Part shown: positions 1-21,292 of the stretch, one piece after another | Layout: every line of letters begins with the position of its first letter | Position numbering within the stretch: position 1 is the stretch's first letter | UHGV virus genome: UHGV-0273766 | DNA from: a virus | Strand: one strand, 5' to 3' | Length of the DNA: 21,292 nucleotides | Notes under the pieces: generated by a model | The model's input: the letters and a program-made list of their open reading frames with translations, nothing else | The model's database searches: none | What the model was told of the DNA's origin: nothing | Position numbers and translations under genes: made by a program

Positions 1-10309: not shown

Positions 10310-10921
10310 TCAAAGAGAAAAGCTAAAGCCCAGAAGGGAAGCCAAAGAACTTGAGGATTGGTTAAACGTGCTGTGCAATGCGAAGGTCATTGGGAATGAC
10401 TTAAATTCAGTAACCTGATCTCGCGCATAGGTGACATCGCCGGTAGTGACCGGGAATACCGTCATCTCATTTTCCAGTTTGGTTAAGCCGGAAGACAGCA
10501 ACCGATAAATACGCACATTGAGCAAATATTTAGACGGTATATTCCCGGTACCGTCCGGATTGATTACCCGACTTTTTGCCGTCTTAAACCAGTCCAAAAC
10601 GAGGCCATCAACGGTATCCCTGACCATCATTGTTATCTGCCCTGGCGAACGCTCCGTTGGTTGAAGGATATTCCCTCCGCCGATTTTAATCGTTTCATAT
10701 TCGATGCTGTAATCGTGGTAGGTAATATCTTTGGCAAAGAAGTCTGCCCCCTCCAGTCCATCAACTTCGACAGAGAACTGCCATCCTTGCGCGAACAGCA
10801 TTTTGTTCATGATGATTGACGTCAGCTTACCAACTTCCCGTTCACCAACGCCGGAGCCAAATAATGTCGTCGTTAATGCCGAAGATACATAAGACTTTAC
10901 TGAAGCAACATTAAACCCCAT
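10310..10921 (-). CDS. Hypothetical protein (203 aa), probable tail morphogenesis or structural protein
   Basis: Complete ORF with GAGAGG-type Shine-Dalgarno; tightly packed in the minus-strand operon. Confidence 0.55.
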   Translation of the reverse strand: MGFNVASVKSYVSSALTTTLFGSGVGEREVGKLTSIIMNKMLFAQGWQFSVEVDGLEGADFFAKDITYHDYSIEYETIKIGGGNILQPTERSPGQITMMVRDTVDGLVLDWFKTAKSRVINPDGTGNIPSKYLLNVRIYRLLSSGLTKLENEMTVFPVTTGDVTYARDQVTEFKSFPMTFALHSTFNQSSSSLASLLGFSFSL

Positions 10922-10931
10922 ATCAGCCCTC

Positions 10932-11522
<591 letters not shown>

Positions 11523-11556
11523 TTAACCGATTCTACGAGTAGTCATTTGTGACAGG

Positions 11557-12033
11557 TCATTTTGCGCGCTTCAGGCAGCCATCTTCAGGTGCCGCGTTGA
11601 AAAGCTCTGCGGCCTTACGTAGCGTAAATGTTGCGATTTTTTTTCCGTCTACGTATGCATCGAATGTTTTAACTTCCATATCAGGGGTATCTGACCAAAA
11701 ACCATACCAGTAACTATCACCCACAGAGGAACCGATAGAACTGATAGGATATTCATCATCACCAACTTTCAGCGTTATTTGTTCTTTTTTAGCATCAAAT
11801 GACTCACCGCCAGGTTCTGTTTTCATGAGAGTGAGTAGTCGTGTTCCTACTTGATTGGGATCCGTATTATTAAATCCAACATCGCACTCAAATGTAAGCG
11901 TATAATTATCTTTGCTGGAAACAGCATAAGAACGAACACCATGAGTCTCGCCGGTTGACCATTTGCTTACATTTGCCATTGATGAAAATGGAGTAAGCAA
12001 AGCAAGAATTAGAAAAAATCGTTTGATGCGCAT
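11557..12033 (-). CDS. Secreted or periplasmic small protein (158 aa) with N-terminal signal peptide; AT-rich gene
   Basis: N-terminus MRIKRFFLILALLTPFSSMA is a classical Sec signal peptide; gene and flanking intergenic regions look AT-rich by eye (not computed); two Cys in the mature part. Confidence 0.6.
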   Translation of the reverse strand: MRIKRFFLILALLTPFSSMANVSKWSTGETHGVRSYAVSSKDNYTLTFECDVGFNNTDPNQVGTRLLTLMKTEPGGESFDAKKEQITLKVGDDEYPISSIGSSVGDSYWYGFWSDTPDMEVKTFDAYVDGKKIATFTLRKAAELFNAAPEDGCLKRAK

Positions 12034-12094
12034 TAATTTATCTCCTTTGGATATTAACGATTATCAATATTTTAATTGGTTATCCATAATATAT

Positions 12095-12742
12095 TTACCA
12101 TTCATAGGGTAAATTAAGCGCTTTTAAACCTTGCTGGAAGGTATTAAGTGAACCGTTCTTTTGTTGTTCCATTTGTTCGCGTGCCGCTTTCTCATACTGC
12201 TCCATCCGTTGGTTATACTCTTGCAATTCCTCTGGTGAGAGGTTTCCCATTGGGGAGTTTGTACCCGGCCCCCTGGCCCGCTCTTCAAGTGTACCCTGCA
12301 CGTTTTGATGGCGCATTCCTGGGGCATTTCTGATTGAGTCAATGCCATTTCTTCCAACGTCTTCTTTATTAACGGCATTGCTCGCCACCAGCACACCCCA
12401 GCTAGGAATAGCAAAATCAGGAGCGGTTTCGCATGCCTTTACCATATAATCGAAAGTGCTTCGATTGATCTCATTTGCATCGGGGTTTAATAGGCGAGAA
12501 TATTGGTATTTAGCATTTGCGTTGGTTGAGACTTTATACAGTTCCTGCTGCACCATCGCTTCAGAAAGTTTAAGGCGCTTCATATCTGACAGTAACTTCT
12601 TGCGCATGGATTCGTCTTCACTGACAGCAAATCCGTAAACGTGCCCAAGGTATTTCGTATAATCGGTACAAATCTCCTTTACGCTTGATGCTGCATTAAC
12701 AGTCCCAGCCATAAATAATAACGGTAGTAATAGTTTTCTCAT
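12095..12742 (-). CDS. Secreted protein (215 aa from the second ATG), candidate superinfection-exclusion (P1 Sim-like) protein
   Basis: Signal peptide MRKLLLPLLFMAGTVNA with GGTGAGG Shine-Dalgarno upstream of the internal ATG (the ORF track starts 9 codons earlier at 12769). C-terminal segment NAPGMRHQNVQGTLEERARGPGT is shared with the Sit-like protein. Confidence 0.6.
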   Translation of the reverse strand: MRKLLLPLLFMAGTVNAASSVKEICTDYTKYLGHVYGFAVSEDESMRKKLLSDMKRLKLSEAMVQQELYKVSTNANAKYQYSRLLNPDANEINRSTFDYMVKACETAPDFAIPSWGVLVASNAVNKEDVGRNGIDSIRNAPGMRHQNVQGTLEERARGPGTNSPMGNLSPEELQEYNQRMEQYEKAAREQMEQQKNGSLNTFQQGLKALNLPYEW

Positions 12743-12838
12743 TATAACCTCACCTGCCTTATAACTCATTTAGGGTACATATTTTCGCCTTTAAAAAAAA
12801 GAGGTTATTAGATCCAATTGTGCATTTATTAAACAAAC

Positions 12839-12855
12839 AATGCTCTAATAAATTT
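12839..12855 (+). promoter_or_regulatory. P1-type C1 repressor operator (Op51-like)
   Basis: AATGCTCTAATAAATTT matches 16 of 17 positions of the P1 C1 operator consensus ATTGCTCTAATAAATTT (recalled from the literature). Confidence 0.6.
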
Positions 12856-13019
12856 GTATTTTTAAGTCACGAATGCTATCTTTTCGCATCATATTGACCT
12901 TTTAATCGTTCAGGCTTATAGTTCCGCCGTCGTAGCAAATTCTGCGACCGGGTTTAGCAGCCTGAATGTTAGTGCGGACAACCGCAGATATCCGATATTG
13001 CGGTATTTTTGTGTCCGTA

Positions 13020-13110
13020 AAACCGCGTTACGCCCAAATTATGGTGGGGCGTGATGGGGAGGCTTCGGCCTGCTGGTTTCACTAACGCCAGTCTGCTAAC
13101 CCCGTCACGT
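13020..13110 (+). ncRNA. Putative c4-like antisense repressor RNA region (boundaries approximate)
   Basis: Between the operator and the icd-like ORF. Elements CACTAAC (13080-13086) and CTGCTAA (13093-13099) are complementary to GTTAGTG (13152-13158, overlapping the Shine-Dalgarno of the icd-like ORF) and TTAGCAG (13123-13129). Contains a GGC-TTCG-GCC hairpin. Confidence 0.35.
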
Positions 13111-13169
13111 CCTGCCACCTGTTTAGCAGCGGGTAGCAGGTTGTTAAACCTGTTAGTGAGGCCGTAACT

Positions 13170-13391
13170 ATGGTTAATGCCAATCCTTGCGCACGCCAAG
13201 AATTCATCTGGCGTTTCTATTCCTGTAAAAAACACCACTATCACTTCGTTATCGCAGCAACAGAAGACGAAGCACGCTCTCAATTGCCTGATGGCCCCTG
13301 CATTTTTACTGCCCGTTTTTCAACTAACTCGCGCAATTCACTTAGTTACTGGAGCCTCCCCTTCTCTGCCGACGTTCAGGGGGGTTTATGA
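13170..13391 (+). CDS. icd: Icd-like small protein (73 aa), translationally coupled to the antirepressor
   Basis: GAGG about 8 nt upstream of the ATG; its stop overlaps the antirepressor ATG (ATGA). Size and position match P1 icd as I recall it. Confidence 0.45.
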   Translation: MVNANPCARQEFIWRFYSCKKHHYHFVIAATEDEARSQLPDGPCIFTARFSTNSRNSLSYWSLPFSADVQGGL

Positions 13392-14422
13392 AAACACCTC
13401 TCGTCACCCGTAATGAAATAGCCGAAGCGATCGCCTTGCATACAATCTGTATGCCGACACGGGAGATCCCCGGCGCAATTGCCAACTATTTCATGATAAC
13501 CAGGCGTTTTTATACCCGAACAGATAAGGCTGTGATCAACAGGCTACTGATAGCCGAGATCAGGGATTATTTGATTGAACAAGGACGTCTACGTTACGCA
13601 ACAGTGGCAGCAGAAATGAGAAAGGAGGCACATAGAATGACCGGTAATAATTTAAATGTTGAAAAACCAGCACCTGTTGCTTCAGCTACGCCAGCACCAG
13701 CCCTGAATGTCATCCCCAACACCGGAGACACAATCGACAGCCAAACATTGTTGAAGATGGTCAATGAGGCACGGAAATTATGTAGCGAAAAACCAGTTCG
13801 CAACAATGATTTCATTGCCAGAGTTAAGGATGAGCTTGAAGGAGAAACCTACGAAATTTTCGTAGGTCAAAAAAACGGCGCAGAAATAGATATTATAACC
13901 ATGACCTACAAACAAGCCCTGCGAGTTGCCGCGCGCGAGTCAAAAGCGGTCCGCCGTTCGCTGATCGACAAACTGGAAGAATTACAGCAGGCAAACTCCC
14001 CTACCCCATCGATCCCCCAAACATTACCAGAAGCCCTACGCCTGGCTGCCGAGTTGGCAGAACAGAAAATGCATCTGGAACAACAGCTGGTGGCCGCAGC
14101 ACCTAAAGTCGATTTTGCCGACCGGGTATCAGTGGCTAATGGAATCCTGATCGGTAACTTTGCAAAGGTCGTTGGACTTAAGCAAAACGCCCTTTTCTCA
14201 TGGTTGCGCCAGAACGGCATTCTCATGGCTTTTGGTGCGCGCAAAAACGTACCGCGCCAGCAGTACATTAACGCCGGGTATTTCACGGTGAAAGAAGTGG
14301 TGCTGGATGATGAAAATGGCTATCAGATACGGCTGACGCCACAATTAACGGGTAAAGGCCAGCAGTGGTTAACTCGCAAGCTACTTGATGCTGGTTTGTT
14401 AAAACCAGTAGCAATAGGTTAA
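13388..14422 (+). CDS. ant: Phage antirepressor with C-terminal KilAC/ANT domain (344 aa)
   Basis: C-terminal LPEALRLAAELAEQK...APKVDFADRV...ILIGNFAKVVG...QQYINAGYFTVKE...TGKGQQWLTRKLLDAG matches the KilA-C/ANT family by eye; G-rich Shine-Dalgarno; followed by a terminator. Confidence 0.75.
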   Translation: MKTPLVTRNEIAEAIALHTICMPTREIPGAIANYFMITRRFYTRTDKAVINRLLIAEIRDYLIEQGRLRYATVAAEMRKEAHRMTGNNLNVEKPAPVASATPAPALNVIPNTGDTIDSQTLLKMVNEARKLCSEKPVRNNDFIARVKDELEGETYEIFVGQKNGAEIDIITMTYKQALRVAARESKAVRRSLIDKLEELQQANSPTPSIPQTLPEALRLAAELAEQKMHLEQQLVAAAPKVDFADRVSVANGILIGNFAKVVGLKQNALFSWLRQNGILMAFGARKNVPRQQYINAGYFTVKEVVLDDENGYQIRLTPQLTGKGQQWLTRKLLDAGLLKPVAIG

Positions 14423-14435
14423 CAAAAGAAAAAAA

Positions 14436-14460
14436 CCTGCCAGCAAACTGGCAGGTTTCT
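14436..14460 (+). terminator. Rho-independent terminator after the antirepressor gene
   Basis: Stem CCTGCCAG / CTGGCAGG (8 bp), loop CAAA, then TTTCT. Confidence 0.7.
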
Positions 14461-14500
14461 GAGCAGATCGTCCAACCCGATCTGGATCGGGTCAGAAAAA

Positions 14501-14517
14501 TTTGCTCTAATAAATTT
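14501..14517 (+). promoter_or_regulatory. P1-type C1 repressor operator (Op53-like) upstream of the kilA-repL-like operon
   Basis: TTTGCTCTAATAAATTT matches 16 of 17 positions of ATTGCTCTAATAAATTT. Flanked by inverted repeats at 14476-14491 (CCCGATC-TG-GATCGGG) and 14536-14559 (AATCACCA-N8-TGGTGATT). Confidence 0.6.
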
Positions 14518-14586
14518 CGTTTTCTAAGTGCAAAGAATCACCATTTCGAGCTGGTGATTGAAGGTTGATGCAAATTTGGAGAAAAA

Positions 14587-15387
14587 ATGCAACAAACATT
14601 CAATGCGGATATGAATATATCAAACCTTCATCAAAATGTCGATCCTTCAACCACTCTGCCCGTTATTTGTGGTGTTGAAATTACGACCGACCGCGCTGGC
14701 CGTTACAACCTTAATGCTCTACACAGAGCGAGCGGACTCGGTGCCCATAAAGCGCCAGCTCAATGGCTAAGAACGCTGTCAGCCAAACAGCTCATCGAAG
14801 AGCTTGAAAAAGAAACTATGCAGAATTGCATAGTTTCGTTCGAAGGCCGTGGCGGCGGCACTTTTGCCCATGAATTGCTCGCAGTGGAGTACGCAGGCTG
14901 GATTTCTCCCGCGTTTCGGCTGAAGGTAAACCAGACATTTATCGACTATCGAGCCGGAAGATTACAACCTGCTATTCCGAAGAGCCTCCCAGAAGCTCTC
15001 CGTTTGGCTGCTGACCTGGCAGAGCAAAAGCAACGGCTGGAGCAAAAAATGCTGATGGATGCACCTAAAGTCGAATTCGCCGAACGCGTTGCTACCGCCA
15101 GCGGGGTTCTAATCGGCAACTATGCCAAAGTGCTCGGCTTGGGCCAAAACTATCTCTTCACCTGGTTGCGTGATAACGGAATTCTGATCGCAACCGGTGA
15201 ACGCAGGAACGTCCCCAAACAAGAATACATATCCCGTGGGTATTTCACCCTTAAAGAAACCGTGATCGATACAAGCAATGGAAGCAGGATTTCTTTCACG
15301 ACTCGTATAACCGGCAAAGGTCAGCAGTGGCTGATGAAGCGATTGCTTGATGCTGGTGTGCTGGTACCTGTCGCGGCAACGCGCTAA
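14587..15387 (+). CDS. kilA: KilA-N plus KilAC domain protein (266 aa), KilA/antirepressor-like
   Basis: N-terminal KilA-N-like signature (NLNALHRASGLG...GTFAHELLAVEYAGWISPAF); C-terminal half is paralogous to the C-terminus of the upstream antirepressor. Confidence 0.7.
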   Translation: MQQTFNADMNISNLHQNVDPSTTLPVICGVEITTDRAGRYNLNALHRASGLGAHKAPAQWLRTLSAKQLIEELEKETMQNCIVSFEGRGGGTFAHELLAVEYAGWISPAFRLKVNQTFIDYRAGRLQPAIPKSLPEALRLAADLAEQKQRLEQKMLMDAPKVEFAERVATASGVLIGNYAKVLGLGQNYLFTWLRDNGILIATGERRNVPKQEYISRGYFTLKETVIDTSNGSRISFTTRITGKGQQWLMKRLLDAGVLVPVAATR

Positions 15388-15416
15388 CAGACGTAGTAAG
15401 AACCACCAGCATTGTA

Positions 15417-16262
15417 ATGCTGGCTAAAGTCACTTTCCTGAGCTGTATAACGATGAGCGATTTTACTTTTTCTGGCTATGAATTGGCCTTCTTTGTAACA
15501 CACTCCGGTCTATCCCGTAGCGCCGGGCATATCCTGTCGCAATGTGCAAATCTCGCGGCAACAACCAGTGAATACTTCATTCACAAGCCCCACCGCCTGA
15601 TCGCGGCAGAAACTGGTTATAGCCAATCAACCGTCGTTCGTGCATTCCGTGAAGCTGTAAACAAAGGAATTCTATCTGTAGAGATTGTTATCGGCGATCA
15701 CCGTGAACGTCGCGCTAACCTGTACCGGTTTACACCATCCTTTTTGGCCTTCGCACAACAAGCCAAAAATGCGCTGATTGAAAGCAAATTAAAAATCTCT
15801 TCAGCGGCAACCAAGGTTAAAGCTGTTCTCGCTAAGACATTGGCTTTATTTAATTTTTTATCCACACCCCCATGTCAAAATGATACCCCCTCCCCATGTC
15901 AGGATGACGTGGCAATAAAGAATAAGAAGTCACAAGTTAAAAAAACAAAAAGATCAGTTTCCGGCGGTGCCGGAACGATCAGACTCAAAAAATTGACTTC
16001 ATGGATCGCTGAGACAAAAGCAAAGGCTGACAATCTGCGGTTATCCAAAAAACGCGCACAAAAACATGAGTTCAAGCAGAAAGTAGAGGCGGCAGCGCGG
16101 AAATATGCTTACCTGAAGAACAAGCGTTCTCCTGATATTGGCGGGGTATCAAACTTCGATAATCTGCCGCATTGCATGACGGTAAACGAAGCTCTTAATG
16201 CGGTTTTAGCCAAAAATAAAGATAACGAACAATGGGGTATACCGGCAGGATTCAGAGGGTGA
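15417..16262 (+). CDS. repL: RepL-like lytic replication protein candidate (281 aa) with N-terminal HTH-like segment
   Basis: Follows the kilA-like gene as in the P1 kilA-repL operon; HTH-like segment (LIAAETGYSQSTVVRAFREAVNKGIL); Lys-rich C-terminal half; matches my recollection of RepL size. Start codon uncertain (alternative ATG at 15453). Confidence 0.45.
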   Translation: MLAKVTFLSCITMSDFTFSGYELAFFVTHSGLSRSAGHILSQCANLAATTSEYFIHKPHRLIAAETGYSQSTVVRAFREAVNKGILSVEIVIGDHRERRANLYRFTPSFLAFAQQAKNALIESKLKISSAATKVKAVLAKTLALFNFLSTPPCQNDTPSPCQDDVAIKNKKSQVKKTKRSVSGGAGTIRLKKLTSWIAETKAKADNLRLSKKRAQKHEFKQKVEAAARKYAYLKNKRSPDIGGVSNFDNLPHCMTVNEALNAVLAKNKDNEQWGIPAGFRG

Positions 16263-16312
16263 TAGATTGCTCTAATCTGGAGTTACCTGGCGTTTTCAGT
16301 TTGAGGTCGGAG

Positions 16313-16558
16313 ATGCAATCTGATTTTTTACAGTTAGCGATCGCTTTTGCAGGATATGTTTGTATTGGCTTCTGTGTATACATGATCAGCCGAAAAATGC
16401 TTGTCGATATCGACCGCAAAGAACAAGCAGAGGAGATCTTAGTATGGATTTTCTTTGGCGCGGTCTGGCCATTAGGGATCATGTTTGCTGCAACATTTCT
16501 TCTGATGTGGATATTCACCCTTCCAGGTGATTTCTATAGAAAAAAAGCCAGACATTGA
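16313..16558 (+). CDS. Small membrane protein, two predicted transmembrane helices (81 aa from ATG 16313; the ORF track extends to 16232)
   Basis: Hydrophobic stretches LAIAFAGYVCIGFCVYMI and ILVWIFFGAVWPLGIMFAATFLLMWIF; GGAG just upstream of the ATG. Confidence 0.45.
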   Translation: MQSDFLQLAIAFAGYVCIGFCVYMISRKMLVDIDRKEQAEEILVWIFFGAVWPLGIMFAATFLLMWIFTLPGDFYRKKARH

Positions 16559-16738
16559 TACAATCGTTGCGGGTGCTTGAGGCTATCTGCTTCAGGTATT
16601 ACCCGAAAAGCAGATAGAAGAAAGCCCCAGATAACATTACGCGTCCTGCAAGACGCTTAACATTAATCTGAGGCTCAATCTATGAACGGCAAATCTAGGT
16701 TAGCCTCTTACGTGCCGAAAGGCAAGGAGAAGCAGGCT

Positions 16739-16894
16739 ATGAAGCAGCAAAAGGCGATGTTAATCGCCCTGATCGTCATCTGTTTAACCGTCATAGTGAC
16801 GGCACTGGTAACGAGGAAAGACCTCTGCGAGTTACGAATCCGAACCGGCCAGACGGAGGTCGCTGTCTTCACAGTTTACGAACCTGAGGAGTAA
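16739..16894 (+). CDS. hok: Hok/Gef family type I toxin (51 aa), HokD/RelF-like
   Basis: MKQQKAMLIALIVICLTVIVTALVTRKDLCELRIRTGQTEVAVFTVYEPEE is a canonical Hok/Gef sequence; AAGGAGA Shine-Dalgarno; in-frame upstream extension from 16682 (Mok-like leader); GC-rich hairpin at 16903-16924 downstream. Confidence 0.85.
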   Translation: MKQQKAMLIALIVICLTVIVTALVTRKDLCELRIRTGQTEVAVFTVYEPEE

Positions 16895-16932
16895 GAGACC
16901 CGGCGAGGGAGAAATCCCTCGCCACCTCTGAT

Positions 16933-17340
16933 GTGTCAGGCATCCTCAACGCACCCGCACGTAACCCGCTTCGGCGGGTTTTGTTTTTTCCTGGCATTCT
17001 GGTTTACAATTCGCACGCCAGCCTGAACAACTGGCACCTGCTGCGCCAGCAGAGACAACCGATGGCGCACGATACCAAATTACACAATTCTGATGATTCT
17101 GCCGTCTTTGCCAGCAGGCACGGGCGGCGTTCCCGCACTTTCAAATCTGACTGGTTCCAGCATCCCCCATGCACTGAAGAACAGGCCGAGTGGCTAATTC
17201 AGTGCTACCGCAGACACGGATACGAGATTAAGAAAGCCCTCAGCCTCGATTATCGTCACTGGATAATCTCCGTCAGGCTTCCTTACTCCGAACGATCACC
17301 GCGTCCGTCCCGCACATTCCAGCAACGCATCTGGAGGTAA
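16933..17340 (+). CDS. Hypothetical protein (up to 135 aa; start uncertain, possibly the internal ATG at 17062)
   Basis: ORF between hok and the DUF968 gene, in the position occupied by rem in the Qin prophage; no recognisable motif. Confidence 0.35.
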   Translation: MSGILNAPARNPLRRVLFFPGILVYNSHASLNNWHLLRQQRQPMAHDTKLHNSDDSAVFASRHGRRSRTFKSDWFQHPPCTEEQAEWLIQCYRRHGYEIKKALSLDYRHWIISVRLPYSERSPRPSRTFQQRIWR

Positions 17341-17341
17341 C

Positions 17342-18388
17342 GTGCGAGTATTACTTCGACCTGTTCTGGTACCGGAACTCGGGCTGGTGATCGTTAAGCC
17401 GGGCCGTGAATCCATGCCGGTATTCCACAATACCCGGGTACTGGTGGAGCCGGAACCGAAAAGCATGCGTAATCTGCCGTCCGGGGGCGTTCCTGCCGTT
17501 CGCCAGCCGCTGGTGGAAGACAAAACATTGCTGCCGTTTTTCAGTAACGCACGGGTGATTCGTGCTGCTGGTGGTGCTGGTGCATTGTCTGACTGGCTGT
17601 TGCGCCATATTAAATCCTGCCAGTGGCCACACGGCGATTATCATCACAGCGAAACCGTCATTCACCGTTATGGTACCGGCGCAATGGTGTTGTGCTGGCA
17701 CTGCGACAACCAGTTGCGTGACCAGACCTCCGAATCACTTGAGCAACTTGCTCACCAAAACTTGTCAGCATGGATGATTGACGTCATTCGTCACGCAATG
17801 AATGGCACACAGGAGCGGGAATTATCGCTGGCTGAATTATCTTGGTGGGCAACCATAAATAACGTAGCGGACGCACTACCGGAGACGGTATTACGTCGTT
17901 CGCTGGGATTGCGCGCGGAAAAAATTAGCTCAGTATACCGCGAGAGCGACATCGTGCCGGGAGAGCAGAGTGCCACCAGCATGCTGAAGCAGCGCACAAA
18001 AAATATTGCGCCGCTGCTTCACGCCCACCAGCAAAACCCGCCACAGGAAAAGACGGTGGTCAGCATTGCCGTTGAGCCGGAGTCTCCGGAATCTTTCATG
18101 AAACGACCTAAACGTCGCCGCTGGCTTAACGAGAAATACACGCGCTGGGTTAAGACACAGCCGTGTGCATGTTGTGGAAAGCCTGCTGATGATCCCCACC
18201 ACTTGATAGGCCACGGTCAGGGTGGAATGGGTACTAAAGCGCATGACCTCTTTGTGTTGCCTTTGTGCAGAAAACATCACGACGAGCTGCATGCGGATAC
18301 CGTGGCATTTGAAGAGAAGTATGGCTCCCAGCTGGAGCTGATATTTCGTTTTATCGATCGTGCGCTGGCAATAGGCGTGCTGGCCTGA
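17342..18388 (+). CDS. DUF968-family protein (YdfU-like) with C-terminal Cys/His HNH-like motif (348 aa; GTG start, uncertain)
   Basis: C-terminal CACCGK...DDPHHL...GGMGTKAHDLFVLPLCRKHHDELH is characteristic of DUF968 proteins found in lambdoid nin regions; order hok, small ORF, DUF968, Q mirrors the Qin prophage. Confidence 0.7.
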   Translation: MRVLLRPVLVPELGLVIVKPGRESMPVFHNTRVLVEPEPKSMRNLPSGGVPAVRQPLVEDKTLLPFFSNARVIRAAGGAGALSDWLLRHIKSCQWPHGDYHHSETVIHRYGTGAMVLCWHCDNQLRDQTSESLEQLAHQNLSAWMIDVIRHAMNGTQERELSLAELSWWATINNVADALPETVLRRSLGLRAEKISSVYRESDIVPGEQSATSMLKQRTKNIAPLLHAHQQNPPQEKTVVSIAVEPESPESFMKRPKRRRWLNEKYTRWVKTQPCACCGKPADDPHHLIGHGQGGMGTKAHDLFVLPLCRKHHDELHADTVAFEEKYGSQLELIFRFIDRALAIGVLA

Positions 18389-18405
18389 TTTTGTGGAGAA
18401 AGTTG

Positions 18406-18777
18406 ATGCGTGATATTCAAATGGTTCTTGAACGTTGGGGGGCATGGGTGGCAAATAATCACGAGGATGTGGAATGGTCATCTGTTGCTGCAGGTTTTAA
18501 GGGATTAATTCCTTCGAAAGTAAAATCCCGCCCGCAATGTAGCGATGACGATGGCCTGATCATTAGCTCTGCGATGACAGTTCTTAAGAAAAAGGAACCG
18601 TATCAATACGAATTACTGGAAATGTATTATGTGTATGGGGTTACATTACGGGTGTTGGGGGTAAAACTGGGGATATCACTTAATCAGGTTGTTATCAGAC
18701 TGCAGAAAGCTGAAGGGTTTATTGACGGTTGTCTGGCAATGTTGGGGGTATCTTTAGAAATTGATTGTTACATATAG
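18406..18777 (+). CDS. Antitermination protein Q-like (phage 82-type Q family, 123 aa)
   Basis: N-terminus MRDIQMVLERWGAWVANNHEDVEWSS matches my recollection of short Q proteins annotated in E. coli prophages; GGAG about 7 nt upstream; followed by an AT-rich intergenic region as expected for a late promoter and qut site. Confidence 0.65.
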   Translation: MRDIQMVLERWGAWVANNHEDVEWSSVAAGFKGLIPSKVKSRPQCSDDDGLIISSAMTVLKKKEPYQYELLEMYYVYGVTLRVLGVKLGISLNQVVIRLQKAEGFIDGCLAMLGVSLEIDCYI

Positions 18778-18852
18778 TAATAAATTCAATCAAAGTAAAT
18801 AATCATATTTTATTATAACCTCCTGATGATACCTGTTCATTGGGAGGTTATT

Positions 18853-19470
18853 ATGGATAAAAATGTAGAGCATGTATTAGTTGATGCAATTGAAAATAAG
18901 CAATCTTTAACAGTCGTTTACTTAGGAGGGAGCCAGCCCGGAACATTAAGGAATATTTCTCCGATTAGTATAAATGGGGATAAATTGCGGGCAAGATGCC
19001 ATAGTTCTGGAGCAGTAAAGGTTTTCAATCTTGGGAAAATACAGTTACCCAGTGACTCCTGCGCGGTATCTATGCACTATGGAGATTTAGAAGTTAAAGC
19101 TTATGAGACGATGCAGAGCGTAAATGACAACTTTCATGCCCTTTATCCTGAAGGACGATGGGGTGTTGATTTTAATGAGCATCGCTTTGCTTTATTTGAT
19201 TTTTTTAAAAACGGGAAACGAAAAAAAACGGCATTTATGGCAATTGAGTTCAGGGAAAGAGATGAAGAGAAAATAATAACAGGTGTAACAATTGATATTG
19301 GTATATCTGGAACAGTGATTTCTGAGAAGTCCCGAATCCCAAAAAGACGACCATGGGTAGTGGTTGGTCCCGAACACGGAGAATACAGTACTTATTCAAC
19401 TTTGGACAAGGCTGCTACAGCGTTTTTTGAGAGGCTTTCGTTGATAGCATCCGGCCTGGAAGATAATTGA
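18853..19470 (+). CDS. Hypothetical protein (205 aa), AT-rich moron immediately downstream of Q; possible WYL-like N-terminal domain
   Basis: GGGAGG Shine-Dalgarno 5 nt before the ATG; AT-rich by eye; N-terminal pattern VVYLGG...R.ISPISI....LRARCH.....KVFNLGKI resembles WYL/Sm-like folds; followed by a rho-independent terminator. Confidence 0.6.
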   Translation: MDKNVEHVLVDAIENKQSLTVVYLGGSQPGTLRNISPISINGDKLRARCHSSGAVKVFNLGKIQLPSDSCAVSMHYGDLEVKAYETMQSVNDNFHALYPEGRWGVDFNEHRFALFDFFKNGKRKKTAFMAIEFRERDEEKIITGVTIDIGISGTVISEKSRIPKRRPWVVVGPEHGEYSTYSTLDKAATAFFERLSLIASGLEDN

Positions 19471-19600
19471 TTTTATGTTTGGTATTCAGAGTTCGCCGTG
19501 CTTAAGAAAGTCAAGATTCTAAAAATACTGAATGAGCTACTTGTGTTATAACAAAAATGCTATTAGTGTGTTAAGAGTGGTTACTTCGCCACACAACTTA

Positions 19601-19626
19601 AACCCGCCACTGAGCGGGTTTTTTGT
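19601..19626 (+). terminator. Rho-independent terminator downstream of the moron
   Basis: Stem AACCCGC / GCGGGTT (7 bp), loop CACTGA, followed by a T-run. Confidence 0.75.
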
Positions 19627-19746
19627 ACCTGTAAACTTGGTGCAGTACAGTAAACACGCTGGTGGTCGTGAATACTGACTTTTTATCTTGCTGGCTTTTT
19701 AGACAAGAGTTATTGGTATGTCATGTTAACCAGAAGGGAAAAAGAC

Positions 19747-19944
19747 ATGCTAAAACAGCAAGATATGACCGAAACCGCCAGAGTGGTGTTTAATGAATTG
19801 AGCGTCACCGAACCGGCGACAGTCGGGGAGATTGCGCAGAATACTTACCTTTCACGCGAACGCTGCCAGTTAATACTGACCCAGCTGGTTATGGCGGGTC
19901 TGGCAGACTATCAGTTCGGTTGTTACAGACGCCTTCCGCAGTGA
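19747..19944 (+). CDS. Small hypothetical protein (65 aa), possible winged-helix DNA-binding protein
   Basis: AAGGGA about 9 nt upstream of the second ATG; TVGEIAQNTYLSRERCQLILTQLVMAGLA resembles a recognition helix / wing; a terminator hairpin overlaps its stop codon. Confidence 0.4.
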   Translation: MLKQQDMTETARVVFNELSVTEPATVGEIAQNTYLSRERCQLILTQLVMAGLADYQFGCYRRLPQ

Positions 19945-19957
19945 AGGCTTTTTTATT
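19931..19957 (+). terminator. Rho-independent terminator overlapping the stop of the small ORF
   Basis: Stem GCCTTC / GAAGGC, loop CGCAGT, followed by TTTTTTATTT. Confidence 0.65.
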
Positions 19958-20094
19958 TGTGGTAAATGGGCGGCTGGTGGGTGTTAGGGGCACCCACCAG
20001 CCATCTGCTCATGCGTTGGGTTCACAAGCAAACCTCAGGCCCACTGCTTTGCGCAAAAGCAGAATGAGCCTATCAGAGACAGGCTTAATGATCC

Positions 20095-21144
20095 ATGCTT
20101 AATACTGTAAAAATATCCAGTTGTGAGTTAATCAACGCCGACTGCCTGGAATTTATCCGGTCGTTACCCGAAAATTCTGTTGACCTGATAGTCACGGACC
20201 CGCCGTACTTTAAAGTGAAGCCTGAGGGCTGGGATAACCAGTGGAAGGGCGACGATGATTACCTGAAGTGGCTGGACCAGTGTCTGGCGCAGTTCTGGCG
20301 GGTGCTGAAACCTGCCGGAAGTCTTTACCTGTTCTGTGGTCATCGCCTGGCATCTGATATCGAAATCATGATGCGTGAACGCTTCAGTGTGCTGAACCAT
20401 ATTATCTGGGCGAAGCCGTCCGGACGCTGGAACGGATGCAACAAGGAAAGCCTGCGGGCGTATTTCCCCGCCACAGAGCGCATTCTGTTCGCGGAACATT
20501 ATCAGGGGCCGTATCGTCCGAAAGATGCCGGGTATGCGGCGAAGGGCAGTGCACTGAAACAGCATGTGATGGCCCCGCTGATTTCTTACTTTCGTGATGC
20601 GCGCGCGGCCCTGGGGATAACGGCAAAACAGATTGCAGATGCCACAGGAAAGAAAAACATGGTGTCGCACTGGTTCAGTGCCAGTCAGTGGCAGCTACCG
20701 AACGAAAGCGATTATCTGAAATTACAGTCGCTGTTTGCCCGGGTGGCAGAAGAGAAACATCAGCGCGGTGAACTGGAAAAGCCCCACCACCAGCTGGTGG
20801 ATACGTATACGTCACTGAACCGGCAGTATGTGGAGCTGCAGAGTGAATATAAGCATCTGCGGCGGTATTTTGGTGTGACGGCGCAGGTGCCGTACACGGA
20901 TGTGTGGACACATAAACCGGTGCAGTTCTATCCCGGGAAACATCCGTGCGAAAAACCGGCAGAAATGCTGCAGCAGATAATCAGCGCAAGCAGTCGTCCG
21001 GGTGACCTGGTTGCAGATTTTTTTATGGGCTCAGGTTCAACGGTAAAAGCGGCACTGGCGCTCGGGCGTCGTGCGATTGGCGTTGAGCTGGAGACCGGAC
21101 GTTTTGAGCAGACAGTCAGGGAAGTTCAGGATTTAATCGTTTGA
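20095..21144 (+). CDS. Orphan DNA methyltransferase, beta-class amino-methyltransferase (N6-adenine or N4-cytosine), 349 aa
   Basis: Motif IV TDPPY near the N-terminus and motif I FFMGSGST near the C-terminus (beta-class order); no restriction endonuclease gene adjacent. Confidence 0.85.
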   Translation: MLNTVKISSCELINADCLEFIRSLPENSVDLIVTDPPYFKVKPEGWDNQWKGDDDYLKWLDQCLAQFWRVLKPAGSLYLFCGHRLASDIEIMMRERFSVLNHIIWAKPSGRWNGCNKESLRAYFPATERILFAEHYQGPYRPKDAGYAAKGSALKQHVMAPLISYFRDARAALGITAKQIADATGKKNMVSHWFSASQWQLPNESDYLKLQSLFARVAEEKHQRGELEKPHHQLVDTYTSLNRQYVELQSEYKHLRRYFGVTAQVPYTDVWTHKPVQFYPGKHPCEKPAEMLQQIISASSRPGDLVADFFMGSGSTVKAALALGRRAIGVELETGRFEQTVREVQDLIV

Positions 21145-21193
21145 AACGGATGAGATTGCAGAATTAATTACGCACCATTATTATTCTGCTCCC

Positions 21194-21269
21194 GGCCCTT
21201 TAGCTCAGTGGTGAGAGCGAGCGACTCATAATCGCCAGGTCGCTGGTTCAAATCCAGCAAGGGCCACCA
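21194..21269 (+). tRNA. tRNA with anticodon CAT, tRNA-Ile2-like (lysidine type) or tRNA-Met; CCA encoded
   Basis: 7-bp acceptor stem GGCCCTT/AAGGGCC, D-arm AGCTCAGTGG, anticodon loop CTCATAA, T-arm GGTTCAAATCC, discriminator A plus CCA. Closely resembles E. coli ileX/ileY-type tRNA from memory. Confidence 0.85.
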
Positions 21270-21292
21270 TCACATACCGCCATTAGCTCATC

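What the first reader, a model, noticed from the sequence alone, without database searches (positions are those of the whole stretch)
12095..12742. Secreted protein shares a ~20 aa motif with the Sit-like injection transglycosylase: candidate superinfection-exclusion decoy
The 215 aa signal-peptide protein at the head of the tail operon contains NAPGMRHQNVQGTLEERARGPGT. The 1130 aa Sit-like protein contains NGRGMRREVVQGTLEERARGKGT (about 6449-6517) and a second NSPGMRK copy (about 6291-6330), both C-terminal to its SLT domain. The DNA has diverged but the peptide is conserved, which suggests selection on the motif. A periplasmic protein mimicking part of an incoming injection protein could block infection by related phages (P1 Sim and T4 Spackle are conceptual precedents). 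This link has not, to my knowledge, been described.
Basis: partly seen in the sequence, partly recalled or inferred. Interest (0 to 1): 0.7.

Follow-up and report, generated by a model that had tools for sequence, protein, structure and literature searches.

The report
Intact P1 simA carries tape-measure motif
A small exported protein, encoded where phage P1 keeps its superinfection-exclusion genes, carries a conserved 35-40 residue copy of a flexible segment of the phage's own DNA-injection (tape-measure) protein, so it may block related phages by mimicry, though no experiment has tested this.

Summary
The 215-aa ORF (12095-12742, minus strand) and the 1130-aa Sit protein share a 35-40 residue module (BLASTP E=2e-9; hhalign E=1e-8). 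A profile search of 1.84 billion proteins found the module only in Sit-type tape-measure proteins and in this small-protein family. Synonymous sites between the two copies are saturated while the peptide is kept, so this is old divergence under purifying selection.

- The ORF is not in the tail operon. It lies upstream of late promoter LPsit, in the hypervariable "sim" slot.
- P1's annotated 52-aa SimA is the 5' remnant of this gene (first 112 nt identical). In P1, simB-simC replaced the rest.

The protein has a Sec signal peptide, a helical N-domain with two invariant cysteines and no detectable fold relative, a predicted-disordered "Sit box", and a C-terminal helix. The first half of the box (NxxGMRxQ) is nearly invariant across the family. 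The second half is replaced by other tails in some members.

The best reading is a periplasmic, non-essential accessory protein that interferes with genome delivery by displaying Sit's linear motif. This rests on position and sequence only. The competitor-versus-binder question is open, and partner/Sit co-variation was not significant.

The parts
12095..12742 (-). CDS of the 215-aa protein, the intact form of P1 simA (PHROG 3933). An in-frame upstream ATG at 12769 would give 224 aa.
   Evidence: ORF list and translation. phrog_3933 matched end to end, E=5e-136. The RBS GGTGAGG sits 5 nt before the ATG at 12742.
12692..12742 (-). Predicted Sec signal peptide, residues 1-17 (MRKLLLPLLFMAGTVNA, then ASS)
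   Evidence: Read from the sequence: basic n-region, 12-residue hydrophobic core, V-N-A cleavage motif. N16 and A17 are invariant in the family alignment. There is no lipobox cysteine.
12353..12691 (-). Family-defining helical N-domain, residues 18-130, with invariant Cys25 and Cys104
12239..12340 (-). 'Sit box', residues 135-168, homologous to Sit 936-969. The core NAPGMRHQNVQGTLEERARGPGT lies at 12260-12328.
   Evidence: The region is predicted flexible (pLDDT 47-61) with a short helix at residues 152-157.
12119..12235 (-). C-terminal Gln/Glu-rich long helix, residues 170-208, followed by the conserved end LNLPYEW
   Evidence: AF2 helix H170-208. The tail is shared with P0012, which is 58% identical overall. 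It is absent from the alternative-tail alleles.
12748..12754 (-). Ribosome-binding site GGTGAGG for the ATG at 12742
   Evidence: Sequence. It is conserved with P1 and with Ro157c2YLVW.
12839..12855 (.). C1 repressor operator Oc4 (AATGCTCTAATAAATTT), about 95 bp upstream of the gene. P1's predicted PsimA promoter lies just next to it.
   Evidence: P1 annotation carried over by DNA alignment. Promoter activity and C1 control of this gene were not tested.
11557..12033 (-). Companion gene: 158-aa YfjT-like protein with its own signal peptide (MRIKRFFLILALLTPFSSMA)
   Evidence: Translation. phrog_3429. It follows the simA-family gene in L004, L005, L035, L079, L080 and L081.
11530..11548 (-). Late promoter LPsit (-22 box aaatgacta, -10 tagaat), which heads the pmgC-tub-pmgB-sit late operon
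   Evidence: P1 annotation. The sequence is identical in the window.
5940..9332 (-). sit: 1130-aa tape-measure / injection protein. Its SLT domain spans residues 748-857 (DNA 6762-7091).
   Evidence: Its role as P1 tape-measure protein is from PMC9024508 and PMC12810830.
6426..6527 (-). Sit box, full copy, Sit residues 936-969 (NKFMNGRGMRREVVQGTLEERARGKGTATAAGNV)
   Evidence: The AF2 model of the Sit C-terminal region gives pLDDT of about 30-35 here, with a short helix at TLEERA.
6291..6320 (-). Second, half-box copy in Sit, residues 1005-1014 (KLRNSPGMRK)
   Evidence: It is present in P1-type Sit proteins and absent from the D6-like Sit proteins examined.

Best explanation
**Shown**
- The ORF is the intact version of the gene whose 5' remnant is annotated as simA in phage P1.
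- It lies in the hypervariable, non-essential 'sim' slot of P1-like phage-plasmids, between the c4-icd-ant immunity region and late promoter LPsit. It is outside the late tail operon.
- Its parts are a Sec signal peptide, a helical N-domain with two invariant cysteines, a 35-40 residue predicted-disordered 'Sit box', and a C-terminal helix.
- The Sit box is homologous to a segment just C-terminal to the SLT domain of the tape-measure/injection protein Sit.
- In public protein space, the box was found only in these two families.
- Both copies are under purifying selection.

**Inferred**
- The protein is exported to the periplasm and expressed from the same upstream signals that drive simB-simC in P1.
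- It interferes with genome delivery by incoming P1-like phages, that is, superinfection exclusion.
- The likeliest mechanism is molecular mimicry. During infection Sit is expelled from the tail into the periplasm, and its flexible box must engage some partner, either a host envelope factor or another part of the injection apparatus. The resident periplasmic protein displays the same linear motif and competes for that partner, so the DNA channel is not completed.

Neither the exclusion phenotype nor the binding partner is demonstrated.
For: **Locus**
- P1 has simC-simB-simA, and P7 has two other exported proteins, at exactly this position.
- The region is one of eight hypervariable regions of P1-like phage-plasmids (PMC9603915).
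- The sim genes are non-essential and sit is essential (PMC10695390).
- P1 sim causes superinfection exclusion (Kliem & Dreiseikelmann 1989, as cited in PMC8546580).

**Identity with simA**
- P1 SimA matches the first 36 residues of the 215-aa protein, and the first 112 nt are identical in DNA. The upstream region is conserved, including Oc4 and the RBS.

**Export**
- The signal peptide is read from the sequence. Cys25 and Cys104 are invariant.

**Module specificity and selection**.
- The partner-versus-Sit motif distance (pN 0.22) is no larger than partner-versus-partner distances between lineages (0.18-0.30). This fits one shared constraint on both copies.

**Disorder in both proteins**.

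**The box belongs to the family**
- N139 and R144 are invariant; G142 and Q146 are nearly so.

**Dispensable for virions**
- P1 keeps only a remnant. P7 gave no match to the protein and has two unrelated genes in the slot. L084 has no gene in the slot.
- In PLSDB, 84 of 267 matching plasmids carry the full-length allele.

**Precedents for exclusion aimed at the tape-measure protein**
- T4 Imm binds the tape-measure protein (bioRxiv 10.64898/2026.03.06.709160).
- TP-J34 Ltp is the prototype lipoprotein exclusion family (PMC3952083, abstract); that its target is the tape-measure protein is from my own knowledge.
Against: - No experiment links this protein to exclusion. The positional argument is guilt by association in a slot that also holds unrelated cargo.
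- Several family members keep only the first half of the box and carry unrelated Cys-containing tails. The full 23-residue match is therefore not needed for whatever the family does.
- Five cognate partner/Sit pairs show no significant co-variation (p about 0.12).
- No binding partner for the box is known.
- The gene's promoter abuts the C1 operator, so expression in the lysogen is uncertain.
- Low pLDDT may partly reflect shallow alignments (15-18 sequences) rather than true disorder.
Confidence: 0.4

Rival explanations
1. Direct binder or inhibitor. The periplasmic protein binds incoming Sit itself, much as T4 Spackle binds gp5 lysozyme or T4 Imm binds the tape-measure protein. The box would mediate homotypic co-assembly with Sit's box region (a poison-subunit effect) or dock where Sit's own box docks. 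This differs from competition for a third party.
For: Exclusion proteins that act on the injection apparatus are known. Sit carries the box in one and a half copies, which could indicate self-association. A folded, conserved N-domain could supply a binding surface.
Against: No cognate co-variation was seen, though direct binding would tend to produce it. Sit's SLT domain is swapped between otherwise identical Sit proteins (26-54% identity over residues 701-900) while the box region stays 98-100% identical, which argues against a box-to-SLT docking. There is no structural similarity to Spackle or any inhibitor.
Confidence: 0.15
2. Lysogenic-conversion or envelope-fitness factor unrelated to phage exclusion. 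The box would be a shared handling signal, for example recognition by the same periplasmic protease or chaperone, or peptidoglycan association, that happens to be used by two phage proteins that both reach the periplasm.
For: The slot carries diverse exported cargo: a YfjT-like protein, DUF5384, and a lipoprotein with sub-threshold TraT similarity. GC content is lower than the surroundings, as in morons (44.4% against 47.5%). The junction between the N-domain and the alternative tails falls right after GMRxQ, as expected for a module or processing boundary.
Against: The box occurs in no host protein and no other protein family among 1.84 billion sequences. A general handling signal should be more widespread. 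The only other carrier is the one virion protein that enters the periplasm during injection.
Confidence: 0.25
3. Evolutionary relic. The box is a leftover of an old illegitimate recombination between sit and this gene, serving only as a linker with no function of its own.
For: The locus and sit are both mosaic, with breakpoints near the box. The 163-aa allele ends just after ARGPG, and the alternative tails begin after GMRxQ.
Against: Synonymous sites are saturated while the peptide is conserved in every comparison. The box is about as constrained as the folded N-domain (pN 0.18-0.30 against 0.21-0.25 for the window versus D6-like partners). It is retained in lineages whose N-domains are only 46-60% identical.
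Confidence: 0.05
4. Tail-assembly or virion protein: the first gene of the late tail operon, acting with Sit in the cytoplasm (implied by the reader's phrase 'head of the tail operon').
For: It has the same orientation as the pmgC-tub-pmgB-sit operon and lies close to it.
Against: It lies upstream of LPsit. It has a cleavable signal peptide. It is reduced to a remnant in P1, has no detectable copy in P7, and L084 has no gene at that position, yet P1 and P7 make functional tails. The sim region is non-essential in P1.
Confidence: 0.03

Closest known systems
P1 SimA (52-aa annotated ORF; 'simA domain protein'; PHROG 3933)
   Same: It is the same gene. The first 112 nt are identical, as are the upstream region, the signal peptide and the genomic slot. 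The family HMM is matched end to end.
   Different: P1's version is a truncated remnant with no N-domain, box or tail. The window encodes the intact 215-aa protein. No function has been shown for either.
P1 Sim (SimC), the superimmunity / superinfection-exclusion protein
   Same: Same locus. Both have an N-terminal signal peptide. SimC is a non-essential accessory gene. Sim is thought to block DNA entry by superinfecting P1 (PMC8546580).
   Different: There is no sequence similarity. SimC has no Sit-like segment. SimC's mechanism is also unknown.
T4 Spackle (Sp), periplasmic inhibitor of the gp5 tail lysozyme
   Different: No fold or sequence similarity to any PDB entry. Spackle binds a folded lysozyme domain. 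Here the link is a shared disordered motif outside the SLT domain.
Exclusion proteins that target the tape-measure protein: T4 Imm, TP-J34 Ltp, HK97 gp15
   Same: They act at genome delivery through the tape-measure protein. T4 Imm binds the tape-measure protein. That Ltp targets the tape-measure protein and that HK97 gp15 blocks tape-measure-dependent DNA entry are from my own knowledge.
   Different: Those are membrane proteins or lipoproteins with no sequence copied from their target. This protein is soluble and periplasmic (no lipobox, no transmembrane segment) and carries a homologue of a segment of the tape-measure protein.

Membership tests
SimA family (PHROG 3933, 'simA domain protein') | Full-length match to the family profile | tested here: met
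   phrog_3933 E=5e-136, residues 1-215 on profile 1-213/213. 28 homologous clusters, all on contigs no longer than about 99 kb, several of 90-99 kb, the size of P1/D6-like elements.
SimA family (PHROG 3933, 'simA domain protein') | N-terminus and genomic slot shared with P1 simA | tested here: met
   P1 SimA matches residues 1-36 of the 215-aa protein, and the DNA is identical for the first 112 nt. The gene sits between Oc4/c4-icd-ant and LPsit.
P1 Sim (SimC) exclusion protein | Sequence homology to SimC | tested here: not met
   BLASTP best E=28. Different PHROGs: 14355 versus 3933.
P1 Sim (SimC) exclusion protein | Cleavable signal peptide, periplasmic location | tested here: inconclusive
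   A signal-peptide-like N-terminus with a V-N-A cleavage motif and invariant cysteines is present. No dedicated predictor was available, and export cannot be tested here.
P1 Sim (SimC) exclusion protein | Blocks infection after adsorption when expressed | not testable with these tools
   Needs plating, adsorption and DNA-entry assays.
Spackle-like periplasmic inhibitors of tail lysozymes | Fold or sequence similarity to Spackle | tested here: not met
Membrane-anchored exclusion proteins that bind the tape-measure protein (T4 Imm, Ltp, HK97 gp15) | Transmembrane helices or a lipobox | tested here: not met
   The only hydrophobic stretch is the signal peptide. The residue after the cleavage site is Ala, not Cys. 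The AF2 model shows a soluble helical domain.
Membrane-anchored exclusion proteins that bind the tape-measure protein (T4 Imm, Ltp, HK97 gp15) | Physical binding to the tape-measure protein | not testable with these tools
   No complex prediction or binding assay was available.
SLT lytic transglycosylase / Sit tape-measure family | SLT catalytic domain (PF01464) | tested here: not met
   Pfam finds SLT in Sit (E=2.7e-27) but not in the 215-aa protein. Only a roughly 40-column module is shared.
PTP-like phytase (PF14566) | Score above the gathering threshold and a Cx5R catalytic loop | tested here: not met
   25.7 bits against a cut-off of 27, covering only profile positions 48-132. There is no HCxxGxxR motif in the sequence. 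Treated as a false or uninformative hit.

The most novel reading that the evidence does not exclude
A temperate phage encodes a periplasmic molecular mimic of a short disordered motif of its own tape-measure/injection protein. By displaying this 'Sit box' in the periplasm, the protein competitively blocks the step at which incoming Sit engages an as yet unknown envelope factor. That would be superinfection exclusion by linear-motif mimicry, a mechanism I found described for no phage. It would also mark the Sit box as the handle for finding the missing host or phage partner in P1 DNA entry.
Probability: 0.3. Interest if true: 0.8.

Novelty: new variant of a known kind. Interest (0 to 1): 0.6.

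Why it matters
**P1 genome delivery.** How P1 delivers its genome across the periplasm and inner membrane is unknown. Sit is unresolved in the cryo-EM maps, and how Sim excludes has been open since the 1980s. A 35-40 residue motif shared only by the injection protein and a resident periplasmic protein gives a concrete reagent. Peptides, point mutants and escape mutants could be used to find what Sit touches during entry and to test a mimicry mode of exclusion.

**Annotation.** The result also corrects an annotation. P1 'simA' is a vestige of a widespread gene. The intact gene is present in 84 of the 267 matching PLSDB plasmids, nearly all of P1-like size and predicted non-mobilizable. These elements often carry resistance genes, so factors governing their mutual exclusion bear on their spread.

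Tried and rejected
1. **Word-indexed homologue search with the motif alignment.** It returned only five fragments and not even full-length Sit, so it says nothing about distribution. The exhaustive HMM search replaced it.
3. **PTP-like phytase Pfam hit.** It is below threshold and lacks the catalytic motif. Rejected.
4. **Defence-system library PADLOC.** No hits for this protein, its neighbour, SimB, SimC or the L035 cassette proteins.
5. **Co-variation between each partner and its own phage's Sit.** Five pairs, permutation p about 0.12, not significant. A divergent partner (P0159, GSMAERARG) and a divergent Sit (P0157, GSMADRAYG) share T-to-S and L-to-M changes. They could not be placed on one genome, because P0159's contigs are only 1.2 kb and P0157's locus lacks the gene.
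6. **Alternative C-terminal tails against cognate Sit.** The Cys-containing tails match nothing in Sit.
7. **Other cassette proteins of the slot (SimB, SimC, Upf50.0, Upf50.5).** None shares a segment with Sit, so mimicry of a virion protein is not a general property of the slot.
8. **AF2 of Sit residues 740-1130, to see whether the box docks on the SLT domain.** The region after the SLT domain is low confidence, so no conclusion about docking is possible.
9. **Literature.** The P1 genome paper (PMC523184) is not held. Searches found no description of intact simA or of the Sit-box sharing.

Full report
**What the window is.** The window is part of a P1-like phage-plasmid (genus Punavirus). The stretch 5900-13400 is 97.6% identical to Escherichia phage vB_EcoM-Ro157c2YLVW and about 97% identical to P1 and P7, apart from a replaced stretch. 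The 215-aa protein is 100% identical to one encoded on the 92-kb E. coli plasmid NZ_CP027590.1. On the minus strand the order is bplA, pmgA, sit (5940-9332), pmgB, tub, pmgC (10932-11498), a 158-aa ORF (11557-12033) and the 215-aa ORF of the finding (12095-12742). The divergent c4-icd-ant immunity region follows.

- Both peptides are exactly as quoted.
- Three tests show a real match: pairwise BLASTP E=2e-9, the Sit-family PHROG profile E=4.4e-8, and profile-profile hhalign at 95.6% probability, E=1.1e-8, over 40 columns.
- With D6-like relatives added, the similarity runs over about 50 columns in the multiple alignment (VDKIG ... KFxNxxGMR ... GTLxERAxGxGT ... MGN).
- The window protein hits the Sit protein of every related phage examined, with E from 1e-5 to 1e-11.
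- A profile of the module, read by HMMER against 1.84 billion representative proteins, found ten proteins at E<=1e-3. They were three Sit-type tape-measure proteins (1081-1124 aa), members and fragments of the small-protein family including a divergent 176-aa member, and one spurious repeat protein.
- At codon level, 12 of the 16 degenerate codons that encode the same residue in both copies (residues 139-161) differ synonymously.
- By Nei-Gojobori, pS is 0.76-0.88 (saturated) and pN is 0.12-0.22 between the two copies. The same pattern holds for every partner/partner and Sit/Sit comparison across lineages.
- The similarity is therefore old and maintained by selection. It is not a recent gene conversion.

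- P1's late promoter LPsit (-22 box aaatgacta, -10 tagaat) is conserved at 11530-11548, between pmgC and the 158-aa ORF. Both small ORFs therefore lie upstream of the late tail operon, not in it.
- In P1 this same interval, from LPsit to the C1 operator Oc4, holds simC-simB-simA, the superimmunity region. In P7 it holds two other exported proteins, Upf50.0 (DUF5384) and the lipoprotein Upf50.5.
- P1's annotated 52-aa SimA (MSYKAGEVIMRKLLLPLLFMAGTVNAASSVKEICTDYTKYLGHVY...) matches the start of the window ORF.
- The DNA is identical for the first 112 nt, then decays. P1's simB start codon aligns at codon Met46 of the intact gene.
- The upstream region with Oc4 and the RBS GGTGAGG is conserved.
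- P1 simA is thus the 5' stump of this gene. In P1 the simB-simC cassette replaced the rest and presumably uses the same expression signals.
- The literature agrees on the character of the slot. simABC is one of eight hypervariable regions of P1-like phage-plasmids (PMC9603915). The sim genes are non-essential while sit is essential (PMC10695390). sim causes superinfection exclusion (Kliem & Dreiseikelmann 1989, cited in PMC8546580).

**Anatomy of the protein.**
- Residues 1-17 form a classical Sec signal peptide (MRK, a hydrophobic core, then VNA|A). There is no lipobox.
- Residues 18-130 form an all-helical domain. pLDDT is about 90 or more from residue 21 to about 120, with invariant Cys25 and Cys104.
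- Residues 135-168 are the Sit box, predicted flexible (pLDDT 47-61) with a short helix at LEERAR.
- Residues 170-208 are a long Gln/Glu-rich helix, ending in LNLPYEW.
- In Sit the box lies about 80 residues after the SLT domain, in a region that AlphaFold2 also leaves unstructured (pLDDT about 30-35, short helix at TLEERA).
- The alignments are shallow, so 'disordered' is a prediction. A well conserved sequence within a flexible region is nevertheless the signature of a linear binding motif.

**The family.**
- Homologues are few (28 clusters at 90% identity). All sit on contigs no longer than about 99 kb from Escherichia, Salmonella and Klebsiella, several of them 90-99 kb, the size of P1- and D6-like phage-plasmids.
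- The N-domain and the first half of the box are conserved throughout. N139 and R144 are invariant, and G142 and Q146 are nearly so.
- After GMRxQ the family splits:
 - Some members continue with the Sit-like VxG(T/S)LxxRARGxG, followed by a coiled coil, a Cys-containing tail or an early stop.
 - Others switch at once to unrelated Cys-containing tails that match nothing in their own Sit.
- Sit itself has a second, half-box copy (KLRNSPGMRK) in P1-type phages. The shared core is therefore (F/L)xNxxGMR, and the GTLEERARG half is an extension kept in a subset.
- Among P1-like elements with essentially the same Sit box, three alleles occupy the slot:
 - the intact 215-aa gene (84 of 267 matching PLSDB plasmids);
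 - a 163-aa form cut just after ARGPG and followed by a different cassette;
 - the 48-residue stump with other cargo, as in P1.
- A YfjT-like exported protein (the 158-aa ORF in the window) is the constant companion of the gene.

**Mechanism.**
- Sit is the P1 tape-measure protein. Its SLT domain is proposed to supply the tail's muralytic activity (PMC9024508, PMC12810830). Tape-measure proteins of contractile phages are expelled into the periplasm and form the DNA conduit (T4: bioRxiv 10.64898/2026.03.06.709160).
- Given the evidence above, the most economical explanation is that the protein interferes with Sit's action during superinfection.
- I favour competition (mimicry) over direct binding, for three reasons:
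 - The two copies are held to the same consensus. The partner-versus-Sit distance is no greater than partner-versus-partner distances.
 - There is no cognate co-variation.
 - Sit's SLT domain is exchanged between otherwise identical Sit proteins while the box stays unchanged, so the box does not seem tuned to the SLT domain.
- These arguments are indirect. The exclusion phenotype, the export, the timing of expression (the predicted promoter abuts the C1 operator) and the ligand are all untested.
- Members that lack the second half of the box show that the 23-residue identity is not essential to the family's basic role.

**Comparison with known systems.**
- By every test, the protein belongs to the SimA family and is its intact form.
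- It is not a homologue of SimC, Spackle or any solved inhibitor.
- It is not a membrane-anchored exclusion protein of the Imm, Ltp or gp15 type, and it is not an SLT enzyme.
- It may work like those exclusion systems, in that it would act at the tape-measure-dependent delivery step. It differs in being soluble and in carrying a piece homologous to its presumed target.
- I found no description of the intact gene or of the shared box in the searchable literature. The P1 genome paper could not be read.

**Verdict.**
- Observation: confirmed.
- Interpretation: partly supported, and strengthened by the locus, but unproven.
- Novelty: a new variant of a known kind, namely phage-encoded interference with genome delivery.
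- Interest: 0.6.

Noticed in passing
window 16957-21292: Beyond about 16956 the window stops matching P1-type phages and instead matches hundreds of Stx-converting and lambdoid phages at 90-95% identity. It encodes a DUF968/HNH protein (17342-18388), a lambdoid antiterminator Q (18391-18777) and an N6/N4 DNA methylase (20095-21144). This is lambdoid cargo inside a P1-like phage-plasmid, probably at the rlfA-rlfB-pmgF variable region.
   Followed up: partly
window 11557-12033 (-): The 158-aa neighbour is a YfjT-like protein with its own Sec signal peptide. It is the conserved companion of the simA-family gene in P1-like and D6-like elements, at 28-64% identity. Its function is unknown. The two may act together.
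   Followed up: partly
window 6633-7232 (Sit residues about 701-900) compared with L035:14579-17953: Sit is itself mosaic. A Sit protein from another P1-like element is 94-100% identical over residues 1-650 and 98-100% over 901-1130, but only 26-54% identical over residues 701-900. The SLT domain is therefore exchanged as a cassette, independently of the C-terminal box.
   Followed up: partly
L035:9974-12258 (IMG/VR UViG_2636416131_000001): A third allele of the slot. The simA-family gene is truncated to 163 aa just after ...EERARGPG. It is followed by a 168-aa YfjT-like exported protein and a 394-aa protein of unknown function. Neither matches PADLOC.
   Followed up: partly
L002:6723-7244 (phage P7 upf50.5): The P7 lipoprotein in the same slot has a sub-threshold similarity to TraT, the plasmid surface-exclusion and serum-resistance lipoprotein (E=7e-5, 23 bits against a cut-off of 31). 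RefSeq names it 'DNA methyltransferase', which looks like a mis-annotation.
   Followed up: no
window 12098-12118 (-), residues 209-215: The C-terminal heptapeptide LNLPYEW is identical in the window protein and in a Salmonella homologue that is only 58% identical overall (P0012). This suggests a functional C-terminal tag ending in an aromatic residue. It is unexplained.
   Followed up: no
L082 / L083 (P0159) and L084 (P0157): A divergent family member (176 aa...NAPGMRHQAVKGSMAERARGDGT) and a divergent Sit (...NAPGMRHQVATGSMADRAYGMGT) both read GSM where the others read GTL. This could be co-variation. The two could not be placed on one genome: the contigs are 1.2 kb, and the Sit locus L084 lacks the gene.
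   Followed up: partly
P0002, P0004, P0005, P0007, P0008, P0017 (Logan assemblies): Several 205-aa variants of the protein are frameshifted within or just after the box (for example ...EERARGRVQTPQWETS...). They may be assembly errors or real pseudogenes. This was not resolved.
   Followed up: no

Follow-up and report, generated by a model that had tools for sequence, protein, structure and literature searches.

Comparison with phage P1 identifies the stretch described here, with a probability of about 0.95, as the immI operon of P1 with the P1 lytic replicon directly after it, set in a P1-like phage-plasmid backbone. The stretch lies within a viral sequence of 21,292 nt (UHGV-0273766), the whole of which is referred to as the window. 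Over window 12603-16276 the DNA is 96% identical to P1 47904-51585 (96.1% over 3688 columns) and the regulatory elements annotated in P1 can all be placed on the region, with the operators Op51 and Op53, the promoters P51a, P51b, P53 and P53as and three Dam sites letter-identical to those of P1. The encoded proteins share 90-99% identity with those of P1 and P7, and all five module proteins are exact matches to those of plasmid p1303_95 (E. coli 1303, NZ_CP009168.1; Icd, Ant1, KilA and RepL at 100%), which is 98.3% identical in DNA over window 9063-16956. An earlier note, made from the letters alone, had proposed a P1-like secondary immunity and lytic replicon module; the DNA identity and the mapped elements support this reading, the similarity of the proteins to P1 Ant, KilA and RepL is overwhelming, and all of the coordinates that the note gave are correct. 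Judged from its sequence, this immI and lytic-replication module is one that is already known, near-identical sequences are already public, and the logic of the P1 circuit is summarised in PMC8198154 and PMC8546580. For annotation, the module lets the window be assigned to a P1-like phage-plasmid, and the c4 RNA, the operators and P53as, all left blank by automatic annotation, are placed here.

The immI part of the region comprises the following features:

12839-12855, + strand: C1 operator Op51 (Oc4), AATGCTCTAATAAATTT, identical to P1 48140-48156 and overlapping the -35 of P51a
12853-12882, + strand: promoter P51a (P2c4) of the immI operon, C1-repressible, with -35 TTTGTAT and -10 TATCTT identical to P1
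12894-12922, + strand: promoter P51b (P1c4), without operator, TTGACC-17-TATAGT identical to P1
12954-12975, + strand: upstream C4 targets, a1 at 12954-12960 (TTAGCAG, P7 type) and b1 at 12968-12975 (GTTAGTGC, P1 type)
13043-13119, + strand: c4 antisense RNA, 77 nt, Rfam C4, 74/77 bases matching P1 c4
13123-13159, + strand: downstream C4 targets, a2 at 13123-13129 (TTAGCAG) and b2 at 13152-13159 (GTTAGTGA)
13170-13391, + strand: icd, cell-division inhibitor, 73 aa, 70/73 residues identical to P1 Icd, NCBIfam phage_ICD_like at 52 bits
13388-14422, + strand: ant1, 344 aa, Pfam ANT/KilAC at 106 bits, PHROG 63 'anti-repressor Ant'

The promoter P51b was also recovered independently by a consensus promoter scan (10/12 matches). 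The non-coding stretch of some 300 nt that had been noted after the first operator is real, and it consists of the c4 RNA gene and both sets of its target sites, with Rfam scores of 70 bits for C4 (RF01695, gathering score 45) and 55.5 bits for c4-a1b1 (against 46.7; match at 12916-12968). The c4 RNA folds at -44.9 kcal/mol (z-score -5.6) and leaves both seeds unpaired, b' (CACTAAC, 13080-13086) in a hairpin loop and a' (CTGCTAA, 13093-13099) in a single-stranded joint; their complementarity to the target sets, which lie on the same strand, is perfect (7+7), and b2 overlaps the icd Shine-Dalgarno GAGG. The icd-like ORF coupled to an antirepressor proves, by protein identity to P1 and by the ATGA at 13388-13391 in which icd overlaps ant1, to be icd with ant1/ant2, and by the layout of the reading frames it is through this overlap that icd translation is coupled to ant1. 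The ant2 start is the in-frame internal ATG at 13637, with AGGAGG before it. Ant1, which is 90% identical to that of P1 (314/347 residues, those around 133-170 forming a divergent patch) and carries Pfam ANT, is together with Ant2 a predicted C1 antirepressor.

P1 immI (NC_005856 48140-49731) has in common with the window the operator, both promoters, the gene order, the C4 fold, the ATGA coupling of icd and ant1, the internal ant2 start and the b'/b1/b2 sequences. It differs in that a'/a1/a2 of the window are of P7 type (TTAGCAG, as opposed to TTGACAG in P1), that the window Ant1, with its divergent patch, is 3 aa shorter, and that the sim operon stands to the left of Op51 in P1, where the window has two other ORFs. 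P7 immI (NC_050152 50853-52448) shares a'/a1/a2 and most of the background polymorphisms of the c4 region, but its b'/b1/b2 read GATTGTG where the window has GTTAGTG, the P1 type, and its leftward homology to the window begins only at 12841, inside Op51.

Downstream of ant1 follow the features of the lytic replicon:

14422-14642, - strand: P53as promoter (14614-14642) and transcript, the RNA running from about 14606 down to about 14422
14431-14460, no strand assigned: G+C-rich hairpin between ant and the P53 region, found by a terminator scan (13 pairs, - strand) and as a stem-loop in the fold
14476-14491, - strand: first palindrome, CCCGATC-TG-GATCGGG, two Dam GATC sites over the P53 -35 and a stem-loop of P53as RNA
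14483-14511, + strand: promoter P53 (PkilA) of the lytic replicon, with -35 TGGATC and -10 TCTAAT identical to P1
14501-14517, + strand: C1 operator Op53 (OrepL), TTTGCTCTAATAAATTT, identical to P1 49810-49826 and covering the P53 -10
14536-14559, no strand assigned: second palindrome, 8-bp arms AATCACCA/TGGTGATT and 8-nt loop, part of both the kilA leader and P53as RNA
14587-15387, + strand: kilA, 266 aa, Pfam KilA-N at 75 bits and ANT at 112 bits, 264/266 residues identical to P1
15417-16262, + strand: repL, lytic replication initiator, 281 aa, 274/281 residues and 827/846 nt identical to P1, PHROG 2418 at 521 bits
16266-16282, + strand: site at the Op55/Orlf position, ATTGCTCTAAT followed by CTGGAG (ATTGCTCTAATCTGGAG), with the 11-nt core kept and the right part unlike P1

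The KilA-N gene and the RepL-like gene that the second operator was said to precede are kilA and repL, near-identical to P1. All regulatory elements of the P1 lytic replicon (Op53-P53-kilA-repL/oriL with P53as) are identical in the window, including the position of Op53 over the P53 -10 (14506-14511) and the Dam GATC sites at 14466, 14479 and 14485. The origin oriL lies inside repL in the P1 annotation and its placement in the window is by homology alone, at the nucleotide identity given above. The difference lies to the right of repL, where P1 has Op55-rlfA-rlfB and the window has an 11-nt operator core, then an 81-aa membrane-type ORF and hok/sok. The hexamers of P53as are identical to those annotated for P1 PaskilA, its start site is mapped from P1 49915, and the promoter is also a scan match (TCGACA-17-TATATT, 10/12, with an upstream TG). 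The RNA, roughly 180 nt in length, folds with a z-score of -5.4 and is likely terminated by the hairpin at 14431-14460, after which a T run follows on the - strand. Both palindromes are present as the earlier note described them, both fold as stem-loops of P53as RNA and, on these modelled structures, the preferred reading of them is that of hairpins in the antisense RNA. Natural variants at 14490-14494, in the first, keep the pairing only in the - strand RNA, via G-U pairs; a symmetric protein site at the DNA level was considered for this palindrome and rejected, since most relatives lack intact outer pairs on the + strand. The second palindrome is nearly invariant in 55 loci and the comparison therefore says nothing for or against its structure.

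The two operators each match the C1 operator consensus ATTGCTCTAATAAATTT, quoted in PMC8546580, at 16 of 17 positions, as had been counted before, and both are letter-identical to P1 Op51 and Op53, the former (P1 48140-48156) annotated as 'monovalent C1-controlled operator Oc4'. With up to 3 mismatches allowed, the window has no consensus match besides these two, and a scan of the kind that the earlier note had advised, its matrix derived from 8 operators annotated in P1, scored Op51 at 23.1 bits and Op53 at 21.8 bits, the next best match in the 21 kb reaching 10.9; besides these two the matrix scan found no further high-scoring C1 operator in the window. Given that the region is AT-rich, which is the sole ground for raising the matter, the two 17-mers might be thought chance matches unrelated to C1. 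There is next to no prospect of this: shuffled sequence is expected to give 0.11 matches and reached two in 0/100 shuffles, and letter for letter the two sites are operators that have been named by experiment in P1, placed with respect to the surrounding promoters and genes just as they are there. The operator core TGCTCTAAT has exactly three occurrences in the window. The partial match ATTGCTCTAAT reported at 16266-16276 is exact and its position is that of P1 Op55/Orlf, where P1 has ATTGCTCTAATTATAAC. Its conserved core, A.TGC.CTAAT, is intact, and the site agrees with the consensus at 11/17 positions, against 12/17 for Op55 of P1 itself; it is not among the 12 best matrix matches (lowest listed 8.7 bits). 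The form seen in the window occurs in 37/40 IMG/VR loci and is the majority form among P1-like elements.

A search for a c1 homologue, which the earlier note had also proposed, gave a divided answer: tblastn found none in the window, but C1 at 99.6% identity in p1303_95, the nearest sequenced relative, and the window likewise holds neither coi nor lxc. Since c1 in P1 is about 42 kb away, a window of 21 kb would not be expected to include it, and by analogy with P1 the c1 behind repression would lie outside the window in the source replicon, as would coi and lxc. To the right of the module the P1-like DNA gives way to lambdoid DNA inside a shared hok/sok stretch, at about 16650 (16640-16660), past which p1303_95 has P1 tail genes and the window a lambdoid DUF968/Q region. 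Both sides of this junction are found together in none of the records of the phage, plasmid and complete E. coli genome collections; the junction is either a recombination or an assembly chimera, and thus the element may be recombinant or the contig a chimera. The switch within hok/sok, the want of any record that joins its two sides and the lack of c1 could together be taken to mean that the module is an inert passenger in a defective or chimeric element, or in a mis-assembled contig without C1, so that the operators and c4 would form no working immunity circuit in the source genome. However, this is improbable, since all ORFs and regulatory elements of the module are intact and identical or nearly identical to those of functional P1, the leftward 16.9 kb are a normal P1-like backbone and the distance of c1 in P1 would lead one to expect its absence here.

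Read as the P1 module, the region would be expected, from its near-identity to P1, to share the mechanism of P1 in C1 binding, Ant action, C4 processing and origin firing; mechanistic detail beyond the GenBank annotation and PMC8198154/PMC8546580 is general background on P1. In a lysogen, C1 encoded elsewhere on the element would bind Op51 and shut P51a, and the operator-free P51b would keep the leader transcribed and so supply c4 RNA. RNase P and other processing would free the 77-nt C4 from the leader, upon which its loop b' would pair with b2 and its joint a' with a2, around the icd ribosome-binding site, Icd would not be translated and, as a consequence, the translationally coupled ant1/ant2 would be off; a1 and b1 form a second, upstream copy of the C4 targets. 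Should C4 be insufficient or mismatched, for example in heteroimmune superinfection, Ant1 and Ant2 would be made and would inactivate C1. At the lytic replicon, C1 on Op53 would cover the P53 -10 and block kilA-repL transcription, and once C1 is lifted RepL would fire oriL within repL; the constitutive P53as promoter would damp P53 through its antisense RNA, about 180 nt long.

The immI of P22 is likewise a secondary immunity, in which a small antisense RNA, sar, holds back ant, the antirepressor of the main repressor. The sar RNA comes from the strand opposite to its target, whereas C4 is cut from the same transcript as its target and uses two short seeds for pairing; in sequence, sar and C4 are unrelated.

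The c4 specificity of the window, as far as it can be read from the letters, is a hybrid of P7-type a-sites and P1-type b-sites. Textbook accounts know two immI specificity classes, P1 and P7. The hybrid type is shared by p1303_95, which carries c1, and by about 34 further plasmids in PLSDB. It is seen only in unannotated plasmids, no deposited phage genome having it, and makes up about 10% of the 147 loci surveyed. This survey counted 2 a-alleles and at least 7 b-alleles, combined in at least 12 ways, the three-way covariation of the C4 seeds with both target sets being nearly perfect. Across 38 distinct c4 regions, a'/b' pair with a2/b2 in 99.8% of cells and with a1/b1 in 100%, compensatory change on both sides is seen in 8/14 pairs, and pairing falls to 26-52% when the partners are slid out of register. 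A description of c4 allele diversity in P1-like plasmids was found neither in PMC6906374, PMC9603915 and a 2025 bioRxiv survey nor by literature term searches, which cover searchable papers and leave room for one in others. A tentative proposal, to which we give well under even odds, is that P1-like phage-plasmids carry a combinatorial immI 'barcode' of two 7-nt antisense seeds, with at least 12 natural classes instead of two; each of its alleles (2 of a, at least 7 of b) would stand in three copies, one in C4 and one in each of the two target sets, upstream and downstream.

It is also conceivable, at a little short of even odds, that b pairing alone sets specificity, in which case the a(P7)/b(P1) C4 is no separate immunity type and is homoimmune with P1 at immI. 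The b-site has at least 7 alleles and the a-site only 2, and pairing of the window b' with P1 b2 loses no strength (-11.7 kcal/mol). Moreover, where two or three c4 modules occur in one set they always differ in b (8/8 sets, being seven single IMG/VR contigs and the pair L046/L120, two contigs of the same source), three of the eight sharing the same a; two or three modules on one element, always with different b, point to b as the main specificity determinant. Nevertheless, a'/a1/a2 covary without exception in the 38 distinct sequences, which argues that a pairing is also under selection, and P1 a' placed on the window-type target weakens from -8.3 to -4.1 kcal/mol. If the two-seed barcode is real, a(P7)/b(P1) would be an uncharacterised immunity type, and the window class would have arisen from a P7-like background by three short patches. 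This side result suggests that heteroimmunity of P1-like plasmids may be set by a small, readable antisense code, which could predict which elements coexist with or induce one another, and whose scope would be the P1-like plasmids of Enterobacteriaceae, which number in the hundreds and many of which have resistance genes.

As a minor observation, a second UAGCAG, located 11 nt downstream of a2, offers the P7-type a' a further potential pairing of 6 bp; this site is not conserved and the pairing is treated as incidental.

The reading in the earlier note of 12839-14560 as P1-type immunity circuitry, the secondary-immunity operon immI followed by the lytic replicon, is supported by homology to P1 and phage P7 in DNA, regulatory elements, proteins and domains. 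In a megablast search of phage genomes, P1, P7 and P1-like phages covered 91-100% of 12700-16400 with 95-98% identity, and window 12603-16276 aligned with P1 (NC_005856) 47904-51585 at 96.1% identity. When the P1 GenBank annotation was carried onto the window through pairwise alignment, Op51/Oc4, Op53/OrepL, P51a, P51b, P53, the hexamers of the antisense promoter P53as, the predicted PrepL hexamers and three Dam sites were found to be letter-identical to P1. The closest relative found was p1303_95, a plasmid of E. coli 1303, with 98.3% DNA identity over window 9063-16956. The ORFs and both palindromes lie where they had been placed from the sequence, and the domain and profile searches are in keeping with the P1 names: ANT/KilAC in Ant1, KilA-N plus ANT in KilA and phage_ICD_like for Icd, with Ant1 assigned to PHROG 63 ('anti-repressor Ant') and RepL to PHROG 2418. 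The observation is confirmed and its interpretation as a P1 module supported. The module itself is not new, and databases already contain near-identical copies; the added value is modest and lies in a hybrid C4 specificity and in a combinatorial pattern of alleles.

Principal features of the module
12839-12855: C1 operator Op51, AATGCTCTAATAAATTT
12916-12968: Rfam c4-a1b1 motif
13037-13122: Rfam C4 antisense RNA
14476-14491: first palindrome
14501-14517: C1 operator Op53, TTTGCTCTAATAAATTT
14536-14559: second palindrome
16266-16276: partial operator match, ATTGCTCTAAT

Identity of the encoded proteins to P1 and to p1303_95
Icd: 70/73 to P1; 100% to p1303_95
Ant1: 314/347 to P1; 100% to p1303_95
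KilA: 264/266 to P1; 100% to p1303_95
RepL: 274/281 to P1; 100% to p1303_95

Op51 and Op53 each match the C1 operator consensus ATTGCTCTAATAAATTT (quoted in PMC8546580) at 16 of 17 positions, as had been claimed, and no other site in the window matches it with three or fewer mismatches; in the shuffled-sequence control 0.11 matches were expected and two matches arose in 0 of 100 shuffles. The positions conserved in eight extracted P1 operators are A.TGC.CTAAT plus T15. The resemblance of the two operator regions does not stop at the 17-mers: 27 nt align at 85% (12841-12867, TGCTCTAATAAATTTGTATTTTTAAGT; 14503-14529, TGCTCTAATAAATTTCGTTTTCTAAGT), which suggests that these operator modules arose by duplication.

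The stretch of ~300 nt ahead of icd, earlier described as non-coding, contains the C4 antisense RNA (70 bits against a gathering score of 45) and the c4-a1b1 motif (55.5 against 46.7). The 77-nt C4 (13043-13119) folds at -44.9 kcal/mol (z-score -5.6), and in the predicted fold the pairing site b' occupies a hairpin loop of 9 nt, with a' in a single-stranded joint of 7 nt. The b2 target site (13152-13159) reaches the icd Shine-Dalgarno GAGG, and the coupling of the icd-like ORF to the antirepressor is borne out by an ATGA overlap between icd and ant1. Judged from its sequence, the c4/icd/ant1 layout is the known P1 arrangement. In the P1 circuit, C1 bound at Op51 turns off P51a while P51b goes on producing C4, which blocks translation of icd and hence of the coupled ant1/ant2; Ant, when produced, inactivates C1 (PMC8198154, PMC8546580). 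The C4 precursor is processed by RNase P (PMC11143913). P51b was recovered independently by a consensus promoter scan (TTGACC-17-TATAGT).

Alignment with P1 and P7 shows that the window combines P7-type a-sites with P1-type b-sites.

C4 pairing sites and targets in the window
a': CTGCTAA, P7 type
a1, a2: TTAGCAG, P7 type
b': CACTAAC, P1 type
b1, b2: GTTAGTG, P1 type

The background polymorphisms of c4 are P7-like except for short patches at b1 (plus a SNP ~12 nt away), b' and b2. With the sites arranged as a1 b1 ... b' a' ... a2 b2 along the DNA, this pattern cannot come from one crossover between P1 and P7. The exact 226-nt window region is present at at least 99% identity in 34 of the 575 PLSDB plasmids having a match, and in 0 of 24 deposited phage records, among which a P7-type sequence comes closest (96.9%). 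In computed duplexes, pairing of the window C4 with the P1 target is full at b (-11.7 kcal/mol); with the P7 target it is full at a (-8.5) and weak at b (-4.9). Two pattern scans of IMG/VR gave c4 loci that brought the occurrences typed to 147, including P1, P7, the window and p1303_95, and these hold two a-alleles, at least seven b-alleles (GATTGTG, GTTAGTG, ACTTACG, ACGAATG, GTACATG, ACTTGTG and GTTCAAG) and at least 12 combinations.

The seven commonest of at least 12 a/b combinations in 147 c4 occurrences
a-P7 / GATTGTG: 35 (P7 type)
a-P7 / ACTTACG: 21
a-P1 / GTTAGTG: 17 (P1 type)
a-P7 / GTTAGTG: 15 (window type)
a-P1 / GTACATG: 13
a-P1 / GATTGTG: 12
a-P7 / ACGAATG: 11

Specificity sites are shuffled in nature. 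At all loci except one, a1 and a2 are identical and the reverse complement of a', and b1 and b2 likewise of b'. In an alignment of 38 distinct c4 sequences, 99.8% of cells were paired between a'/b' and a2/b2 and 100% between a'/b' and a1/b1; both-sided changes occurred in 8 of 14 pairs, the observed covariation score was reached in 0 of 500 shuffles, and sliding the partners by 1-3 columns reduced pairing to 26-52%. The covariation provides strong comparative support for a mechanism in which C4 would act as an antisense RNA with two seeds. Eight pairs or sets of loci, seven on single IMG/VR contigs and one (L046/L120) on two contigs from the same source, hold two or three c4 modules each, for example L010/L053/L074 and L012/L127/L139. 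The a allele is shared in three of these sets and the b alleles always differ, a hint that specificity depends chiefly on b. A description of c4 allele diversity was not found in the searchable literature, a search outside which the key P1 papers fall, and the diversity is not claimed as unreported. At the exceptional locus, L028:4687-4918 (minus strand), b' (CATTCGT) agrees with b1 and b2 is the P1-type GTTAGTG; at the icd ribosome-binding site, pairing by its C4 RNA would be poor, and the locus could reflect either recombination that left ant derepressed or a chimeric contig.

Op53 lies over the -10 hexamer of P53, and downstream of it come kilA and repL, the KilA-N and RepL-like genes of the earlier note; the P1 annotation places oriL inside repL. 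Where P1 places oriL there is a tandem 16-nt repeat (15868-15907; CCCCATGTCAAAATGA and CCCCATGTCAGGATGA, 24 nt apart) that could be an origin element. P53as was recovered independently by the consensus scan on the minus strand (TCGACA-17-TATATT, upstream TG), and a terminator scan placed a minus-strand terminator at 14460-14431, ~180 nt from the mapped P53as start (14606); the size of the P53as RNA in Heinrich et al. 1995 reportedly agrees. As minus-strand RNA, 14606-14422 has a fold z-score of -5.4, with hairpins at the second palindrome, the extended first palindrome and the terminator. The P53 -35 hexamer lies within the first palindrome, as do two of the three Dam GATC sites, and this palindrome could be read either as a symmetric DNA site or as a hairpin of the antisense RNA. 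Among 29 distinct relatives, variants at 14490, 14492, 14493 and 14494 keep G-U or A-U pairing in the minus-strand RNA and give C-A or A-C mismatches on the plus strand; for 14490/14477, the minus strand has C-G in six and U-G in 23, the plus strand C-G in six and C-A in 23. Given that these variants pair only in the minus-strand RNA, they favour a putative antisense-RNA hairpin over a symmetric DNA site. For the hairpin at 14471-14496 (minus-strand RNA), the variants offer strand-specific support for a structured P53as RNA. The second palindrome is nearly invariant (identical at 49 of 55 loci) and the comparison therefore uninformative.

A tblastn search with P1 C1 gave no match in the 21-kb window, as expected given that c1 lies ~42 kb from repL in P1. 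Beyond the window, a 283-aa match at 99.6% identity was found by tblastn in p1303_95, the annotation of which includes 'phage repressor protein C1'. The P1-like similarity of the window ends at 16956, and from 16559 to 21292 the similarity is to lambdoid prophages and phages of the Stx type, with hok/sok, DUF968, antiterminator Q, a DNA methylase and tRNA-Met(CAT). In a three-way comparison the window equals the P1-like version to ~16650 and the lambdoid version past ~16660, which places the switch (~16640-16660) inside a hok/sok stretch of ~400 bp common to both partners. Both sides of the switch together were found in no record of the phage, plasmid and complete E. coli genome collections, and the switch reflects either genuine recombination or a chimeric assembly; the identification of 12839-16282 is unaffected by either.

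The partial operator match at the repL 3' end was confirmed at the position of P1 Op55/Orlf, where P1 has ATTGCTCTAATTATAAC (12/17 to the consensus) and the window ATTGCTCTAATCTGGAG (11/17). The operator core (A.TGC.CTAAT) is kept, and the 17-mer falls outside the window's 12 best matrix matches, which go down to 8.7 bits. The window form is found in 37 of 40 IMG/VR P1-like loci and the P1 form in three; most natural elements have ATTGCTCTAAT, then CTGGAGTYACCTGGCGTTTTCAG (a conserved 23-nt linker; window 16266-16312), then variable cargo. Homology to P1/P7 ends at 16276, exactly after the 11-nt core, and P7-type homology on the left begins at 12841, inside Op51, so that the conserved 3.4-kb block spans operator core to operator core, and the cores may act as module junctions. 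P1-like plasmids have eight variable regions on record, and the block is located between two of them, sim and rlf (PMC9603915). To its left, the P1 superimmunity operon simABC is replaced in the window (11557-12769, minus strand) by two ORFs (224 aa, PHROG 3933; 158 aa, PHROG 3429), both of unknown function, and only the simA-homologous first 159 nt are kept (150/159 identity). To its right, between the Op55-like site and hok/sok, an 81-aa ORF (16313-16558, plus strand; PHROG 3772, of unknown function) occupies the place of P1 rlfA/rlfB, and its hydrophobic sequence suggests a small membrane protein.

Follow-up and report, generated by a model that had tools for sequence, protein, structure and literature searches.

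A c4 antisense RNA gene of the P1/P7 immI type with P1-like b and P7-like a recognition elements

Co-transcription of an antisense RNA with its target was first shown for the c4 RNA of phages P1 and P7, which is also a natural RNase P substrate that is not a tRNA. The operon transcript is reportedly processed with release of c4, which binds the a2 and b2 targets and blocks the translation of icd. Without icd translation, ant is said to be neither translated, on account of translational coupling, nor fully transcribed, on account of Rho-dependent termination; C1 thereby stays active, and lysogeny and immunity are kept. In P1/P7 work, c4 provided in trans from a plasmid reportedly represses an icd'-lacZ fusion that carries a2 and b2 only. 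In the published literature, C4 is described as an antisense RNA that is needed for the full repression of ant (PMC8198154), the P1/P7 C4 precursor is given as an RNase P substrate in the part of PMC2190699 that refers to Hartmann et al. 1995, and differences in immI underlie the heteroimmunity of P1 and P7 (PMC6906374). The curated P1 record lists Oc4, P2c4, P1c4, a1, b1, a c4 misc_RNA, a2, b2, icd, ant1/ant2 and kilA, and calls the role of a1/b1 only 'putative', while the P7 record labels c4 an 'antisense RNA acting on targets icd and ant transcribed from the same promoter'.

The same elements follow each other in the same order and with the same spacing in the window, i.e. the whole 21,292-nt stretch of DNA analysed here (UHGV virus genome UHGV-0273766). 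Judged by its sequence, the region 13020-13172 holds the c4 gene of a P1/P7-type plasmid prophage, a part of the immI immunity operon. The Rfam C4 model RF01695 matches 13037-13122 on the (+) strand over its full length (1-87/87) with 70.0 bits against a gathering threshold of 45, and the c4-a1b1 model RF03163 matches the upstream leader, also over its full length, with 55.5 bits against a threshold of 46.7. In a megablast comparison of the 12780-13420 segment to phage genomes, the identities were 96.6% with P1, 98.1% with P7 and 98.3% with RCS47. Coordinates of the immI features in the window (Table 1) were obtained by transferring the P1 annotation through the alignment. The operon layout together with Icd, Ant1, kilA and repL, all as in P1, indicates that the window derives from a P1/P7-type plasmid prophage. 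An earlier note on this DNA, written from the letters alone, had proposed a 'c4-like' RNA that follows the logic of the P1/P7 c4 repressor upstream of a coupled icd-ant unit. The proposal is supported, the locus being orthologous to the annotated P1 and P7 c4; the family was named correctly, but the RNA is c4 itself, with three differences from P1 and two from P7. The note had also placed the RNA at 13020-13172, a span which contains the RNA, although the RNA itself occupies 13043-13119 only. Every C4-family feature that can be tested from sequence (covariance-model match, fold, downstream targets, upstream duplicate targets, tandem layout and covariation) was found; the window c4 is an already known regulator, rediscovered from raw sequence.

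Table 1 Features of the immI control region and of the neighbouring cargo in the window.
Feature	Position	Strand	Basis
C1 repressor operator Oc4 (former Op51), AATGCTCTAATAAATTT	12839-12855	+	17/17 identical to annotated P1 operator
Promoter P2c4 (former P51a), -35 TTTGTAT, -10 TATCTT	12853-12882	+	Both signals identical to P1 annotation
Promoter P1c4 (former P51b), TTGACC-17-TATAGT	12894-12922	+	Identical to P1 annotation
c4-a1b1 structured leader with upstream target sites	12916-12968	+	Rfam RF03163
a1 target TTAGCAG (P7-type allele)	12954-12960	+	Exact reverse complement of a'; at annotated a1 of P1; covaries with a'
b1 target GTTAGTG(C) (P1-type allele)	12968-12975	+	Exact 7-nt complement of b' (12968-12974); at annotated b1 of P1; covaries
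c4 antisense RNA, mature 77-nt form	13043-13119	+	Homology with P1 misc_RNA 48343-48419; Rfam RF01695; fold
b' recognition element UCACUAAC (P1-type allele), 9-nt loop of second hairpin	13079-13086	+	Unpaired in MFE and centroid folds; allele comparison
a' recognition element CUGCUAA (P7-type allele), single-stranded joint	13093-13099	+	Unpaired in fold; allele comparison
a2 target TTAGCAG, icd leader, 4 nt past the c4 3' end	13123-13129	+	Exact complement; annotated a2 of P1
b2 target GTTAGTGA, runs into icd Shine-Dalgarno	13152-13159	+	Exact complement; annotated b2 of P1
icd, 73-aa cell-division inhibitor ORF, predicted c4-blocked frame	13170-13391	+	70/73 identical to P1 Icd, 72/73 to P7 Icd
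ant1 antirepressor, 344 aa	13388-14422	+	Pfam ANT/KilAC PF03374, 1.3e-30; 314/347 identical to P1 Ant1, 324/348 to P7 Ant1
DUF968/HNH protein	17342-18388
Antiterminator Q	18391-18777
N6/N4 DNA methylase	20095-21144
tRNA-Met(CAT)	21194-21269

The operator and all four promoter hexamers are the same as in P1. P2c4 overlaps the C1 operator, which implies that this promoter is controlled by C1, and P1c4 was also picked up independently, with 10/12 matches, by a scan for the sigma-70 consensus. The Shine-Dalgarno sequence of icd, GAGG, lies at 13158-13161, 8 nt upstream of the ATG at 13170, and the start codon of ant1 overlaps the icd stop codon in an ATGA (13388-13391, overlap TTTATGAAAA), an arrangement that points to translational coupling of the two frames. 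Downstream of ant1, kilA (266 aa, with KilA-N and ANT domains) and repL (281 aa) follow as in P1. Pfam searches returned no match for Icd or RepL, the identities of which rest on the P1/P7 annotation, and a scan for terminator and promoter signals found no intrinsic terminator 3' of c4.

Upstream of immI, simABC are present in P1 and upf50.0/upf50.5 in P7, whereas the window carries two other minus-strand ORFs (224 aa and 158 aa, within 11557-12769) with hydrophobic N-termini, which are 'hypothetical' in RefSeq; a Pfam search of both gave a single match, below threshold. Directly after repL stands a hok/sok module, composed of a sok RNA (RF01794, 117 bits) at 16571-16744 and a Hok/Gef-family ORF (PF01848) within 16682-16894. 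The best matches to P1-like plasmids end at about 16956, and 16957-21292 carries cargo of lambdoid type.

The earlier note drew attention to four 7-mers, and all four are exact at the positions it gave: CACTAAC (13080-13086) is the reverse complement of GTTAGTG (13152-13158), which indeed overlaps the Shine-Dalgarno sequence of the 73-aa ORF, and CTGCTAA (13093-13099) is that of TTAGCAG (13123-13129). With 13079-13086 opposite 13152-13159, the b duplex reaches 8 Watson-Crick pairs, to which 2 G-U pairs through the GAGG are added. With cognate targets the b duplex is predicted at -11.7 kcal/mol and the a duplex at -9.0 kcal/mol; non-cognate duplexes are weaker. The note had missed a second pair of targets with the same complements (TTAGCAG at 12954-12960 and GTTAGTG at 12968-12974), as well as the two promoters and the C1 operator, i.e. 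the elements lying within 12839-12975. Elements as short as seven nucleotides could be chance features of an untranslated leader that contains no RNA regulator, with hairpins that are likewise accidental, and in dinucleotide-preserving shuffles of the flanks (20000 trials) at least one downstream complement did occur in 1858/20000 trials (about 9%). Both downstream complements were present, however, in only 29/20000 trials, both upstream complements in 1/20000 and all four in 0/20000. Together with the covariance-model match above the curated threshold and the perfect compensatory covariation in 115 loci (see below), these counts leave coincidence with a negligible probability.

The predicted fold of the 78 nt at 13041-13118 has an energy of -45.4 kcal/mol against a shuffle mean of -27.3 (z -5.4), and its MFE and centroid structures are the same. 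Within an 18-bp closing helix it comprises a GGCC/UUCG hairpin followed by another hairpin, the 9-nt loop of which holds b', and then a 7-nt single-stranded joint that corresponds to a'; this architecture is that of the Rfam C4 consensus. The 77-nt RNA is identical to that of P1 at 74/77 and to that of P7 at 75/77 positions, and the closing helix and the 3' CCACC are the same in all three. When the whole leader (12900-13200) is folded, the c4 structure is kept in the MFE fold, and the short hairpins that had been anticipated between the targets are predicted there as well.

A pattern scan of IMG/VR, in which the c4 backbone was fixed and the two recognition elements were left free, gave 120 loci. 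These, together with the window, P1 and P7, provided 115 loci with complete flanks, and in 115/115 the locus's own a' and b' have exact reverse complements both upstream (a1, b1) and downstream (a2, b2). Seven b' alleles (CACTAAC, CACAATC, CGTAAGT, CATTCGT, CATGTAC, CACAAGT and CTTGAAC) and two a' alleles (CTGCTAA and CTGTCAA) occur in 12 a'/b' combinations. Phage D6 joins this backbone to CGUAAGU and CUGUCAA, yet another pair. Base counts are equal across the columns of b1, b' and b2 and likewise across those of a1, a' and a2. In the aligned 285-bp region much of the variation falls at the six elements, the other variable columns being found at about 12900-12927 and scattered elsewhere. The complementarity noted in the window is thus conserved, through compensatory changes, in all 115 complete loci, the opposite of the lack of conservation that the earlier note had listed among the refuting observations. 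Moreover, the fact that a1/b1 covary as strictly as a2/b2 implies that a1/b1 are under the same pairing constraint, and through the natural allele series the two-contact pairing model, a1/b1 included, is proved by covariation with unusual clarity. No two of the seven b' alleles differ by a single nucleotide (Hamming distance minimum 2, maximum 5), with nearly identical backbones around them. A search of species-representative genomes with the Icd protein recovered 4 loci only, too few for covariation. One of the four, in a contig from an uncultured Phycisphaerae MAG (L127, 1501-1611), is a weak 46% match to residues 11-48 of Icd, which is probably spurious or else a very distant relative.

The same data bear on the historical view of c4 as a small protein repressor, encoded by an overlapping short ORF such as 13051-13167 (38 aa) or 12966-13085 (39 aa). 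Such ORFs are present in the region, and the old GenBank entry X15639 still marks c4 as a CDS. Against this, the variation of c4 is concentrated in the loop and the joint, and each change there has a complementary counterpart at non-coding sites at most about 130 nt away. RNA pairing would be expected to leave such a pattern, a peptide would not; in the current P1 and P7 records c4 is a misc_RNA or antisense RNA, in accordance with its description in PMC8198154. A protein repressor is therefore extremely improbable. Classical opposite-strand antisense RNA was also considered and rejected: c4 and its four targets all lie on the (+) strand at separate places, and the complementarity is limited to blocks of 7-8 nt. 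The term 'cis-encoded antisense' used in the earlier note is consequently imprecise: the RNA is encoded on the same strand and in the same operon as its target and not opposite to it.

A second scan, free of the bias introduced by the fixed backbone, uncovered a divergent branch with CCGG in place of CCAG in the hairpin (68 non-redundant loci), in which the loop sequences are nearly unique. The loop and the joint both have 7-mer complements within 150 nt downstream in 43/68 of these loci, where 1.3 would be expected from flanks swapped between loci, and both have upstream complements in 35 of 68 (1.1 expected from the same swaps). Rfam C4 matches of 55.8-73 bits were obtained in 11/15 loci sampled from the divergent scan as a whole, a sample not restricted to the 68. 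These counts argue that the two-contact logic and the upstream duplicate targets are common to the whole C4 family. One divergent C4 locus (L137, 4963-5197) lies about 1.3 kb downstream of matches to a type II hammerhead ribozyme (RF02276, 53 bits) and to the Proteo-phage-1 RNA (RF03044, 43 bits).

Intact pairing is not universal, as the b2 of one 4.9-kb contig (L043, IMGVR_UViG_2565956613_000015) is non-cognate: its b' is CATTCGT and its b2 is the P1-type GTTAGTG, while a' and a2 match. This locus has no upstream flank and hence stands outside the 115 complete loci. Either recombination in nature produced it, in which case the b contact is predicted to be lost, or two co-resident elements were joined in the assembly.

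The reading that very probably accounts for the locus is that of an immI control region, in which c4 is cut out of the operon transcript, pairs with the icd leader, blocks icd and ant1 and so keeps lysogeny; no feature of the sequence speaks against it. We propose that transcription would start at the constitutive P1c4 and, once C1 repression is lifted, also at P2c4, and that the transcript would span a1/b1, c4, a2/b2, icd and ant1/2. The c4 segment, folded in a tRNA-like manner with the 18-bp closing helix and the two inner hairpins, would be excised as the 77-nt RNA, its 5' end being generated by RNase P as in P1 and P7. The b' loop could then pair with b2, into the Shine-Dalgarno sequence, and the a' joint with a2, which by analogy would block icd translation. 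Through the translational coupling of ant1 to icd, synthesis of the antirepressor would be blocked too, and in consequence C1 would stay active, lysogeny would persist, and any superinfecting phage that carries the same a/b sequences would be checked. For this copy, the processing to the 77-nt RNA, the repression of Icd and Ant, the type-specific superinfection immunity and the downstream termination of transcription are all predicted from the work on P1 and P7.

A variant of this scheme would have a' and b' act mainly in cis, within the unprocessed transcript, by pairing with a1/b1 or a2/b2 as a leader riboregulator, the free 77-nt RNA being secondary. It draws on the presence of all six elements on one transcript, with a2 only 4 nt past the 3' end of c4, on the 'putative' status of a1/b1 in the P1 annotation and on the covariation of a1/b1, which is as strict as that of a2/b2. 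However, genetic work defined c4 as an immunity function that is diffusible and sets P1 apart from P7 (PMC6906374), and an RNase P substrate, as its precursor is called in the relevant part of PMC2190699, implies the release of a discrete RNA. The MFE fold of the whole leader, moreover, closes c4 on itself and not on its flanks. Three IMG/VR contigs carry two c4-icd modules each (L017/L052, L055/L063 and L014/L076), and the b' alleles differ in 3/3 of them, in line with what one would expect of trans-acting RNAs that must not cross-react. In these contigs, every copy with complete flanks is accompanied by all four targets that match its own elements; for L017, which has no upstream flank, the check covers the downstream targets only. 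A purely cis-acting leader structure may apply to a1/b1 but is unlikely as the main mode, and we give this variant as a whole only a small chance beside the trans-acting, excised c4.

In each of the six elements P1 and P7 are 2 nt apart, and the window sides with neither throughout: b1, b' and b2 are of the P1 type, while a1, a' and a2 are of the P7 type. The P1 immI specificity type (a' CUGUCAA with a1/a2 UUGACAG; b' CACUAAC with b1/b2 GUUAGUG) is matched in the b elements, with 2 nt different in each a element; conversely, the P7 type (a' CUGCUAA with a1/a2 UUAGCAG; b' CACAAUC with b1/b2 GAUUGUG) is matched in the a elements, with 2 nt different in each b element. Among the 20 sites in 12841-13169 that are informative for P1 versus P7, 13 are P7-type and 7 are P1-type in the window, and the P1-type patches in the P7-like backbone lie at 12969-12981, 13083-13085 and 13153-13155. 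An origin by a simple crossover of P1 and P7 was rejected: three separate P1-type patches would require at least 6 breakpoints relative to those genomes, and the window is thus not a single-crossover recombinant of the two. The P1-b/P7-a combination is recurrent, being found in 10/115 complete loci (the window and 9 IMG/VR loci).

The mixed alleles imply that the window c4 would make one of the two full contacts with the targets of either phage. On P1 targets the full b contact is predicted to be kept and the a contact to fall to -6.7 kcal/mol; on P7 targets the full a contact would be kept and b would fall to -4.9 kcal/mol. The P1-b/P7-a type may accordingly represent a distinct or a partly cross-reactive immunity specificity. 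We tentatively suggest, as a possibility that we hold at somewhat under even chances, that the window exemplifies a third immI specificity among the natural combinations, no fewer than 12 (from 7 b' and 2 a' alleles), that circulate on near-identical backbones in P1-like phage-plasmids. The specificity would reside in three dispersed 6-7-nt patches that change together; with the distance of at least 2 nt between b' alleles and the differing b' alleles of the contigs with two modules, this would amount to an 'immunity barcode', combinatorial and diversifying, which governs the P1-like elements that can repress each other's antirepressor. If this were true, the window type would be partly cross-reactive with both P1 and P7, through one full contact each. 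The literature that could be searched in full text yielded no description of c4 allele diversity beyond P1 versus P7 and no experimental characterisation of the P1-b/P7-a combination; the combinatorial allele diversity may already be known.

The region is by no means confined to the window. The 281 bp at 12900-13180 are 100% identical in about 20 PLSDB plasmids from E. coli, E. albertii, E. fergusonii and Salmonella, and identity to the region is 99% or more in 17 records from complete E. coli genomes. Homologs were found in 575 PLSDB plasmids and in 537/5426 complete E. coli genomes (about 10%), in the latter at 666 places, 656 of which are on plasmids. Routine annotation leaves c4 unmarked, though P1-like plasmids with homologs often carry resistance genes: the RefSeq record of p1303_95 (NZ_CP009168.1), the immI control region of which is 100% identical, has no c4 RNA feature, only the CDSs of the Icd-like protein and the antirepressor. 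Allele combinations could be used to type the immunity groups of P1-like phage-plasmids and to predict co-residence versus exclusion.

Compared to its closest described relatives, the window shares with P1 the operon layout, the operator, the promoters, the 77-nt RNA and its fold, the b'/b1/b2 sequences, icd and the coupled ant1. It differs from P1 in the a elements (CUGCUAA and UUAGCAG against CUGUCAA and UUGACAG), in stem position 13103, where a C makes a G-C pair in place of the G-U pair of P1, and in the replacement of the upstream sim genes by other ORFs. With P7 it shares the backbone (13/20 informative sites) and the a'/a1/a2 sequences, and it differs in the b elements (CACUAAC and GUUAGUG against CACAAUC and GAUUGUG) and in the first two bases of the operator, which match P1 and not P7. 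In ColE1 RNA I and R1 CopA, as in c4, short unpaired loops set the specificity of RNA-RNA recognition, and a few base changes create a new specificity that does not cross-react. RNA I and CopA are transcribed opposite their targets, so that one mutation alters both partners, whereas c4 and its four targets lie on one strand at separate places and each change of specificity needs matching changes at three dispersed sites.

What the first reader, a model, noticed from the sequence alone, without database searches (positions are those of the whole stretch)
16232..16930. Hok-family toxin preceded by a small two-TM membrane protein rather than relBE; Sok-like antisense not identified
The Hok sequence is near-identical to HokD/RelF as recalled, but its upstream neighbour is an unrelated small membrane protein. 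An in-frame leader (16682-16738) and a 9-bp-stem hairpin (16903-16924) resemble hok mRNA control elements. An antisense Sok-like RNA is expected on the minus strand around 16600-16740, and an inverted repeat occurs at about 16587-16618. Hok loci are implicated in plasmid maintenance and phage exclusion.
Basis: partly seen in the sequence, partly recalled or inferred. Interest (0 to 1): 0.45.

Follow-up and report, generated by a model that had tools for sequence, protein, structure and literature searches.

The report
Complete hok/mok/sok toxin-antitoxin module
This is an ordinary, fully equipped hok/mok/sok killer-gene module: a small membrane toxin held in check by an antisense RNA, of a kind found in most E. 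coli genomes. The "missing" antisense gene is present, and the small membrane protein next to it is an unrelated gene of a P1-like phage-plasmid.

Summary
Window 16537-16990 holds a complete type I toxin-antitoxin locus of the hokD/hokW lineage.

- **Family matches.** The Rfam hok-leader model (RF01794) matches full length at 117 bits (threshold 59). Pfam HOK_GEF matches the toxin. The 51-aa Hok is 49/51 identical to K-12 HokD.
- **Leader ORF.** The in-frame leader is mok, as in K-12 MokC and Sp5 "MokW" (70 aa).
- **Sok.** It lies on the minus strand at about 16690→16614. Its promoter (TTGCCT, 17 nt, TAACCT) is identical in sequence to the corresponding stretch of the Sp5 hokW-sokW locus, whose sokW promoter was mutated experimentally. 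It was located by mapping the K-12 sokC/sokB annotations.
- **RNA folding.** Predicted folds reproduce the published switch: tac-fbi closure in the full-length mRNA, then tac-ucb and mok-SD/dcb stems after 3' trimming.
- **K-12 relBE-hokD** is the truncated form. Its homology starts only at the hok Shine-Dalgarno.
- **The 81-aa protein** (phrog_3772) belongs to the P1-like backbone and occurs without hok in phage SJ46.

One unusual point: the window switches from P1-like to lambdoid sequence inside the Sok stem (16636-16674). This junction was found nowhere else. It is either a real crossover or an assembly chimera.

The parts
16537..16564 (+). hok/mok mRNA promoter: -35 TAGAAA, 16-nt spacer, TG-extended -10 TACAAT. 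It lies inside the 3' end of the 81-aa ORF.
   Evidence: This is the only sigma-70-like site the scan found on either strand of 16200-17100. The -10 ends 6 nt before the leader 5' end, the same spacing as the mutationally verified R1 -10 TATGAT (PMC9841398; alignment).
16571..16990 (+). hok/mok mRNA, running from the inferred +1 (GGGUGCUUGAGG...) through fbi to the intrinsic terminator.
   Evidence: Rfam RF01794 position 1 aligns at 16571. The 388-nt fold has -155 kcal/mol and z = -8.1. The terminator is reported.
16571..16582 (+). tac (translational activator element) at the mRNA 5' end.
   Evidence: It pairs with 16944-16956 in the full-length fold and with 16622-16628 in the 3'-trimmed fold. 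In the first 50 nt it forms a metastable hairpin with 16589-16604.
16583..16617 (+).
   Evidence: It is the first long stem of the Rfam consensus and appears in both MFE folds. Helix 3 shows 3 compensatory pairs across 7 hok loci.
16622..16630 (+). ucb (upstream complementary box, the anti-SD of mok).
   Evidence: It pairs with the mok SD region 16668-16675 in the full-length fold and with tac in the trimmed fold.
16614..16690 (-). Sok antisense RNA gene, about 71-77 nt. It has a 5' single-stranded tail covering the mok start codon and SD, then a long hairpin and a U-rich tail.
   Evidence: The annotated K-12 sokC and sokB ends both map to 16690 and 16614 through alignment A2. The fold has -33.7 kcal/mol and z = -6.1. 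Sp5 sokW is reported to have 71 nt of complementarity to the hokW 5' UTR (PMC8621323).
16697..16725 (-). Sok promoter: -35 TTGCCT (16725→16720), 17-nt spacer, -10 TAACCT (16702→16697), +1 about 16690.
   Evidence: Read directly from the sequence. The -10 sits 6 nt before the mapped Sok 5' end. This stretch is identical to the corresponding stretch of Sp5 hokW-sokW, where mutating the sokW promoter unleashed toxicity (PMC8621323). It was not called by the strict consensus scan.
16670..16673 (+). mok Shine-Dalgarno (GAGG).
   Evidence: It has the same motif and similar spacing as the R1 mok SD GAGG (PMC9841398; alignment). It is sequestered by ucb in the full-length fold.
16682..16894 (+). mok reading frame, in frame with hok; the read-through product is 70 aa.
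   Evidence: ORF list. It is 67% identical to K-12 MokC (69 aa, also in frame) and 87% identical to the Sp5 70-aa 'MokW-like' product. The exact 70-aa sequence occurs on 105 public contigs.
16702..16707 (+). dcb (downstream complementary box).
   Evidence: It pairs with mok SD 16670-16675 in the 3'-trimmed fold only, as described for R1 (PMC9841398).
16739..16894 (+). hok toxin ORF (51 aa), preceded by SD AAGGAG at 16724-16729.
   Evidence: Pfam HOK_GEF 76.5 bits; phrog_251; 49/51 identical to K-12 HokD. The exact sequence occurs on 121 public contigs named HokD.
16903..16924 (+). 3' stem-loop, predicted to be the terminal hairpin of the trimmed, active mRNA.
   Evidence: The 9-bp stem forms in both folds. 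Helix 16 has 3 compensatory pairs across loci. The equivalent R1 stem-loop protects against 3' exonucleases (PMC9841398).
16944..16956 (+). fbi (fold-back inhibitory element).
   Evidence: 12 bp with one bulge pair it to tac. Helices 1-2 are 100% and 93% paired across 7 loci, with compensatory U-A→C-G in R1 and G-C→A-U in hokB.
16963..16990 (+). Intrinsic terminator: a 7-bp stem followed by a T run.
   Evidence: It is shared with K-12 hokD and the lambdoid allele, but not with the P1-like allele.
16313..16558 (+). Neighbouring 81-aa membrane-protein gene of the P1-like backbone. It is not part of the toxin-antitoxin module.
   Evidence: phrog_3772, function unknown. It is found only in P1-like phages. 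A 44% homologue in SJ46 has no hok leader nearby. Lambdoid homology to the window starts only at ~16559.
16636..16674 (.). Crossover interval. The window matches the P1-like allele to the left and the lambdoid allele to the right.
   Evidence: All differences from the lambdoid allele other than two SNPs private to the window (16597, 16832) lie at or before 16635. All differences from the P1-like allele other than those two lie at or after 16675.

Best explanation
Window 16537-16990 is a structurally complete hok/mok/sok type I toxin-antitoxin module of the hokD/hokW lineage.

Mechanism, inferred from the R1 and Sp5 paradigms:
1. The hok promoter makes a stable full-length mRNA.
2. The 5' tac element pairs with the 3' fbi element, and ucb sequesters the mok Shine-Dalgarno. 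The transcript is therefore neither translated nor bound by Sok.
3. Slow 3' trimming back to the 16903-16924 stem-loop lets tac pair with ucb instead. This frees the mok ribosome-binding region.
4. Translation of mok (here in frame with hok) drives hok translation.
5. The unstable antisense Sok RNA, made constitutively from the opposite strand (~16690→16614), pairs with the mok start region. It blocks translation and directs RNase III cleavage.
6. When Sok supply stops, Hok inserts into the inner membrane and kills or lyses the cell.

The likely triggers for Sok loss are loss of the P1-like plasmid prophage, or prophage induction as shown for hokW-sokW.

Shown here in silico: the presence and conservation of every element and the predicted alternative folds. 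Inferred: expression, toxicity and the physiological role.
For: - Family matches: Rfam RF01794 gives a full-length match at 117.2 bits, equal to intact K-12 hokC (118.3) and above R1 (88.9). Pfam HOK_GEF matches the toxin.
- Promoters: the hok promoter has its -10 in the R1-equivalent position (PMC9841398). The Sok ends were mapped from the annotated sokC/sokB. The Sok promoter stretch is identical to the corresponding stretch of Sp5 hokW-sokW (promoter mutated experimentally in PMC8621323).
- Sok folds with z = -6.1.
- Conformations: the full-length fold pairs tac with fbi and ucb with the mok SD. The trimmed fold pairs tac with ucb and the mok SD with dcb. The nascent 50 nt form the metastable tac hairpin. 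This matches the published model (PMC9841398).
- Covariation across 7 hok loci: 83% of cells are paired against about 40% in slid controls, and 34 pairs carry compensatory changes against 7-11 in the controls.
- Close relatives are functional: the Sp5 70-aa Mok-Hok product is 87% identical to the window's, the locus is about 90% identical in DNA, and hokW was shown to be toxic and neutralised by sokW (PMC8621323).
Against: - There are no expression or toxicity data for this sequence.
- The Sok -10 (TAACCT) matches only 3 of 6 consensus bases, and the strict promoter scan did not call it. It does fit TANNNT.
- The NCBIfam Hok HMMs score below their cut-offs (45 bits against 73).
- The tac-fbi duplex energy alone is only about 2.8 sd better than a shuffled 3' UTR.
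- Intact chromosomal hokA/B/C loci were reported not to mediate post-segregational killing (cited in bioRxiv 10.1101/2025.08.07.668861), so structural completeness does not prove that role.
- The locus as it sits in the window is a P1-like/lambdoid hybrid that may be an assembly artefact.
Confidence: 0.92

Rival explanations
1. The molecular module is the same, but it does not stabilise the plasmid. Instead it helps lysis when the prophage is induced, as reported for hokW-sokW of Sp5. Induction lowers Sok and raises Hok, which aids lysis and phage release.
For: The closest characterised relative is hokW-sokW: the 70-aa Mok-Hok products are 87% identical and the Sok promoter stretch is identical. 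Deleting it halved Sp5 release after mitomycin C (PMC8621323). The locus sits directly downstream of the P1 lytic-replication operon kilA-repL, with no strong terminator in between. Lytic read-through into hok is therefore conceivable; this is inference.
Against: P1-like elements are low-copy plasmid prophages, the classic setting for hok/sok post-segregational killing. The two roles are not mutually exclusive. No data exist for this allele.
Confidence: 0.4
2. The locus is an inactive remnant (pseudo-locus), like several K-12 chromosomal hok loci.
For: K-12 hokD lacks the leader, and IS186 sits about 20 bp downstream of K-12 hokC. Chromosomal hok loci were reported not to mediate post-segregational killing (bioRxiv 10.1101/2025.08.07.668861). 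The hybrid origin could in principle mismatch interacting elements.
Against: Every element is intact: both ORFs are open, the Rfam score is higher than for either parental allele (117.2 against 114.9 and 113.3), and all long-range pairings are retained in the hybrid. Forty-two of 45 tested Hok homologues, including HokD, were toxic (same preprint).
Confidence: 0.05
3. The 81-aa two-TM protein and Hok form one functional unit, either a co-transcribed membrane toxin pair or a toxin with an immunity protein. This would be analogous to hokD being the third gene of relBEF.
For: The two are adjacent on the same strand in about 230 complete E. coli genomes with P1-like plasmids. The hok -35 lies inside the 81-aa ORF, and no convincing terminator separates them.
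Against: The hok module occurs without this gene in lambdoid phages, where homology begins at ~16559. The gene occurs without hok in SJ46. hok has its own promoter and a complete leader. The 81-aa protein matches only phrog_3772 (function unknown) and no Pfam or NCBIfam family.
Confidence: 0.05
4. The P1-like/lambdoid junction inside the hok leader is an assembly chimera formed across the shared hok repeat. The hybrid locus would then not exist as one molecule.
For: The switch is clean and falls within a 39-bp stretch identical in both parents. The junction 84-mer and a shorter 53-mer are absent from genome contigs, viral contigs and metagenome contigs. No complete E. coli genome matches the 190-nt leader above 94.8%. 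E. coli genomes carry a median of 2 copies of this repeat, a typical cause of misjoins.
Against: About 400 bp of ~92% identity with a 39-bp perfect core is enough for RecA recombination. hok leader halves are visibly reassorted in nature: the opposite allele combination is in at least 120 IMG/VR contigs. Both flanks are in the same orientation, so a single crossover would give exactly this product.
Confidence: 0.45

Closest known systems
hokW-sokW of Sakai prophage 5 (Stx2 phage VT2-Sakai), E. coli O157:H7 (PMC8621323)
   Same: - A 70-aa in-frame Mok-Hok product, 87% identical to the window's.
- An identical Sok promoter stretch.
- The same long Sok hairpin, carrying the ~18-nt insertion relative to sokC.
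- The same tac and fbi elements.
- About 90% DNA identity over the locus.
   Different: - The first 5 mok codons differ, and with them the Sok 5' tail, which is the target-recognition end.
- The hok C-terminus differs (TVYEPEE against VDYESEK).
- The 3' flank and terminator differ.
- The genomic slot differs: Sp5 carries it near the right end of the prophage, whereas here it lies after repL of a P1-like element.
hokD (relF) of the K-12 Qin prophage, third gene of relBEF
   Same: The toxin is 49/51 identical. The sequence from the hok SD through fbi and the terminator is about 98% identical (window 16725-16990). The downstream neighbours (rem-like ORF, DUF968/ydfU, Q) are of the same kind.
   Different: K-12 hokD has lost the promoter, tac, ucb, the mok start and the Sok gene. 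The relE 3' end abuts at the point equivalent to 16725, and there is no Rfam leader hit. The window carries the complete ancestral-type module.
hok/sok (parB) of plasmid R1
   Same: The same set of elements in the same order: promoter, tac, ucb, mok SD, the Sok gene antisense to the mok start, dcb, hok, the 3' stem-loop and fbi. Pairings are maintained by compensatory changes (PMC9841398).
   Different: - The Hok proteins are only ~35% identical.
- mok is out of frame with hok in R1 and in frame here.
- The first leader hairpin is longer in R1, and the Sok hairpin is longer here.
- The Rfam score is 89 bits for R1 against 117 here.
hokC/mokC/sokC (gef) of the E. coli chromosome
   Same: mok is in frame (MokC 69 aa, 67% identical). 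The tac and fbi sequences are nearly identical. The Rfam score is equal. The annotated sokC maps exactly onto 16690→16614.
   Different: sokC is 59 nt because it lacks the hairpin insertion. It is a chromosomal locus between nhaA and dnaJ, not one carried on a phage.

Membership tests
hok/mok/sok type I toxin-antitoxin | Small Hok/Gef-family membrane toxin ORF | tested here: met
   Pfam PF01848 scores 76.5 bits against a cut-off of 22. It also matches phrog_251. There is a single hydrophobic helix at about aa 6-24 of Hok. It is 49/51 identical to HokD.
hok/mok/sok type I toxin-antitoxin | Conserved structured 5' leader of the hok mRNA (Rfam RF01794) | tested here: met
   117.2 bits against a gathering score of 59, model positions 1-157 of 157, on the hok-sense strand. 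The model hits the same strand in K-12 hokC and hokB.
hok/mok/sok type I toxin-antitoxin | mok reading frame starting upstream of hok and overlapping it | tested here: met
   ATG at 16682 with GAGG 8 nt upstream. The frame is open through hok and in frame with it, as in MokC and Sp5 MokW. Translational coupling itself cannot be tested here.
hok/mok/sok type I toxin-antitoxin | cis-encoded antisense Sok gene with its own promoter, complementary to the mok translation-initiation region | tested here: met
   The position comes from the sokC/sokB annotations. The TTGCCT-17-TAACCT promoter is identical to the corresponding Sp5 stretch. The hairpin plus U-rich tail folds with z = -6.1. Transcription was not observed.
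hok/mok/sok type I toxin-antitoxin | Long-range tac-fbi pairing that closes the full-length mRNA | tested here: met
   12 bp pair 16571-16582 with 16944-16956 in the MFE fold. Pairing is 100% and 93% across 7 loci, with compensatory changes in R1 and hokB.
hok/mok/sok type I toxin-antitoxin | Refolding after 3' trimming (tac-ucb and mok SD-dcb), plus a metastable 5' hairpin | tested here: met
   The predicted folds of 16571-16928 and 16571-16620 show exactly these pairings. This rests on thermodynamic prediction only.
hok/mok/sok type I toxin-antitoxin | Toxicity of Hok, neutralisation by Sok, and RNase III-dependent decay | not testable with these tools
   These need wet-lab assays. They have been shown for R1 and for the ~90% identical hokW-sokW (PMC9841398, PMC8621323).
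relBEF-type arrangement (hokD as distal gene of a type II TA operon) | hok directly downstream of relE with no hok leader or Sok gene | tested here: not met
   The upstream DNA is repL plus an 81-aa ORF, with no relBE, and the full leader is present.
Punavirus (P1-like) phage-plasmid backbone, left flank | Synteny c4/icd/ant - kilA - repL, with ≥96% DNA identity to P1-like plasmids | tested here: met
   Window 1-16956 is 96-98% identical to ~95-kb E. coli plasmids. The C4 RNA and its a1b1 targets are present. Reference P1 has rlfA/rlfB in place of the 81-aa ORF plus hok.

The most novel reading that the evidence does not exclude
The window records a genuine single crossover, inside the 39-bp perfectly shared Sok stem, between the hok/sok module of a P1-like phage-plasmid and that of a lambdoid prophage. 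Ubiquitous hok/sok modules would then act as portable homology. Through it, phage-plasmids could co-integrate with, or exchange arms with, chromosomal prophages, producing hybrid but still fully functional toxin-antitoxin leaders.
Probability: 0.35. Interest if true: 0.4.

Novelty: already known. Interest (0 to 1): 0.15.

Why it matters
It matters little as a discovery.

- **Prevalence.** hok/mok/sok is a textbook system, and this allele family is present in about 87% of complete E. coli genomes. All three proteins already exist verbatim in public databases.
- **K-12 hokD.** The analysis shows that the K-12 relBE-hokD arrangement is the truncated exception. This locus represents the intact form.
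- **Annotation trap.** Rfam's "sok" model matches the hok-sense leader, not the antisense gene.
- **Possible recombination hotspot.** The hok module may be a recombination hotspot between a phage-plasmid and a lambdoid prophage. If the junction is real, this is a modestly interesting example of toxin-antitoxin modules serving as mosaic joints.

Tried and rejected
- **Consensus promoter scan for Sok.** It called nothing on the minus strand. I do not count this as evidence of absence, because TTGCCT/TAACCT scores 7/12 under a rule that needs 9/12. By my reading of alignment A2, the R1 equivalent (TTGCGC/TATCCT) would score 8/12 and also fail. The Sp5 stretch is identical to the window's.
- **tac-fbi duplex energy against shuffled 3' UTRs.** The result is only about 2.8 sd better than shuffles, so it is weak alone. 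I relied on position, compensatory changes and whole-mRNA folds instead.
- **NCBIfam.** The Hok models fall below their cut-offs, and there is no model for the 81-aa protein. Pfam has nothing for the 81-aa protein or for RepL.
- **Exact-match searches for the hybrid junction.** An 84-mer was searched in genome contigs, viral contigs and metagenome contigs, and a 53-mer in viral contigs. All gave zero hits.
- **SNPs as lineage markers.** I first treated the SNPs on each side of the junction as diagnostic of lineage. The opposite combination turned out to be common (at least 120 IMG/VR contigs), so the right-hand "P1-like" allele is not specific to P1.
- **The look-up of encoding contigs with the 70-aa product.** All 25 contigs read show one lambdoid-remnant context (ChaC/MFS - hok - DUF968 - RusA - Q). 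None shows the P1-like left flank.
- **The 81-aa protein as a toxin partner.** Rejected on distribution.
Full report
**Observation.**
- A 51-aa Hok ORF lies at 16739-16894. It is preceded in frame by a 19-codon extension starting at ATG 16682.
- A 9-bp-stem hairpin lies at 16903-16924, and an inverted repeat at 16583-16617.
- The upstream ORF is best taken from ATG 16313 (81 aa), as annotated in homologous plasmids. It has two hydrophobic segments.
- The toxin matches Pfam HOK_GEF (76.5 bits) and is 49/51 identical to K-12 HokD.

**The leader is intact and Sok is there.**
- Rfam RF01794 ("sok") matches 16571-16744 over its whole length at 117.2 bits (gathering score 59, E = 1.7e-26).
- The match is on the hok-coding strand, and the model consensus ends in the hok AUG. 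In K-12 the same model hits the strand opposite to the annotated sokC and sokB RNAs. The Rfam family therefore models the hok mRNA leader, inside which Sok is encoded antisense.
- For comparison, intact hokC scores 118-119 bits, hokB 110, R1-type hok 89, the P1-like allele 115 and a lambdoid allele 113. K-12 hokD gives no hit.
- Projecting the K-12 sokC and sokB annotations through a five-locus alignment places both ends identically in the window, at 16690 (5') and 16614 (3') on the minus strand.
- Six nt upstream of that 5' end lies TAACCT (16702→16697). Seventeen nt further lies TTGCCT (16725→16720). The -10 fits TANNNT.
- The whole stretch is identical to the corresponding stretch of the Sp5 (VT2-Sakai) hokW-sokW locus. 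There, sokW was detected by northern blot, and mutating its promoter released HokW toxicity (PMC8621323).
- The predicted 77-nt RNA folds into a 5' tail, a long hairpin and a U-rich end (-33.7 kcal/mol, z = -6.1). sokW is reported to share 71 nt of complementarity with the hokW 5' UTR (PMC8621323).

**hok promoter.** The only sigma-70-like site the scan found in 16200-17100 is on the plus strand: TAGAAA, 16 nt, TG-TACAAT at 16537-16564. It ends 6 nt before the leader's first base (16571). That spacing equals the distance between the mutationally verified R1 -10 (TATGAT) and its +1 (PMC9841398).

**The RNA switch.** The published model has five parts (PMC9841398):
1. tac-fbi closure of the full-length mRNA.
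2. ucb sequestering the mok SD.
3. 3' trimming that leads to tac-ucb and mok SD-dcb stems.
4. A metastable 5' hairpin in the nascent transcript.
5. A terminal 3' stem-loop that protects the trimmed mRNA.

Thermodynamic folds of the window reproduce the four pairing states (1-4), and the hairpin of part 5 forms in both long folds:
- In 16571-16958 (-155 kcal/mol, z = -8.1), 16571-16582 pairs with 16944-16956 and 16623-16630 pairs with 16668-16675.
- In 16571-16928, 16571-16578 pairs with 16622-16628 and 16670-16675 pairs with 16702-16707.
- The first 50 nt fold tac onto 16589-16604.

I projected the window's fold onto seven hok loci (window, Sp5, P1-like, lambdoid, hokC, hokB, R1). 83% of cells pair, against about 40% when partners are slid by 1-3 columns. 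Thirty-four pairs carry changes on both sides, against 7-11 in the slid controls. The tac-fbi helices are 100% and 93% paired, with compensatory changes in R1 and hokB. One caveat applies: the structure was derived from one of the aligned sequences.

**mok.** The in-frame leader is mok. K-12 mokC (69 aa) and the Sp5 "MokW-like" ORF (70 aa) are likewise in frame with hok. In R1, hokB and the P1-like allele, mok is out of frame.

**Why there is no relBE.** K-12 hokD aligns with the window only from 16725 (the hok SD) to about 16990. Upstream of that point lies the relE 3' end. K-12 therefore carries a truncated hok that lost its promoter, tac, ucb, mok start and Sok gene. The window carries the complete module.

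**The 81-aa neighbour.**
- Window 1-16956 is 96-98% identical to ~95-kb P1-like plasmids of E. coli, in the order c4/icd/ant, kilA, repL, 81-aa ORF, hok.
- Reference P1 has rlfA and rlfB in that slot.
- The 81-aa protein is phrog_3772, of unknown function. tblastn finds it only in P1-like phages.
- A 44% homologue in SJ46 has no hok leader nearby.
- Lambdoid copies of the hok module begin at ~16559, just after its stop codon.
- It is a backbone accessory gene, not part of the toxin-antitoxin system.

**Prevalence.**
- The locus type is found in 4,706-4,741 of 5,426 complete E. coli genomes, with a median of two copies.
- The exact 51-aa, 70-aa and 81-aa proteins are already in public collections, on 121, 105 and at least 1000 contigs respectively.
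- hok enrichment in prophages has been described (bioRxiv 10.1101/2025.08.07.668861).

**The one unusual feature.** Setting aside two SNPs private to the window (16597, 16832), the window is identical to the P1-like allele up to 16635 and to a lambdoid allele from 16675 onward. The lambdoid match continues into a lambdoid nin/Q region: a 92-aa ORF, DUF968, Q, a methylase and tRNA(CAT). The switch falls within 39 bp that are identical in both alleles, in the Sok stem.
- The junction sequence is absent from genome contigs, viral contigs and metagenome contigs. No complete E. coli genome matches the 190-nt leader above 94.8%.
- The opposite allele combination is common in IMG/VR, so leader halves do reassort.
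- I cannot distinguish a real crossover from an assembly misjoin.
- Either way, the hybrid retains every pairing and scores slightly above both parental alleles.

**Function.**
- The molecular mechanism is assigned with high confidence by homology.
- The physiological role is inferred. One option is post-segregational stabilisation of the plasmid prophage, as for R1. The other is assistance of lysis after induction, as for hokW-sokW (PMC8621323). I rate the two as roughly equally likely, and they are not exclusive.
- Intact chromosomal hok loci have been reported not to mediate post-segregational killing (cited in the bioRxiv preprint), so that role is not guaranteed.

**Verdict.** This is a known system, correctly spotted. 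The supposed anomalies are explained. Interest is low.

Noticed in passing
window 16636-16674 (flanks 1-16635 and 16675-21292): The window is a clean join of a P1-like phage-plasmid on the left and a lambdoid nin/Q region on the right. The crossover lies inside the hok leader (Sok stem). The junction was not found in any collection searched. It is either a real recombination or an assembly chimera.
   Followed up: partly
window 16571-16744; L005 602-754; L006 1567-1718: Rfam RF01794, named 'sok antitoxin', models the sense-strand hok mRNA leader. Its consensus ends in the hok AUG. It hits the strand opposite to the annotated sokC and sokB in K-12. This is a strand and naming trap for annotation.
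   Followed up: yes
window 16722/16723 versus L001 (P1-like allele): A 1-nt indel makes mok in frame with hok in the window, lambdoid, Sp5 and hokC alleles (70/69-aa fusion). It is out of frame in the P1-like allele, hokB and R1. Both states exist among close relatives.
   Followed up: partly
window 16877-16880: hok codon 47 is UAC followed by G (UACG). [quoted passage not shown] The adjacent A46V change (GCU→GUU) lies just upstream of the motif.
   Followed up: no
window 12839-13122 and 14501-14517: A P1-type immI region is present. It holds the C4 antisense RNA (13037-13122, 70 bits) and its a1/b1 targets (12916-12968). Two near-consensus C1 operator sites lie at 12839-12855 and 14501-14517, where 0.11 are expected by chance.
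   Followed up: partly
window 16262-16285: Homology to reference P1 ends inside the C1 operator Orlf/Op55 just after repL. Only the first part, ATTGCTCTAAT, is retained. The 81-aa ORF and hok replace rlfA/rlfB of P1 at a breakpoint within that operator. Whether C1 still binds is unknown.
   Followed up: partly
L010 2152-2325 (phage RCS47): RCS47 keeps a weaker hok-leader match (68.5 bits) after an IS605-disrupted copy of the 81-aa gene. No hok is annotated downstream, so this may be a decayed module.
   Followed up: no
window 17062-21269: The lambdoid late-regulatory segment holds a 92-aa ORF (phrog_1212), DUF968/HNH-like (17342-18388), antiterminator Q (18391-18777), an N6/N4 DNA methylase (20095-21144) and tRNA(CAT) at 21194-21269. 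This is the same arrangement as downstream of K-12 hokD (rem, ydfU, Q) and as upstream of stx in Stx phages.
   Followed up: partly
window 16515-16564: The hok -35 and a weak terminator-like hairpin (16515-16530) lie inside the 3' end of the 81-aa ORF. No strong terminator separates the kilA-repL lytic operon from hok, so read-through into hok during lytic growth is conceivable.
   Followed up: no

Follow-up and report, generated by a model that had tools for sequence, protein, structure and literature searches.

Locus and gene order

The window, that is, the whole stretch of 21,292 nucleotides that was analysed, either derives from an E. coli lambdoid prophage or is identical to one. The region considered here (18778-19626, 849 bp) is 100% identical to the corresponding DNA of E. 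coli S88 and at least 20 other complete genomes, and it is present at a coverage of at least 80% in 51 of 5426 complete E. coli genomes. It contains a gene for a 205-aa protein that directly follows the antiterminator gene Q, in the following setting:

16682-16894: Hok toxin gene, upstream of the DUF968/HNH gene in the local gene order
17342-18388: DUF968/HNH gene, adjoining the Q gene on its 5' side
18391-18777, + strand: antiterminator Q gene of the Q21 family (Pfam PF06530, Phage_antitermQ, 1.5e-47), the left border of the cargo slot
18778-18852, + strand: AT-rich spacer between Q and the ORF (GC 0.253)
18843-18847, + strand: Shine-Dalgarno sequence GGAGG, 5 nt 5' of the ATG at 18853
18853-19470, + strand: 205-aa ORF (RefSeq WP_000360285.1; phrog_8498), encoding a stand-alone WYL protein
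19600-19624, + strand: intrinsic terminator AAACCCGCCACTGAGCGGGTTTTTT, an 8-bp stem followed by a U-run; part of the phage backbone and the probable tR'

The Q product is related to the Q protein of phage 21 (PDB 6jnx/6p18, E 5e-10). On its 3' side the ORF is followed by a spacer of 252 bp that includes the terminator, and then by a small TrmB-like winged-helix gene (phrog_331) and an N6-adenine methyltransferase gene. The original prediction described the region after Q as AT-rich, and its composition is indeed deviant once computed. Its GC content is 0.379 as compared to 0.475 for the whole window, about 2.6 standard deviations below the mean (standard deviation among 849-bp segments, 0.037) and the 20th lowest of 2045 segments, while the third-position GC content of the ORF is 0.32 versus 0.57-0.60 in the flanking DUF968 and methyltransferase genes.

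The ORF as called by the program begins at 18826, but the position of GGAGG favors the ATG at 18853, giving a protein that begins with MDKNVEHV. A comparison with a 73%-identical allele yields a dN/dS of 0.22, and the gene thus evolves under purifying selection. The predicted 205-aa ORF with a Shine-Dalgarno sequence after Q is confirmed by this spacing and this ratio. The gene is a real, selected, and horizontally acquired single-gene cargo.

A variable cargo slot downstream of Q

As cargo, the gene is exchangeable. It occupies a site bounded by the stop codon of Q and a conserved leader-terminator block, which reads GTTAAGAGTGGTTACTTCGCCACACA(A/G)CTTAAA and then runs into the terminator. This block and the adjacent small gene occur in 2991 of the 5426 E. 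coli genomes (55%), also behind other Q families, as compared to the 51 genomes that carry the 205-aa gene. E. coli 20AR0300 (L071) has an empty slot, with the block beginning about 20 bp after the Q stop. In mEp460_4F5, Stx2a_1447, SfIV, and E. coli D1, the slot instead holds unrelated gene pairs on the minus strand, which in mEp460 and Stx2a_1447 encode a soluble protein of 310-357 aa and a multi-TM protein of about 180 aa. The cassettes of mEp460, Stx2a_1447, and SfIV have no match in Pfam or PADLOC, and a Kiwa-like identity, once suspected for these alternative occupants, was dropped after both searches gave nothing. In Stx2a_1447, the distance from Q to 1.6 kb of antisense cargo is only 21 bp, and stx2 follows the block at about 1.9 kb, past a methylase gene and three tRNA genes. 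In SfIV, the block is found about 150 bp before the holin gene.

The terminator is conserved in mEp460, SfII, SfIV, and Stx2a phages. Since the block is also present without the ORF, the terminator belongs to the phage backbone and not to the cassette. The single-gene, AT-rich cassette of the original prediction stands, and its canonical terminator is a real structure; however, the terminator is not the cassette's own, and the position is not the late-promoter slot of stx, which lies downstream of the block. In Rfam, no match above the gathering score was found, and a sub-threshold STnc130 match covers the terminator on the minus strand. The Q-to-leader slot as defined here appears to be previously undescribed. 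It is a variable cargo site in E. coli lambdoid prophages, including Stx phages, and it harbors other uncharacterized cassettes.

Probable placement of the late promoter

Q is loaded at a Q-binding element between the -35 and -10 elements of pR' (PMC6606751), and pR' is followed by a sigma-dependent pause element in the initial transcribed region and then by a terminator (10.1101/651190). Two features upstream of the terminator resemble parts of this arrangement:

19543-19552, strandless: perfect palindrome TGTTATAACA, Q-type-specific; candidate Q-binding element
19561-19566, + strand: candidate pR' -10 element TATTAG, deduced from alignments, followed by the invariant leader

The palindrome TGTTATAACA is located immediately 5' of the shared block both in the window and in the 73% allele. 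At the same position, mEp460 and Stx2a_1447 carry GCGTACGC, while E. coli 20AR0300 and SfIV carry GCGGTCCGC. The palindromes of the different Q types are perfect or near-perfect, lie 3' of the cargo, and are followed by a -10-like hexamer (TATTAG, TATTAT, TATTGT, TATGTC, or TAGATT). The leader contains AAGAGT (19573-19578), which has the A2 and T6 of a -10 hexamer. In neither the window nor SfIV did a consensus sigma-70 scan call a + strand promoter upstream of the terminator, the -35 element being poor, so the promoter positions are drawn solely from comparative anatomy. On these grounds, pR' probably lies at about 19535-19570 and tR' at 19600-19624, with the ORF upstream of pR'. Because the ORF is 5' of the leader-terminator block and stx2 is 3' of it, control of the ORF by the late promoter is unlikely. 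Transcription from the Q-dependent late promoter would thus not be expected, and the ORF, placed upstream of pR'/tR', would be transcribed by early-right read-through along with Q, from its own weak promoter, or both. No intrinsic terminator was found on the + strand of the spacer between Q and the ORF (18778-18852), so early-right transcripts should read into the ORF.

A hairpin over the ribosome-binding site

The spacer upstream of the ORF carries two further features:

18815-18851, + strand: RNA hairpin with a 15-bp stem (ATAACCTCCTGATGA / TCATTGGGAGGTTAT) and a 7-nt loop, which sequesters the Shine-Dalgarno sequence
18811-18816, + strand: speculative candidate -10 element TATTAT, read directly from the sequence

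The hairpin has a predicted free energy of -23.0 kcal/mol (z -5.7), none of 200 shuffled sequences folds equally well, and an extended fold also takes in the AUG. The 73% allele and natural variants retain it by way of substitutions that preserve pairing (C-G to U.G, U.G to U-A, and G.U to G-C), and the G.U wobbles of the hairpin can pair only in RNA of the + strand. In one copy (L028), an IS1 element is inserted in the loop and splits the two arms. The strong Shine-Dalgarno sequence of the original prediction is well spaced, but it is buried in this structure, which had gone unnoticed. A hairpin that sequesters the Shine-Dalgarno sequence in this way appears to be previously undescribed, and it would block translation of the read-through mRNA. 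The spacer is not conserved with other phages of the same Q family.

Whether the gene also has its own promoter is a more speculative matter. At 18811-18816, 12 IMG/VR copies have TATAAT and the 73% allele has TACAGT, while a consensus promoter scan called no + strand promoter before the ORF, and the -35 element of the candidate is poor. Speculatively, a transcript that TATTAT initiated some 7 nt further on would be missing the anti-SD arm, leaving the Shine-Dalgarno sequence free.

The WYL domain and its putative ssDNA-contact residues

In transcription factors that govern DNA-damage responses and many phage-defense operons, the WYL domain is known as the switch that senses ssDNA. The 205-aa protein is divided into two domains:

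18874-19044, + strand: WYL (Sm-like beta-barrel) domain, residues 8-64, from Pfam, the family profile, and structure comparison
19105-19467, + strand: C-terminal alpha-beta5-alpha domain, residues 85-205, without family assignment

Taken by itself, the protein is an elusive search target. Pfam WYL (PF13280) matches residues 8-64 at E 0.0085 and 16.5 bits, below the cut-off of 21.8 bits, so a single-sequence search alone would leave the WYL assignment open. A phmmer search of the PDB with the single sequence gives 0 matches, a word-indexed protein search retrieves 9 clusters, and tblastn retrieves two phage records and one plasmid. The family level is more informative. Forty of 113 aligned relatives match Pfam WYL at E <= 0.01 (best, 4.8e-8), and the family profile, when run against the PDB, picks up DriD through its WYL domain (E 9e-5) and also BrxR (6e-3), placing YhGGSqpGavReIaP opposite DriD YEGGSTPGRTREVTP. 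The predicted barrel, five-stranded and Sm/SH3-like, superposes on solved WYL domains. With this family-level and structural evidence, the N-terminal domain is a genuine WYL domain, which bears out the WYL-like N-terminus read from the sequence by the original prediction. RefSeq already labels WP_000360285.1 as a 'WYL domain-containing protein', so the domain call itself is not new.

In DriD, Y168, S172, and R178 hydrogen-bond to ssDNA phosphates while R204 and W206 touch the nucleotides (PMC9186387), and CapW binds ssDNA through an equivalent Ser/Arg set (PMC11662680). In the family profile alignment, Y23, S27, and R33 of the 205-aa protein align with DriD Y168, S172, and R178. K56 and F58 would correspond to R204 and W206 as judged by motif and strand order, not by tool alignment. 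All five are highly conserved in the family (Y23, 100%; S27, 91%; R33, 100%; K56, 100%; F58, 95%), and together they make up a predicted ssDNA-contact platform on the barrel face. Binding of short ssDNA by this conserved platform, as predicted from the sequence, is the best-supported molecular function of the protein.

The C-terminal domain and overall architecture

In the predicted structure, a single helix (residues 3-14) runs straight into the WYL barrel, and a linker, of low confidence in both models (residues 69-81 in the first and 69-78 in the second), leads to a helix, five strands, and a long helix (residues 87-204). Both domains and the N-terminal helix are confidently predicted, apart from a low-confidence insertion at about residues 134-167; in the family alignment, about 88-96% of members have gaps at residues 142-146, 152, and 157. 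No winged HTH was found at the N-terminus in Pfam or NCBIfam searches or in the predicted structure, no enzymatic or effector domain is recognizable in the 205-aa protein, and no Pfam family covers the C-terminal half in any of the 113 aligned relatives. The C-terminal domain has no detectable sequence similarity to WCX, and the structural overlap is partial with a high rmsd.

Searches of Pfam, NCBIfam, PHROGs, PADLOC, PDB sequences, and BFVD returned no match that would supply an HTH or a family for the C-terminal part, in agreement with the original prediction, which saw no HTH and left the C-terminal ~130 aa unassigned. The phrog_8498 profile matches the protein end to end (positions 1-205 of 205, E 2.9e-126), and this is a family without known function. 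At E <= 0.001, nothing matched in a fold search of BFVD. Among the component models of PADLOC-DB 2.0, no known anti-phage defense system matched significantly, the weak matches being to generic Cas-associated WYL models (E 1.4e-3 and 6.6e-3). None of the profile or fold searches placed the protein in a housekeeping or structural family, an outcome that would have refuted the original prediction.

A large family of stand-alone WYL proteins

An exhaustive profile search recovered 954 representative clusters (50% identity) at E <= 1e-3, of which 191 remain at E <= 1e-30. The family was uncovered by this exhaustive search only and not by single-sequence searches. Among the best 150 of the 954 clusters, nearly all members are 187-226 aa long and match over the full length. 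Relatives are found in Gammaproteobacteria, Alphaproteobacteria, and marine and other metagenomes, and phage members come from a P2-like phage of Pseudoalteromonas and, with one match, from a cyanophage. Occasional fusions add a BRCT domain, a SWIM-like zinc finger, zinc ribbons, or transmembrane segments, and no fusion to a recognizable enzyme was seen among the relatives.

The family is nearly always stand-alone and is located in lysogeny modules of prophages and in defense islands. At two loci (L061 and L062), the relative follows a cI-like repressor gene (138-152 aa) on the same strand after 9-17 bp. In an Enterobacter phage-plasmid (L064), an operon encodes a C-repressor, a membrane protein, a relative fused to BRCT, and an integrase. 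Other relatives lie between an integrase and a LexA-like repressor (L065), between a terminase and a Rha gene (L063), or upstream of Rha (L067), and some are located after tail genes. In a Leucothrix defense island (L004), the relative is flanked by genes for an AAA_15/21 ATPase, FRG, GmrSD_N, RiboL-PSP HEPN, and NERD proteins. The 121 immediate neighbors of 78 distinct members, a small sample, fall into 64 Pfam families, none of which occurs more than three times (integrase, three times); by this measure the family has no conserved partner. About 10 of the neighbors match PADLOC models, such as a TIR effector, PD-DExK, HNH, and MTase, and further models among them are mad3, PDC-S35, PDC-S48, and HEC-07, in a sample that is small and carries no statistical background control.

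Comparison with known systems

[quoted passage not shown] The protein thus resembles the sensor portion of DriD without its DNA-binding head. Unlike DriD, it has no N-terminal wHTH, which rules out a role as a transcription factor; K-L-R-A-R stands in place of the canonical WYL/NYL strand motif, and whereas DriD is a chromosomal regulator encoded beside its target operon, the 205-aa gene is mobile cargo. CapW and BrxR (PDB 7tb6, 9c5g, 7qfz, 7t8k) are wHTH-WYL-WCX repressors of CBASS, BREX, and other defense operons. In contrast to these, the 205-aa protein lacks the HTH, the linker helices, and the RWHVR motif, and its gene has neither an adjacent cognate defense operon nor a conserved neighbor. 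WYL1, the Cas13d accessory protein (PDB 6oaw), and Hfq/Sm proteins are 7-14% identical to it, have other partner domains, and in the case at hand there is no CRISPR context. As an AT-rich, exchangeable accessory gene beside Q, the gene is similar to lambdoid morons of the stx type, although it sits between the Q stop and the leader-terminator block while stx lies past the block, the methylase, and the tRNA genes.

A literature search for HTH-less or phage-encoded WYL proteins and for WP_000360285.1 found no characterization. A headless sensor joined to a new C-terminal domain, in a large stand-alone family, is apparently undescribed, and the same appears true of the conserved ssDNA-contact residues. 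Because the family keeps the sensor, drops the head, and has no partner, it implies an unknown route from ssDNA sensing to output.

Possible role of the protein

The protein is best explained as a stand-alone, DriD-type WYL sensor module with a family-specific C-terminal alpha/beta domain, carried as selected cargo, and we consider this explanation, together with the mechanism and expression proposed for it, somewhat better than an even bet. Such a module may bind short ssDNA through the Y23/S27/R33/K56/F58 platform, probably holding it in the interdomain cleft, as DriD does, and the ligand would be ssDNA fragments that arise from DNA damage, RecBCD processing, or phage replication. Since there is no HTH or effector domain, the output must come by way of ligand sequestration, ligand-dependent oligomerization, or partner binding, and any of these might be the mode of action.

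Our leading proposal for the role, offered tentatively, is that of an immunity or exclusion factor that is expressed in the lysogen, is triggered by ssDNA, and is not translated while its own prophage grows lytically. This leaning toward protection of the lysogen follows from the relatives in lysogeny operons and defense islands, from the self-contained cassettes in the same slot, and from the hairpin, which would silence the gene on lytic read-through. By analogy with the contexts of its relatives, a defense role is plausible. If it holds, the gene would represent a new type of single-gene immunity. A single-gene defense without a recognizable effector domain would be unusual, and co-orientation with the early lytic operon would suit counter-defense equally well; both points were counted against this explanation. 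In broader terms, there is a reasonable chance, though one short of even, that the family represents a novel class of conflict factor in which a single protein, triggered by ssDNA, couples a WYL sensor to an undescribed alpha/beta output domain. This factor could be an abortive-infection or exclusion protein silenced by the Shine-Dalgarno hairpin during prophage replication, or its mirror image, a decoy.

As a decoy, the HTH-less phage copy of a host ssDNA sensor would soak up short ssDNA and thereby hold back the ligand that de-represses CapW-CBASS and BrxR-BREX upon prophage induction or phage replication. Q and the gene point the same way with no terminator between them, and the gene would thus be transcribed with the delayed-early genes; the protein retains the ssDNA-contact residues and has no output domain. 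Also in favor of a decoy, induction of CapW-driven CBASS by ssDNA curbs induction of a lambda prophage within 15-30 min (PMC11662680), and restricted infection de-represses WYL regulators (PMC13622015). However, a stoichiometric sponge needs abundance, yet the Shine-Dalgarno sequence and the AUG are locked in the -23 kcal/mol hairpin. Moreover, the relatives are found in lysogeny operons and a chromosomal defense island rather than in early or anti-defense clusters, and the other occupants of the slot are self-contained cassettes on the minus strand. A decoy function is therefore fairly unlikely. A literature search found no paper on such a WYL decoy, and if true, it would be, as far as was searched, the first phage counter-measure against the regulatory layer of defense.

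The original prediction took the gene for a Q-dependent moron of the late operon, like stx, transcribed from a pR' right after Q. Its location directly 3' of Q, on the same strand and followed by a terminator, fits that model, and in classical lambdoid cassettes pR' does closely follow Q (10.1101/651190). The comparative anatomy of the slot argues otherwise: the block directly follows Q where the slot is empty, only 21 bp lie between Q and its antisense cargo in Stx2a_1447, the block of SfIV leads straight to the holin gene, and the Q-type-specific palindromes sit just 5' of the block and 3' of the cargo. As stx2 itself is downstream of the block, the methylase, and the tRNA genes, and the spacer between Q and the ORF is not shared with other phages of this Q family, late-operon expression is unlikely.

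A further reading makes the protein a DNA-damage sensor in the lysis-lysogeny decision or the SOS response, either antirepressor-like or a modulator of RecA or SSB that tunes induction. This reading draws on the relatives that closely follow short cI-like repressor genes, on those placed between integrase and repressor or in an operon running from C-repressor to integrase in P2-like elements, and on the BRCT fusion of one relative. It is clearly improbable in light of the unrelated positions that the gene takes across phages (after Q, between terminase and Rha, or after tail genes) with no conserved partner, given which the factor cannot depend on one phage-specific repressor. Similarities to PsiB and frataxin reflect generic topology.

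It is highly improbable that the protein is an Sm/Hfq-like ssRNA binder acting post-transcriptionally, as does the WYL1 accessory protein for Cas13d. The closest match in sequence and residues is DriD, which prefers ssDNA over ssRNA (PMC9186387), and the Hfq matches, at 7-14% identity, cover the bare barrel only. Finally, a functionless remnant of a wHTH-WYL-WCX regulator that decayed after loss of its HTH would account for the missing HTH, the AT-richness, and the prophage location, but it is effectively refuted by the dN/dS of 0.22, by the confident prediction of the N-terminal helix and both domains, and by a family of 954 clusters, the best 150 of which nearly all share the same full-length architecture of about 190-205 aa.

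Natural variants of the SD-sequestering hairpin

Natural copies of the stand-alone WYL gene vary in the hairpin (18815-18851) that sequesters its SD. In one IMG/VR copy (UViG_2563366940_000006; L028), an IS1 element (L028:7238-7990) carrying the InsA and InsB ORFs lies in the hairpin loop, at a point matching about 18830 of the window. The gene copy is otherwise identical, and IS1 splits the SD from the anti-SD arm. De-repression of translation would be expected in this copy, and IS1 could also supply an outward-reading promoter. In 12 copies (L014 and 11 other IMG/VR loci), a single T-to-A change converts TATTAT at 18811-18816 to a perfect TATAAT, immediately 5' of the anti-SD arm and overlapping it. 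The same change extends the stem to 19 continuous pairs, and the variant could represent a better promoter, a better hairpin, or both.

A promoter-like sequence (TGAACA-16-TATAAT, 10/12 matches) is found on the minus strand at 18839..18812 and is directed towards the 3' end of Q. The site could be a source of anti-Q antisense RNA, as paQ is in lambda, but a match of this quality is equally to be expected by chance where DNA is AT-rich.

The cargo slot and its surroundings

The same slot is filled by minus-strand gene pairs in mEp460, Stx2a_1447, SfIV and the E. coli D1 prophage.

Gene pairs in the cargo slot
L002:1469-2930, minus strand, mEp460
L003:1362-2967, minus strand, Stx2a_1447
L070:629-2051, minus strand, SfIV
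L072:2341-3878, minus strand, E. coli D1 prophage

The mEp460 and Stx2a_1447 pairs each encode a soluble protein of 308-357 aa and a multi-TM protein of ~180 aa. Searches of the mEp460, Stx2a_1447 and SfIV gene-pair products against Pfam and PADLOC gave zero matches. The pairs are candidates for uncharacterised two-gene systems.

A perfect or near-perfect palindrome, TGTTATAACA, GCGTACGC or GCGGTCCGC depending on the Q type, occupies a constant position directly upstream of the invariant late leader.

Q-type palindromes
Window 19543-19552
L002 (mEp460) ~2985-2995
L003 (Stx2a_1447) ~2985-2995
L071 (empty-slot prophage) 3991-4000
L070 (SfIV) 2183-2192

These palindromes are candidate Q-binding elements; since Q21 uses direct repeats, such an element would differ from that of Q21.

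Of 5426 complete E. coli genomes, 2991 contain the leader/terminator block together with phrog_331, a small gene for a TrmB-like winged-helix protein; a single genome can have as many as 8 copies. At the loci examined, an N6-adenine methyltransferase gene comes next, and the tRNA, stx and lysis region lies downstream.

Block and downstream genes
Window 19552-19950 and 20095-21144, leader/terminator block, phrog_331 gene, N6-adenine methyltransferase gene

Read in the opposite direction, the late-leader terminator hairpin forms part of an Rfam match on the minus strand (19592-19728) to STnc130, an enterobacterial sRNA. This match is sub-threshold, at 30 bits (E 0.05) vs a gathering score of 55.

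Upstream of Q, a Hok/Gef toxin gene (16682-16894; Pfam 1.2e-21) precedes the DUF968 gene, and three overlapping terminator-like hairpins occupy the DUF968/Q junction (18322-18387), just 5' of the Q start.

Fusions within the WYL family

Fusion partners in the family include an N-terminal BRCT, a SWIM-like zinc finger and zinc ribbons. Other members feature two N-terminal TM helices or a C-terminal TM tail, and in one protein of 660 aa an unrelated middle region is bordered on each side by a WYL copy.

Fused or duplicated family members
L064:6725-7591
L113:677-1723
L110:205-1179
L121:191-1213
L080:3599-5581
P0090

Follow-up and report, generated by a model that had tools for sequence, protein, structure and literature searches.

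Controller proteins such as C.PvuII and C.AhdI are dimers of the Xre-type helix-turn-helix fold; they bind C-boxes that precede their own gene, and they gate the endonuclease. The RNase III hairpins of T7 and lambda (such as R1.1) are intergenic, irregular structures of about 20 bp with an asymmetric internal loop, found within a polycistronic phage message. The methyltransferases M.EcoGI and M.EcoGII are reported not to be expressed in the lysogen and to be deleterious upon constitutive expression (PMC5778455). M.EcoGII is a widely used enzyme, yet how it is controlled in nature has so far been no more than guesswork ("switched on when the prophage excises"; PMC5778455). In lambda (PR'-6S RNA-tR') and in the Stx phages (PR'-StxS-tR'), a Q gene is followed by a short terminated transcript and then by late genes that depend on Q (PMC7547250), and the locus that we describe here appears to be laid out likewise. 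Finally, in Chi-rich lambdoid phages Chi is mostly oriented such that it is active for RecBCD entering from cos (PMC12315714).

Our analysis concerns a stretch of 21,292 nucleotides from the virus genome UHGV-0273766 (the window). Judged by gene order and similarity, a small winged-helix gene, an RNA spacer and a methyltransferase gene together form a widely shared cassette at the head of a lambda-like late operon. It is also well supported, by folding and by comparison of related loci, that the two inverted repeats between these genes are parts of a single RNA structure of about 140 nt on the + strand. The features are as follows.

18391–18777, + strand: late antiterminator Q gene, the upstream context (PF06530 Phage_antitermQ, E = 1.5e-47; phrog_79)
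19541–19569, + strand: putative promoter PR' (-35 TTGTGT at 19541–19546, -10 TAGTGT at 19564–19569)
19600–19626, + strand: intrinsic terminator T1, the late-operon tR' (8-bp GC-rich stem and T-run)
19658–19665, + strand: Chi octamer GCTGGTGG in the leader; some relatives retain it, and in others it is mutated
19687–19723, + strand: conserved block CTTGCTG-N13-CAGAGTTAYYKGTRTGTCA in the leader of the small gene, kept from E. coli to Plesiomonas
19747–19944, + strand: winged-helix gene, phrog_331, 65 aa (ATG at 19747, stop at 19944)
19931–19958, + strand: terminator-like hairpin T2, which spans the stop codon at the end of the small gene
19958–20097, + strand: structured RNA spacer of about 140 nt with helices P1, P2 and P3 (full-length covariance-model match)
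19966–20012, + strand: P1 hairpin of about 20 bp (basal AUGGGC/GCUCAU, 4-nt 3' internal loop, upper stem)
19973–19980 (+ strand) and 19994–20001 (- strand): pair of Chi octamers GCTGGTGG within the arms of P1
20019–20094, + strand: P2, closing helix of GGUUCA-AAG (20019–20028) with CUU-UGAUCC (20084–20094), enclosing P3
20037–20071, + strand: P3, irregular hairpin whose apex (20044–20062) is the second inverted repeat
20095–21144, + strand: beta-class N6-adenine DNA methyltransferase of the M.EcoGII family, 349 aa (PF01555, E = 2e-44)
21194–21269, + strand: tRNA with anticodon CAT, the next late-operon element (ileZ-type in Stx phages)

The surroundings are those of a lambdoid late-operon leader, with the Q gene upstream, a terminator before the late genes and lysis genes downstream. 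This gene order, with Q and the terminator ahead of the small gene and the methyltransferase, then tRNAs and stx or lysis genes, is also found in phiP27, SfV, Stx2_EH1846, Klebsiella prophages, mEp460 and an E. coli prophage. The E. coli prophage is identical to the window over 19552–20150, and there, as in phiP27, the counterpart of the tRNA is annotated as tRNA-Ile. The proposed PR' is a weak match (TTGTGT-17-TAGTGT) that a consensus promoter scan missed, and comparison backs its position. Homology to phages with the same Q type begins at 19552/19553, and in Stx2_EH1846 the Q stop codon lies just about 40 nt upstream of this homologous block. In seven loci with a PF06530-type Q, the alignment reads as a TAnnnT hexamer at a fixed distance before the conserved GTTAAGAGTGG. 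Where homology to other phages starts depends on the type of Q (19552, 19569 and 19601 are examples), and the interval between Q and PR' holds different cargo genes in different phages.

Two terminator-like hairpins, T1 (19600–19626) and T2 (19931–19958), flank the 65-aa ORF as the first-pass annotation had described, and both have the GC-rich stem, short loop and U-run of intrinsic (Rho-independent) terminators. The T1 stem (AAACCCGC/GCGGGTTT at 19600–19607/19614–19621, then a T-run to 19626) folds at -12 kcal/mol (z = -3.2 versus shuffles). SfV carries the annotation "terminator" at the homologous position, and in most related loci a GC hairpin with a T-run stands upstream of the small gene irrespective of the Q family. 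T1 ends one base short of the start of the region that was first annotated. T2 (stem GCCTTC/GAAGGC at 19931–19948, then TTTTTTATTT) folds at -8.9 kcal/mol with z = -1.8, and is therefore, taken alone, only modestly better than shuffled sequence. Its stem is maintained across genera by compensatory changes (GCCTTC/GAAGGC, CCTCCCT/AGGGAGG, CTCCGC/GCGGAG), its U-tract is variable, and the Proteus and Providencia versions lack the hairpin. P1 (19966–20012) does not qualify as a further terminator; it has no U-run, and what comes next is AUCUGCUCAUG.

The idea of a terminator-insulated mini-gene, in contrast, is not supported in the form in which it was put. T1 is the tR' of the late operon and is seen behind each Q type, T2 is lacking in Proteus and Providencia, and a sigma-70 promoter scan found nothing for the small gene (19627–19746) and nothing in the spacer or for the methyltransferase.

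The order of winged-helix gene, spacer and methyltransferase directly behind tR' recurs across Enterobacterales. Among 26 species-representative loci, 24 have the methyltransferase downstream of the small gene, in two cases only partly (one at a contig end, or with the N-terminus missing). The spacer is 142–154 nt long in 22 of the 23 loci measured, behind three types of antiterminator, and a fourth type (PF03589) also occurs upstream of the cassette. Of 5426 complete E. coli genomes, 2991 contain a match to the cassette, and one genome can hold as many as eight copies. Hence the link between the small ORF and the orphan methyltransferase, first noticed in this one genome, is tight across genera. 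The small gene is nevertheless retained in mosaic variants where the methyltransferase has been replaced.

The methyltransferase is identical to M.EcoGII at 331 of 350 positions (95%), the reference being the sequence in Supplementary Table S1 of PMC11551740, a machine-read PDF in which a few residues may be OCR errors. DPPY is found at residues 35–38 and FMGSGS near the C-terminus. Motifs, the PF01555 match and identity place the enzyme among the M.EcoGII-type beta-class N6-adenine methyltransferases, for which non-specific activity would be predicted. In O111 STEC, homologues gave no detectable methylation motif. A restriction endonuclease gene was found in none of the contexts that we examined.

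The ORF at 19747–19944, which had been put forward as a putative winged-helix protein, is a genuine and strongly conserved gene with a Shine-Dalgarno sequence (AAGGGA, 19734–19739). The structure predicted for its product is a winged helix of the kind found in MarR/TrmB-type regulators; in the model it is a single domain without dimerisation or flanking helices. Searches with the protein returned only hits under the cut-off in Pfam (the best is TrmB with 17.6 bits, cut-off 25.6) and none in NCBIfam. Upstream of the gene, GTATGTC (19716–19722) is complementary to GACATGC (19744–19750), which contains the start codon, and 91% of the cells are paired compared to 24–46% when the alignment is slid. 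This pairing is suggestive at most, because compensatory changes are absent from the alignment of related loci, and we do not claim an RNA structure in this leader.

For the spacer the situation is different. The perfect 12-bp repeat (GGCTGGTGGGTG/CACCCACCAGCC) is present exactly where it had been reported (19972–19983/19991–20002) and belongs to the 14 predicted pairs of the P1 upper stem. The hairpin it forms folds at -29.9 kcal/mol (z = -4.8), a value equalled by none of 200 shuffles. The second inverted repeat (CTGCTTT/AAAGCAG, 20044–20050/20056–20062; 7 bp, 5-nt loop) is real as well, although it spans 20044–20062 and not 20045–20063, so its position had been off by one base. The entire spacer (19945–20094) has a folding energy of -61.6 kcal/mol (z = -3.7), whereas shuffles give -47.4 ± 3.9. 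The last base of P2 is the one just before the methyltransferase AUG (20095), and inspection of the sequence upstream of this AUG finds no Shine-Dalgarno sequence. When searched with cmsearch, the covariance model that we built finds the spacer with 144.5 bits (E = 2e-31), on the + strand only and as a single copy per locus.

Comparison of related loci bears out the structured-RNA reading of the hairpins, one of the options originally considered. In the alignment of spacers, which was fitted to a model already holding part of the structure, 93–94% of cells are paired, compared to 29–43% in slid controls. Of 37 pairs, 14 have changed on both sides, which 0–1 of 500 shuffles achieve, and the covariation score is 0.263 compared to 0.159 for shuffles (reached by none of 500); much of this signal stems from a small number of deep clades (E. 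coli-like versus Proteus-like), so there are fewer independent events than cells. G-U cells outnumber A-C cells by 105 to 32, and of the two strands it is the + strand that folds better in 21 of 27 spacer versions.

The changes are spread over the three helices. Compensatory changes affect seven of nine pairs in the P1 upper stem, where the arms can also be GACUGUAAAAGUG/CACCUUUACAGUC, GGCCAG/CUGGCC or GACAGUGAGGAUG/CAUCCCCACUGUC. All three inner pairs of P2 show them (AAG/CUU becomes GGA/UCC), while P2a has little two-sided change and is mostly invariant or altered on one side only. In P3 a G-C pair has become A-U, with both sides changed in 14 of 43 distinct sequences. The spacer is more conserved than either flanking gene. 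Since the elements of the locus, hairpins included, are conserved in related loci, they are more than a product of chance. As a control of specificity only, the covariance model was run against 575 kb of chance matches to DNA patterns with too short a gap (30–45 and 28–42; the true gap is about 49), and it gave no hit. With the gap corrected, the DNA pattern recovered Proteus-type copies.

The RNA spacer of about 140 nt is previously uncatalogued, with no Rfam family and no description in the literature that we searched. Rfam 15 has nothing in 19500–20150 at the gathering threshold (SAM/SAH riboswitches, phage sRNAs and ribozymes included), and of 4227 families none matches the spacer, not even with E ≤ 10 as the limit. 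Below threshold, the best hits are bare hairpins: P26 with 24 bits, and STnc130 with 30 bits against a threshold of 55. We discarded the latter, a minus-strand hit that is essentially the tR' hairpin read backwards. A 33-aa peptide starting at ATG 19966 was also discarded; in Klebsiella a stop follows after seven codons, and the frame is not conserved. A literature search for the hairpin sequence itself did not find a relevant paper.

Mosaic variants cut the spacer exactly after P1: they retain the small gene with T2 and P1, and have other sequence in place of P2, P3 and the methyltransferase (the breakpoints, 19984 and 20018, lie in or just past the P1 hairpin). This split fits a P1 that serves the upstream gene and a P2/P3 that serve the methyltransferase. 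In a divergent lineage (L114–116) with a plain Shine-Dalgarno sequence, there is a single terminator hairpin and P2/P3 are lacking; the leader is therefore not indispensable for the methyltransferase.

P1 also carries Chi. The + strand octamer in its left arm is in the active orientation and invariant in almost all Enterobacteriaceae versions, whereas the - strand octamer is confined to the subgroup to which the window belongs. More generally, the left arm is nearly invariant in Enterobacteriaceae and the right arm has about nine variants. A pure RNA helix does not predict this asymmetry, which suggests that the DNA, or the G-rich strand, is additionally constrained; from the sequence comparison, Chi or protein binding suggests itself as the source.

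What, then, does the region do? One could argue that it is a controller-type circuit, in which the winged-helix protein acts on DNA operators (the spacer repeats or its own leader block) and sets the timing or level of methyltransferase transcription. A controller-like regulator was indeed one of the original proposals, and it is appealing: the linkage of the two genes is strict across genera, the predicted fold is that of MarR, ArsR and IclR repressors, and there is a conserved block upstream of the small gene. We nevertheless think that this explanation is unlikely. The protein lies outside the C-protein family: Pfam finds no HTH_3/Xre match and the TrmB/MarR hits stay under threshold. A single domain of 65 aa without dimerisation helices and with a net charge of about -1 (counted from the sequence) is not what the circuit would call for, nor is there an endonuclease partner or, in spacer and leader, a sigma-70 promoter to control. 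The small gene also persists despite replacement of the methyltransferase. A repeat search found no compact palindrome resembling a C-box, only two imperfect long-loop inverted repeats that start in the leader (79% and 89% complementary). As DNA the spacer repeats are imperfect, with G-T pairs and bulges, and the changes that they accumulate are compatible with G-U pairing; by this comparative evidence they vary as an RNA helix and not as a symmetric operator. The winged-helix protein may still have some regulatory tie to the methyltransferase, and it might bind spacer RNA or DNA, or pair with the methyltransferase.

It could also be that the hairpin is mainly an element of the DNA: a Chi hotspot, doubled in the window, that sits in a conserved intergenic "linker", shields replicating or packaged phage DNA from RecBCD and promotes module exchange. 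The window contains 12 Chi sites where 0.66 are expected, GCTGGTGG in the left arm is near-invariant in Enterobacteriaceae while the right arm varies, mosaic breakpoints fall at the hairpin, and in related loci Chi is about four times more frequent on the late-sense strand than on the opposite strand, which matches the Chi-rich lambdoid phages (PMC12315714). However, compensatory changes keep the hairpin where Chi has been lost (Proteus, Providencia, and the loci L119, L341 and L345), and most Proteus-type versions of P1 have no Chi. Conservation also reaches past the octamer to the basal stem, P2 and P3, and Chi does not need an inverted repeat. For these reasons Chi is best seen as an overlay and not as the cause of the structure, and we consider the DNA-element explanation quite improbable; the + strand Chi in P1 is likely a secondary, DNA-level feature that fits lambdoid phages, whose right ends are rich in Chi. 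Least convincing to us is that the small gene is an autonomous "moron", expressed in the lysogen from its own promoter and ended by its own terminator, or that the spacer is an independent small RNA. E. coli-type versions do have a terminator after the small gene, the sequence upstream of the gene is conserved, and the varied cargo between Q and PR' shows that the neighbourhood accepts insertions. Yet there is no promoter-like site between T1 and the small gene or in the spacer, and in the alignment the conserved hexamer at the -10 position ends in G in all genera. Proteus-type versions have no T2, and the spacer runs continuously into the methyltransferase AUG. Taken together, this makes an autonomous unit very unlikely.

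We therefore favour, as the probable explanation, a cassette gated by Q in which the RNA leader limits or conditions translation or processing of the methyltransferase message. Under this model, 19541–21144 would be the head of a lambdoid late operon. A constitutive PR' would produce a short RNA ending at tR' (T1, 19600–19626), and the polymerase would read through only after modification by Q, which is encoded just upstream. The first thing to be transcribed beyond tR' would be the portable cassette: the winged-helix gene, the RNA spacer and the M.EcoGII-type methyltransferase, with T2 as a second terminator before the spacer in E. coli-type versions. T1 and T2 would then hold a methyltransferase that is toxic when constitutive silent in the lysogen, rather than insulate a mini-gene. 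P2 is predicted to pair the bases directly upstream of the methyltransferase AUG, and the leader may thus keep translation low or conditional, as a second, post-transcriptional lock that tunes late expression. P1 could serve the upstream message as a site of processing or as a stabiliser of its 3' end, similar to an RNase III site.

A more daring version is that P1-P2-P3 represents a new class of trans-responsive riboregulator that unlocks translation of the toxic methyltransferase at the right lytic moment, with P1 doubling as a Chi site in the active orientation. What is sensed might hypothetically be a protein (for example, the winged-helix protein on P1) or a metabolite (SAM or SAH). We regard this version as doubtful. 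If it were true, a single conserved sequence would serve both in gene control, as RNA, and in recombination or protection, as DNA.

The cassette is common across E. coli genomes and Enterobacterales, and its arrangement bears on how a non-specific, toxic methyltransferase is kept safe. The gene order would place an M.EcoGII-type methyltransferase as the first cargo of a Q-dependent late operon, and it adds two candidate control elements that are new to the catalogues and literature searched, a small winged-helix protein and a covarying RNA leader. Many Stx2 phages (phiP27, Stx2a/2d phages, 1720a-02) carry the cassette between the late promoter and the toxin genes. Hence T2 and the RNA structure lie within the Shiga-toxin transcript and could affect basal Shiga-toxin expression.

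How does the locus compare with the systems described so far? The terminated RNA would be about 50 nt long, compared to 258 nt for StxS, which is processed to 74 nt (PMC7547250). The region has no sequence similarity to 933W or Sakai, and in contrast to the layout of lambda and Stx phages, the putative PR' is separated from Q by cargo ORFs. With M.EcoGII and M.EcoGI the enzyme shares a length of 349 aa, the beta-class motif order, and being orphan, prophage-borne and 95% identical (PMC5778455). That work covers the enzyme and not its genomic control region, and we found neither the small gene nor the terminators nor a structured spacer mentioned in the M.EcoGII literature examined. As in controller systems, a small protein with a DNA-binding fold is encoded just upstream of a modification gene with inverted repeats close by; here, however, the protein is a winged helix without an endonuclease partner, and the repeats, which follow the gene instead of preceding it, resemble an RNA helix.

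[quoted passage not shown] 2025, PMC12315714). The window differs from these phages in that its Chi orientations are balanced (six to six), one Chi lies inside a conserved RNA hairpin, and part of the window resembles phage P1 and is not lambdoid. The P1 hairpin has no sequence similarity to the RNase III hairpins of T7 and lambda. It resembles R1.1-type hairpins in geometry (6 bp, a 4-nt loop, 14 bp), an analogy only, and it stays with the upstream gene in mosaics, as a 3'-stabilising hairpin would. Unlike known cis-regulatory mRNA leaders (riboswitches, protein-binding leaders, RNA thermometers), the spacer matches no Rfam family. What it shares with them is a conserved 5' leader of several helices in which unpaired nucleotides are invariant, and, like them, it has one helix that is predicted to occlude the translation start region.

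Our results show that the two inverted repeats between the small gene (a 65-aa winged-helix ORF; ATG 19747, stop at 19944) and the methyltransferase (20095-21144) belong to a single RNA leader, conserved, covarying and not previously catalogued. The first-pass annotation had described a perfect 12-bp stem and a second inverted repeat here; its finding is real and richer than described. The 12-bp stem lies at exactly the bases proposed, and the second repeat is present after a one-base correction. Beyond synteny and structure, the mechanistic claims that follow are ones that we infer. The features, in + strand coordinates, are:

18391-18777, gene of the late antiterminator Q (PF06530, E = 1.5e-47), upstream
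18826-19470, cargo ORF of 205/214 aa between Q and T1/putative PR' (phrog_8498, weak WYL-domain match)
19600-19626, T1, strong terminator-like hairpin with T-run upstream of the small gene (-12 kcal/mol, z = -3.2)
19931-19958, T2, terminator-like hairpin overlapping the small-gene stop codon (-8.9 kcal/mol, z = -1.8)
19966-20012, hairpin P1: 6-bp basal stem AUGGGC/GCUCAU, 4-nt internal loop on the 3' side, upper stem of 12-14 bp
19972-19983/19991-20002, perfect 12-bp inverted repeat, the upper part of P1 (-29.9 kcal/mol, z = -4.8; 0 of 200 shuffles as stable)
20019-20028 with 20084-20094, helix P2, its 3' strand stopping one base short of the methyltransferase AUG
20037-20071, hairpin P3, enclosed within P2
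20044-20050/20056-20062, second repeat CTGCTTT/AAAGCAG, at the apex of P3
Downstream of small gene and spacer, 349-aa methyltransferase (PF01555), then tRNA

Compared between genera, the spacer shows stronger conservation than the gene on either side, and it holds no conserved reading frame. The architecture of P1 is kept in all 27 distinct versions, its arms being swapped wholesale with compensation (GACUGUAAAAGUG/CACCUUUACAGUC, GACCGUAAAGGUG/CACCCUUACGGUC, GGCCAG/CUGGCC, GACAGUGAGGAUG/CAUCCCCACUGUC, CAAAGG/CCUUUG). The structure and covariation analysis that the first-pass annotation had proposed found the hairpins conserved. Among 43 distinct sequences, which come from few clades and were aligned with a covariance model holding part of the structure, paired cells make up 93.2% of the total, and shifting the partners by 1-3 columns lowers this to 30-42%. 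Both sides have changed in 14 of the 37 pairs (equalled by 1 of 500 shuffles), and the covariation score is 0.263 versus 0.159 (reached by 0 of 500). An earlier covariation count on 36 sequences agrees. Since G-U cells exceed A-C cells in the pairs (105 vs 32) and, in 21 of 27 versions, folding is better for the + strand than for its complement, the evidence points to a spacer that acts as RNA of late-transcript sense. No Rfam family matched it, even at E <= 10. Searches with the covariance model gave a single copy at each locus and no match in 575 kb of unrelated DNA.

Methyltransferase-less variants (L013, with an AraC-like replacement, phiSTEC1575-Stx2k and PhiR5_1) retain the small gene, T2 and P1 and have lost P2 and P3, with the breakpoint at 19984-20018. 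In the most divergent small-gene lineage (L114-L116; 42% identity), which lies behind a PF03589 antiterminator, the spacer (3196-3268) has 72 nt and one terminator-like hairpin followed by a normal Shine-Dalgarno; the RNA covariance model gave no match to it over P1-P3. Because the mosaic breaks fall after P1 and this lineage lacks P2 and P3, P1 seems to serve the upstream gene, and P2 and P3 the methyltransferase. This suggests that P1 could be a 3'-end stabilizer or processing site for the upstream gene; its geometry resembles that of phage RNase III sites. P2 and P3, in turn, may occlude the methyltransferase start region, where no Shine-Dalgarno precedes the AUG. In L013 (3270-4048) and the phage matches H24 and H25, the AraC-family regulator-like gene replaces the methyltransferase and P2/P3 right after P1 and has its own promoter-like sequence. 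The L114-L116 hairpin carries GCTGGTGG again in its 5' arm.

One could also argue that P1 is conserved for recombination. Its left arm contains Chi (GCTGGTGG), found on both strands in the window because the repeat is perfect there. The left arm is near-invariant in Enterobacteriaceae, and the right arm occurs in about nine variants. Most Proteus-type versions have the hairpin and no Chi, so Chi cannot account for the structure. A strand-specific constraint, from Chi or of another kind, probably acts on P1 alongside the RNA constraint. The window holds 12 Chi sites (12385-20800; six per strand) versus 0.66 expected. Nine lie in the 3.3-kb lambdoid part, with close pairs at 17509/17567 (+) and 17973/18025 (-), and a palindromic double Chi (CCACCAGCTGGTGG, 20787-20800) sits inside the methyltransferase codons for HHQLV. 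Of 20 distinct loci encoding this peptide, 15 retain the + strand Chi and 12 retain both sites, which suggests a codon choice favoring Chi. Related 8-kb loci carry Chi on the late-sense versus the other strand at about 4:1; this excess fits the right-end, active-orientation enrichment of lambdoid phages without a Rec module (PMC12315714).

The window itself is composite. Positions 9000-16957 are ~97% identical to phage-plasmids like phage P1 (sit, pmgB, tub, pmgC, c4/icd/ant, hok/sok), lambdoid prophage homology (hokD-ydfU/DUF968-Q) runs from ~16559 on, and the two overlap at 16559-16957, the hok/sok locus common to both. No record in three collections spans the joint, which is a genuine recombination product or else a chimera made in assembly. 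Rfam matches above threshold are the C4 antisense RNA with a1/b1 targets (phage P1-type immI, 12916-13122) and the sok antitoxin RNA (16571-16744).

The small gene has an AAGGGA Shine-Dalgarno 7 nt 5' of its start. Its product matches phrog_331 (function not annotated, E = 1e-37); it is one slightly acidic domain, which AlphaFold2 models confidently as a minimal winged helix (pLDDT 93). Pfam TrmB/MarR scores are sub-threshold. A controller-like role had been suggested, and this is not supported in the form proposed: the protein is not in the C-protein family. It is a conserved partner. The family has a narrow range: clustering at 50% identity gives 61 clusters, all from Enterobacterales. Among 81 related loci, chosen by protein identity, 37 distinct DNA versions encode essentially one protein, with 35 synonymous versus 1 non-synonymous variant sites. 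Its leader (region 19687-19764) holds a block shared by versions from E. coli through to Plesiomonas. One stretch of the block, GUAUGUC, is the complement of the bases around the start codon, and another, CUUGCUG, that of codons 4-6; no compensatory change proves that they pair.

In species-representative genomes, the methyltransferase follows the small gene in 24 of 26 loci, two of these partly covered (one cut at a contig end, one without the methyltransferase N-terminus); of the remaining two, one contig stops short of the position and one locus lost the gene. The spacer measures 142-154 nt in 22 of 23 loci. In the 26 loci the cassette lies behind one of three antiterminator types, and a fourth, PF03589, occurs in more distant loci. 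mEp460 combines a divergent small-gene allele (~53% identical beyond the N-terminus) with the same spacer (145 bits) and keeps the methyltransferase. Of 5426 complete E. coli genomes, 2991 matched a 599-bp query across the cassette head in part or whole, some with as many as 8 copies.

The orphan methyltransferase is of M.EcoGII type, identical at 331 of 350 positions (reference from Supplementary Table S1 of PMC11551740). M.EcoGII is reported to be prophage-encoded, to methylate adenine whatever the sequence context, to be silent in the lysogen, and to be harmful under constitutive expression (PMC5778455). In O111 STEC, homologues gave no detectable methylation motif. Lysogen silence would be simply explained by a place behind tR', the terminator behind the late promoter PR', in a Q-dependent operon.

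The gene order Q, terminator, small gene, methyltransferase, tRNAs plus stx or lysis genes is shared by carriers with different Q types: phiP27 (ahead of ileZ-argO-stx2e), SfV (ahead of S-R-Rz, with the terminator annotated), the Stx2a-converting phage Stx2_EH1846, Klebsiella prophages, mEp460, and an E. coli prophage with 100% identity over 19552-20150. This last prophage has no stx genes 3' of its tRNAs. The tRNA at 21194-21269 is 'Met' (CAT anticodon) according to ARAGORN and tRNA-Ile (ileZ) in phiP27 and the RefSeq annotation, where two tRNA-Arg genes follow. In the interval from Q to the putative PR', phiP27 has a GIY-YIG nuclease and Stx2_EH1846 nothing; this stretch looks like a slot for cargo genes.

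Where DNA homology to other phages begins on the left depends on the Q type (19552/3, 19569-71, 19601-3, 19614, others), and Stx2_EH1846 has only ~40 nt between the Q stop and the shared block. From this we infer a putative PR' (weak consensus match) and Q-utilization site at about 19541-19575, with T1 as tR'. Between the putative -35 and -10 elements, a short dyad (19541-19556; homologous sites in L083, L088, L091, L100, L111 and L119) keeps its position and differs in sequence by phage (TGTTATAACA in the window; GCGGTCCGC, CGCGTACGC and TCGTTACGA in others). It could be the Q-binding element, changing together with the Q allele. Two terminators do bracket the small ORF, as first described; the idea that they insulate it gives way to that of a late-operon gate. 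The T1/tR' arrangement would be the analogue of the lambda 6S RNA and of StxS (PMC7547250).
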